A stretch of DNA of 64,000 bases from Oculina patagonica (GCF_052425735.1 NC_135763.1:9424001-9488000); one strand, 5' to 3'; shown: positions 1-64,000, counted from the stretch's first letter. Notes: generated by a model not told the origin, from the letters alone. Translations and numbers: made by a program.

Positions 1-396
1 TGCTTAGTTACGGTACCTCCATTATAGGAAATTTACCATGGTAAATGAAAAGATTACCTACATACATCCGCCTAAAGCATTTAATTCATAACCCACGTTT
101 CGTCCGAATAATCGGAAAATAACTGACAAAGAACCTCTAATTTGCAAAACACAAGCCTTCCAATTTATAGTTTATTCCTCTAATGAGGAAATTAAAGCTC
201 CATTTATGTATTAACTCAGACTATTGTGAAAAAAAAAAAACCATTATTAGCAGTTAAAACACTGACAAATTTCTACAACGTATGGTGATTAGTCCAAATA
301 TCTTGCTTTGAGCTAAAGGTATTTAAAGTTTAATAGTTAACCATGCACATGAATCCCATTAAAAAAAGGCTAGCTTTTACTGCCACTAAGTTTCAG

Positions 397-1464
397 CTAT
401 ACGTTAATGCTACACATGGCATCTTTTCTTATTTCAAAGTTCAGATCGATGTTTTTAAATTTCATCTTCCTCCGGCTGTTATCAGCTACGGTGTGTTGTG
501 TTACAGTGTTCGTTTGTGTTTGGTCAGCGTCCTGACTTGATCCTGTATTTTCTGTAAGTTGTGAACAAATTGTATGTCCAATTCTCGCTTTCAAACTTCT
601 GTCGAATGCGCAATAGATAATGGGGTTAATCGCCTCGTTGATGAAGGCCCCAAACATGGCTATTTCGTGTAGAACGTGTCCCCGATGAACACTCTCCGTG
701 CCAGATATAATTCGAACAAAGCTCAGGACAAAAGTCGGAAGCCAGCATACCGTGAATACTGCTGCAACCAAACCCGAAGTCCGTGTTACACGCCTCTTGT
801 TCTGCCAAACAACCGATTGCGGTGCAGTGGGAAAGTTAACTGTCGCTACCAAAGGGCTTCTTCCCCACATTATCAATGCCACATGAAAATAACACCAACA
901 TAAGACCACGAAAGGCGTGAAAAACACAATGACGAACTCGACTGCCTCATACAGTTTGTCCAGCCAACTGATGGGAAGTGCTAGCGGTGTGCAGATTATC
1001 TTGGAATCTATCTCTTGCACGCTAAACATGTACAGATAAGGAGATGTTACAACGGCAGGTAAAAGCCACGATAAAGTTATCATGCGCTTGACAAGCCTTC
1101 CGTTCAGCTTGGGCAGATACGGACGAGCCAGGCTGCGATATCGGTCAAAAGCAATCAAAGCGTGAGTACAGACCGCCGTGCCAGAGACAGCAATTTCAAT
1201 AAACTCGACTATCTTGCACAGCGCCGTTCCAAAGATCCACTCGCCGAGAAGTTCACGAGTGAACTCGAACGGAATCGTTAAGAGGCCAACAACGAGAGCG
1301 GAAAGTACTATGTTCAAAATGAATTGATAGGTTGGGCGATTTTTAAGAAGTTGCTTTCGGTATTTCAGCAACACAAAGGCTACTAATGTGTTTCCCACAA
1401 CCGCTACAGCAAATATTATAGCAAGGAAAACAGCTTTGGTGATATCTGAAGCTGAATATGCCAT
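397..1464 (-). CDS. Class A (rhodopsin-like) GPCR, peptide-receptor-like, copy 1; single coding exon
   Basis: 7 hydrophobic segments with GN (TM1), C3.25, DRY, CWLP and NPIIY. First ATG is at 1464 (the ORF track starts at GTG 1470). TM2 reads LSAL (D2.50A). Confidence 0.93.
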   Translation of the reverse strand: MAYSASDITKAVFLAIIFAVAVVGNTLVAFVLLKYRKQLLKNRPTYQFILNIVLSALVVGLLTIPFEFTRELLGEWIFGTALCKIVEFIEIAVSGTAVCTHALIAFDRYRSLARPYLPKLNGRLVKRMITLSWLLPAVVTSPYLYMFSVQEIDSKIICTPLALPISWLDKLYEAVEFVIVFFTPFVVLCWCYFHVALIMWGRSPLVATVNFPTAPQSVVWQNKRRVTRTSGLVAAVFTVCWLPTFVLSFVRIISGTESVHRGHVLHEIAMFGAFINEAINPIIYCAFDRSLKARIGHTICSQLTENTGSSQDADQTQTNTVTQHTVADNSRRKMKFKNIDLNFEIRKDAMCSINV

Positions 1465-1999
1465 GTCCACGGGTACTATACAGAGAACCGTTCAAAGAAA
1501 CCCAAATAGTGTCACCAATTAATGTCTTTATGCAATTTAACAATTCAAGGTACTGAATAATTAACACCTGCAGTACGAGAAATTATACCAAATAATTCGT
1601 TGAAATTTTCCTCATATATAAAGCTTGAACAAAAATAACTTAGTTTTAAAGGTATTTGGATTTAAAAAGAAATAACCTGTTTATACTGCTTATGATTTTA
1701 GAGGGTTTACTGAATATTTTTTGGATTATTTTGCAGCGGCATAGGAACACTACCACGCTAAATAAATAAACAAAACTAATAAAAAATTATACAAATTATA
1801 ATTAATTCATGAAAAAAGTTAGTCTAAAAATATTCAATAAAGTAAATGAAATACTGCAGAAAAAAAAAGCAATCGATTTTCCACACATCGGAAGCAAATT
1901 GAGAGGCGATCGATCTTGATGTAAATAAACAAACATTTTCGTTTTGCTTCCTCTCCATAATTGTATTTACAAGTAAAACATCAATACCAGTTGCAACAT

Positions 2000-2412
2000 T
2001 AATACTCTTTATAAATTCTGACGCTGACTTATTTGAGCGTAAACAACGCTCATAATGTACTCAAGACGTTTCGACCGAGAATCTTCGGTCTTCTTCGGTT
2101 GTTATCATGGCATAAAAAACGGCTTTTTAACGGTTTCACATTTGTACGCGCGCGCGAGTGACTAATACAAATACACGCGAACGCTGCGCGAGACTATGAA
2201 CATTATGTAAGTGACTTATATACATCAGGGATGTCTATGTGTTCATTTCCCGCATTCTGGTCCCTCTGCGAATGCCACGCTTCTAGGAAAAGCCTCTTGT
2301 GGTAATCGCCTGCCTTGTCCACCACCGCTGCATGATTGAAATCCATATCATGGCCAAACGTGTTCGCGTGATGCGCGATCTTAGAGTTTTTGTCGCAAAC
2401 ACGGACTGCTCT
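2000..2412 (-). mobile_element. 5'-truncated Penelope-like retroelement (GIY-YIG C-terminus plus 3' region)
   Basis: ORF 2203-2424 reads RAVRVCDKNSKIAHHA...GH..DF...KRLFLEAWHS, a GIY-YIG PLE-type tail. Flanked by the 12-bp duplication CAGTTGCAACAT (1988-1999, 2413-2424). Absent from the paralogous flank at about 4154-4165. Confidence 0.85.
2062..2101 (-). ncRNA. Minimal type I hammerhead ribozyme-like motif (U4C variant) in the PLE 3' region
   Basis: Minus strand: caa-CCGAAGA-A-GACCGA(AGATTC)TCGGTC-GAAA-CGTC-ttg. Stems I and II pair; the core is CUGANGA with one U to C change. Confidence 0.6.
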
Positions 2413-2574
2413 CAGTTGCAACATGTTGTGAAGTGAAAATCAATTATAGTTGGTGAGTTATGAAATTGACGGGTTGATTGTAATCAAGTATATATTAATT
2501 TTAAAGTTTACACTTTTACTCAGTCAAGCTTTCCTCCAGAAGGATAGTTAAACATATTTAAATTAAAACATTCG

Positions 2575-2728
2575 CTGACATCTGCATCTGACATCCGGTC
2601 TGTTCCGGTCCATTATGGCTTATTTCGGCTCATTCCTGCTTATTAATATTTCGGCCCTTTCCAGTGTCATTCCGGTCCATTCCTGCTTATTCCGGTCCAG
2701 ATCCCGTTCCGGTTTTAGTAACGCCCCC
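2575..2728. repeat. MITE fragment with short TTCCGGTC-type internal repeats, near the truncation point of the GPCR pseudogene
   Basis: Repeated ttccggtc/ttcctgcttatt motifs ending in ...GGTTTTAGTAACGCCCC. Confidence 0.45.
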
Positions 2729-2864
2729 TACAAAGAACTAACGTTGGAAACTTTATTTAAAAAAAACGCTATGGTGGTTTATTTTACATTTATCAACTTG
2801 CAGTTGATAATAATCTCAGTGTTTTAAACACTAATAAAGTTATTATTTTTTGTTTGTACGAATT

Positions 2865-3607
2865 CACTCTCCGTGCCGCTTATAATCCGAACAAAGCGCA
2901 GGACGAAAGTCGGAAGCCAGCACACCGTGAATACGTACACTGCTGCAACCAAACCAGAAGTCCGTGTTACACGCCTCTTGTTCTGCCAAATAACGGATTG
3001 CGGTGCAGTGGGAAAGTTAAATGTTGCTACCAAAGGGCTTCTTCCCCACATTATCAATGCCACATGAAAATAACACCAACATAAGACCACGAATGGCGCG
3101 AAAAACACAATGACGAACTCGACTGCCTCATATCGTTTGTCAAGCCAACTGATGGGAATTGCTAGTGGCGTACAGATTATCTTGGAGTCCATATCTTGCA
3201 AGTAAAACATGTACAGATAACGAGTTGTTACAATTGCAGGAACAAGCCACGATAAAGTTATCATGCGCCTGACAAGCCGTCCTTCAAGCTTGGGCAAATA
3301 CGGACGAGCCAGGCTGCGATATCGATCAAAAGCAATCATCGCGTGAGTAATAATTCTTGCACAGTGCTGTTCCAAAGATCCACTCTCCGAGAAGTTCACG
3401 AGTGAACTCGAACGGAATCGTTAAGAGGCCAACAACGTGAGCGGAAAGTACTATGTTCAAAATGAATTGATAGGTTGTGCGATTTTTAAGAAGTTGCTTT
3501 CGGTATTTCAGCAACACAAAGGCTACTAATGTGTTTCCCACAACCGCTACAGCAAATATTGTAGCGAGGAAAACAGCTTTGGCGATATCTGAAGCTGAGT
3601 ATGCCAT
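2865..3607 (-). pseudogene. GPCR pseudogene (copy 2), tandem duplicate of copy 1
   Basis: Net 38-nt deletion in TM3 near 3350 causes a frameshift (split ORFs 3326-3613 and 2824-3399). Truncated after ...ISGTES, so no TM7. Upstream acceptor AG is changed to AT at 3711-3712. Confidence 0.9.
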
Positions 3608-4911
3608 GTCCAAGAGAACTATACAGCGAACCGTTCAAAGAAACCCAAATAGTGTCACCAATATATGTCTTTATCCAATTTAACAATTCAAGGAATTGAA
3701 TAATTAAAATATGCTTAAACAGTACTAAAATTATACCTAATAATTCGTTCTTATCTTCCTCAGATATAAGGCTTGTACAAAAAAAAATTATATAAAGGTA
3801 TTTGGATTAAAAAAGGAATAAACTGTTATTGCTGTTTATGAGTTTAGAGGGTTTACTGAATATTTTTAGGATTACTTCAGTGCAGCGGTATAGGAACACT
3901 ACCACGCTAAATAAATTAACAAAACCAATAAAAACTATACAAATTATAATTAATTCATGAAAAAAAAGTTAGTCTAAAAATCTTCCATAAAGCAAATGAA
4001 ATACTGCAGACCTCAAAAAGGCAATCGATTTTCCACACATGGCAGTCATGTGCAATGAAAGCAAATTGAGAGGCGATCTTGATGTAAATAAACAAAAATG
4101 ATTTTCGATTTGCTTTTTCTCCATAATTGTATTTACAAGTAAAACATCAACACCAGTTGCAACATGTCGTGAAGTGAGAATTTATAATAGTTGACAAGTT
4201 CTGAAATTGACAGGTTGATTGTTATCACGTATAAATTAACCGACTCAGTCAAGTTTTCTTCCATAAGGATAGTTAAGAATTTTTAAATATAAATATGATT
4301 TCACGGTTTTTTCACATCTCTAATTACTAACAACATAAAAAACTCTTCAACTTATCAGTTTAACTGACCAAATTAGACTCAATATATATTTTCAACGTTG
4401 ATTGGATTAGCTTCTGACTTTGCGTGACAGGCACGTGAGAATTTGACATGTACAACTAAGATGGATGTAAGTGGTCATTAAAACAATGGTTATTCTGCTT
4501 CATCCTTCCTTACTTAAGCGAATGAAAGATACAACTAAAATGAAACTGAATGGATGTATAGATCGTCAAAAAAGTTTCCTTTTTGGTCCGCAAAATGTGA
4601 TGACGTCATATGACTTGGGTTCAGAGCAACCTCGTCCCCGCGGTCTTCTCCGCTTTTCAAAATGGCGGGAGAGAGAGAACCTTGGGAAAGGCTGAACTTA
4701 CGCCATCCCGACTGGCTAATTTATACCTGAACTTCTGATTGGTTTAAATAACCCTACACAAATATTTCGGGCGTGGCGGGTTTTAATGGAATCCGATTTA
4801 AATGAATTTAAGCAAAACTGAATACATTTCCAATCCTCCGTAAGAAAAAAGATGGCGCCACGCAATGCATTATAGGTAAATGTACCAAATTAGAATACAC
4901 AAACAAACAAA

Positions 4912-6864
4912 ATGGCGGCTGTTGAGACAGAAGTTCTCCTCTCTGAAGACGAAATTCCAGGGGCCAAGTTAGCAAAAGAAATCGAAAGTCTTACAAAATC
5001 AGAAGCTCTCAGATGGTTGAAGTGTCGAGGATGCCACAATTTGAGTCAACTCAATTTAAAAGAGCTGAAAAGCAAGTAAGTCGTAGATCGCGTGAGTGGT
5101 GTTTCAAGCTGATTTAGCCGGTGTAACAATTAGTTTTTTATTAAATACATTGGCCAAAATTTGTTTTTTTTTCCTGTCATTTCTAGAGTCAAATTATACA
5201 TCGAAAATGGCTGGGATAAAAAATTTCTAAAAGACCCAGACGGCAAAGTTTACGAGAAAAAGAGAAAAGAAGCACTCGGAAAGGAGCGCAAAGTTCTGGA
5301 AGAGATACTCGACGGCGATATTCCCTCCGACAGCTGGACGTCTTCCCTGGCAGGAGTTCCTATTGTCACTCACTCGGTTGTCGAAAAGTACTTTGAAATG
5401 TCTTTAGATGTAAAGCACGTAAGGGAAGGCTATGCCTTCTCCAGGACAAAAAAGTTCGAGACGTCCGGGAAACCCCTGCGAATAAATCTTTTGCCAAACC
5501 ATAACAACATGTTTGTGCTTGAAGGCTACACACGGCCTGCAATGAAACAAGCCAAAGGTATTTCGTCTGGTGAAGGGCTTTATGCTTGTTCAATAATTTT
5601 CGATAAAATCTCAGGAAAAATTCTAGCGGCAAAAGACCATTCGTGTGCTGCTGGAAAACGGGGATTTTGTAAGCATGTTGCTGCTCTTGCCTACAAACTG
5701 GTGGAGGCCACCATGTCATACAGTGCCGAACTTCCGAAATCCATCAGCTGCACCCAAGTCCGCCAGCAGTGGGGAATTCCATCCCTAAGAGCCTCGCAAG
5801 ATCCTGAGAAGGAGGTGATGAAAAGGAAGCCTCTTCAAGAAATTGTGTTTGAAAAGCATCTGGTACAGCGAGACAAAGATGGAGGAAGAAAGCGGAAATT
5901 GCCAGTCGAGGTGAGTTGTGATTACACGTCAAGACCAAACGGAGAGCCAGCAATTGATGATGAAAGAGTAACTAAGCTATGTGTTGACTTGGCTTCAACC
6001 AAGTGCCCTAAAGTTGTATCTGAAATTTTGAAACTTAACTCTTACAAGGAAACAGAAAATGTGTCTGGTGTTGTAGAAAAGAATCATGTTGTGTATCAAA
6101 ATAAGGAAAATGTAACTGCAGCTACCCCACCTGTTGCTCAAAGAAGCTCTGAATGGTTCAGTAAGAGAATTGGAAAGATAACATCATCAAAGGCACCTGC
6201 TGTTATTGGTTTACAAGGGAAGAAAGATTTTCTGGAAACTTGGGACTGCATCAGGAATAAAAAAGCAGAACCTGCAAAACATTTCAGGAACTATGATAGG
6301 GGTATTAAATTTGAAAATGAAGCTGCAAAATGTTTTGCAAGTGAGAGTGCTGCTGTTGTGCAACAATGCGGCCTTTACCTTCTGGCAAGTGACCAAACTT
6401 ATGGTGCTTCCCCAGACAGAACATTTCTCGGAGAGACGTGCAAGAAGCTTGTAGAAATTAAAACTGGAAGGCAAGTTACCCTTTCTGGACTGTGCCTTTT
6501 AGAAATTAAGACCCGTGCTGAAGGTAATTTGGAACCCCTAGCTTCAGTTACTGGGGCTCATGTTGCCCAAGTACAGTTACAAGAGGAATGTACACAAGCG
6601 AATGTTTGTATCCTTCAGTCCTTTGTTCCAGAGAGTAAGCATTCAAAATATTTTTTAATCAGAAAGGACAATAGTTTTATAAATTCCTTCAAACTATGCT
6701 GCAATGCAATCCTAACAAACAACAAAATAGACAATAACAATGCAGGTAACAATAAGAAGCTGGAAGGTTTGCAAAATCGAGTGCCTAGCTTTGAGGACTT
6801 ACTGCCCTTACGGCAATGGGCAAATGAAATTGCCCGATCATGCATGGAGGTTGCTTTTCTGTAA
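4912..6864 (+). CDS. Transposon ORF: SAP-like N-terminus, SWIM-like Zn finger and YqaJ/lambda-exonuclease-like domain; exons 4912-5075 and 5187-6864
   Basis: Exon 1 reads MAAVETEVLLSEDEIPGA...RWLKCRG. The GT-AG intron 5076-5186 (gtaagt...ttctag) joins it in frame. Motifs: HSCAAGKRGFCKH (SWIM-like); QRSSEWF..R...ITSS, GASPD, LEIK, QVQLQ (YqaJ). Confidence 0.85.
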
Positions 6865-7738
6865 TCTTACTCATGTATAACAGAACGTCTCTCTGACAAG
6901 AGCTTTAACTTAAATCAGCATTTCAAAAAAAATTTTTGAGTGTAAATATTTATTTTAAAATAAAATTTGATGCAATACATGCAATTCATATTTTTAAATG
7001 TAGAAGTTAACTTATAAATTATACTCTTAAATATATCTTAAATATGTTATCAATAAATTACCACATGTAAGAAAATAATTATAATTAGTGTTTGACACTG
7101 GATATTATATATGTTGATAATTAAATTAATGATTATTTCACTTCTGACTTGAACAGTTTCACTGCACTTGATTATATATATAAATATTAAAAAATTATGT
7201 GCTCTTCAAAATCCTGTATTCTAAAACTTTCAGGGATATCAAAGTCTGGAATAAAATATATCACCTAAGTATGTACAAATCGAATAGAATATACAAAATT
7301 GTATGTACAAAACTTTACATATTTGCTATACCAAAAAGAAAAATACTATAAGATGTTGAATTATTTTTGCTTCTGTTACTTGTAATGCGTTGTTGCTGAG
7401 GTTGCTGAGTTTATTATTGTTCCAAAAAAATACCCCTTTCTCTCCGACAAAAGGTTTTTCGGTTTGAATCCCCTTGGCCCATTTTGGCTTTTGATCTGAA
7501 CCACCCCCCCTCCCCCCCCCTCTCCCCTTCCCCCTCAAAATACTTACTGACCTCCCATGGGGTGGGCTTGGATATTTTCTGGATATGTTCTGGGTTTTAT
7601 TTCTATTTTTTTTCTACTTTTTTACTTTTTTTGTTACCCTGGTTTATGTCAACCAGTTTCTGAAAAAACACAGCCGGGTGGGCTACAACACTTGATCATG
7701 AAAAGAGAATTGACTGTACCTATAAATCATGAAAGATG

Positions 7739-9313
7739 TTATTCCTCGTGTTCTTCTTCATCATTAATTAATGGTGGGAGGAACGCAGTCAACCAGCAAC
7801 ATACTTTCCAAAGTTTTGATAGAAGGTGTCCATACCGGATCGGGATATTTCCTTTAAAAATTCTGAAAACCTTGATCCTTCTAATTGCTCGCTCAACATG
7901 CACTCTGACCTGAGAGTTCTTTCTGTTATGCACATCTTCTTCTTCGGTAAACTGCTTCTTGCCTTCCAATTTTACTGGTGTGTCGATTCTTACTCCATAA
8001 TCATCCAGGATATGTTGCACAATAAAACCCTTGTCTGCCAACCATCTGTCCCCTCTTTGGGCCAATGCCAAAATTCCACTTTGAACCAGGATCTCTTCAT
8101 CTGATATGCTTCCAGGATACACCTCAGAAACAAATGCTGGGAGCAACATTGGGGACAAGGCAAGAAGAGCTTTGCCGGTATTATGCCCTTTATATTCAGA
8201 CCATGTGGCACTCTGCTGAATAATTTGCGAAGATTTCTCAATGAAGATCTCAGTGCAGTCAATAATGAGATAGACATCCTCGTGCTCTGGCTTGAAACAA
8301 CTGGGCAAAAACTTCTTCATAGTTTCACGGTCAGTTAGGAATTTCAATTGTCCCATACAATCATGCATACGGTCAATCCAAGTGGTAAAAATCTTTGACA
8401 CCTCAGTTTGATCGATAAAAAACCTGTCAGCAAGGTCTTTCTCTAGTAAGCCAAGCCTTAGTCTATTCAAGGTTAAAAAGAACTCGTCAATCTCGACGAG
8501 ATTACGAGGTCTTCCTCTAGACACTACATAAGACGGATGTTTCGTGACATTAGTGTATCCATTATAATAATTAAGTTGGTAACCCGACCTTGGCCTTAAA
8601 AAATTATATAATGCTAGAAATGTTTTATAGTCTGGCAACCCAGTGTAAAATCTGATGTCGTTGTCCGAAAGCATGAACCTGTTTACACCAAATCTCTCGA
8701 TTTTTCTTTGTTCCTCAAGCGACTTTATTTTCTCCAGTAGTCTACTGATTTCATTCTTGCACGAACAATCTCCTTTCGCGTCTAAGCCTTGCTGCACCGT
8801 TGAGTCGTTATCATCTGTTTTGCTCTTAAGTGAGAAATTCTCAGCCTTTTCTAAAACGGTCTGGTTATTCTCGTCAGTGTCCTGCTGAACTACTACCTCG
8901 TCAAGACCTGATTTGCCATTCGGTGGAATATTCTCGGTGTTTACTGGAAAGGTGGCACTGTTACCGCTAACAATTTTCGCTGTTGAGGTTGGTTTTTTCT
9001 TGTCCTCGGCGGTGGGATTTGATTTTTCCTGCAGCAAACTTGAAATATCTACCGGCCACACAATCTCACCACTTTTTAGGTCCCTCCTCGGAAAAATTGA
9101 GGGTATATTGTTAAATCCATATTTGCGTCCTCCGGGAAAATGCGCACTACATACGCGGTCACTCGATTTCCACCTGTAGTTCTTTCGTCTCAAACTCAGT
9201 GCACTTATCCATTTTCGCCTTAATGCTTTCTCTTTTGGGAAAGTATAATATTTCAGAGTCTTATTTTTCCAACTTTTATGACCGCAGGCTGCAACTGCAC
9301 AGCTAAAGGGCAT
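7739..9313 (-). CDS. Transposase: THAP domain, HTH and DDE_Tnp_4 (Harbinger/HARBI1-like)
   Basis: THAP: CAVAAC...FP...W...VCSAHF...IPSIF. HTH: LRLGLLEKDLADRF. Catalytic motifs IIDCTE / LADKGF / RVHVERAIRRIK are intact. ATG at 9313. Confidence 0.92.
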   Translation of the reverse strand: MPFSCAVAACGHKSWKNKTLKYYTFPKEKALRRKWISALSLRRKNYRWKSSDRVCSAHFPGGRKYGFNNIPSIFPRRDLKSGEIVWPVDISSLLQEKSNPTAEDKKKPTSTAKIVSGNSATFPVNTENIPPNGKSGLDEVVVQQDTDENNQTVLEKAENFSLKSKTDDNDSTVQQGLDAKGDCSCKNEISRLLEKIKSLEEQRKIERFGVNRFMLSDNDIRFYTGLPDYKTFLALYNFLRPRSGYQLNYYNGYTNVTKHPSYVVSRGRPRNLVEIDEFFLTLNRLRLGLLEKDLADRFFIDQTEVSKIFTTWIDRMHDCMGQLKFLTDRETMKKFLPSCFKPEHEDVYLIIDCTEIFIEKSSQIIQQSATWSEYKGHNTGKALLALSPMLLPAFVSEVYPGSISDEEILVQSGILALAQRGDRWLADKGFIVQHILDDYGVRIDTPVKLEGKKQFTEEEDVHNRKNSQVRVHVERAIRRIKVFRIFKGNIPIRYGHLLSKLWKVCCWLTAFLPPLINDEEEHEE

Positions 9314-12167
9314 CACAAACTATCGGAGCCCGCTTCAGTAGACTCGCAGGTTGAACGCCATTTTGATTGTTTACGTATGCTAATTTGGTACATTTACCTA
9401 TAATGCATTGCGTGGCACCATCTTTTTTCTTACGGAGGATTGGAAAGGTGAGTCTATTCCGTTATTTTTATATTTTACATGATTCAATCCATACCGTAAA
9501 AGTAGAACTGAAAGTTGATAAACAGAAATATTACAAACATATGATTCAATGCTGATTTGGCGAAAGCGAGCTTCTCGCTTTGTTGTTTTGTGTGTTCTAT
9601 ATACGCGATTCTTCCGATTTCCTCCAACAGTAGTACTATCAAAGAGAAGTGTTTGTAGCTTAGATCATTCGGAATCGGGCTGCAGCTATGTGCGAGATAC
9701 AAAGCTAAAAGAGGCCTTCCTTGTTGATGACCTACGGCGCCCTTGTTCTTTTATTGCAGTAACCTCGGTTCTAATTTGTTGCGTCTGAACACGTATTCCG
9801 TAATGTCTGCATTCTCCCGAAACTGCTTTTAGTAGCTTTTAGTATCTGCTGTATCTGTACTCATTATATATATATTAATTGACGCCACTCCTTCTTAGAG
9901 GTTTCCACAAGTTGCTCGAAATTTCCCAAAAATTCGCCTGTAATTTCTCAAAAAATTGCTCAAAAGTTAATTTAAAATCGAAAAAAGTTGCTTCTGTTAA
10001 TAAAAGTTGCTCTAAAGTTGCTCCAAAAAATCCAAAACGCTGCTTCTAATCAAGGAAATTTCTCTTAATATATGCTAATTTTTCCTATGAGTGTAAGATT
10101 TCTAAGCAGTTTTATGCAATTTAGCACAAATCGTTAAAATTTTTGACAAGTTACCCCAATCAGCGGTAATGAACACGTAAGGTTTTTCATGCAAATTCAT
10201 TTTCCAAGGAAATAAGAGATATTTAGTGCTTGTTTTTTCCACATTAATGGTCATTTTTATTTTTGTAGCGTTCATTAAACTTTAGACAAACTGAACAAAA
10301 AACGGATAACAAGAGGAAAAATATTCATGTCCTTTTAATAATGCGACGACATCGTTGCCCTTGGTAAAAATCTTTGTAGTTTAGACAAATACAATGTACA
10401 ACTAATGAAGAGTTCCCTCCTTGCAGCACGCCTGCGGTTCGGTAGCGTCATTGTATTCAACATAGCAAGTCCAAGATAATTTTACGAAAAACTATTATTT
10501 AGAAGATCCTTTTACAGATAAAACGGTTCGTTTCTTTTGTCTTTGGATCTGAAATACTTTATTCAATCGAAAATCGGAAAATTGCCACCCCAAGGCTAGA
10601 TGCCTGTCATGTTGATTACAACTACCGTGATGCACGTCATAGGGGGAATTAGACATTTGGCGTTTATACGATGATAAAAGCCGCAAGGCAATTAGAAGAT
10701 TTGGTAACAGCTTTAGCGGGACAAGTATTCTCGATACAATTTACTTTTTTGTGAAAGTCTTCATCTCAGAAATAAAATCCTGAAGAATCAATATTATTTT
10801 TGAAGAAAAGCAGGCAAGAAGACCTTAGCGAAAAGGAAAACCTTTTAGCTACATTTTCTTTTGTTTATACGCATTAAAGTTTGTTTTTCTATCTTTTCAA
10901 TTACTCTCAAAGATAGTCATAACAAGTACGCCCAAAGTCTATTTGCCCTTTTTTACTTTAAAAAGGCGTTTTGATGTGAACTACAAATTTACATCAAGGC
11001 CATAGGCAAGTCAGTTATATTTAATAGTATAAGGCACATCGGCGAGCTTAAAATATTGAACTTCTTAAAATGCCACAAAATGGAAAATTGTTTTCGAACA
11101 AAGGAAGCGAAGTTTTTCGGTGCAAAGCTTGTACTGATAATAAACAAAAAACGTTAAACTTTAAGAACGCCTTTTTTTGTTTATACGAATTAAAGCTTTG
11201 GTTTTAAACGACCGTAAGGGTAGTTAAGTAATTTCAATTTATGATACAGGTGCAAATGAACGCAATTAGGCAAAATGGTTATTTCCTTTATGTCACGCTA
11301 AAGCAAACATAAACCATTTCATAAATTTGCATAAAATACAATTTATATTGCTTATTCGCTTCTTTCTGTGCGGTATAATAAATAATACGCGTTTTCACTA
11401 CACCGAAGGAGAAAACTAATAAGCGACATGTCCGGCCGGCAATTAAGCGACTGTTGCGGTGCTGACGATCAAGAAACTATCACAGCCGGAGTACAAATTG
11501 TTTATAGCAACGATTAACAATATAAGTCGATTTGGGGTTTATGCAGGATTACCATTTCGTGATGATTCCTTGAGATTTTATCCGTGGCGAATAAAAGAAA
11601 TGTTTTCCTTCCAAATTATTCGCGCTTTTACTGCTCGAATTTCTTTTCAGGCTCTTGTATATTGTCTTGTACATTATTGTCGTTTGCTATTATTGTTATG
11701 TTTCTATATTGACTTCTCCAGTGTCGATTCTCAGTAATGCTTAGTTACCACCATTAGAGGAAATTTGGGTTGGTAAATGAGAGGGTTATCTCTATGCATC
11801 CGCCAGCTTAGGCATTTAATTCTTTGCTATCATATTGGTATATAACTTCTTTTGAAATATCTGATACAGTGATAATTGCTTTTTTTAGCCACTTTTTCTT
11901 CCAAAATAATAACTGACAAAGAACATCTAATTTGCCGAAGCTCAACCCTTCAAATTTACGTTTCTTTCTCAGATCCATTTGTGTATTACCTTTGACCATT
12001 GAGAAATACTGTCCAATTTCTGCAACATATGGTGTTTAGTCCAATAATCTAGATAGGCAAAGTTTAAAAGTTAACCGCATGTATTTCTTTCAAAAATGGC
12101 TCTGTGGTTGGCAAATTTTCACGTTTGGGATTAGTTATTACTGCAAATAAAATTCAGCTATGCGCTG

Positions 12168-13223
12168 CTACACATAGCATTCATTTCTCATTTCAAAGTT
12201 GAGATCAAGGTTTCTAAATTCCATCCTCCTCCGGCTGTGATCAGCTACGATGTGTTGTGTTACAGTGTTTGTTTGCGTTTGGTCAGCATTCTGGCTTGAT
12301 CCTACACTTTCTGTAAGATGTGAACAAATTGTGTGTCCAATTCTCGTTTTCAGACTTCTGTCGAATGCGCAATAGATAATGGGGTTAATTGCCTCGTTTA
12401 TGAAGGCCCCAAACATGGCTATTTCGTTTAGAGTGTGTCCTCGATGAACACTCTCCGTGCCAGATATAATTCGAACAAAGCTCAGGACAAAAGTCGGAAG
12501 CCAGCACACCGTGAATGCTGCTGCAACCAAACCAGAAGTCCGTGTTACACGCCTCTTGTTCTGGCAAACAAAAGAATGTGATGCATTAGGAAAGTTAACT
12601 GTTGCTACCAAAGGGCTTCTTCCCCACATTATCAATGCCACATGAAAATAACACCAACATAAGACCATGAATGGCGCGAAAAACACAACGCCAAACTCGA
12701 CTGCCTCATACAGTTTGTCCAGCCAACTGATGGGAAGTGCTAGCGGTGTACAGATTATCTTGGATTCTATCTCTTGCACGCTAAACATGTACAGATAAGG
12801 AGTTGTTAAAACGGCAGGTACAAGCCACGATAAAGTTATCATGCGCCTGACAAGCCGTCCTTCAAGCTTGGGTAGATATGGACGAGCCAGGCTGCGATAT
12901 CGGTCAAAAGCAATCAACGCGTGAGTACAGACCGCCGTGCCAGATACAGCAATTTCAATAAACTCGACTATCTTGCAAAGCGCTGTTCCAAAGATCCACT
13001 CGCCGAGAAGTTCACGAGTGAACTCGAATGGAATCGTTAAGAGGCCAACAACGAGATCGGAAAGCACTATGTTCAAAATGAATTGATAGGTTGGGCGATT
13101 TTTAAGGAGTTGCTTTCGGCATTTAAGCAACACATAGGCTACTAATGTGTTTCCCACAACAGTTATTACAAATATAACAGCAAGGAAAGCAGCTTTGGCG
13201 ATATCTGAAGCTGAATATGCCAT
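12168..13223 (-). CDS. Class A GPCR copy 3
   Basis: Intact 7TM ORF with LSDL, DRY, CWLP and NPIIY; ATG at 13223. Flanks 11738-12170 and 13230-13860 align with the copy 1 flanks. Confidence 0.93.
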   Translation of the reverse strand: MAYSASDIAKAAFLAVIFVITVVGNTLVAYVLLKCRKQLLKNRPTYQFILNIVLSDLVVGLLTIPFEFTRELLGEWIFGTALCKIVEFIEIAVSGTAVCTHALIAFDRYRSLARPYLPKLEGRLVRRMITLSWLVPAVLTTPYLYMFSVQEIESKIICTPLALPISWLDKLYEAVEFGVVFFAPFMVLCWCYFHVALIMWGRSPLVATVNFPNASHSFVCQNKRRVTRTSGLVAAAFTVCWLPTFVLSFVRIISGTESVHRGHTLNEIAMFGAFINEAINPIIYCAFDRSLKTRIGHTICSHLTESVGSSQNADQTQTNTVTQHIVADHSRRRMEFRNLDLNFEMRNECYV

Positions 13224-13910
13224 TTCCAGGAGCACTTTACAGCGGACCGTTCAAAGGAACCCAAGTTGTGTTGACAGGAAGAAGCTTTTAATTATGAATG
13301 CATGCAATTTAACAATTTAAGGACAAATAATTTACACCTGCTTAAAAGAGTACGATGAATTATATCCGATAATTTGTTGTAATCTTCCTAAGACATTAGA
13401 CTTGAACGCACGTACCAAAGTTTAAACGACACTTGGATTTAAAGAAAGAAAGAAATTGTTTATCATTTTGGAGGGTTTACTGAATATTTTTGGATCACTG
13501 TACAGCTGGAAAGGGACACTTCTATGCTAAATAAACAAAAAAAACTAATGGAAAATTATCATATTTTTAAATTCATGAAAAACGGTAGTCAAAACACCTA
13601 AGGCTAGCTAAAAATTCGAAGAAGCAAATTACATACTGCAGTCCTAACAAAGAAATCGATTCTCTACACATGGCACTCATGTGCAACGAATGCAAAATTG
13701 AGAGGCGATCTCGACGTGAGTAAACAAACATTTTTGTTTTACTTACCTTCCGTTATTATATTTACATAAAAAACATCAATACCAAATGCAACCTGTCGTG
13801 GAGTTTACACTAATAGTGAGAATTAATAATAGTCGAGTTTTGAAATCTACGGGTAGTATTAACAGTTTAAATTTTAAAATTCTGATGACGTCAAATGAAA
13901 AGCACCATTA

Positions 13911-14282
13911 CAGTGAAATTGCGTTTTCTCGAGCCTCCCAGGGAAAGAAAAACTGGCAGGGGCACCCATCGAGAATATAGTTCAAAACCATTTAAAGATA
14001 GCACCTTGACTATTTTNNNNNNNNNNNNNNNNNNNNNNNNNNNNNNNNNNNNNNNNNNNNNNNNNNNNNNNNNNNNNNNNNNNNNNNNNNNNNNNNNNNN
14101 NNNNNNNNNNNNNNNNNNNNNNNNNNNNNNNNNNNNNNNNNNNNNNNNNNNNNNNNNNNNNNNNNNNNNNNNCAAATCGCGGGTAAAATTGCAGTGTTCG
14201 CCTAAGGGAAGGGAAACCACTTTTGGTCCGGGTTATTATAAGGTTCGAGAAATCGAGGGTTCGAAAAATCGGAAATCCACTG
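13911..14282. mobile_element. Tc1/mariner-like MITE spanning an assembly gap
   Basis: ta|CAGTGAAATTGCGTTTTCTCGAGCCT ... AGGGTTCGAAAAATCGGAAATCCACTG; imperfect TIR. Confidence 0.55.
14017..14172. other. Assembly gap (156 N)
   Basis: Run of N. Confidence 1.
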
Positions 14283-14437
14283 AAGTTTAATATTCAATGT
14301 TAATTGAGTTTGCTTCTGACTTCGCGTGACGTAAGAATTTGACAGGTACAGGTTGGCGTTATGTGGACATGAGAACAAGAGGATGAGGGGGCAGGATGAT
14401 TTCGGCGCATCCTCCATAACCTTAATTGCTTATTTAA

Positions 14438-14816
14438 AGGGGCACTGTCGACAGTTTCACTTCAAAAACTCAAGAGCCTAAAGACATATGAAAACTACGA
14501 ATAGTGGTCCAATTTTGTTAAAAATCACCATGCAAGTGAACTAAAGCGATAAGTACAAGTGATATTATTGTGATGCCATCGGAAACTTTAGATCTCAACT
14601 TGATTAAACTTTTTCAAGCTGATTTTTTTAAGTTTTGTCCTTGTGGACTGGAAAAACACCTAAAAATTATTATGGCTCCCTTCTTTCTTCAACAACAATT
14701 TACTTTATATCTCCAACTTGATGTACTACTTGCATTTCATGTACGAGATATCCAGGTATTTGCAAATTTTAGTACTTTTTACCGAAAAGCATTAAAATGC
14801 CCGTGACAGTGTTCCT
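14438..14816. mobile_element. Kolobok-like MITE (TTAA-type target); inverted family copy at 34293-34661
   Basis: ttaa|AGGGGCACTGTC ... GACAGTGTTCCT|ttac. The internal sequence aligns in reverse with 34293-34661. Confidence 0.65.
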
Positions 14817-14820
14817 TTAC

Positions 14821-15215
14821 AGGGGCTTTGTCACCGGGATTTTAGCAGATTTCTGAACAACCAAATTTATATTTGTGGTCGCTAACAAACCTAAAAATAA
14901 TAGTTCATTTTTATGAATAATTACTATGTTAGAGCTTTGAAAATGTAAACAAGCGTCATTGGCTACGGATTGCTCGGATGGAAATGCGGATAGCAATTTG
15001 AAAGATGAAGCCTAATTTTTCAAATGGTTTCAGCGCATCTCCAAAAATCCGAGTATCTATAGCCAGTGACGTTTGATTTCTCTCAACAAATTACGGTTAT
15101 AAAGCAATTCCTTTGGATGTTAAAATGATAATGATTTTCATGGGTTAACTTGGCTACACAAGTATAAATTTCAGAGCAGTTTAGACCAAAAATCTGCTAA
15201 AATCCTCGTGACATA
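14821..15215. mobile_element. Kolobok-like MITE abutting the previous element
   Basis: AGGGGCTTTGTCACCGGGATTTTAGCAGATTT ... AAATCTGCTAAAATCCTCGTGACATA inverted ends. Similar to 53505-53770. Confidence 0.55.
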
Positions 15216-15219
15216 GAAC

Positions 15220-15751
15220 TAGGGCTCTCCCAAAGATGCTCGGCAACTTTTCATCTTTCGAGCTACTTTGTGCAATTTCTGGACCAAAGATTTCCGAAGA
15301 TTGTCCGAGTGTTGTTCAAATGCTGTACGAACGTTTCCAATCATTTTCCAAACTTTTCCGAAGATAAACGAAATTTGGGAAAGAATCCCAAGCAAGTTCA
15401 GAAGATTTTTCATCTTTCGGATCATTCAGCATTAAAAACTCGTCAGCAAACATGACGTCATCGGTATGTATCTTCACTATTGTTCTCAGTGAAAGGAATC
15501 CTTGTAACTCAACAAATTTTTACCTGAAAGAAATGCTATTTACATTTTTTTGTTGCAGTTAAATTGCATTAAAATGCTTATAAATCTTACCTTCAAAGGG
15601 AAATAAGCACATATTTGGAGTTTTTTGCTTAAAAGAAACGTTTAGGATTATTTGAAGCAACTTTCGAGCAAATTTTTAGATATTGGAGCAACTTTTAAGG
15701 AAATTTCGAGGACCTTTTTGGGAAATAACGAGCATTTTTGGGACAGCCCTA
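15220..15751. mobile_element. hAT-like MITE (TAGGGCT...AGCCCTA)
   Basis: TIR TAGGGCTCTCCCAAA / TTTGGGACAGCCCTA. A related internal fragment lies at about 51480-51735. Confidence 0.6.
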
Positions 15752-18016
15752 GTTATAACTATAGTGAAACTTTGAAGATTTATAAAGATTAAGATTAATC
15801 ATTTGTCAAAAATGTTTCCTTTGTGCTCGGCAAAAATAGATGACGTCATATCACTTGGGTCCCGAACAGCCTCCATCTTGAATCCACCATCTTGGATTTG
15901 TTAGTTTTTACTTGATGTCTGAAAATTCCAAAAGCTTACTACGAAGTAACACAAACCGGTGAAAGGGTGTAATAATGACCTTAACACTACTTGAAAATGC
16001 TCTTACAGATTTTTCTAGAATTTCGTACACCACTAGCGATTATACTATATTTTGATATATCAAAAAATTGAATACCAAGAGTCAATCTAGATTTCAGATC
16101 AGGTGTTTGAAAACAAAAGAAAACGACGATCGTTGCTATGGTAACCTTTCTTACAAAGTAACCAGCAAAAATCAAACTTAAGTCATATTTAGTCCACAAG
16201 TACGTGGGCAGATTTTGCTGTCTCCCCTGCTCTCAGGTGTAAATGGGGTTTAACATAAATCATCCTTTAATACAGCTGTCCTTTACAGGTCTTATTAAGC
16301 ATTTTGTAGTCGAGGGTTTGCCATACAAACAGTATTAGCAAATACTTACAAACTTTTTACCGACGTTAAACAATCTCTTAATATATAAGGATGGTTAAAA
16401 CTGAGAAAGAAAAATACGGATTACGAACGACAAACGTAAAAAATATGGCCAAAGTGTTTCAACACGCGTCGTCTGTAACGTAGCCCCTTTAAGCACTAAT
16501 CTACGGTAATTTACAGTTTCTTAAGGATTTTAACCATAAGAAAAGTTATACTTTGATTTAAGAATCGGTGAGTATTAAGCCACAGTTTTGGGAAGCGCTC
16601 CATATACCCAAGAGTGAATTATCTAAGAGCAGGATTCTCGGTGCCCTAAGATAGTTTTTGAAATCTAATACTACGGAAAGAAAATGAAACAAAGAAAATT
16701 CAAGGTCATAATCTACTGTTTATTATTTTGTACATTGAGTCCTTGAGCGTCGCCTGGCGTTAAAAGGACAGATGCTGATGATGCTTTTGTACATTAGAAA
16801 AATTACAAGGTATCGTGGCATAGCTCATTTAAATCTTTGTTCGATTTAAACAAAGAAACACCTTGGCTTCTGTGCATCCTTTCTTCATAGTACTTAATCG
16901 TCATTCACGAGTTGGCTCATAGAGTCTTTGATGGAGTGATTGGATTCCAATCGATTGCTATTGAATGTTGCTCCTGTTTTGTGCACCTTATGAAATTAAA
17001 TTAGGACGCCATATAGCACTTTTGGGAGCGGAACAGTTAAGTTATGGATTGAATGAGGAAGATACCATCGATTTTGTGTTTTTCTAGTGAATCTAATTTG
17101 CCAACATTCATAAATGATATTGTTTTAAAAGTTTTGTTTTAGTTGACATGGCAATACCTCTATCTTTGCCACAAATACACGCTTATCCTTTCATGCATTG
17201 TCGTAATTTAAGGTCCTTCAAATTAAGACTTCCTTTTGCCATGATTTGCCGATGTCAGTTTTTTTACATTCGAATCCGCTTCACAATCCTACCAATCAAG
17301 AAAGAAAGGTATAATTAATAACTTGTATCAAAACCCCAAAGGTTGCCATTCATTTTCATTTATCTAGTCGGCAATATATACGAAAGCAGTACCATTTCTT
17401 TCAAACTCAATTTTTGTATAATGAAAGCTAATTATAGTACCAATATCCAATGTAAAAAGAACCTTTTGTGACATTTAATACGTTTTATGATTACCGTAAC
17501 TGTCATATAGGAAAACCACTGGCGTATGCTACTGATGATTTCTACAATCTCCGGTTTTTAGCTTAGTTAAACAACATCATTTTCATTAATGGTGTTTTTC
17601 GTAGAGGAACAAATGAAAAATCGTTAAAATTTTTGACAAGTTACCCCCATCAGCGGTAATGAACACTTAAGGTTTTTCATGCAAATTCATTTCCCAAGGA
17701 GATAAGAGATTTTTAGTGCTTGTTTTTGCCACATTAATGGTCTTTTTGATTCAATTGAAAACACCATATATCTTAATGGGATTTTTCGTTAAAACATACA
17801 TGGGTCTCTTTATTGTTTTTCTTCATTCCTAATAGCCGGTGGGCAGATAAATTGTAGGGTAATAAATAATAATGTGTTTTTTCCGTAATTATTTCTCATA
17901 TCTTCTTTAAGCAGGTGTTAACTTCTGTCCGTCGCGTTGTAATAAATCGATTTCGTACATCAACATTATACCGGCACTGATACTGTTCGTCTCTTACACT
18001 TACGTAGATTGGATCG

Positions 18017-19120
18017 ATGATCGTTCAGGTCATGGACATGGCATATTCAGCTTCAGATATCACCAAAGCTGTTTTCCTTGCTATAATATTTGTTACAAAT
18101 GTTGTGGGAAACACATTAGTAGCCTACGTTTTGACGAAATACAGAAAGCAACTTCTTAAAAATCGCCCAACCTATCAATTCATTTTTAACATAGTGCTTT
18201 CTGATCTCGTTGTTGGCCTCTTAACGATTCCATTCGAGTTCACCCGTGAACTTCTCGACGAGTGGATCTTTGGAACAGTGCTGTGCAAGATAGTCGAGTT
18301 TATTGAAATTGCTGTCTCTGGCACGGCGGTCTGTACTCACGCGTTGATTGCTTTTGATCGATATCGCAGCCTGGCTCGTCCATATCTGCCCAAGCTTGAA
18401 GGACGGCTTGTCAAGCGCATGATAACTTTATCGTGGCTTGTACCTGCCGTTTTAACAACTCCTTATCTTTACATGTTTAGCGTGCAAGAGATAGATTCCA
18501 AGATAATCTGTACACCGCTAGCACTTCCGATCAGTTGGCTGGACAAACTATATGAGGCAGTCGAGTTCGGCGTTGTGTTTTTCGCGCCATTCGTGGTCTT
18601 ATGTTGGTGTTATTTTCATGTGGCATTGATAATGTGGGGAAGAAGCCCTTTGGTGGCAGCAGTGACCTTTCCAACTGCACCGCAATCTGTTGTTTGGCAG
18701 AACAAGAGGCGTGTAACACGGACTTCTGGTTTGGTTGCAGCAGCATTCACGGTGTGCTGGCTTCCGACTTTTGTCCTGAGCTTTGTTCGAATTATATCCG
18801 GCACGGAAAGTGTTCACCGAGGACACACTCTACACGAAATAGCCATGTTTGGGGCCTTCATCAACGAGGCGATTAACCCCATTATCTACTGCGCGTTCGA
18901 CAGACATTTGAAAGCGAGAATTGGCCTACACACATTTTGTTCACATCTTGCAGAAAGTGCAGGATCAAGCAACATCGCTGATCAGACAAATAACACCGTA
19001 GATGAAAACACACTGAATCAAATGGATGTCAGAAACCTTCATGATACTACTTTGCCAAATGACAAACCAAGCCGGCCAAGAAACGAGACTATAAACTCTA
19101 CATGCTCGATATTCCATTAA
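18017..19120 (+). CDS. Class A GPCR copy 4
   Basis: Intact 367-aa 7TM ORF with DRY, CWLP and NPIIY. Alternative ATGs at 18032 and 18038. Acceptor ...ctttaagcag| at 17914. Confidence 0.93.
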   Translation: MIVQVMDMAYSASDITKAVFLAIIFVTNVVGNTLVAYVLTKYRKQLLKNRPTYQFIFNIVLSDLVVGLLTIPFEFTRELLDEWIFGTVLCKIVEFIEIAVSGTAVCTHALIAFDRYRSLARPYLPKLEGRLVKRMITLSWLVPAVLTTPYLYMFSVQEIDSKIICTPLALPISWLDKLYEAVEFGVVFFAPFVVLCWCYFHVALIMWGRSPLVAAVTFPTAPQSVVWQNKRRVTRTSGLVAAAFTVCWLPTFVLSFVRIISGTESVHRGHTLHEIAMFGAFINEAINPIIYCAFDRHLKARIGLHTFCSHLAESAGSSNIADQTNNTVDENTLNQMDVRNLHDTTLPNDKPSRPRNETINSTCSIFH

Positions 19121-20671
19121 TCAGCTTAAGAAAATACGTACGATAAACGATCGAGTAAGGAAGTATTGGACTGTCAAATGGATTACAGTTGTGGCTGACT
19201 CGTACGTTTTATCCATGACTGAAACTAATCTGATCGCATAGTCATTTTAGTAATTGCTTTATATCAGTCAAGTTAGTCAAACTAAAGCATGAAAGGCAAA
19301 CTAAGATATAACACAATTCATTATTCGGTGACTTAAAAACTGAATTCCAATTTGACATTAATCATCAAAGGCTTAATCCTGCTTTCAGCAACCGGGGCTC
19401 GGTAAACAAAAACAAGACATGACTCTTCCGCTTTTAAGCAATGAAAAGCGTATACAATTTTTAGCTGAACGATTTCCTGCTTTTTAGGTTTTTTTATTTG
19501 AGAGGCAGCTTACTTATTCTCAAGTTATTTTGCCATATTTTCCTACATTTTGTGTGTAAATTATGGAGTGAAGCTGTAGTTTTTTAAACAAGTGTACGTA
19601 CAAATCAAATTTGTTACCTCAAGAGATCAGAGCAATTTCACAACTCCTTTGATAGGAAAATGTGTATTGATATTACGGCCAAGTGAGATCAGCGCACAAA
19701 AATGAAGAGAATTTGGTTTTTTGCTCGTTGACATTGCTCGAAATGATCGTAAAAAGAAATACAAATTGCGCCTATAATACTAGCAAAAATCAGAACTTAA
19801 TGGGACATTTTTCGAATATAAAAACGAAGACACTGTTTTAAACTTAATTGTAAGAATAGGGACTAATAGTTTAGCAAAAAATCTAAGAAGCCTATCATTA
19901 ATGAGTTTCGGAACTATGAAGATTCTAGTTTCTTTTAAATATAACATTTCCTTTATCCGTGTGTACGTGAATTTACTCTCATTTGCATGTAGGTAGGTGT
20001 TTTAAAAAAGTGTATGTACCCATTATCGCGAAAATAAAGAGGTGGATAAACAATATCAACTTTGACTTATGTAAATATGCGCAATATTTTTCATTTTACA
20101 GTATCAGTGGCTTTAATTGCAAAGCCGTACTTTTAAATTGGTACAAGGTTTTAAAAGCTGATTTGAAGGAAACTGAAACATATAACAAAGATGTTTAATG
20201 CTACAAAAGATTAACTGATAAAAGTTGACCAATTTATCTTTTATACTCACAAAAGAGAACAAAACTTCCTGTGAAAAAGTCGTTTATTATTTTTATGCCT
20301 CTTTTCTTTCTACATTTCTTCAGCAACATAAATGAATAAGATTTTAAAAGCTGAGTTGAAGGAAACTGAAAAAAATATAACAAAGATGTTTAATGCTGCG
20401 AAAAATGTACTAATAACAATTGACCAATTTATCTTTTATTCTCACAAAAGAGAACAAAACTTTCTGTCAAAAAGTCGTTTATTTTTTATGCCTCTTTCTT
20501 TTTACACTTCTTTATGTTGCTAGGTACCTTAATATAATTTACTGCCGTTCTAGATCTTCCCTAAGCTTTCGTTGTCTCAGACGAAAACCCTTACCAAAAC
20601 GATGTTCCTAAAATGAAAGGACACCTCGGAATCTAGGCGTTAAATCCGTCTTACCTCATGTGGCTCGAATA

Positions 20672-21170
20672 CCTTATTCTTACAAATTTTCGAGCGTACT
20701 CAATTTCCAGAAAATTCGGTTGCCGAAATTCGCGAGCATAAATTTTCGTGATTGCAAGAGAAATTAGAGAGAAAGTGTATTAAATTTCGCGATTGTGCTC
20801 GTGTTTTCTGGATTAGTCGTCAAAGACTAAGAAAATTCTGAAAATATGCAAAGGTCTGACTCAATGTAACAACAAGCAACCTGCAAACGGACACTTTGGT
20901 GACTGTACTAGAGGTCTTGGCCAATTTACAAGCTAAAGAAAACAGTAATCAGAGAAAAAGTGCTTGTCTAAAACAAGACGGCAAGATATTTTCAAGGATA
21001 GGTTGCTGTAGTTCCAAACGTTTAAAATTCCTATTGTTTTGATATAAAATGTGGTATTAATTTTCGCGCGTTTAAATTTCGCGCAATGTATTTTTTTTTT
21101 CGCGCATATTAAATTTCGCTATTATTTTGAAATTAAATCGCAAAAATCGCGAAAATTAGTAAGAATCAGG
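20672..21170. mobile_element. TA-flanked MITE (pogo/Tc1-like); duplicated copy at 28562-29072
   Basis: ta|CCTTATTCTTAC ... GTAAGAATCAGG|ta, with internal aaatttcgcg motifs. Present in both duplication units. Confidence 0.65.
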
Positions 21171-21597
21171 TACACAAACGTGTTACTAGTACATTGAAAT
21201 TGATCATTGACCATATTATATATTTCCTGCTGTTTTTTAACGATTTATAACAACAGTTATAGAGCTGGAATACGCATTTGATCAAGTGGAACTCGTGCGC
21301 CAGCCAGACTGGCATGCTGACGGAAAAATGAAAAAAAGGGTAAATACTACGCTGGAGTAAAAAAAAAGTAAATAAAAGCTCGCACACATTGCCGGGATGT
21401 GATCAACAGCAGGAATGCCCTTCCTGTACCTGCACACTTTAACCAGCCAGATCTTTCCCTCTTTCCCTGTAGGATATGAAGGTCGCTGTCCTGAAGGCCG
21501 GCCTGGTAAACCAACAGCACCACAAGAAATAGGAGATGAGATATATCTTCAAACACGAAACTCTGGCTTCGAGTGGACTAAACCACGACTTAAGTAT

Positions 21598-22155
21598 GGC
21601 GGCAAGCGTGGCCGAGTGGTTTAGGGCGCTGGTGTTGTAATCCGGAGGTCACCGGTTCGAGGCCTGCCCTTGCCTCTAGCTGGATTTGTTTCTCGGTTGT
21701 CCCGACACAGGGGGGCCATACAAGCGGCGTGACTGTTTGTATGTTCGAAATATAAAGAAATGTATAAGGATTTTGAAATCGTCTTATTATCGTTAACTTA
21801 TTTCGAGTAAACGTTTATTTTGAACTTAAACATAGACATTACTCGAAATAAGTTAACGATAATAAGACGCTTTCAAAATCCTATACATTTCTTTATATTT
21901 CGAACATACAAACAGTCACGCCGCTTGTATGGGCCCCCTGTGGTCCCGAGTTCAAATCCTCGACCACGCTTTGTATATAGCCAACTAGTCTGCCTCCTGC
22001 CAGTTGGGATTTTTAACCTTGTTATGTTCATTTATAAATTATTGGTTTCCTCTGTTTCAGTGGCATGCCTGTAAACTAGCTATCTCGTTGAGATATGAAG
22101 CTAAGTGCATGACCACTATAAACACATTTTAATTTTTTATTTTTTATTTATTTTA
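21598..22155 (+). mobile_element. tRNA-derived SINE, interrupted by a MITE
   Basis: A box TGGCCGAGTGG, B box GGTTCGAGGCC, body CTAGCTGGATTTGTT...GCCTCCTGCCAGTTGGGAT, and a T/A-rich tail. Confidence 0.8.
21706..21942. mobile_element. Foldback MITE, P-element-like (CACAG...CTGTG, 7-bp TSD)
   Basis: Near-perfect arms of about 105 bp; TSD GTCCCGA at 21699-21705 and 21943-21949. Confidence 0.8.
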
Positions 22156-22251
22156 AGCCGGTTTTGCGTGAAATGACTTCTTTGTCTTATCGCGCGCGCG
22201 ATAAATACTCGAGTTATACAACGAACTTTTTAACGGCGAAATAGTTTTGTC

Positions 22252-22285
22252 CCCCTGAAGAGGGCAGCATTGCCGAAACTTCGGG
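22252..22285 (+). ncRNA. Minimal type I hammerhead ribozyme-like motif in the PLE 3' region
   Basis: ccc-CTGAAGA-G-GGCA(GCAT)TGCC-GAAA-CTTC-ggg; canonical CUGANGA/GAAA core. Confidence 0.65.
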
Positions 22286-22803
22286 AACAGTTTTTTGACT
22301 ACAGCGTAGTATTTACCTATTTTTTCATTTATACATTTGGCACCTACGCTTCGCAGGGTTTCTAATATTGATCATCCTGCTGACGGAAAATCCTCATCAA
22401 AGTCCAGTTGGACATGGCACTTATTAGCGAACGGACATGACATATAATGTTGAAGTTTTATTCCGTATTCTAGCAACATCTATAGACCTAAAGAAGGCTG
22501 TTCATTCCGAAAATATTGATAACGAATCTAACACCCGCTTTGTATCAGCTTTGCAGTATAATAGTGTGTGGAATTTTCTCTGTTCAACCGCGGCATCCAG
22601 TTGAACTGGTTAGATCTTTTTTTTCTCTGAGGTCCGACCTGCAATTAAGACTGGTTCTTTAATCTGCTGTCCATCACGAAGAATAAGAAAGATCCCGCTT
22701 CAGTGCATGTAATTGTCCTGCAAATGATGCAAAAAGTTGTAATTGGACAGCTGTAAATGGACACCTAATTGACAAATAGGCGCGTAGAGAGCCAATGAGA
22801 ATC

Positions 22804-23650
22804 GAGTTTGATCGTAGCACGAGTCAAGTTCGAGCCCGAGTCAACTTCGAGTCACGAGTCAAGTTCGAGTCAAGTTAAATTTCTTTTTTTTTTTGCAGTT
22901 TTATTTTTAATTGCTGTGTGAAAATTATATACGTACCGGAGGTATAAGAACAGCAAGATTTGAGTCATTTGACCTCTTCTTTCAGTTTCACTGTCGATTG
23001 CGACAGTTTAGTCCTGCATTTGTTCGCAACTGCTTTTCAAACGTTCCTCGGCATTCATAATAAATTTTCCTCACAGATTCCTACCTGTATTAATTACACA
23101 CAGCTGAGGCAGAGGTTCCATTTCAACAAGAAAGCGTGAAAATTGACGCGAAGTTCAAAAATATTAGCCCTTCTTGACTCGAGCGCCATCTTGTTTTATC
23201 CACAGGGATCCCATACAAGAAATCAAACATTCTAGCCCATTCTCTCCACGGCCAAATTGGTGGAGGACATGTTGTTTACCTGTCAAACAGTTTATATCAT
23301 TTCTTGCGTCAGAATAACCACGTCCAATGTATTTTTGTGTGTGTGCGGGTTTTACAGAGAGAATTTGCCTAAGATTTTCGAAGCACCTCATACCTGTGAA
23401 TGGAAACATTATCAGTCTTGAAAACGCAGCAAACGTTTTGGAAACTTGAACGACAATTCTGTCGCTGGTGAGTTGAAAATCGTTTCGTGTCAAACCAAAC
23501 AACTGATGTTTATCTTACCTATGCGACATTGTTTGACAATAACAATTACGGTATTGTCAAACGATATTATTGAAAAAAAAGTGACTCGAACTTGACTCGT
23601 GACTCGAAGTTGACTCGGGCTCGAACTTGACTCGTGCTACGATCAAACTC
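22804..23650. mobile_element. Mutator-like (MULE) non-autonomous element, recent
   Basis: TIR of about 69 bp (GAGTTTGATCGTAGCACGAGTC...). 9-bp TSD ATGAGAATC (22795-803, 23651-59). Empty site at about 29629-29637. Confidence 0.85.
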
Positions 23651-23761
23651 ATGAGAATCGATAATTTTCCAGAAGATATTATTACCGACGAGGACGAGAT
23701 CAAGTAACAATTAGTGTTCACATTTGCACTATCGTTTGGACCCGGTTTTCAAACAAGTAAT

Positions 23762-23995
23762 AGCGAAGTGTGCGAGTAGTAACGTCACGACTCAGACAAG
23801 ACTCAGACAAACAAACCGAAATGGCGGACGATTTTCCTAAAACACTTTCTAAAGCAGCTAGTATTCCTAAAGACTTTTATAAAACAAACAATTCGCTTAG
23901 ATTCCTTCTGTTTCTCTCAGAACACGCTTATGTTTTTTAAGCCTTTGGCGGTTATATTCATTTGCATCCTATTTTTAGATCTCGCGCGCTTCGCT
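23762..23995. mobile_element. AT-target MITE with AG...CT ends (ISL2EU-type)
   Basis: AT|AGCGAAG...CTTCGCT|AT. The paralogous empty site caagtaATtaggaa at about 29815-29828 shows a 2-bp AT TSD. Confidence 0.75.
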
Positions 23996-26069
23996 ATTAG
24001 GAATAGGTGCTTAACCATTACCAAAAAGAAAATCTTCAAACAGATAAGAATTTTTTAATCTTTATTTTTGCAGGGTTACTCTATCAGTTTTACAGTTTTA
24101 AAACTGTTATCAGCGGAGCTCATAATAAAAACAATAAATAAAAAATACGTTATCCCTTCAGAATGTCTGAACGTTAAAAAATAAAAACAAACAAAGATCG
24201 TCGTTGAAAATTCCAGAAAAAGTGAATATATTCGATCTTTCAATTTTTTTTTTAAATAATAATAAAAAGCATATTTGGAATAATATTCAAAGTGCCACAC
24301 GGAAAATTATATAAAATCATTATTATTCGGCTCCTTGATGCCATTTCTTGTAATAAGTAATAACTTTTGAAGTATTGAAAAGGTGTTATTAGTATTATAA
24401 TACGTAGAAGTCCACACTTTCAAAACACGGACCAAAAAGACTGACAATCATCCCTGTAAAGCTCCATGTTAATTCCAGTTGCAGCTTGATTCTTTAAAAA
24501 ATAATGCAAGAGTCGCGCGCAAAAAGGGGAGAAGACAACTTGAAAAAGAAAATTTAAAATAAGAAGAACATTATTATCTACTTATTTCTCAGTAATTAAA
24601 GGAAGCGCTGAATTAAATTGATAAGAGGTTTTGAAGAATACATTCTAAATGAAACGTGTTCCGATGGACCGAAAATGCACGGTGCTAATTTATAGTGATT
24701 GTCAATTCATTGCGTCCGATCGATGTTGAAAATAAACAGATATCACGAGGTTTTTTTACAAAGCATTAACATTGACATCATTGAAGCTGTCTTATTTAGG
24801 ACTGGCGCAAAATTGTAGATATCAAAGAACACTATACACTCGTATAGCCAACAGAACCTGATGGGGAAAAACTATAGATATCCACCTGTATTCGTTTCAT
24901 TAAAAAAGGAAATCTAATAGCTATAGTGTCAAGGTCGCTCTGTTCAGTCTAGAGAGTACTGTCTTACTTGTCTAGGGACAGAACTTGGTGGAGGACCAAA
25001 TACTAAACTTTACGTTTTGTTTTTGTGAAAGTCGATTTTAATATTAGCGGCTTTAATCTCAACGGCTGCAGATAAATCACATTGATATGCACACTTCTCC
25101 GTGGATTATGATACATTTTTTATTCACCTGTATTTGTCAAATTTTGACTGTGGGAATAGATTTTTTTAGTGTCAGGACCGCTCCGGCTATTTCACAGACT
25201 ACGAACTTTTTATGCTTGAGACTTGAATCCTATAGTTATAGTAAATATAAAAATGTTTATGGTACATAATAAAAAAGGTCAATTTTAAAATCTTCGTTAT
25301 GTAGATTTTTGTAAAAATTATTATGACGTAAGGTCAAATTTTAAACGCACTTGGACTTAATAGCGCGTGTGCGATTTTTTTTCTTATTGAAAAAAAGCCA
25401 TTGAATTTTTGTATGTCAATGGCCACGTTTGGCAGCATATTAAATTTCCGTGGGAATGTATTCAATCAAGGCACTACTCTGAAATTATAAAACAAAACTA
25501 CTAAACTTTTGTTACAAGAACTTAAAAATAAACCGCAGGCAAAAGAAAAGCCGAAAAGCACGTCAATTCCTTAAAATCTAAAGACTAATCTATCTTTTCG
25601 TGTTAATGTATTTACAGTGTACACAAAAAGCAGAAAGTAGAAAAACAATTATCCTTTGTTTTGGGCTTGGAAATTTGGAATCTTTTAAGCAAATTACAAA
25701 CACGAATTTCGCGCCGAACACGGAGATGACATTTTAAAATGCATGACATTTAAAATATAAGAGCTCGAGAGTTTTATTGCACGGCACAAACCTCTAATTG
25801 TTGTGAGTAAATCTCACTAATAAACACAGTTTGCCATACATTATGATATATTTTTAATCTTATCCACCTGTATTCGTTTACTTTTTACTGTAGAAAAAGA
25901 GTATTGTAGGGAAATAAATATTAATGTGTTTTTTTCCGTAATTATTTGTCATATCTTCTTTAAGCAGGTGTTAACTTCTGTACGTCGCGTTGTAATAAAT
26001 CGATTTCGTACATCAACATTATACCGGCACTGATACTGTTCGTCTCTTACACTTACGTAGATTGGATCG

Positions 26070-27173
26070 ATGGTCATTCGGGTCATGGACATGGCATATT
26101 CAGCTTCGGATATCACCAAAGCTGTTTTCCTTGCTATAATATTTGTTACAAATGTTGTGGGAAACACATTAGTAGCCTTCGTTTTGACGAAATACCGAAA
26201 GCAACTTCTCAAAAATCGCCCAACCTATCAGTTCATTTTTAACATAGTGCTTTCCGATCTCTTTGTTGGCCTCTTAACGATTCCATTCGAGTTCACCCGT
26301 GAACTTCTCGACGAGTGGATCTTTGGAACAGTGCTGTGCAAGATAGTCGAGTTTATTGAAATTGCTGTATCAGGCACGGCGGTCTGTACTCACGCGTTGA
26401 TTGCTTTTGATCGATATCGCAGCCTGGCTCGTCCGTATCTGCCCAAGCTGGATAGAAGGCTTGTCAAGCGCATGATTACTTTATCATGGCTTTTACCTGC
26501 CGTTCTAACAACTCCTTATCTTTACATGTTTAGCGTGCAAGAGATAGATTCCAAGATAATCTGTACACCGCTAGCACTTCCGATCAGTTGGCTGGACAAA
26601 CTATATGAGGCAGTCGAGTTCGGCGTTGTGTTTTTCGCGCCATTCGTGGTCTTATGTTGGTGTTATTTTCATGTGGCATTGATAATGTGGGGAAGAAGCC
26701 CTTTGGTGGCAGCAGTGACCTTTCCAACTGCACCGCAATCCGTTGTTTGGCGGAACAAGAGGCGTGTAACACGGACTTCTGGTTTGGTTGCAGCAGCATT
26801 CACGGTGTGCTGGCTTCCGACTTTTGTCCTGAGCTTTGTTCGAATTATATCTGGCACGGAGAGTGTTCACCGAGGACACACTCTACACGAAATAGCCATG
26901 TTTGGGGCCTTCATCAACGAGGCGATTAACCCCATTATCTATTGCGCGTTCGACAGACATTTGAAAGCGAGAATTGGTCTACACACATTTTGTTCGCATC
27001 TTGCAGAAAGTGCAGGATCAAGCAACATCGCTGATCAGACAAATAACACCGTAGATGAAAACACACTGAATCAAATGGATGTCAGAAACCTTCATGATGC
27101 TACTTTGCCAAATGACAGACCAAGCCGGCCAAGAAACGAGACTATAAACTCTACATGCTCGATCTTCCATTAA
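26070..27173 (+). CDS. Class A GPCR copy 5, tandem duplicate of copy 4
   Basis: Intact 367-aa 7TM ORF, near-identical to copy 4. Acceptor at 25967. Confidence 0.93.
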   Translation: MVIRVMDMAYSASDITKAVFLAIIFVTNVVGNTLVAFVLTKYRKQLLKNRPTYQFIFNIVLSDLFVGLLTIPFEFTRELLDEWIFGTVLCKIVEFIEIAVSGTAVCTHALIAFDRYRSLARPYLPKLDRRLVKRMITLSWLLPAVLTTPYLYMFSVQEIDSKIICTPLALPISWLDKLYEAVEFGVVFFAPFVVLCWCYFHVALIMWGRSPLVAAVTFPTAPQSVVWRNKRRVTRTSGLVAAAFTVCWLPTFVLSFVRIISGTESVHRGHTLHEIAMFGAFINEAINPIIYCAFDRHLKARIGLHTFCSHLAESAGSSNIADQTNNTVDENTLNQMDVRNLHDATLPNDRPSRPRNETINSTCSIFH

Positions 27174-30100
27174 TCAGCTTAAGAAAATACGTACGATAAA
27201 CGATCGAGTAGTGAAGTATTAGACTGTCAAATGGATTACAGTTGTGGCTGGCTCGTACGTTTTATCCATGACTGAAACTAATCTGATCGCATATTCATTT
27301 TAGTATTTGCTTTATATCAGTCAAGTTAGTCAAACTAAAGCATGAAAGGCAAAAGATATAACACAATTCATTATTCGGTGACTAAACAACTGAATTCTAA
27401 TTTGACATTAATCATCAATAGCTTAATCCTGCTTTCAGCAACCGGGGCTCGGTAAACAAAAACAAGACATGACTCTTCCGCCTTCAAGCAAAGAAAAACG
27501 TATACAATTTTGAGCTGAACGGTTTCCTGCTTTTCAGGTTTTTTATTTAAGAGGCAGCTTACTTATTCTCAAGTTATTTTGCATATTTTCCTACGTTTTG
27601 TACTAGTTATGGAGTGAAGCTGAAGTTTTTAAACAACCGTACAAATTAAATTTGTTACCTCAAGAGATCAGATCAATTTCACAACTCTAGTGATAGGAAA
27701 TTTTTTATTGATATTACGGCTAAGTGAAATAAGCACACAAGATGACTTTCTTTTTCCCCCTTGTTGCCGGACATAACTGGAAATGATCGTAAAGGGAAAT
27801 ACAAATAGCAAGAATTAGAACTTAATGGGACATTTTTGAATATAAAAAGGTCGATCTTGTTTAAATCATAATTGTAAGAATAGAGACTAATAGTTTGGCA
27901 AAAAATCTAAGAGGCCCATATTTAACGAGTTTGCGAACTATGAAGATTCTAGTTTCTTGAAAAAATAACAATTCCTTTGTTTGCGAGTACGCGTTGCATG
28001 TAGGGTAGGTGTTATTGAAAAGTGTATGTACCCATTATCACGGACATAAAGATGAGAATAAACAATATCAACTTTGACTTATGTAAATATGCGCAATATT
28101 TTTCATTTTTCAGTATCAGTGGCTTGATTGCAAAGTCGTACTTTCAAATTGGTACTTCAGCAACATAAATGAACAAGATTTTAAAATCTGAGTTGAAGGA
28201 AACTAAAAAAAATATAACAAAGATGTTTAATACTACAAAAGATTAACTGATAAAAATTGGCCAATTTATCTTTTATACATGTATTCACAAAAAAAAAAAC
28301 TTCCTGTTTATTATTTTTATGCCTCTTTTCTTTTTACATTTCTTCAGCAACATAAATGAACAAGGTTTTAAAAGCTGAGTTGAAGGAAACTGAAATTTCT
28401 TTATGTTGCTTGGTACCTTAATATAATTTACTGCCTTTCTAGGTCTTCCCTAAGCTTTTGTTGTCCCAGACGAAAACCCTTACCAAACCGATGTTCCTAA
28501 AAATGAAAGGACACCCGGGCATCTAGGCGTTAAATCTGCCTTACCTCATGTGGCTCAAATACCGTATTCTTACTAATTTTCGAGCGTATTAATTTCGAGC
28601 GTACTTAATTTCGAGAAAATTCGGTTGCCGAATTTAATTTCGCGAGTATAAATTTTCGCGATTGCAAGAGAAATTAGAGCGAAAGTGTATTAAATTTCGC
28701 GATTTCGTTCGTGTTTTGTGGATTTGTCTTCAAAGACTAAGGAACTACTGGAAATATGCAAAGGTCTTGCTCAATGTTACAACAAGGAACCTGCAAACGG
28801 AAACTTTGGTGACTGTACTAGAGGTCTTGGCCAATTTACAAGCTGAAGAAAACCGTAATAAGAGAAAAAGCACTAGTCTAAAACAAGACGGCAAGATATT
28901 TGCAAGGATAGGCTTTTGTAGTTCCAAACGTTTAAAATTTTTATTGTTTTAATATAAAATATTGTATTATTTTATTCGCGCGTTCAAATTTCGCACAATG
29001 TTTTTTTCGCGCGTATTAAATTTCGCGATTATTTTGAAGTCGCAGAAATCGCGAAAATTAGTAAGTATAAGGTACACAAACGTATTACTGGCACACTGCG
29101 ATTGATCATTGGCCATATTTTATTTATTTTTTCTGTTGTTTTTTTTTTACAATTTACAACAACTTTTATAGAGCTGGAATACGCATTTGTTCAATGTGGA
29201 ACTCGTGCGCCAGCCAGACTGGCATGCTGACGGAAAATCCTTAGCAAAGCCCCGTTGCACTCGGCACTTATTAGCAAACGGACATGACATATAATGTTGA
29301 AGTTTTATTCCGTATTCTAGCAACATCTATAGACCTAAAGAGGGCTGTTCATTCCGAAAATATTGTTAACGAATCTAACACCCCCTTTGTATCAGCTTTG
29401 CAGTATAATAGTATGTGGAATTCTCTCTGCTCATCCGGCATCCAGTTTTTTCTCTGCGGTCCGACAAGCAATTAGGAGGCCCTTTAATTTGCTGTCCATT
29501 GAAGAAAGAATGAGCAAGAAGGATCCGCTTCAATGCATGTAATTGTCGTGCAAATGATGCCAAAAAAGTTGTAATTGGACAGCAGTAAATGGACACCTAA
29601 GTGACAAAAATAGGCGCGTAGAGAACCAATGAGAATCGATAATTTTCCAGTAGATACGATTACCTACGTAATAGGCCCAGAAAAACAAGGAGGAGATCGA
29701 GTTGCAATTAGTGTTCATATTCGCGCACTCGATTGGGGATTCTATGGCGTTCTGCCTCTTCGACTCAGTTCTCTTCTTCACGGTGAATCTTTCGCCTTGG
29801 GCCCGGTTTTCAAACAAGTAATTAGGAATACTATTTAAGAAAATCTCCAAAGAGATAAGCATTTTTTAATCTTTAGTTTTTTACAGGGTAACTCAATCAG
29901 TTTTACAATTAACGAAGCCCGTGATAAGAACAATAAATAAAAATATAGTACGTTAACCCTTCAAGGACCGAACGTTGAAAAAAAAATAACAAACAAACAT
30001 TGTCGTTTAAAATTCCAGGGAAAGATAATTTGTAATTCTTCAGCTTTTTTTAATTTGGAATTATATTTTGTATGCCATGCATAAAATTATGCATTAAGTA

Positions 30101-30479
30101 ATAAATTCATTATTATTCTACTCCTTGATGCCATTTCTTGTAATAAGTAATTACTTTTGAAGTATTCAAAAGGTATTATTAGTATGCATAGATATCCACA
30201 CTTTAAATACATAATAAAGTAACAAAAAAACTGATAATTCCAAAAAAATTCCATGTTAATTCCAGTTGCAGCTTGATTCTTTAAAAATAATTTGGAAAGT
30301 GCGCAAAAAAAGGGAAGAAGACAACTTGAAAAAGACATTTTAATATAAGAAAAACATTATTATCTACTTATTTCTCAGTAATTAAAGGAAGCGCAGAATT
30401 AAAATAATAAGAGGTTTTAAAGAATACAGCCTAAGTGAAACGTGTTCCTATGTAACGAAGATGCACGGTGCCAATATAT

Positions 30480-30682
30480 GGCTAACTTATTAACTTTAGG
30501 CTCCTCGTGGAACAAAGGGCGTCAACAATGCTTCGCCACCGAACTCTATTTGATGCTGCCTTCTCAGCTGCGTTCCAGCTGATGTTAGCTTTCTTAAACT
30601 CCTCCTCAGTTGATCTTCTCCAGGTCTTAGCAGGTCTTCCCACCTTTCTTTTACCCTGCGGATTCCACACAAGGCCCGCTTC
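30480..30682 (-). mobile_element. 5'-truncated RTE-clade LINE 3' end
   Basis: Encodes WNPQGKRKVGRPAKTWRR...A.NRVRWRSIVDALCS. 12-bp TSD GTGCCAATATAT (30468-79, 30683-94). Absent in unit A at about 24682. Confidence 0.85.
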
Positions 30683-32764
30683 GTGCCAATATATAGTGAT
30701 TGTTAATTCATTACGTTCGATCGATGTTCGAAATAAACAGATCGATACCACGTTTTTTTACAAAACATTAACACTGACAAGAAATTGTAGAAATCAAAGA
30801 AATCGTGATGTGAGGATAACCGCCCTCGTATGGCCAACAGAACGTGATGGGGAACAAAAAACTAAAGATATCTACCTGTATTCGTTTCATTAAAAAAGGA
30901 AATAGATCTAATAGTGTCAAGGGGTTCTAGAGAGTACGGCCTTCCTGTGTACAGAACTTGGTGGGGACCGAAAACTAAAGTTTGCGTTTTGTTTTTGTAA
31001 AGGCCGGTTTTAAGATCAGCTGCTCTCATCTCACTGCAGATGAACGACTCTAATATACGCAGTTCTACGTGGATTATGATAAAATTCTAATGTTATTCAC
31101 CTGTATTTGTCTAATTTTGACTCGGTGGGAATAGATTTGTGTCAGGAACGCTGCGGCTATTTTACAGACTGCGACCTTTCTATGGACAGAACATGCTGGA
31201 GACTTTAAACCTATAGTTATAGTAAATATAATAATGTTTATGGTAAACCATTAGAAAAGGTCAATTTTAAAATCTTCGTTATGTAGTTCCTTTGTTAATA
31301 TGACTGCTTTAGTGAAGATAATGGCGTAAGGTAAAATCTTAAAGTGTTCTGGTACAACATCCTAAACGCACTTGGACTTGATAGTGTGTGTGCGATTTTT
31401 TCTTTTTTTAAAAAACAAAGCCATCTGAATTTTGTATATATACATGGCCACGTATGAAAGCATATTAAATTTCCGTGGAAATGTATTCTGTCAAAGCATT
31501 ACTCTTAAATGATAAAACAAAAATACAAAAGTTTTGTTTCAGGAACTTATAAATAAACCGCTGGCAAAAGAATAGCCGAAAAACACGTCAATGCTCTTAA
31601 AACCTAAAGACTAATCCATCTCTTCGTGTTAATGTATTTACAATGTACACAAAGAGCAGAAAGCAGAAAAACAATAATCCTTTGTTTTGGGCTCTTTTAA
31701 GCAAATTACAAACACGAATTTCGCGCCGAACACGGTGATGACATTTTTTAAAATTCACGACTTTTAAAATATAAGAGCTCAACAGTTTTATAACAAGGCA
31801 CGAACCTCTAGTTGTTGTGAGTAAATCTCACTAACATACACAGTTTGCAATAGATTATGATATATTTCTAACCTTATCCACCTTTATTCGTTTACTTTTT
31901 ACTGTGCGAACAGAGTATCATTGTCAGAGCCGCTCTGTAGCTCAGTTTAATGTATTTGATATTTGTAAATGATTCTAGGGCTCCTTTGCAGCCAATGCTA
32001 AATAGCTCTAATCGTTAAGTGGCAATCTTTCTAAGCATATTTTTTGGCGGCATGTTGTTATTGTTATTATTATTATTTCTTGTCTTAAGAAGCTCGCCGA
32101 CTTACTTACGGAAGCATAATAAAAATGTAAACTACATTGTTTCCCTGACTCACTCAATATACCCAACCCCAGGCTATGATTCTTGTTTCCGACGTTCCTT
32201 TAGGTTAATTTGAACATATCGTAAAGAAGTAAATGCTTAGCAAACAGCTCAAATTTGATTGGTCTACATAAGTTGAGCGAAAACACTTTAAACTTAAAGA
32301 TAAATTATTCTGTTTGCCTTTCGTGCCATATGTAGCTATAAATTACCTTTTGCAATTAACGTAGCTTTCTAGACCTATATACTTTTCCGTAAGGTCGACA
32401 TTTAGATGCATGGATGTCAATAAGCTGTTCTTAATTGTCAAACTAGAAAGCTCGTTTTTTTTAAAAGGCACATTCATCATCTTGAAATCACGTTGCTTAT
32501 TCTTTAGGGACAATATTGACAATTAACACGTAATCAAATAATTTCTTGGTTTTTTGCACTTTGCTTTTCACTTCTTTCTTTGGTTTATAACTTCCCAAGC
32601 AGGTGCTTACGGCATTGATGCCGCACGTACATATATCATTTATAATACCCTGTTATACATAATGAGTGTAGAGCACGCATGACTAAAAGGTTAGCTTACT
32701 TATCAGTTTGTTTATCGTTTACGCGAATGCTACTCACTTCAGTTGCGCTGTATAGAGATTAACT

Positions 32765-33775
32765 ATGACAGATACGGCTTCTAGCATCGCTAATGTTGTT
32801 AGCGTTGGAGTGGGAACGCTTCTTGCCATCGTGGGTAATGTTATTGTCGCGTACGTTCTGATTAAGCGGTGGAAAGTACTTCTTAAAAACCGTCCGACTT
32901 ACCAGTTTATTTTAAACCTCATCTTATCGGATCTTGTTGCTGGTTTATTGCTTTGCCCTTTCGAATTCGTACGGCGTCTTATCGGTACGTGGATGTTCGG
33001 AACAGCTCTTTGCAAGATCATCGATTTTGTCAAAATCTCGGCATCTGGTACAGCCATTATGTCTCACACGCTCATTGCAGTTGATCGATATCGGTGTTTA
33101 GCACATCCTCATCTTCCCAAGCTCAAATCAAGGCTCGTTAAGCAGCTGATAGCGATGTCATGGGTGGTCCCTGCCTTAGTGTCCACTCCGTATCTGTATA
33201 TGTTTGAAGTTGTCCAGGTCAATTTATACCAGATGTGCACGCCGCTTGCTATTCCAGTGCCATGGCTTGACAAACTTTATGAAGCTGTTGAGTTCGGTGT
33301 GGTGTTCTTTTTCCCCTTTTGTGTGATCTGCTGGTGTTATTACCACGTGATCCGGCTAACACTTCGAAGGCAACCTCATAATTCAGGGCCGGCACGGATA
33401 CCAACTGCACAAATTGCTCTTCAACGAAGCAAAAGGCGAGTGACGAAAACAGCCTGCTTGATCGTGGTGGCTTTTATCGTCTGCTGGTCCCCGACTTTTG
33501 TCTTGAGCATTTGGAGAATTGCGTCCGGAACAGAAAGTGTACACCACGATCACACACTTCATGAAGTTTCCTTTTTCGGAACACTTATCAACGAGGCAAT
33601 CAACCCCATCATTTACAGTGCATACGACAGAAATATGAACGTTTGTGCGTACATTTATTGTGGACATCGCGTCTTCGACGAGACCAACGAACCTGAATCC
33701 ATCAGATCAAACGAAACGATTCGCAATCGCCGCAGTATAAATACAAGGCAGTTGCAGTTTGAGGAACCTTCTTAA
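32765..33775 (+). CDS. Class A GPCR copy 6, divergent paralog of the same family
   Basis: 336 aa; shares LLKNRPTYQFILN, WLDKLYEAVEF and INEAINPIIY with copies 1-5. Acceptor ccaagcag| at 32602. Confidence 0.92.
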   Translation: MTDTASSIANVVSVGVGTLLAIVGNVIVAYVLIKRWKVLLKNRPTYQFILNLILSDLVAGLLLCPFEFVRRLIGTWMFGTALCKIIDFVKISASGTAIMSHTLIAVDRYRCLAHPHLPKLKSRLVKQLIAMSWVVPALVSTPYLYMFEVVQVNLYQMCTPLAIPVPWLDKLYEAVEFGVVFFFPFCVICWCYYHVIRLTLRRQPHNSGPARIPTAQIALQRSKRRVTKTACLIVVAFIVCWSPTFVLSIWRIASGTESVHHDHTLHEVSFFGTLINEAINPIIYSAYDRNMNVCAYIYCGHRVFDETNEPESIRSNETIRNRRSINTRQLQFEEPS

Positions 33776-33806
33776 CAATTGTCTCATTGTGTCGCTTTTG
33801 TCATAT

Positions 33807-34215
33807 CAGTAAAAACCCGCGTGTAAGAACCCACTTTTTCAGAGTTTGGCAAAACAGGTTCTTGTATTATGGGGTACTTATTGACAGTTTAGGCTAAGTA
33901 GGTTCTTAATCAGGTTCTTAATTTCTACAGATTAGACATTGTTGTTGATTATCAGAAAATAGTATAAAATCTGATCTGTTCTTCATTATAAATATTTATT
34001 AATGCACCATGTTGCCAAAAGTCCAACAACATACTGTATATACCCAAGTAACATCACCTTTATGGTTTTTGGTAAAAAAATATACAAATTAAATAGTTAA
34101 ACCCTACATATAAGAACCTGTAGGAATTTGTTTGGCTAAACAGGTTCTTATATTTTGGGGTAAAGCAAATTCGCCAGAAGGTCTTAAATTCCTAGGTCTA
34201 CACGGGGTTTTACTG
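33807..34215. mobile_element. MITE (CAGTAAAA...TTTTACTG)
   Basis: Terminal inverted repeats with internal AAGAACC/GGTTCTT motifs; tat on both sides. Confidence 0.55.
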
Positions 34216-34292
34216 TATCAGGCCATAAACACAGTAATGTATGAATGGTTATCTTTTAGAACTTCCTGTCGAATAAATCTTAAGGGCCTTAT

Positions 34293-34661
34293 GGGGACAC
34301 TGTCACGGGGATTTTAATGCTTTTCGGTAAAAAGAACTACAATTGGCGAATAGGTCTTCTCGTCCATGAAATGCACCAAGTACATCAAGATGGAGATATA
34401 AAGTAAATTGTTGTTGAAGGAAGAAGGGAGTTAGAATAGGTTTTAGGCGTTTTGTCAGTCCACAAGGACAAAACTTAAAAAAACAAGCCTGAGTTTTTTA
34501 AGTTGAGATCTAAAGTTCCTGATAGCATCACAAAAATATCACCTGTTCATCGCTTCAGTAAACTTGCATGGTGATTTTTAACAAAATTGGAGCACTATAC
34601 GTAGTTTCCATTTGTCTTTAGGCTCCTAAGTTTTTTTAAAGGAAATTGGTGACAGTGTCCC
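34293..34661. mobile_element. Kolobok-like MITE, same family as 14438-14816, inverted
   Basis: ttat|GGGGACACTGTCAC ... GTGACAGTGTCCC|ttat. Confidence 0.65.
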
Positions 34662-35179
34662 TTATAAAGGCAGTCTGTCAATACTGTGCGCATTAATTTT
34701 ACCGTCAGATGCGCCTGTCGTTGTAAAAAGAGCCGTAACAAGGAAAGATCACAAAGTAGCAAACGCCTGTTGGAAAGTGTCCATCTTCGGGTTGTGCTAT
34801 GTGAAATCAAAGCATAAATAAAACATTTTGAGAAATTGAGAATAATAACTGACAGAACTCTGCCCCTAGTCGGCATGAGAAAAAGAACAATTGAAGTATA
34901 ATGGTAGTGTAGTCAACTGAAGCCGTCATACAAAACTCCTATCATGACAGCACAGATCACAGGAATTAAATTAAAGAAGTCAAAGAATGCATCCATGAGT
35001 ACAGGTTACGTTTTTGACGTAGAAAAGAAAGATAGATGTTTTTGCACATCGACGCCAATGCATCTCCACAGCCAGCCGTCAGCGAAGTATAGGCCAGCGG
35101 GATCTCGCCGGCTCAATTCACTCTCCAGCTCGTAACTCGCGGCGTTGCCATACGGAGACAGACCCAAAAGTAATTTATG

Positions 35180-35875
35180 CAGATTTGAACTAAAAATTGA
35201 AATCAATCAATGTATTTGTAATTCACTGACGAAATTTTATTAAACAATTGCTGGGTCATCTTTTGCCATTCTACGGTGGTTCGACGCGAGTTAGGTTATT
35301 AACCCTGCAGCGTTATAACAAGAGACAAGGAAGGAAGACAACAGACAAGGAAGGACTTTCTTAACGCTGCAAGGTTAACAAATAATTTTAATTCAGTGAA
35401 TTACACATGCACTGATTGTTTTCAATTTTCAGTTCAAATCTCCATACATTTAGTTTGGATTTTCTATGCCCAAACTCAAGAGAGCCTGCGCGCTCGCCTG
35501 CTCGTTGTCTATCATTTGCGGATGACGCGCTAACTCCGAAAAAAGTTGTCAGAACAGAAAGAACTGAAAATTTAAATCAATCAATTTATGTGTAATTCAC
35601 TAAATAATTTTTATTAAATATTGCTTTGTGTCATCTGTTGTCATTCTACAGTGCTTCAACGAGATTTACCCTAATTTAGGTTATTATCCTGCAGCGTTAT
35701 AATAACAGACAAGGAAGGACTGTCATATTATATAACGCTGCGGGTTATAATTTAACAAATAAACTTAATTTAGTGAATTACATATACACTGATTGATAAA
35801 TGTTAATGTTTTCAGTTCAAATCTCCATAAATTAAGTTTGCTGCCTATCTTTTGCGGATGACGCGCTAACTCCGT
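35180..35875. repeat. Two tandem copies of a nested foldback unit
   Basis: Each unit has outer arms (aactgaaaat..aatcaatc..tgtaattcact / agtgaattaca..gattg..ttcagttc) and an inner hairpin (cctgcagcgtta / taacgctgc.gg). Confidence 0.6.
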
Positions 35876-35995
35876 CAGAGCAGTGAGGACAATTGTTGTC
35901 ATGTCTTTTAAAGGCCCACCGTCAACCGGTACCCCCAGGGCGCCTTTGTTGTTGTTACAACACGAAAATATCACTCAAATGAGGATAATAGAATC

Positions 35996-36282
35996 TAGTC
36001 CAGTCCCTGAACTCTTTCTTCCACGCGCCCTTTATAGGGGTTGAACCCAGGCGCGCGAAGAGAGAGTGCAGGATAACTTGCATGCGCATGCTTAGAACGA
36101 ACCAATCAGAAGCGTCATCTGTGCGCGCGCGTTTTCAAAAGGGCTGCCAAATATGGTTTTTCCCCCAATTTTGGGGGAAAACTGGCGCCTGCGCATGGAA
36201 GTTATCCTGGACTCTCTCTTCGCGCGCCTGGGTTAAGCCCCAATAAAACGCGCGCGGAAGAGAAAGTTCAGGGACTGGACTA
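35996..36282. mobile_element. Foldback MITE with a probable 9-bp TSD (Mutator-like)
   Basis: TAGTCCAGTCCCTGAACT ... AGTTCAGGGACTGGACTA; flanks aatagaatc / attagaatc. Confidence 0.65.
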
Positions 36283-36841
36283 ATTAGAATCCAATTCTGG
36301 AGCTACTGGCCGTTCAAAAAACACTACGATGCAATCCGATGAAATTTGTTTTCCAAAAAGTTAATTCCGCATTCTATAAGAAAAATTATACAGAAAAATT
36401 TCAAGGCATTGTCGTTGCTGGTGGCCCTTTATTGTCAAGTATGGAATCGGGAAATCTGTCCATCAAGTTGCAAATCGAGACGGCAGCCTGAGGCTACCCG
36501 TCCATACCCGGGAAAGAGGAAAGGAGACTCATTTGCTATTTTGCTCTTTCTGAAAATTTTTATTGATAAAAATCCATCGTTTAAATATATCTACAATAAA
36601 ACCCTGCATGTATGTATTAGAACCTTGTGATTAAAAACCTGTTAGGATAAGATTTTCCAGTTAGATCTTCCTTTACTTAAGAACCTGTTTTAGCCTAAAA
36701 TTTGAAACAGGCTCTTTTTTAATAAAATTCAGATAACACTTAGGTTATAGAGGTATGAAAGGACAGAAAAAGAGATAAGATAACCTGGTATTTGTTTAGA
36801 CTGCAGTCGTTTCGACATAGGTATGTGCATACATATCTATA

Positions 36842-37260
36842 CAGCCAATTCGAGAAAGGTTGTCGGAAAAAAGCACAAAAGTGCACGCGACAAGACCCAA
36901 AGTTAGTATGGGTAGAAGTAGAGAGCTACTGCACGTTCTGAATACTTATAAGATGGCGACATGACAAACGCAAACTTGCACGTTTTCTTTCTCTTTAGAC
37001 ATGTGGAAACAAGGTACTTTTAGCCTCGCTGAAGTAAAGAAGAGTATTTTCAAAACTCTAAGACATGCGACCCAAAAAATAAAGCTAGAGAAAAGGCCTC
37101 CTGAGAAAAAAAACAAAATCTTCACGTGCAAAAATACAAACTTAAAATGTACATTTCCTATAGGCCAATTTGCAAAATTCAAGTGAATACCCAGACCACA
37201 TTTCGGTCTTGTCGCGTGCACTTTTGTCCATTTTTCCGACAATTTTTCTCGAATTAGCTG
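36842..37260. mobile_element. Tc1/mariner-like MITE
   Basis: ta|CAGCCAATTCGAGAAA ... TTTCTCGAATTAGCTG|ta; TIR of about 55 bp. Confidence 0.7.
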
Positions 37261-37381
37261 TAAACCTTCGTTTAGAAGGAAGATGAAAGTTTTAAAAATA
37301 TTTCTTTTATATGATGTACAGCCGTTCCTGCCATCAAGAACGATACAAGTCTAATTATATAGTGTAGTAATTAATAATAGC

Positions 37382-37617
37382 CATAATACTCTGCACTGGT
37401 ATCAAGGAGTCTTGATACAGGTTGCGGCTAAGGAACCGTGCAGGATGAAACTGTATTCACTATGGAGTCGTGTGAGTCGTAAAACGTGACGTGTTAAGGA
37501 ATAATTTGAGAACATGGACGAGCTAGAGGGAGGCGTTTCTTTTAAAATTACAAACTGCCCTACACCCAGGACAGAAATGGAGAAGAAGTACATAACACCA
37601 TGCCTCTACTACAGCAG
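37382..37617 (+). pseudogene. Decayed olfactomedin-domain exon, paralog of exon 44406-44673
   Basis: With frameshifts it reads HNT..YQG...DETVFTMES...VKE*FENMDELEGGVSFK.YKLPYT.D.NG..V...LYYSR|gt. The intact exon reads HDTREYAQG...DTIFVMDS...VKEYENLEKFKAGVIRKTYTLPHQWDGTGGVVYGSYVYYNR|gt. Both end at the same splice phase. Confidence 0.6.
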
Positions 37618-40203
37618 GTTACATGATCCTGGCGTCCAGCTCGGGGAAGCAGCTGGAGTTTTTGGCAAATCCTTGTTGAAACACACTCGTAAAATTTTTA
37701 TTATCCAATCAATGAATAGAACACTGCAAGCACTCTTAGGTGTCGGAGAGACGTTTGGGTTCATTCAGACCAGGAATTTGCCATTAACTACAGCAGTTTC
37801 GAATTTGCCAAAACTTTGTGACTTTAATGACAACAATTCAATATTTACGGTTCACGCTATTTCGAACAAACGGTTCCAAAACATATAATTGTTTGGTCAG
37901 ATAATTACATGTAGCAGAGTCACTGCTCTAATTATAAGTTTCTCTTACATCTATTTAGCCTGGGTTTTTCCTGTTGTTATTAATTTTTAAACTCTGCTTA
38001 CGTATTCAAACACGTTAAGAGCAAGCTTCTTATAACGAACATTCATTTCACTCTGATGAAGGTGGACAGATTAATCCGTGTACAAAACAAACGGTTAAAA
38101 TACCTGATATAATTGTTTGGTCAAATAATTACAGTCATGTACCAGAGTCGCTGCTCTAAGTTACTCTTACATCTATATATTTAGCCTGAGTTTTTTCCGT
38201 TGATATTGTGAATCTTTGCTTACGTATTCAAACACATTAAACGCGAGCTTCGTTATATAGAAAAACCATTTCACTTTTTTTTGGTGGACAGAAGCCACCG
38301 AAAATTTAGTGGACATTAAATCCACAGCATGTCGAATGAATTTGAACTAAAATGATCGATGTTTACCGATTGCCACGGGCAAAGTACATTTAGTTAAATA
38401 CAAAGTTTCATTTTAACACACCAAGAAACACCAAATAATTAACACAAAAAGAAGCTAAAGCTACAAATGATGCATACTTCCGTCATAAAGCATGACCAGC
38501 AGACGAATATCTTCACTACAAGTGTCCTGAAATAAATGGACTTTTATATGTCCGGAGAGGGTATCAAATGAAAGGAACGGGTATGCTCGTCGCCAAGTTT
38601 AGGGTTGTAAAATACTGATTTTTGTCTCACTTAAGGTGGATTTCCACTGACGCGTAATTTTTTACGTGCGTTTACGTGAGTGATAAAAAATTTAGAGACA
38701 ATGTATGAACGGCTTGCGTACACGTTTACGCGAGTCGTTCATACATTGTCCCTGAAGTTTTCCACGCACGTAAACGCACGTAAAAATTTACGCAATCCAT
38801 TCCATTCGAGCCATCCTCAGCCAAAAACACTCGTTAATAGTTTCAGTGCTCTGATATAGCAATTTATAATAACTATAAGGAGGTTTCCAGCAAAATTTAT
38901 AAGCATTATAAATTAAAGTTAATGTGACAACCAAGACCCTTTACATTGTGTGACATACTATCCAGACAAATTTTGCTGTCACGCTCAAAGGTCATCTTTT
39001 GTTCACGTGCAAACAACATCTGATTTCACGCTTGGCCAATCATATGCCAGCTTTCACGCAAACAGTTCGTCATAGTGATTTTCCTCAGTTCATCCTTGCC
39101 ATGTGCTTCAAAGCAGAGCTTCTCACTTAGCCTGCTACAAAATTTTTGTGTCTTTTTCTTGGTCGTGGGTTGGGAACATTAATGCGAAACTAATATATAT
39201 TGTGGCTGTTCAAAAATCAGGTAAAATCCGTGACAAAGCCCATTTAAGTGAGTGCAATCAAAAAACCCCTGGTTGCCTATGCTACATTTTTGATAAGACT
39301 AAATCTGCATCTTGTGCAGAAAGCAATGTAATCACCTGGGCAGTAGGGGTACTTGTTTTTTATACAGAGAGGCACCGTCCCTTGGTCCGAAACCTTCACC
39401 CTTTCATATACCAATTTTGACACAAGAGGTGATCCATTCGTATACCTTGGATAGAATGTGGTACCCTATATTGCAGTATCTCTTCTGTGGTACACCCACA
39501 GAAGGGATATTGCAACTCTTTGCATGATTTTTCCCTTGAATTACCCTTTAAATACGGTGGGTTTGGATCTGTTCAAGATACTTTGTAACGCCCTCCCCGT
39601 CAACTAAAGAGAGTTCCCCCCTCCCCCTGGATCAATTAGCAACTGTAGTATCAATCAATTTCTCCTAGCTTTTAGTCCGAATCAATTCATGATGAGGGGG
39701 TAAGTGACTGGATGCCAGTTATCCCAAGCATACAGCACTCTTTCTCTGGGGTTGTAGTCCAGCATGTAGTTGTAATTGTACTGGCTTGTGAACTGTATGT
39801 TGGGGTTCCACTGTGTTCCTGTCTTGGTGTCGTAAGCATAGTTGATGGTAGTAGGATTGGCGATATAGCTGTCGGTACAGTAGATCACTCCACAGGCCAC
39901 AAAGGCATTGCCCATAGCACTCATTGGTTCTGTATGAAACAAACAAACAAATAAGAAATGAAAAAACAAACGGTAACAAAACACGCGAAGCTCGAATCCG
40001 TGTTATAAAAACTTCCAATTTCCTTCATTTTTACTCAACGCACTCAATACATACCGAGGAGGAAATTTTATTTTTCATGTGATTTTACCATGTCTCGCAA
40101 GTTCATTCTTGGGTCTTCAGTACCCTTAAACAGAATTTTATTTTATGGTTTGCTATGCTGTGCAAAACGTCACATTATTCGACGAAGGAGAACGCATACT
40201 AAT

Positions 40204-40384
40204 AGGCTATTTCCGAGTTACCTTTGCCTCTGTTTTAAAACGAGTTTACGAGCGAAACCATTCAAATGAAAATGAGTTTGATTTGCATGAAAATGGACCG
40301 GTAGGTGAAACTCATTTTCATATGAATGGTTTCGCACGTAGACTCGTTTTAAAACAGAGGCAAAGGGTAACTCGGAAATGGCCT
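40204..40384. mobile_element. AT-flanked palindromic MITE with AG...CT ends (ISL2EU-type)
   Basis: at|AGGCTATTTCCGAGTTACC ... GGTAACTCGGAAATGGCCT|at. Confidence 0.7.
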
Positions 40385-41016
40385 ATCGCGTCGTTTTTTT
40401 CGAACTCAGTCACGCGGGTATCGGTCACTAGGCTCGGCGATTTCAGACTTTGGACGCCATCATGGTTTGGCTGGCCGCCTGGCCGATGGAAGCCTCGATC
40501 TCATGCAGAACAATATGGCGGCGATTTTGGAATCGCACAAATGTGTTTTGATTGAAGAAATGGCCGAAATGTGTACCTAACGTTAAAATAATACCGAAAA
40601 TGACATGTAAATCAGAAGGTTTTATCCAGGGACGTAGAGTTTTATTCCGCCATCGAACGTCTTTAAAATAGTGGCCGTTCGTGGAAAGTTGTATGATGAG
40701 CTTCTTAGCGGCCAAGCGACGGGAACAGGAATTTTTGTTTCTCGCTAACACAACAACAGCGGTGAAAAGATAACAGGCTCAGAGCTGGGAAACCATGTAC
40801 TTTCGATGAAAAGAGATGAGCTGAGTGAAAAGGCGTCTATCATACTGCTCTGAAATTTCATAAACATTATACCGAGATGGAAGTATAGTAGCCTGAGACG
40901 GGTAAGACTAGCGTCTCCATTAGTTGCCAGTTGCGCGGCAGCTTGAAGTCAGAGACGTTGTAATGGCATTCAAATGTTTGCACGGACTAGCCCCAGCATA
41001 TCTGCGCAGCAAATTT

Positions 41017-41775
41017 AACAATTTGACACCAGTTTTTATGCGTCTGTCCTGTTATTGATGATAAATTGCGTCATAACATTGTTAAAGTGTTGTAGATCCA
41101 CGAGCCGCTAGGCGAGTGGATCTACAACAAACTTTGGCAATGTTATGACGAAATTTATCATCAATAACAGAGCAGACGCATAAAAAACTGATGTCGATTT
41201 GTTTTTTATAATAAAAAAAGACAAAACTGATTTTGAAACGAAGGAAAGAAATGCACGAGGAAGATGCGCCGTGCCGTACGGCCGCAGAATCTAAATTTCG
41301 TCGCTTTAATTCGGAGAATCATAGGCTCATAAATTGAAAGTTTGGTAAGAATGCGGCCAGAAATACAAGAGAAAATTCGAATTGTTCAACTAACCTTTAA
41401 TTCAGTGAAAAGTGTTTACAAAATAATCCGCTAAAACACGGTTCATCTTCTTAATTTCATTGACAGCACACATTCCCGCTCAACGCTGATTTTCAGGTCT
41501 GAATCCTAAATAAACATCCTCATCATCTTTTCGCTCTCAGGTTGCAATGGTTTCTTAAGTTTTTACCGGTAAATTTTAGATGATTTTCTAATCGATGACT
41601 TCTAGTCTCGTGGAATAATTTTTGTTTCATCAAGAATACAGCGCTTAATTAGTGCTGAAAAGTTTGACAAAACCTTCGCTGATTGCGTCAGCAACGAGTT
41701 TCATGCGTCTGTACTCGTATTGACAATAAAAATTAGGCAATCGGCGCGCGAGAATTTGCTCAGTTATTGTAAAAT
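41017..41775. mobile_element. Non-autonomous element with a subterminal long hairpin (Crypton-like)
   Basis: Hairpin 41030-41190 (cagtttttatgcgtctg...cagacgcataaaaaactg); it interrupts the LINE reading frame. Confidence 0.45.
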
Positions 41776-41889
41776 CATTGTTTGAGCTGATGTCCATTCT
41801 CTCAGTACTAGACAGACACAGAAACAAGTTGGATGTACCGCTTTTCAGAACAGCTACCGGCCAGCAGTCATTTGTATACAGAGCGGTAA

Positions 41890-42276
41890 GTACGTTATGT
41901 ATGGGGAACTATTATGTCCCCAATATAATAATTAGCACTATACTGTACTTGCTTAGTATATTAATTAGCACTATACTGTACTTGCTTAGTATATTTGATG
42001 TCCTCTATTTGCTTAATGTACTCTAGTGTCTTGATGTACTCTAGTTCCTTGCTGTACTCTACTCGCTTGGTGTACTCTAGTTGCTTGATGTACTTTAGGT
42101 GCTTTATGTACTCTAGTTGCTTGATGTCCTCTACTCGTTGGATATACTATATATACTCTACTTGCTTGATGTCAACTGGAGTACATCAAGCGCGTAGAGT
42201 ACATAGAGTACATCAAGACACTAGAGTTAGTGCTAATTACTATATTGGGGACATAATAGTTCCTCATACATAACGT
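41890..42276. mobile_element. TIR element with an internal 18-bp minisatellite
   Basis: GTACGTTATGTATGGGGAACTATTATGTCCCCAATAT and its inverse at 42241-42278; internal (TACTCTAGTTGCTTGATG)n. Confidence 0.65.
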
Positions 42277-42284
42277 ACCTCAGA

Positions 42285-42813
42285 TAGGCTTTTATAGATT
42301 GTGCTCCTAAAAGTGGCATATTATGCTACTAGCAGTGCTCAAAATTTTGCCAAATTATGCAAAAATTATGCCAGAATTCCCAAATTATGCTTCTGATTTC
42401 CGAAATTATGCTCACAAAATGACGTAGATTTTATACATAGAGGTGCGCAATAACGACACCAAATTATGATGTTTTTTAAATAAACTGTTGTTGTAAATTT
42501 ATTTGTGTTTATGGCAGTTTATCACGGCCGTCAGCTGTCCAAATTAGCTGCTCGCATCTCTAAACCGTTTGTAAAATGCCTCCAACGACTTAACAATCAC
42601 AATTGTATAGCTAAAACACGCATTGCAAGAACAAACTACCTAAATTTCATTTATTTCTGTAGAAAGTACACCATATTTACTACATTTTATGAATTTATGC
42701 TCCAAAAAGTGCTAAAAATTGCTAATTATGCCGTGGCAGTGCTCGTTTCACAAATTATGCTTTTTAGCTCCAATTATGCCAAAAATTATGCTAGCACAAT
42801 CTATAAAAGCCTA
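42285..42813. mobile_element. hAT-like MITE
   Basis: TAGGCTTTTATAGATTGTGCT ... AGCACAATCTATAAAAGCCTA; perfect 8-bp TSD ACCTCAGA (42277-84, 42814-21). Confidence 0.85.
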
Positions 42814-44105
42814 ACCTCAGAGCTACTCGGCTTTGGAATGAACTACCTCGGACTCCAACAGATGTGAATAGTTTGACTAATTTTAAGGCTGCTATTAAGA
42901 TGTCGCGCTTGGAAGAATTTTATAGTTTCTAGACCCTTTACTTTTTTACAAGCCATGATAGTTTTTTTTTTAAATTATAGCTTTTGTACTGTAATTGTTA
43001 CTGAAAACCGTTTTATTGGAGTGACAAAGAAAGTTTATATATTTATCTCTTAAAACATCATACATTTTAGCGCGTAACATCGCGGTCTGTTTAAAAAGCG
43101 CGCTAAATTGTTGCCTTTTTAAATCGCGTGTAACAGCTTTGACTATTTAAATGATGAAGGCTTAAGCAATAGCCGGAACGTCTTTAAAAAAGTAACGTCA
43201 AAAACGGTCAGCGACAAACCTTGAACAAACTAATGAAGATGAGTTTTTCAACAATGACACGAGCATGGGAAAACTCATCTTCATTATTTCTCACCGAGCT
43301 TAAAATTTACCATCTTTATTATTTACAACACACTTGAACAAACTACATCGCTGTCTATTGTTACGAATCTTGCAGTATTTTAGTGAACCCGTGAAAAGGA
43401 AAAAAACGAGTAAAATTCAAATGTTCGGCGATACTACCAATTAAAATGTCTTATAAGAGAATTATTATCCGACATTTCTCTTTTTTGAAATCCTGACTTT
43501 GAACTATGTTTGTCGCTCTCGCTAGGTCATAGCGAGTAAAGCCTTTGTTACTTGTTTAACTGGTCTTTTAGATATTTGTACTCGTTTGTCGCGTTGTTTG
43601 TACTCTAGCCCTTAGTTTCCAGAATGAGTTCTTACCCGTAACCAAACTGTAAGTGTGGGTTATGACGTCATTATCGATTTTCGATGCATACAGTCGTCCG
43701 TTATCCGCAGTGTTACCCCATAATACCCACAACCCCTGCTCGTCAACTGCCAGGTCCACTCCACTGTATCCACCCCACTGGTAGCCGATTTGCCTTGGTG
43801 CGTATCCGTCGAGAGTGATCTGGGTCTCGAGGCTTTCTGTGAGCAAATTGTACTTGTCGATATATTGCGTATCGGCCCTGTTATGAAGGGACGGAAAACC
43901 GACAAGTCATCAGTATGTTTTCCTGAATTTAACTGGTTCAAAAACATCTGCTTAAAATTTAATTTCGCCTGCTAAATCGTGCTTCCTAAGATGTTATTAA
44001 CTTTACGTAATCTTTACATAATATTTAATTTATCCACTTCCAATTGTAATATTAATCTGTTAGTCTAAAAGATGTGAGCTGAACTTTTTACAGGCCTGAG
44101 ATAAA

Positions 44106-44108
<3 letters not shown>

Positions 44109-44140
<32 letters not shown>

Positions 44141-44360
44141 GCAAAACACAGAAAAAAAACAACTTACAGTTCAACTACTTACATTGCTTACGGGACAATT
44201 ACCTACATCACTTACTGGATAATTACTTACAATACAATTACTTACATTACTTACACTACAATTAAGTTACATTGTACTAATTAATTAATTAATTAATTAA
44301 TTAAAGAGACTACTTACTACTACTTACATACAATACACGTTACTTACAATACTAACAAAG
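44109..44360 (-). repeat. Poly(T) plus TTAC/TTAA low-complexity tract, probable retroelement 3' tail
   Basis: T run 44109-44136, (TTAA)n at about 44277-44304, acttac repeats. Confidence 0.45.
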
Positions 44361-45361
44361 TGCAACACTTCGGAGCTAAAAGCTAGCGCAGGTTACATCA
44401 GTTACCTGTTGTAGTACACGTATGATCCATACACCACTCCGCCAGTTCCGTCCCACTGATGAGGCAGTGTGTATGTTTTACGGATCACTCCAGCTTTGAA
44501 TTTTTCCAAGTTTTCATACTCTTTGACGACATTGTTTGAGATGTGACTGTCCATGACAAAAATGGTGTCAAAACCCATAACTCCTAGCGGGTCTTTCATC
44601 CAGGCTCCTTGTGCGTACTCCCGAGTGTCATGAGTGACTGTACTGCCCACAGCCGTGATAGTAGAACAGTTTACTGCGGAGGAATCAGCAATCGTTTAAA
44701 TCACCCAATTATAAATAACGTGTGAATCTAGTACAAATATCCCGTCCCTGATCATTGCTTCTTTATAAAGGTTTTATAATCAGTTACTTCGTAACCATGG
44801 AAACAACATGACGACAGCACGCGCAACACTTATTTTCCTTCTCATTCTCCGCACCTTCGAGCTCTTTCTCGTCCTCCTCTTTCGACCCTCTTCCTTCTCC
44901 TACTTTCCCATCTCCTCCTCGTGTCTATAACCTCAACCCCCCCCCCCCCCCCAATTCTCGCGCCAGCACATCTAATATCATCACGTCAGCTATCGGTATA
45001 AGTAAACGTCGTGTTATTTGGCAACTTGAGCTTGGGTTCAAACGTCTCCCTCGTTTTCTCACGGAACACCCACAGCTTTATTAACGCCACTGCCCACGGC
45101 AGAGTCCTATTTAATCTCAGCTGAAAGCGCTTAGGGAAGAGACTTTCTTTCCGTAGTAGGAGTGCGCAAGAGTCCACTGGCTCACAATCTCGAGTCCAGA
45201 GTCCGCCGGATCCTCGGTCATGGGTAAATGAAATTGATCAGGTCGTTGCCTGGCAAGATATTCTAGTATTCCGGTTTAAATGCACATGCTTAAAGGACAA
45301 TTGAACCGAAATTTCAACATTCTTTGCTTTGCAACAAAACACTAAAAAAATACATTATTAA

Positions 45362-48300
45362 GGTGATTCCCTAGTATTGCATTGCGCATCCTAACTGCGC
45401 AGAATTTTACGCGTAATTAGCGCGCGCACATAAACAAAATGGCGGCATTCTTCTATGCAGCTTGGCTCGCGCGAGAGAGAAATCATCGTTTCCTCGAAAA
45501 CGAGTTCGGTGACCCATCATTTTTTGTCTCTTAGTTCGAAAGAAGCGATTAAATTCTTTCTATGAAATGAATACAAATCAACTTCTATGGTAGAATAATA
45601 CATTATCACCGAAAACGTGTACTTTGCCAGTACTTGCAAAGGAAATATAAGAAATAATATGGTAAGTACAAGTTCTTCCTGCTCCTAAACGAATACGATG
45701 ACCCCCCTTTTTTACTCGTGAATGCATAATGAACGAGTATAGTGGGGAAGTTGAGCCATCCGTCCATCCTTCCATCCATGTTAACATTATGCAAATTAGG
45801 TATGCTCACGGGCGCTTTCTAAATTTCGTTTCCCTCGGCTGTGAATAAAAATACAGCTTTACAAAGGTATCATTTCAAAGAAATAAGTGTAGAAAATACT
45901 TCACCCCTGTAAATGAGAAACAATCCTTTCCCAAACGATGAAATATTGCCTTTTTGCGGGCCCAAGAGAGGCCCGCAACCCTAATTTTGACAGTGACCAG
46001 CGGATTGCGTATTACGCGTGCGCGCCACGTTTATAAAGGCTATCTGCAAACCGGAAGTTGAAAATTTTGTTCTTCCACTAAGAACGATCGGAATGCAAAA
46101 AATGTGTCAATCACGACAGTTTGTCGTAACACCGGAAGAGAAAAATCTTGTCTCCAAGAGCGATAAGAATGCGAAAAATCAACAGTTTGTCACATTAGAT
46201 CGAGGCTTCTGTCGGAAGATTGCAGACATTACGTTTTGCAGACGTTGTTTTATAGGTGTTGCTTTTGAGAAGATCTGCTGTGATTATATCACAGATAAAC
46301 TACGGCAAAGCGAATGATTCCAACAACGGTTATTCTCGAGAAATTCCTTATAACACTGACAACAAAGCGAGTTTGCCGACGGAGGAAAATCAGTTTGTCG
46401 AAACACCGAAAGTTGAAAATCTGTTCATCAAGACGATAAGAATGCGAAGAATGTGTCAATGTCAACAGTTTGTCACATAAGATCGAGGCTTATGTCACAT
46501 GGAAGAAACATTACGTTTTGCAGACGTTGTTCAGGCGTTGGTTTTGAGAAGATTTTCTGTGATTGTATCACAGATAAACCAGAGCAAAACGAATGATTCC
46601 AACAACAGTTATTTAATCTCGAAAAATTCCTTACAACACTGACAACATAGCGAATTCACCGACAGAGTAAAATCATATCTTAGTTGCACCGCGTGCTCGA
46701 TTAAATCATGCATTCCTCGCGTGACGCGTTACTTTTGTCCAGTGATTTGTCAATTATCAATCCGTAATCTTCCACCATGAACGGTTAATGCAAAAGGATC
46801 CGAAAATGTATTGTTCAAACACTGGGAAGTTGAGAATTTTTTTCCCTCACAAAGAACGATTAGAATCCGAAAACAAAAGTTTTTTTGAGGCCCGCACTTT
46901 CTAACCTGTGGTTACCACTAGTCTTACATAATAATCGCGAACATTCGGAAACGATGACCAGTGACTTTATGTATGTGTTATTAAAAGACTTGGAAGGTTA
47001 GAGCACGGCACGATTTATTAAAGGATAATCAGTAAAAGAGTAGCGAAACTTTATACAAGACATATACCTCTTATTAATCGAGCTCGAGGTCCGTACTGTA
47101 AAATACGGACCAATTTTTTTTTCGTCGATTTATGGCCCAAGCGCGAAGCGCTTGGGCCATAAATCGACAGGAAAAAATTGGATCCGTATTTTACTGTACG
47201 GACCGAGGAAACGAGGTTAATAAGATATTTATTATATCTCTCACTCTGGAGAAAAGAAAACATTTCAAGTCAAGCGTGCGGGAAGCGGCTTCGTTTGACT
47301 GACGTACGTCAAAGGCGAAAGGACGAGTGAAATTCATTGGCTTTCGTAAACAATTCGGCCGTTTAATAGCTCGATTGATAAGCGTATAAACATAATTTGA
47401 ATCCAACATTCACTACTTTATTTCTGCAATTAGTTTTACAGTAATTTCAGTGACAGGATGAAAACTAGATACAGTGCAAGTTTCCTTTGGAATAACTTCT
47501 AAAGTTTTTTGCTTGGCAACGAAAGTGCCGCGATTGACAACATGTTTTAGCTTATCAAACTTTCGAAAACTTATAGAAGTGTTTCTGGAAAATACTGAAC
47601 GAGAAAACACGTATAAAGTTTGAAGGAACTACTTGAAAAAAGCCTCAGATATCGCCGTCCACGTAATGCTAAGTTGTGTCTTCCCTAGAGGTGCTAGGTG
47701 CAGCTGATTCATAAAAATGACTTGGCACGGGTTGCTCCCGGGGTTGCTGGATATTAAATTGGAATGTTTGCCGAAGCAAAGAGCGACGGCATTCTGGCTT
47801 GAATACTAAAACTGCTTTGGCTGACTGACATTGTAGTCTGGTTGGAAAAAAAGCTCTTTAAGGCAGCGTTGAATTCGTTGAAAGCTTAAAATGCTGTCTG
47901 GCTCGTACTCAGCTCCGTCGTGTTTGCGTACGTCTTTGAAAAACTTTCCGAGGAGCTTATCGAGGACGTCAGCAGGTACGGTTTCTACATGAAATGTTCC
48001 ATCAGTCTGCTCTTGACAATAATTTTCGAACCGTTTCCATTCACTTTTCGTCTTCTTGACCGTGTTTACAGATTTCTCGGCACTGATGAAACCTTCAAGT
48101 TCTTGACTTGAATCGTGCTCGGGTTGCTCTAAGTCCGCCACATCAGGGAAGGTTTCTCCTTCCAACAGATCACAAAACTTGAATTTAAAGTTCGGTAGAC
48201 CTTCTTCGCTTCGCCTTTGTTCCTCGCTTTTTTCCTCTGACTGCGAACGTTGTAGGAAGTTTTGAAAATCTTCTTCGCGACACATTTCAACTTGCAAAGG

Positions 48301-48800
48301 CGTACGGCATCAGGAGAACTCTCAGTCAAATTTCGCGGGCCGTACTGCAGAATACGGCCCGTAAAATTGACCAATCACAGCGTGCGTACTATCTCAGAGA
48401 TATAATAAAGATATGTATATAATATCCGTGGGAAAAAAATAAGAAGAAAAAAGAATGTTAGCCACAGGGTATGAGAGTCGATCCCGGGTCACACGCTTTA
48501 GAACGCAGAGCTGTACCACTGAGCCATCGGTTTGATGAAAAAAGTAATTCTTATACCTAAGCGACCTGTTATATGTTCACCCTCTTTAAATAAAGTTGAC
48601 TATTATTATTAATCCCTATAATGAATATTTTCCATCGATACTATACTGTTCAAAGGAACGATTCAAATATATCTAACGCATTCACGAGTAGGTCATAGAC
48701 CTCTTTGATTATTTCAAAATTCAACTTCCCTGAAGGTAAACAACCAACTGGCAAAGTTTGGTTGGAAATCTATGAGCAGTTCTATTTCAAGGGAATTACC
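45362..48800. mobile_element. TTAA-flanked Kolobok-like non-autonomous element in the OLF intron, with internal tandem duplications and a nested Crypton
   Basis: ttaa|GGTGATTCCCT ... AGGGAATTACC|ttaa; internal repeat units at about 46050-46680. Confidence 0.55.
47052..48420 (-). mobile_element. Internally deleted Crypton (DUF3504/KCTD1-ZMYM-like tyrosine recombinase N-terminal part)
   Basis: ORF 47806-48297: KSVNTVKKTKSEWKRF...LDKLLGKFFKDVRKHDGAEYEPDS. Subterminal hairpin 47070-47225, echoed by ggccgtactgcagaatacggccc at 48339-48360. Recombinase core is missing. Confidence 0.7.
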
Positions 48801-49027
48801 TTAAGTTAACTTAAGGAAAAATTTTGCTTTCTGAGCCTTGAAGTGCGAAATACAGCAAAAACTACAAAGATTTCCTTTCACATTTGGTGAGAATATTAAA
48901 CCAACGAATTGAAATTCTTATTAGGCATGTTTGACAAGCCATATCAACGAACAAAAAGTGTTTATGATCATAAGAAATATTTCAGCAAGTAATTAGCAGT
49001 TTCTAACCGGTGCAAAATCCTTTCTTC

Positions 49028-49179
49028 CATCGTAATACCCGATTTCCTCTATAGCGCGCGCCTGCAGGGAATCACGGTAGTTGTATTCATCGTTGCTGAG
49101 TCTCGCGCAGGGTTTGATGAATACAACTACCGTGATTCCCTGCAGGCGCGCGCTATAGAGGGAATCGGGTATTGAGATG
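49028..49179. repeat. Near-perfect palindrome of about 150 bp (foldback MITE)
   Basis: AATACCCGATTTCCTCTATAGCGCGCGCCTGCAGGGAATCACGGTAGTTGTATTCATC and its reverse complement. Confidence 0.8.
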
Positions 49180-50235
49180 CCTCGCGAGCTTACAGCACAA
49201 CAACAGTGACGTCATAATTGGTGTTTTTGCAACCTCGCTGGGGACGAGGTTGGTGTTTACGACAATTTTCGACAATTTTCTTGAGCGCTCTACGATTATA
49301 CAGGTCAAAACTGATAAGCATTTTTAACTTGACATATTTCTGCTGTGTAAAGTATAATTACCTTGAAACTTCGGAATATGTTTATTTGGTTCTTAATAAG
49401 CACTTCAGTTTAAAATTAAAAAAAATCGAAATTTCGGTTCATTTGACCTTTAAGTTCTTAGCGGAAGTAAATCAAAGCTGAACACACAATCGAGGGATGG
49501 GAGCTCGAAGTTGTCTAAAAAAATAATGTTGTGCGAGAAAGAAAAAGGAGGAAGAGTTAGATATTGAGTGTGTGGTGCTTTCGAAGGGTCTCTTTCTTCA
49601 GTATTCCACTATATATCTGTGTGCGTGTGCTCGTTCGCACGTTGTTTGTACAGGTCGACTAAGAAATGTGCAAGAGGTACAATGCGCGTGCAAAGCTATT
49701 GTTTCCGTTAAACTCTTTTTGTTTGGCGACGTTGTCGCTGCTGTTAAATACAGTTGTTTCAAGAAAGGTTGTCATGCATAAGCGTAAAAGCGTACGCGAC
49801 AATATCGACGAAGATTTGTGCGATTTCTCTCAAGGAAGATTGAGTCTTGATTCTCTCATTATGCATGTTCACCTTAATGATCCTCTTTTCGAGGGCTGGT
49901 TAAGTTGCTTAAGTACTGCATAAGTGACAATGACACAATGGTTGTGAGTGGCAGGGAAGCGCGACTTGGTTCTAGGGGCCCAGGAGGGGGCGCTCCTGGA
50001 AGGAGTACAGATCAGGTGGTACCGGGAGTAGCCACCCTGGGCTAAATGTTCTAGACCTGCCGCCAGGGCTGAGGCCACTATCCCACAGTCCCGTGGGATT
50101 ATGGGAACCAGGAGGAGGAGCGAGACATTAGAGCTAGGATTACCTATCAGATAACTAAAAAGTAGTCTCTGAATAAAGTCGGTTACTGAGCCAAATGTGC
50201 GTAGCTGTCTTGAGTGGTTTCTCTTGGGTCTTATT

Positions 50236-50513
50236 ATTGCGGTTTTCAGTGAAATGCGAACTCTGAAATTCAATCCTCAATTTTTTGCTGCCGTCAATCA
50301 TCTTAGCGGACCATCTCGGGAAACACACGTTCACTTCAACTGGGTCAAAAGATCACGTCTCTCGATTGTGATTGGTAGATTTCGATCCATTTTGTTTGTT
50401 TCTGTTTTTCATGGTTCGTTAGCTGTCGCCATAATTATGATTGACGGCAGCGAGAACGCAATCGTTAGTTGGATTTTGAATTTCAGAGTTTGCATTTCAT
50501 TGAAAACCGCAAT
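50236..50513. mobile_element. MITE
   Basis: ATTGCGGTTTTCAGTGAAATGCGAACTCTGAAATTCAA ... TTGAATTTCAGAGTTTGCATTTCATTGAAAACCGCAAT. Confidence 0.7.
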
Positions 50514-52164
50514 AACATCAGTTTATAGTTACAATAAACTTAAACAAAAAAGGTCTTTGAAAATTGGTCATTGCGGAAAACAACGCTAGAAGTACCAAAA
50601 AATAAAACAAATATATTCACTTCTTACCGTATGTTTCACACAATTGGCCAGTAAATGCTGCAGGGCAATCACAGATGAATCGTTTTCCATTCGTCTCACA
50701 GTTTTCTCGACATGTTCCTCCATTAAGGCACGGCTGATCACTGCAACAACGGTTGATACACTGGGTACAAGGAGACGAGGAGGACGCAGTCTGGTTCAGA
50801 GAAGGAAATAGTTACATCTTGTTTGTATGGCAAAGTACAAATTTTCCCTATCATCCCCTAAAAATTTTGTCAATTACTATTATTTTAGGAGAATTCCAAT
50901 TGGTGATCATGTCAAGTGTGGTATTCAGACCTCATGATCCACTGCAGTCAGTAGCTTGGTACATTTAAGGAGGCATAAGATACTGCCTGGTGAAAGGATA
51001 AAGAAAAACACAATGGTGTGCGTAAAATATATGTAAAATAATTTTCTTTCCCCTTCCCCTGAGATCTTCTTACCTTAACACTGTAGTCAATAACCACATC
51101 ATAGTACTGTGAACCTTTCATTGGCTTCAGCGCACCGGGCTTTAGATGTCTGTTTTCTTCATTCAGCTGACAGTTGCTCTGATTCACATTCGTCAGGAAG
51201 TTGAACGAGATGCAACGACAGTTTGGTTGACATGACTGATAGCAATTCAACACTCCTACCACGGACACATTTTCAAACACATGCCCAATAAGAGCTTAAC
51301 CATCGGCCATGTTCTCTCCAATAACGAAGCGAGATGTAGCAGAACATTTTCCATTCCTGCAAGTGCCAGAGATGACTACGATGCAAAATCCAGCAGCTAG
51401 GAACAATGGGATAATGATCCTATGGAGACAGGCTTGAAATTTTCCCCTAGCAAAGTAAAGGTTATAATTTCACTGAAGGTAACCGAAGATTAACGAAGTT
51501 TTCCTAGGATTTCCAAGGAAGATCTGAAGATGTTTCATTTTTCGGCCCATTCAGCGTTTAAACATTTAATACAAACTCGTTAAAAAACATGACGTCATCG
51601 ATATCTTCACGACTTTTCTCAATGATAAATCTTTGATAAAGATACCTCTGTTGCTATGAAATTGCATGAAAATGCTTAAAAATCTTGTATTACCTTCAAA
51701 GGTAACTTAGCATATATTTAGGGAAATTTTCTTAAGTAATAAGTAATTTTTCTTTACTTACATCATCTCAACTTGGTAAGAAACTTGCCGATGTTGAAGA
51801 GATGTTTTGTTTTCCTTTGTAAATAATTAATGTCCTTCTTGTGTGAAGATGTTTTTCTTGTGTCTTGTCAGTCGAAGACTAAAGATAAGAGAGAAATTAA
51901 AATATATATATATATATGGGTCGCACTCTGCGGACAAGTTTGGTAACATTTTGTGGATACCCACCGAAATCCTCAGAAAATTACCGTCCATTTGCAATTT
52001 ACAAGATCTCTGTTTTAATGTTAAAGTATTTTGTGGATTAGCTGCGCGCTGTGCGGAATGCAGCAAGATTCTGCACCACTTAGTGACTGCTGCTACTACT
52101 TTACTTTATTGGGAGGGTTTCAGCTGACTACAACCTCTAAGTTTCATCAACTATATAGCTAAAT

Positions 52165-52552
52165 AGACCTTATCACGGTTGTCGACGCCATCTTGAAGGC
52201 TAGAAAACACGGTTAGAAATAACAGTGTTTGTATGGGAATCCAACGGCAAATATCTTTTTCCAAAATTGAATTCTGGACAACTTATGAATGTAAAGTTAA
52301 GATACTAGGCAAAAGTCGTTATTCGCCAAGTTTGAAGGTTGTCGCTGGGCTAGAAAGCGTTCAGTTACGTTTTTATTTTCTTATACATTTGTCTTTATTT
52401 TTTCCCGCGAACCGCGTCAATTTGCGGAAAAAAATATAAACAAATGTATGGAAAATTAAAAACATAACTGAACGCTTTCTAGCCCAACTACATCCTTTAA
52501 ACTTGGTGAATAACGACTTTTGCCTAGTATCTTAACTTTACAATTCATAAGC
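52165..52552. mobile_element. Truncated MITE (AT|AGACC start) with an internal palindrome at 52283-52550
   Basis: ttatgaatgtaaagttaagatactaggcaaaagtcgttattc and its inverse. Confidence 0.55.
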
Positions 52553-52890
52553 TTCAGTATTTAAGTAAAATTCGACGCGGTTTGCGGTTTTGAAGCGTAT
52601 TTCTGTGCGGTTTTGCGATTTTCGGACCCCCCCCCCCCCCACCTGTCCGCGGGTGCGACCTGCGCCTTCTATAGTAAACGAAATAGATATTTTAATCAAT
52701 AATAAAACCTAAGAATTGTAGAAGTATTTTGTTAGAAATTATTAAGTTGTACCAACTACAATAAATGCCTTACACACTTCGCGTTTTTGTTTTCCATTTC
52801 AGTCATTGATGATTTTTTTTTTTTTTTTTCAAAAAAAATAGCTGACACAATAGGGCCTTATTGGCGAGATGTTTCCAGCGAAACGTTTAA

Positions 52891-55800
52891 GGAGGGCAAA
52901 ATTTCAAGGAACCTTCACAAAACCATTAACGGACGAAAGAAAAAGCGTTTTTCTGAAAAGCATAGTTTGTTTCAATTTGTCGAAGCAAGGCAACTTCACT
53001 TTGCATTCTGTTTTCGACCTATCTTGAATCATCCAAAAACATTAGAGGGTCTCAATGGGGCTAACCGTTTGCCGTAAAACGGCCAAAAATTTACTAGCCG
53101 TTTGCCGTAAAAATTGAAAAGTTTTAACCGTTAGCCGTAAAATATGTTAACCGTAAAAAACCAGTCAGTAATTTTAAATAAAACATACACTTCATCGTCC
53201 CAGAGTGGTCCTAAAGCCAAAAATATGTTTTTGAATAATGGAAATTTTTTTTAATTAACTTTTAAAAACAATGGAAATTAATTTTTAACTTCTGTTAACC
53301 ATAATGGAAAAAAATTGACCGTTAGTCCGTAAAACAGCTAAAATTTTAACCGTTAACCTTAAAAGCCACCACCCCATTGAGAGACCCTCACAGTAGGTGA
53401 CCTTTGTTAAAAGTTTAAAAAGTGAAAGTTTGAAAGTGAAAAAGTTACCGTATTTTTAGTACGGCTAAAATTTCAACTTATTACTATATAGCGAACTAGT
53501 ATTAAAGAGGATATGTCACGGTATTTTAGGCAATTTTATTTATTTTCGTTAAAAAAGAGCTTTAAACTTTAAATTGGCAGAGCAAAAGAAAAATCGCAGC
53601 CACATAACAAACAAGGTTACGAGCATTGTTAATGACACTTTCATACAAATTGAGATAAACTTGAAAAAAGTCGGGCCGACGTTTTTCAAGTTTACCCGAA
53701 CGCAATCCGTTTTAATTCTTAAATAGTCGGTCAGTGCCAAATTGCCTAAAATTGCGTGACATATTCCCTTTCAGGGTGGCACACCCAACAGATCTTTGTT
53801 AATAATTAAATGAACCTAAATACACCTGGCAAACGATGTGTTAAAATATGTTTTTTTTCTTGATGATGCAAAATATTCGACAGAAAAATCCTAGTAAAAT
53901 CGAGCAGTTTCAGTATTCCTTTCAATAGAGGAGAGCAAAATTAAAAATTCCCCCCATATGTTATGAAGGGTAGCCTGAAATTTAAGTGAAAAAACTCGGA
54001 GAAAAATGGAAAGAATTTATCTTCTCGTTGATGCTTTCTTGAGACTTCTCGAACTGAAGGCTAGCCTGGTAGAGGGTTAAAAACTAAAGCAAAAAAATAA
54101 GAAAAGGGAAAAGCGAAACTGAGGGAAAAATGGAAAGTCGAAAGAGGTGGGTTCCTTTCACGTCCATGATTATTTACAAACAATTGATGATTATCACTTA
54201 AAATGACTCAATTAAAAAAATAAATTTAGCTTCACAACATAAAAAGTAATCACCACTTTTCCAACAACGTCAAACTAAACGAAGCAGTTGAGCTATGATT
54301 GCACAGCGACGCGCGTGCAACCTGCATGTTTCGAATGGGGCAAACTTTGTCAAAACGGAAAAAACTTTAGGTTTTGAACGCTCACACGGGACCGGCTGTT
54401 AATAAATCGGTCCCGAGTAAACATATTTTTTGGAACCGGTCCCATCTGTGGCTTCAGATAAGAATAAATTTCTCTGTACATGCAGAGATATATATTGTGG
54501 ACGTGAAAGCGAGATATTTTGCTTCTTGTCGTCCATTACCTTGCCTGCTGGAAGCGGAACGCCTCGTTTACTTCACACGACAGATTTAGGAATTTTTTTG
54601 CCTCCTTCAGCCCAAAAATTTTGGATTTTTTCGCATATTATCTGACATTATATTCATTTCCGTTATACGTTAGAAAATATTGTTGTACCTGAAAAGTGGT
54701 CTCTTCGGTTTGTAACACTCCAACAGTGTGATTCACAGCTTTGCCGGAACGACTTGAAGACTAAAATGATGTACGTGGGTATCACAACCGACGAAATGAA
54801 ACAAATAAAAAGACCACAACTACAAAATTTACCTCATGCAGCTAAAGCAATCAAATAAAATCGGTTACTAAAGTGACGCATTGTTTGTTAAAAATAATTA
54901 TCAATGTTCTCATTATGCTGGCGGTAACATGCTGGGGAAAGCATTGCAAGAACTATTCAGATTAGCCTGCGTGCTAATTTCCTTAAATTTTCGAAAATCT
55001 AAGGTTAGTCTGAAACCGCTTCGGAGAAATTTTTTTCACTTTGCAAAAAGTTGTATCTTAATATGCTGATCATTATTCAATAATAAAAAAGGGGGAAACC
55101 GGACTTGTTTTTGAGTTAAAAGCACTTAAAGCTGAAATTAAGGGTTTTTTTTGGAGGTAATTCCGTTGCTATGGTTACCACTGACGTCGAGAGAATAACC
55201 ACAATTTGTTTATCAATGATTGGGCATTTGTTTGATACCATTTTTGCCGTGGTAACTGATAAATGTTTGTAGTACTGACAAATCAAAGTATGAGAGCTGG
55301 AAAGTGCTAGAAACTAATGTGAGCCTCCTTAAGGAGGGCAAAATTCAAGGAACCAAGCAAGGTCCACTTTTTTCACAAAACCATTTACAGGCGAAAGAAA
55401 AAGCAATTTTCTGAAAAACATAGATCGACGTTTTAGTCGTTTTAGTTTACGTGCAAAACGCGGCAACTTCACTTTGCGTTTTGTTTTCGACTTATCTTGA
55501 ATCATTTAAAAACAGAAGGCGACCTTTGTTAAAAGTTTAAAAAGTGAAGGTTTAAACGTGAAAAATTTGCTATATTTTCAGTACGCCTAAAAATTTTAAC
55601 TTATTACTATATAGCGAAAATATTGAAAGTGGCACACCCAACAGATCTTTGTTAATAATTAAATGAACCCAAATACACCTGGCACGCGGTGTGTTAAAAT
55701 ATGTTTCTCTTGATGATGTGAACAGAAAAATCCTAGTAAAATCGAGCAGTTTAAGTATTCCTTTCATTATAGGGGAGCAAAAAATTCCCCTAAATGTTAT

Positions 55801-56782
55801 GAAGGGTAGTCTGAAATTTAAGAGAAAACTAACAAGGAGAAAATTTTCTTCTTCTACCCTTCGCTACTCCATGGTAAGAATTTTTCTTCTCGTTGGTGCT
55901 TTCTCGAGAATTCTCGAACTGAAGGCAAGCCCGGTAGAGGGTCTAAAACTAAAGCAAAAAGATAAGAAAAAGGAAAAAGCGAAACTGAGGAAAAAATAGA
56001 AAGTCGAAAGAGGTGGGTTCATTTCTCGTTCAAGATTATTTACAAACTAATTATGAACTAAAATGACTCAATTTTAACATTTTTTAGCTTCACAACATAA
56101 AAATTAACCACCACTTTATAAACAAGGTCAAACTAAAAGAGGTATTTGTGCTATGATTTCCCAGTGACTCGCTTGAAACCTGCAAGTTTCGAATGGGGCA
56201 AATTTTTTCAAAACAGACAAAACTTTAGGCTTTGAACGTTCATAAGGGACCGGTTCCAAATGGATCGGTGGCTTCAGGTCAGAATTTGTCTCTGATCAAC
56301 CATTGTGCATGTAGATGTGTATATCGTGGACGTGGAAGCGAGATGTTTAGCTACTTACGGCCCATTGCCTTGCCTGTTAGAAACGGCAACGCTTCCAACG
56401 CCCGAGGAAGTTAGGAAATTTTTTCATTTCCTTCACCCAAAAAACTTAGGATTTTTTTTCGCATAATATCTGGCTTTAAATTGTATTCCCACCATACGAC
56501 ATAAAATGTTTTTATACCTGAAGAGTGGATCTCTTTGGTTTGTAACACTCCAACACTGTGATTTCAGCTTTGAGCGACTAGAAGACCAACCTAACTCGAA
56601 GAGAAACAAATAAAAAGACCACAATTACAAAATTAACATCAGGCAGCTTAAACAGTGAAATTAATTCGGTTATTTAAATGACGCATTGTTTGTTAAGATA
56701 ATTTTTCAATGTTCTCATTGTACCGGCGTTAACCTCATGTTGGGAAAAGTATTGCAAGAACTATTCAAATTAGTCTGCGTGT
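52891..56782 (+). mobile_element. Two head-to-tail copies of a Kolobok-like element sharing one TTAA (52891-55328; 55333-56782, truncated)
   Basis: ttaa|GGAGG ... CCTCC|ttaa|GGAGG. The copies are collinear over about 1.45 kb; copy 1 carries extra MITEs at about 53045-53389 and 53505-53770. Confidence 0.6.
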
Positions 56783-56809
56783 AGCTGTATAAATAGGAGA
56801 CTTCTGTAC

Positions 56810-56995
56810 TGTCAAGAATTGTAATAACTGTCATGAATTGTAATACCTGTCGTAAATTGTAATAACAGTTGTCGTGAATTGTAATACCTGTCGTAAATTG
56901 TAATAACAGTTGTCGTGAGTTTTAATAACCCACTTATCGCAAATTGTAATAACATGTTGCTGTAATTTGTGATACTCCGAGCTGTCATAAATTGT
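56810..56995. repeat. Minisatellite of about 19-21 bp (TGTCGTRAATTGTAATAAC)
   Basis: Direct tandem repeats. Confidence 0.8.
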
Positions 56996-57513
56996 CATTA
57001 CCTATTGCCGTGTTTTGTAATATATAGTTCTTTAACATGAGAATTAGCAATCGTACAGAAGAAATCCCGTTTTCGTTTTAGTTTTTTTTGGTGCAAACTA
57101 TGAACTGGAGAGTTTATAAGTAACCGTTGAAGCGCGCGCTGAAAAATAAGTTTACAAGAACGCGCGCGCATAGCAACCGTGGAGACTACCATGGCAACCA
57201 GAAAACTGTTTGCTTTCCGCCAAATCTGCGACAATCCAAAGTTTGTAAAATGTGTCATCGGCAAAGAAATGCTTGTTTGGATTCAGAGTGAAAAAGTCAT
57301 TCTTTTTGTTTTCGGTGAACGAAAACTGCATGATTTGTTGAGAAAAGTTAAATGTCTTTTAATTAAAAGAAACTCTATCTTACTGATTCAAAGTTAAAAA
57401 TTATCGAGTGCGAGAAAAGAAAACGAAAAACAGTTTTATAAACGTGAGCAAATCTTACCTTGTCGTTTGGCAGTTTGTGTAACATCCGATAACAGAAAGA
57501 AAACTGACAACGC

Positions 57514-59405
57514 AATAAATTAGACCTATTAAGTGGCAGATTCTCTTAAAGCGGTCCATCGCATTTCGGGTCTGAAAAAAGTTTTCCCTCAAACTTTGCC
57601 CAGTGAACTATCTTAGGTTGTAAGTAAATGCAACGACTTTAGTTTTTGGAAATACGTTAAAATATATTTTTTAGAGCTCTCAACAGTGAAGGCTGCAAAA
57701 GGCCTAATTTTGAGCTTGGCCAGAACGAGAAATTTCATAAGTTGACGAGCTCGCCGCTCAAAAACAACCAAACGCGCCAAATTATTATTATTATTCCTAA
57801 GTTAAGTGGTCCTTCAAAGGTTGGAAACGCATGTTAATTTTGATACATTTTGATTTACGGGTACGTGAAAATTTAAATATCAGCAACCGTTAGATCGCTT
57901 TTTGTAAACATGCAAAAGTATGGTGTCTTCACCGGCCTTTATTTCACGAGTCCAGACCAGACCATTCTAAATTCCAACTGAATTCTACTAAACAGATGTT
58001 AGGAAGCATAGAAATATAAAAATACCTTGCACTTTTTATCTTCCTTTGCCACAGCGACTTCGAACATTTCGTGCTTATGCGAGTATTTCATACACATTAT
58101 GCAAATGAGCTTACTTACTCCCATAAGCACGAAATTTTCGAAGTCGCTGTGGCAAAGGAAGATAAAAAGTGCAAGGTATTTTTATATTTCTATGCTTCTT
58201 AGCATCTGTTTAGTAGGATTCAGTTGGAATTTAGAATGGTCTGGTCTGGACTCGTGAAATAAAGGCCGGTGAAGACACCATACTTTTGCATGTTTACAAA
58301 AAGCGATCTAACGGTTGCTGATATTTAAATTTTTACGGACCCGTAAATCAAAATGTATCAAAATTAACATGCGTTTACAACCTTTGAAGGACCACTTAAC
58401 TTAGGAATAATAATAATAATTTGGTGCGTTTGGTTGTTTTTGAGCGGCGAGCTCGTCAACTTATGAAATTTCTCGTTCTGGCCAAGCTCAAAATTAGGCC
58501 TTTTGCAGCCTTCACTGTTGAGAGCTCTAAAAAATATATTTTAACGTATTTCCAAAAACTAAAGTCGTTGCATTTACTTACAACCTAAGACAGTTCCCTG
58601 GGCAAAGTTTGAGGGAAAACTTTTTTCCGACCCGAAATGCGATGGACCGCTTTAAGAGAAACTGCCACTTAAAGCGCTCAAGATTTCTACCTAGACATGT
58701 CCTCTTAAAGTTTTATTATAGTATAATTTTGCCATCTGTGAAGTATGGTATTATTTTGTGGGGTTCTTGCACTAATTCTGATCTTGTAAATTCAGTTAAT
58801 AGTCTCCATTGTAGGGCAGCGAGAATTATATTTAATTTACCTAGGCACATGCCTTCAACTGAAGTTTTAACTTATGCCCAGTGGCAGAGCATATCATTAC
58901 ACTATAAAACAGACATCCTAAAGATCTTCCATAAAGGACACAATGATGAGCTGCCAGCACTCCTATCTGAGAGTATCTGCACGAGAAGACGAAATACATA
59001 CTCGCTGCGGGGTAAGCACAGCCTCGTAGTGCCAAGATTCGAAACCAGGTATATGAAAGATTCTCTGGCACATAGAGGCTCCGTTCTGTGGAACATGGTC
59101 AGTTTTAAGGAACACGATTTTACTCAGTTGAGTAAAAAAGACTTGTTTTACCGTATAAGAACAAGAGATTATATAAAAGAATTTAAATTCGACACCATAA
59201 CCGCCTCGAGCGTGCGCCGCAGAGATCGGAATTTTATATATGATTGATTTTTATACTATAGGACTTTTTTATTGTATTTTATATATTTTTAAGTATTTTA
59301 ATTCATTTCTAGCTTATTTTATACACGACCCCACAAGCTACTCAGCTTTAATTTTTTATTGTGTTTAAATAAAGGTTACTACTACTACTACTACTACTAC
59401 TACTA
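57514..59405 (+). mobile_element. 5'-truncated CR1/L2-type LINE with a (TAC)n tail, interrupted by a foldback element
   Basis: Removing 57533-58672 restores NKLDLLKRSRFLPRHVLLKFYYSIILPSVKYG...HCRAARII...YSLRG...RGSVLWN. aataaa plus a (tac)n tail at 59377-59405. Confidence 0.8.
57533..58668. mobile_element. 1.14-kb foldback element with a TTAA TSD (Kolobok/piggyBac-type target)
   Basis: ttaa|GTGGCAG ... CTGCCAC|ttaa. Near-perfect arms of about 550 bp around a loop of about 30 nt at 58086-58115. Confidence 0.9.
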
Positions 59406-59819
59406 CCTTCATGTTGATAACGAAATTTTTTTCTTCTCACGGAAAACGCATAGCTTGCTCGTTCCGCGAAAAAGAGCGAAGTGAAAGTATGACATCACAA
59501 TAAGTGTTTATGACGCGGCGCGCGCGAGATGAGTCAAGAAGACTCGCTCCCGGGTCTTCTCCTTCTTAAGTCTAAGATTTTTTCTTTCTGAAAATTTTTT
59601 GTTAGATTTGAACTATTTGTTCGCACTTAAAGAGTTTTGACTGAAAAGTTGTCTTCACTTTCTTATAAATTTTAAAAACCAAAATGTATGTCGCTTGAAA
59701 CAACTCGACTAAGATTAGGTCAAAAGAAAAAAGAACTGTTATAAGTGTTATCTTAAAGTGTCAAAAATATATATAATTTTTTACCATGTTGGTAGCTTTA
59801 CTTTTAAATTCTCTTTCAG

Positions 59820-60186
59820 GTATCCTCCAGATCCAGGATTCGTCCCTCTCAAAGTGTTCATGTATTTGTTTGCCGCCGGAATGGGGATGCTCGTGGGGAA
59901 GTTCTTCATTCACAGATTTCTTCTGTGTCGCGTTCTGAAGTTGCGCATGTTCTCTGAAGATGGCCAAGGCTCGTGGATGGTGATGTTTCTAACTGTTCTC
60001 ATGTTTCTGTTCATGATTAGCTTCATATACAACGAGTTCTTGCTTCTCGGTGGAGCGCACTTTGCGCCTTATGTGGCCAATAATAACATGGGAATCCAGA
60101 ATAAGACGTTTATGAAGATGGCCACTATTGGTACTTGGTTTGGGGACTATATAACGGCTTGGATGGTGACAGACATGATGCTACAG
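59820..60186 (+). CDS. TMEM117: Internal coding exon of transmembrane protein 117
   Basis: ctctttcag|G TAT CCT...ATG CTA CAG|gtaact. Peptide GKFFIHRFL...LRMFSEDGQGSWMVMF...MGIQNKTFMK.A..GTW.GD..TAWMVTDMMLQ matches the TMEM117 signature from recall. Confidence 0.85.
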
Positions 60187-60700
60187 GTAACTATGGGCAT
60201 GTTGCTAAAAACGCGAGCCACCTTAAAATCAATGCTGTGTCCAAACCAAATATTCTTGGTTTCATGTTACGTCATAAAATTCTGAAATCAAAATTCACTA
60301 GGCCTACTAAATTTTCGTTGTCATTAGACGTAAGATAAGCTAAAAATATATCTTTTTGCAAATTTCCAGATCGATAGTTTCATTCGTTTATTAAACAGAG
60401 CGTTTTGAATATTTGAGTTCTCCGTCGTATGTGACATCAAGCTGAGTGCCGTGACAAAGCTGTTTTGTTTGAAAAAAGGCCTTTCCTTTCCATGTTCAGC
60501 AGATTGAACATTTCAGATATAATAAGTGTGTTGCACTATGTAATTATCACTTGCACATTCATTTGCACCTAAGGATGTATTAATAATTATATGTAATAGC
60601 ACCTTTATTGCACTGTCACGCGCGTATCCTAGTAGTATGTATTTATCCATTCTTCACATATAATAAATTCAGTTTCGTAAATGTTACCGAACGATCAACA

Positions 60701-60714
60701 TGGTGGCAGCGGTG
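60701..60714 (+). promoter_or_regulatory. Primer binding site (tRNA-Leu complementary)
   Basis: TGGTGGCAGCGGTG immediately after the LTR's terminal CA; complementary to a tRNA-Leu 3' end (...CACCGCUGCCACCA). Confidence 0.75.
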
Positions 60715-60769
60715 AAAGTTCTCTAATCTAACAGATCTAGCGGATCTAGCGTTTTTAGGATACAGCGAT

Positions 60770-63700
60770 ATGGCTTTCAATACACCGTTTCCTGCGTTCA
60801 AGACGACAGGCGATGACAAACGCGACTTGGAAACGTATATAGAGGACTTAACAGATTACTGCATAATGCAAAATTGGTTCGATCCGTCGAAAGAATCTGA
60901 CGCAGAGAAATGGACGAAGCCCGACAAGGCAATTGCTTGTCTCCGCGCATCATTATCCCCGGCAGCAAGAACAGTGTATAAATATAGCCTGGGCCTTAGC
61001 GAAGCCAATCTAAAAAAACCTCATTGTGTTGTTGCCGCCCTTAAAGGATATTATGGTGCTAGCATTGGAGTGTCAGGCGAACGACAAAAGTTTCTTCGCT
61101 TGCTGCAAAACGAAAACGAATCAATCGCCTCCTGGGAGACGCGAATACGTAACCAAGCAGCACAGTGTGAATACGAAGACTTCGCTGATGAGCTAATGAG
61201 GGACCAATTTATCGCCGGTTTAACGTCTGATGCTCTTCGAGTGAAACTTATCGGGAAAGGACACAAACACAAAGACACCGCACAAACAAAGGTTAAGTTA
61301 AGAGAAGTTGTCGAAGTTTCCAAAACGTTCGAAGCGACTATGGTTGCGAATCAGCTCATGAAAACTGCCCGGGACACACAGCAGGAACAAGTAAACACAC
61401 AACAGGAACAAGTAAATTTTACGAGCAAATTGACATCTGTTAATCCGAGGCAAGAACAGCAATTTTCACAGTGTTTCTGGTGTGGAGGCAGCCATCAACA
61501 GCCCCGTCAAAGGCACTGCCCAGCCTTTGGCAAAAGATGTGCTAAGTGTGGGATCACTGGCCATTTCGCACGTACCTGTAAAGGTGGATCAAGACGTCGA
61601 CAAGGGCGACAGCAGCAATCAAATTTTGTCGATGATGACAACGGAGAAGAAGCGTTTGTGGCGGATTGCGAGACACCCCCACAGCTTGCAAGGAAATATT
61701 TTGCTCATCTTCACCTCATACAAGGTGGGAAAACAAAAGTAGTGAAAGCACAGATCGACTCGGCATCCACGTGCAACACTATACCTAGCAGTCTACTAAG
61801 CCAGTTGTTTCCTGACGTAAAGATTTCGCGGACCAAAAGCAAGATTAACACATATGGAACTGAAACCATTCGTCCTGAAGGCCAAGTAACGCTGTGTTGT
61901 GACAGAAGGGGCAAGATTCACACCATTGATTTTCTTGTGGTAAACGTGCCTAATCAGAAACCCCCACTTCTCAGCGGAAGAGACGCGCAAGCCCTGGATT
62001 ACTTGAAGGTGTACGCTGATGAAATAAACGCAGTTGAAGAAGAGATTCCGCGCAATACGCAGTCACTTCCACCACTGGGAAAACTGACAAAGGAAGACGT
62101 GTTACACAACTACTCAAACGTATTTAGGCCGGGTCGCGGAAATCCACTTGGAACCCCTTTGCACATCGATCTTGATCTTAATGTTACTCCAGTGCACGCC
62201 TCAACGCGTCGAGTTCCCGTGGCCAAGTTGGACAGAGTAAATGACGAGTTAAAGAGACTTTGTGATGAAGGCATCATAAAGCCGGTCGCACAGCCTACAG
62301 ACTGGCTCTCAAACATCCTGGTGAAAGAGAAACCGAACGGCAAACTTCGCATATGCATTGATCCTAGTCAAAAGATAAACAAGGCCATCAGAAGACCCAA
62401 GTTCACAATTCCGACTATTGAAGAAAAGCTTCCACAATTGACTAAGGCCAAAGTGTTTACCATTGTCGATGTATCCGAAGCTTTTCACACCATTGTGATG
62501 GATGAAGAGTCTTCCCTACTCACTACGTTTCAGGGACCAAACGGTCGCTACTGCTACACCCGCATGCCATTTGGGATCGCCTCAGGACCGGAGGAATACC
62601 AACGGCGCCAACATGAATTCTTAGACGGTTTAGACGGGGTAATAAACATTGCCGATGACATCTTGTGTTTGGATGCGGAGATTCAAAAGAGGAAGCTGAC
62701 ATCGATCACGACAAAAATCTCATGAGCCTGTTAGGAAAGTGCAGCAGCCATAACCTGCGACTCTCGGCGAAAAAATTGCAGTTTAAATCTCCCTCTGTTA
62801 CCTTCATGGGGCACAAGCTTACCGACAAAGGCGTAGAGCCCGATCCAGCCAAAGTAGCAGCAATCACAGAGATGCCAACGCCCACTGACAAATCTGGGGT
62901 GCAGCGTTTTCTCGGCATGTGCCAATACTTAAGCAAGTTCTGCCATAATTTGTCAGAAACAGTTCTTCCATTGAGGGACTTGACCAAGCAGGATGTTTCA
63001 TTCCTATGGTCAAACAATCATGAAAATGCATTTAACTCGGCAAAGAACCTCATTGCTTCAGCAACTGTATTACGCTACTACGACGCAAACCTTCCCGTCA
63101 CGCTACAAGTGGATGCATCTGAAGATGCGATCGGTGGCGTATTGCTGCAAAATGATCAACCTGTTTGCTTTACATCACATACCCTCAACAGTACGGAGAA
63201 GAACTATGCTCAAATTGAGAAAGAGTGCCTTGCAATCGTCTCTTGCATGGATAAGTGGCACCAGTACTTATACGGGAAACGCGACATAACGGTACATACA
63301 GATCACCAGCCGCTCGAGACGATTTTCAAGAAGCCTCTTAGCAAAGCTCCTCGCAGACTGCAAAGAATGATGCTGAAGTTACAGAGATATCAGTTCACTG
63401 TCCGATACAAGAAAGGAAAGGAACTTTACATTGCGGACACTTTGTCTCGCGCACCTGTCACTGATCAGCCCACCTCCACTGACAAGCAAGAATGCGAAGT
63501 GTTCCGTCTGAAAATGGCTGAGATGGAATTTGAACCAAATCAAGTTACACCCGACACTCTGCAACGAATAAGACAAGAAACTGCCAAAGACCCAGTGCTA
63601 GCAGCTCTACATACGGTGATAGTGAATGGATGGCCTTCAGAAAGAAAGGAAGCCCCAGAGCAACTAAGGCTGTATTGGAACTTCAGAGATGAAATTTCAG

Positions 63701-64000
63701 TTTATGATGGTGTCCTCTACAGGTCCCATCAAGTTATTGTCCCAGCCACTCTACGAGACGAGATGTTACAGAAAATACACAAGGCGCACCAGGGAGCCGA
63801 CAGCAGCATAAGACGAGCACGCGAGTCTCTGTTCTGGCCAGGAATGCAAGCTGCAATCAGGGAGAAATGCTTATCATGTGGACTTTGTGCCCAGTACCTA
63901 AGCGAGCGACCGCGAGAACCAATGCAATCCCATGAGATACCCACCAGACCGTGGTCCAAAATAAGTGCCGACCTATTTCAGCTGGACGGAAACAACTACC
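60770..64000 (+). pseudogene. Gypsy gag-pol with a single frameshift just after the RT IADD motif (about 62665)
   Basis: Zn knuckle CAKCGITGHFARTC; protease IDSAS; RT LRICIDP...RMPFG...IADD. After a 1-nt shift the frame stays open to the window end: RNase H (VDASEDAIG, YAQIEKE, TDHQPL) and integrase HHCC (IHKAHQG...CLSCGLC). Confidence 0.85.

Follow-up and report, generated by a model that had tools for sequence, protein, structure and literature searches.

In the window examined here, i.e., a 64,000-nt stretch of DNA from the stony coral Oculina patagonica (GCF_052425735.1, NC_135763.1:9424001–9488000), positions 4835–9438 very probably (at roughly 90%, judging from the sequence) constitute a complete and structurally autonomous DNA transposon of the ISL2EU group (PIF/Harbinger-IS5 superfamily). 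The putative transposon is 4604 bp long and carries two convergent genes, each of which starts in or beside a terminal inverted repeat (TIR), while its 3.3 kb of coding sequence contains 0 stops and 0 frameshifts. A preliminary description of this DNA had rightly recognized an ISL2EU element with two uninterrupted ORFs: a 524-aa ORF is present on the minus strand, and the plus-strand gene encodes a YqaJ domain.

The ends were placed at 4835 and 9438 by means of an empty-site contig and by comparison with the termini of six relatives. The contig, obtained from another coral sample, carries the uninterrupted sequence ...ACATTTCCA-AT-TGGAAAGGTGAGTCT... and links position 4832 to 9439, omitting 4606 nt (X2; 92 letters on its shorter side, two ambiguous letters, and a depth of 23.8 that equals the flank depth). 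It delimits target-site duplications of AT at 4833–4834 (left) and 9439–9440 (right), which likewise flank the related elements. The left TIR (4835–4917, plus strand) starts with CCTCCGTAAG and contains the start codon of the plus-strand gene at 4912, while the right TIR (9356–9438, minus strand) ends in ...CTTACGGAGG. Both TIRs are ~83 nt long and match at 78 of 83 positions, with the outermost 21 nt being identical, and scanning the window for additional TIR copies returned just these two arms. The terminal sequence CCTCCGTAAGAAAAAAGATGG is thus common to both ends, with AT beside each, so that the earlier suggestion of about 6 nt missing on the left was not borne out. The boundaries originally proposed (4824–9455) overshoot the element by about 11 to 17 nt, and the raw inverted repeat (4824–4917/9356–9449) does extend over 94 nt at 94% complementarity.

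These six relatives, found in other coral assemblies, were compared at both ends (L001, L003, L004, L006, and L007) or at the left end (L002), and all read AT|CC(T/G)CCGTA... from the flank inward. AT is consequently found at both ends of the coral element and of five relatives, and at one end of a sixth. Among the 13 ends from seven elements, the outer 24 nt are conserved as CC.CCGTA.G.AAAAAGATGGCGCC. Contigs of other copies diverge from the reference at 4829, 4830, 4831, and 9444.

An assembly artefact was rejected as an explanation for the empty-site contig, since its two sides have just 8 nt in common and the junction-spanning 31-mers must therefore derive from real reads. Three of about 145 positions in the right flank differ between contig and window, and the left flank is made up of repetitive sequence, so that the empty site may be allelic, orthologous, or paralogous to the filled one. 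The boundaries are fixed under any of these origins, but the contig is by itself no proof of polymorphism within one population.

The reconstructed empty site contains a perfect 14-bp palindrome, TTTCCAATTGGAAA, and the insertion point CA|AT|TG is the centre of this pre-existing host sequence. Its left half TTTCCA (4827–4832, recovered in the empty-site contig) and right half TGGAAA (9441–9446) are therefore flank and not transposon. Insertion into the centre of a palindromic host target had led to a misplaced boundary: the letters AT|ACATTTCC and AT|AGACTCACCTTTCC, previously taken for transposon tips, do occur as quoted but are host DNA around the palindrome, and when copies and relatives were checked for ACATTTCC, neither "tip" was found in others because both are flank. 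Compilation of 17 half-sites yielded the target consensus YCA|AT|TGR, with A at position –1 in 17/17 and C at position –2 in 15/17.

The preliminary reading was that the element runs from 4824 to 9455 with a left tip short by about 6 nt, and that the copy, unable to move by itself, serves as a trans-acting helper or an early domesticated pair. Similarity between the two sides indeed continues outward across a 6-nt gap (GAATA...CATTTCC vs. GAATAGACTCACCTTTCC), and the intact state of both ORFs would suit a helper or domesticated role. However, ACATTTCCA-AT-TGGAAAGGTGAGTCT is already present in the empty site, so that these letters predate the insertion, and outward of AT|CCTCCG (toward AGACTCACCTTTCCAAT) nothing but the short target consensus is common to other copies or relatives. 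The identity of the terminal 21 nt of both TIRs, each with AT beside it, argues against this reading as well, as do copies at other sites and TIR-carrying derivatives. With intact tips, an empty site, and near-identical copies elsewhere, immobility in cis, helper function, and early domestication find no support, and we regard this reading as highly improbable and already refuted by the empty site and the flanks of the relatives. Separately, a longer TIR based on the GAATA...TATTC match farther out, across a gap of 6 nt, was considered and rejected, as this match is already present in the empty site. A palindromic target can thus imitate additional TIR sequence, and the false lead of a damaged tip, helper, or domestication is removed.

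The transposase gene (7739–9313, minus strand; 524 aa and a stop) has an open frame and encodes, according to Pfam, a THAP domain (9137–9301, E 2.4e-11), an HTH_Tnp_4 domain (8354–8491, E 4.6e-11), and a DDE_Tnp_4 domain (7787–8263, E 1.8e-38), all on the minus strand. Its putative catalytic residues D352 (8258–8260), D427 (8033–8035), and E474 (7892–7894) are invariant in 20 homologues. The motifs IIDCTE, LADKGF, and VERAI of the transposase and GASPD and LEIK of the partner protein, pointed out in the preliminary description, are all present, with the D/D/E and D/E/K residues being invariant or nearly so among homologues. The ISL2EU assignment rests on three features combined: THAP, HTH, and DDE domains in the transposase, a partner of the YqaJ type, and duplication of AT at the target. 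The coral element is of the ordinary two-gene cut-and-paste type and a member of this already known group.

The partner gene on the plus strand is predicted to consist of exon 1 (4912–5075; 54 codons and 2 nt), a 111-nt GT..AG intron (5076–5186), and exon 2 (5187–6864 including the stop; 558 codons from 5188), together predicted to encode 613 residues. The ATG and frame of exon 1 are kept in 7/7 elements. Exon 2 has an open frame and homologues that are 80–84% identical across its full length. The intron had been proposed earlier at the same position, and its GT..AG ends and restoration of the frame agree with that proposal, although the start codon lies at 4912 and not at 4913. The acceptor is conserved in all seven elements, including relatives of ~68% identity, and the GT donor in six of seven, L001 having a 4-nt deletion at the donor, whereas the intron interior is poorly conserved and carries indels. 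With respect to splicing, a contig across the intron from a run labelled "RNA?" was unspliced, and since it carries a TIR together with foreign flank, it probably represents DNA.

The C-terminal third of the partner (6121–6753, plus strand) is predicted to be a nuclease of the lambda-exonuclease/YqaJ PD-(D/E)XK type, a prediction supported by Pfam (YqaJ, E 5e-10), by PDB profile matches to LHK-Exo (3e-15) and lambda Exo (3e-12), and by Foldseek, which returned the lambda-Exo fold (E 7e-9, TM 0.73 to 3sz4). As to its putative catalytic residues, D410 (6415–6417) is invariant, while E439 (6502–6504) and K441 (6508–6510) are kept in 90% or more of the sequences. The earlier statement that this nuclease is without an established role in ISL2EU holds (PMC4482050).

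The preliminary description of the partner as a SAP/SWIM/YqaJ protein held for YqaJ and was supported by the fold for SWIM, but found no support for SAP. Residues 56–184 of exon 2 (5353–5739, plus strand) likely form a SWIM-type zinc-finger region that is ZSWIM8-like, as supported by the fold: the best VIA-align match was to ZSWIM8 residues 111–215 (Z 9.3, rmsd 2.8 Å, 101 residues aligned), with the runner-up of the exhaustive search at Z 4.6. The Cys and His residues of this region (C134, C153, C161, and H163) vary little or not at all among homologues. In terms of the CxC...CxH signature, the first CxC is down to one Cys, and an additional Cys (C134) is located upstream. The Pfam SWIM match (E 0.35) was below the cut-off, and Foldseek with the partner's N-terminal domain gave no match below E 0.04. 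Exon 1 resembles SAP by eye, with a motif that would span the exon junction, and no SAP match was returned by Pfam on exon 1 (at E≤10), on exon 2 separately, or on the N-terminus of a distant homologue, nor was a SAP protein found by a PDB profile search using seven exon-1 peptides. A ZSWIM8-like SWIM region joined to a lambda-Exo-fold nuclease would be the first structural description of this partner for ISL2EU.

Between the convergent genes lies a spacer (6865–7738) with almost no similarity to the relatives and with a very high-copy C-rich repeat at 7488–7651 (word depth 1500–2600 vs. about 40 around it). The same convergent gene pair is found in L001–L004 and L007; broken genes are carried by L001, L003, and L004, and the partner gene of L006 is broken with stops. 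Compared with the relatives, dN/dS was 0.11–0.18 for the transposase, 0.175–0.24 for partner exon 2, and 0.12–0.36 for the short exon 1. The dN/dS check called for earlier thus pointed to purifying selection on both ORFs (0.11–0.24 for transposase and exon 2), and by this sequence measure both genes are under equally strong constraint.

Contigs 99–100% identical to the window's copy were found in several samples under four organism labels. Together with the empty site in another sample, near-identical copies at other sites indicate that the family moved recently. Alternatively, the copy could be a structurally intact but dead or silenced relic that is not transcribed, in which case the constraint between lineages would reflect past activity only. 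The low full-length copy number (with an element-body depth of about twice the flank depth) and the broken genes in L001, L003, and L004 are in line with such a relic, as are the transcript data from one polyA run, in which four partial reads were found, none convincing. This single polyA run nevertheless makes for minimal RNA sampling, and the stop- and frameshift-free coding sequence, the near-identical contigs across samples and labels, and the existence of an empty site all weigh against a relic, which we consider rather unlikely.

With regard to mechanism, the transposase would bind the conserved outer ~24–29 nt of the TIRs, excise the element, and insert it with a 2-nt stagger at AT, and the partner would be a nuclease subunit required for propagation of the element. 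In the transposon Tn7, the DDE protein TnsB is paired with TnsA, a separate PD-(D/E)XK-fold nuclease from the same element. By analogy, our preferred mechanism, which we hold tentatively and at somewhat less than even odds, assigns the partner to processing of the non-transferred 5′ strand at the ends of the element, much as TnsA acts beside TnsB. Against this, enzymes of the lambda-Exo type are typically processive exonucleases rather than site-specific endonucleases. The main alternative is that the YqaJ partner takes no part in the transposition chemistry and acts afterwards on the host side, in that 5′–3′ resection of the donor break and repair templated by the sister chromatid or homologue would restore the element and yield a net gain in copies. 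In fold and catalytic residues, the partner matches processive 5′–3′ exonucleases whose products enter recombination (lambda Exo, LHK-Exo), and it is constrained as strongly as the transposase, both of which agree with resection. Yet resection enzymes are already present in host cells, the element encodes no single-strand annealing partner, and conservation of the SWIM-like region and of the N-terminal exon points to a protein brought specifically to the transposase or the ends, which makes post-transposition resection fairly doubtful in our view.

Extending the preferred end-processing mechanism, ISL2EU might employ a two-enzyme transposase in which cleavage and joining of the 3′ strands fall to the THAP-DDE protein, and cleavage or degradation of the non-transferred 5′ strand to a SWIM/lambda-Exo-fold partner recruited to the ends. 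This model is drawn by analogy, and we deem it unlikely as a whole. If true, it would be a eukaryotic counterpart of the TnsA/TnsB division of labour; the coral element, being intact and low in copy number and having an available empty site, would lend itself to reconstitution, and its strong CAATTG preference would turn it into a sequence-selective integration system. The more modest gain is that a clean ISL2EU copy from a cnidarian, apparently autonomous, is now described with its exact ends, its empty site, a refined target, a conserved 24-nt terminal core, and a partner constrained like its transposase. The role of the nuclease is approachable with this copy, and equally with other intact ISL2EU elements.

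Compared with known systems, the coral element is analogous to Tn7 in combining a DDE protein with a separate PD-(D/E)XK-fold nuclease in one element, while TnsA has a restriction-endonuclease-like fold that is not of the lambda-Exo/YqaJ type, and there is no homology. With lambda exonuclease and LHK-Exo (PDB 1avq, 3syy), the partner shares the predicted fold and the D...E-x-K active site, but here they belong to a protein of a eukaryotic transposon whose N-terminal region is of the SWIM type, and an insertion precedes the E-x-K strand.

ISL2EU, a group of the PHIS (PIF/Harbinger-ISL2EU-Spy) superfamily (Han et al. 2014, PMC4122938; Han et al. 2015, PMC4482050), has been described as having an AT duplication within an A|AT|T target, two ORFs, a length of about 4.8 kb, and TIRs of 6–259 bp that "usually" start with GG (Han et al. 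2015, PMC4482050). The coral element resembles this description in its THAP, HTH, and DDE_Tnp_4 transposase, its second ORF with a YqaJ nuclease domain, its 2-bp AT duplication within A|AT|T, its TIRs, its size (about 4.6–4.8 kb), and its animal host. It differs in that its TIRs start with CC rather than the usual GG, a point against the assignment even though "usually" marks GG as a typical and not a defining feature, and in that the target in the coral lineage is slightly extended to YCA|AT|TGR. In the searchable ISL2EU papers, no mention was found of a SWIM-type region or of a spliced N-terminal exon inside the TIR. With PIF/Harbinger elements, the coral element has in common a related DDE_Tnp_4 transposase, a second element-encoded protein (needed in PIF/Harbinger and presumably in the coral element), and short AT-rich palindromic targets. 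However, the Harbinger duplication is a 3-bp TWA instead of a 2-bp AT, the Harbinger partner is a DNA-binding protein of the Myb/SANT type that lacks nuclease activity whereas the coral partner is a predicted nuclease, and, unlike in Harbinger, the DNA-binding THAP domain sits on the transposase itself.

Examination of the span 4500–9800 revealed an extended inverted repeat whose arms occupy 4824–4917 and 9356–9449 (94 nt, 94% complementary), between which two convergent ORFs are situated; no further copies of the terminal inverted repeat (TIR) were present elsewhere within the 64-kb window. The minus-strand ORF (ATG at 9313, stop at 7739–7741) encodes a 524-aa transposase matching the Pfam models THAP (E 2.4e-11), HTH_Tnp_4 (E 4.6e-11) and DDE_Tnp_4 (E 1.8e-38), and D352 (in IIDCTE), D427 (LADKGF) and E474 (VERAI) were invariant in an alignment with 20 homologues. 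The preliminary description had proposed that both this ORF and its nuclease partner were intact with their catalytic motifs, and this held up: the ORFs are uninterrupted, and the D/D/E and D/E/K residues are conserved in the homologue alignments. The spacer between the genes carries a C-rich low-complexity stretch (7488–7651; word depth of 1500–2600 vs. ca. 40 around it) that is absent from related elements and probably reflects the insertion of a short repeat present in many copies. In two database proteins (P0083 and P0097), a YqaJ and a DDE_Tnp_4 domain occur within a single product; these are either artefacts of gene prediction that merged the two convergent genes, or genuine ISL2EU variants in which the two are fused.

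To define the ends of the element, contigs of four public sequencing runs were aligned on window positions 4700–9600. One contig from a coral-metagenome run (X2) joined 4832 straight to 9439, skipping 4606 nt, and read ...GAATACATTTCCA-AT-TGGAAAGGTGAGTCT... with a single AT (92 letters on the shorter side, 2 ambiguous letters, and a depth of 23.8, i.e., that of the right flank). This contig represents the unoccupied target site, and its joint therefore places the element at 4835–9438 (4604 bp, reading CCTCCGTAAG...CTTACGGAGG), with the AT target-site duplication at 4833–4834 and 9439–9440. Where contigs derive from other insertions, they part from the reference slightly beyond the AT (left: 4829, 4830 and 4831; right: 9444), which is what would be seen if a short target motif were all that different insertions have in common. 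The insertion flanks (4700–4834 and 9441–9600) are themselves repeated, with a left-flank depth of ca. 100–140; a contig from another run (X1) corresponds to a paralogous, diverged version of the unoccupied site (joint from 4802 to 9440, with 33 other letters), and weak matches to the flanks occur at 14.3 and 15.7–15.9 kb of the window.

Related elements, retrieved as an independent check from other coral assemblies via their proteins, share ca. 83% (L001, L003 and L004) or ca. 68% (L006 and L007) DNA identity with the window element, while L002 contributed its left end only. Each end of these elements reads AT-CC(T/G)CCGTA..., with the resemblance to the window breaking off exactly at that AT. 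Together with the empty site, these ends place the previously proposed tips (ACATTTCC on the left and AGACTCACCTTTCC on the right) in host DNA. Nor are ca. 6 nt missing from the left tip, as had been suggested, since the two TIRs agree at each of the outermost 21 nt and at 78 of 83 positions overall. The reconstructed empty site includes a perfect 14-bp palindrome, TTTCCAATTGGAAA, split mid-way by the insertion, and because this host palindrome flanks the element, the apparent inverted repeat overran the true ends. A further symmetry, GAATA...TATTC, is offset by 6 nt and so gave the impression of a 6-nt loss; this symmetry may be either chance or pre-existing.

The partner gene lies on the plus strand in two exons, with its stop at 6862–6864 and its ATG at 4912 rather than at 4913 as implied by the preliminary coordinates. 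Its intron (5076–5186) is bounded by GT..AG and restores the frame. The exon 1 ATG and reading frame and the AG acceptor are kept in 7 of 7 elements, including the two at ca. 68% identity, and the GTAAGT donor in 6 of 7 (L001 has a 4-nt deletion there), with an intron interior that is poorly conserved and contains indels. No convincing transcript turned up: a polyA run under a related organism label yielded four partial reads only, and the sole contig across the intron probably derives from DNA, as it is unspliced and carries a TIR and a foreign flank. Nei-Gojobori dN/dS values between the window and L001–L004 were 0.11–0.18 for the transposase, 0.175–0.24 for partner exon 2 and 0.12–0.36 for partner exon 1; judged from these sequence comparisons, the partner has been as constrained as the transposase while the lineage spread.

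In exon 2 of the partner, Pfam detects a YqaJ domain (E 5e-10). Across 20 homologues D410 (GASPD) never varies, and E439 and K441 (LEIK) are retained in at least 90%. Searched against the PDB, a profile of these homologues scored E 2.9e-15 with LHK-Exo and E 2.8e-12 with lambda exonuclease, and the AlphaFold model of the partner (mean pLDDT 76, >90 across most of the C-terminal domain) matches the same structures (Foldseek E 7e-9, TM 0.73). Modelled on their own (pLDDT 79), the first 205 residues encoded by exon 2 gave no match with Foldseek; exhaustive structural comparison returned ZSWIM8 residues 111–215 as the single outstanding match (Z 9.3, rmsd 2.8 Å, 101 residues aligned; runner-up Z 4.6). 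While the Pfam SWIM model reached E 0.35 only, the ZSWIM8-like fold of the model and the conserved C134, C153, C161 and H163 support a putative SWIM-type zinc finger in this region. A SAP domain, also proposed earlier, found no support: exon 1 had no Pfam match at E≤10, and profiling seven exon-1 peptides against the PDB returned no SAP protein, although the exons were searched separately and the motif would straddle their junction.

A terminal core, CC.CCGTA.G.AAAAAGATGGCGCC, is identical or nearly so in 13 of 13 ends. Within it, AAAAAGATGGCGCC (TIR positions 11–24; 4845–4858 and 9415–9428) is almost invariant even at ca. 68% overall identity, as compared among the window, both ends of L001, L003, L004, L006 and L007, and the left end of L002. 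The partner start codon sits within a similar AAAATGGCGGC. The block may be akin to AAGATGGCGGC, a core-promoter motif of the YY1 type. In the right TIR the ATGGCG of the left arm recurs, there opening only an 8-codon upstream ORF (9354–9380, minus strand) ahead of the transposase start, and the ATG of this right-TIR motif is not kept in L001 or L003. Since both genes begin in or adjoining the TIRs, their promoters are probably located there.

Target preference was scored from 13 half-sites of the window and its relatives, together with 4 that belong to other copies seen in the sequencing reads. Outside the AT, position –1 was A in 17 of 17, –2 was C in 15 of 17 and –3 a pyrimidine in 14 of 17, indicating YCA-AT-TGR as target (n=17). 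From family knowledge, the transposase would bind the conserved terminal core via its THAP and HTH domains, and then excise the element and integrate it into CAATTG, with a 2-nt stagger across the central AT. The role of the nuclease in ISL2EU has been left open by the literature (PMC4482050, PMC4122938, PMC9179366). By analogy with TnsA of Tn7, we favor that it may process the 5′ non-transferred strand at the element ends; the main alternative is that it resects the donor break, thereby favoring homologous repair.

Word depth across the element body was ca. twice that of the single-copy-looking right flank in both X1 and X2 (ca. 40–45 vs. 20–25), and that of the TIRs (4835–4863 and 9410–9438) a further 2–3 times higher, with four X1 contigs diverging just past 4863. 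This suggests few full-length copies next to non-autonomous (MITE-like) derivatives keeping only the outer ca. 29 nt. Contigs 99–100% identical to the window copy occurred in runs under four organism labels, one having lost 5 nt from the nuclease gene; L001, L003 and L004 contain broken genes, and the window copy none. The distinctive earlier proposal, i.e., a copy with a damaged left tip acting as a cis-immobile helper or domesticated pair, is thus refuted by the intact ends, the AT duplication, the empty site and the copies at other sites, and we describe the element as ordinary, recently mobile and apparently autonomous. Retrotransposon genes (RVT_1, RNase H, integrase) directly adjoin the ISL2EU copies at L002:11307–15260 and L001:3659–4594, and the right end of L002 appears to have been replaced or interrupted by a retrotransposon.

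The transposon sits between the first two members of a tandem cluster of five intronless rhodopsin-family GPCR ORFs (397–1470 and 12168–13235 on the minus strand; 18017–19120, 26070–27173 and 32765–33775 on the plus strand) of 336–367 aa (Pfam 7tm_1, E 1e-42 to 5e-45). Further along, a plus-strand 651-aa ORF (60770–62725), in which RVT_1 (E 3.6e-11) marks a reverse-transcriptase domain, is probably a retroelement.

The analysis leaves a well-defined intact element and makes small additions: a target motif, a terminal core, a SWIM-like fold in the partner, and the finding that partner and transposase are equally constrained. The defining ISL2EU features that were tested are all present, the sole departure being a TIR that starts with CC instead of the usual GG. 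Compared with the A-AT-T target of ISL2EU (Han et al. 2015, PMC4482050), YCA-AT-TGR is a small extension in the present lineage.
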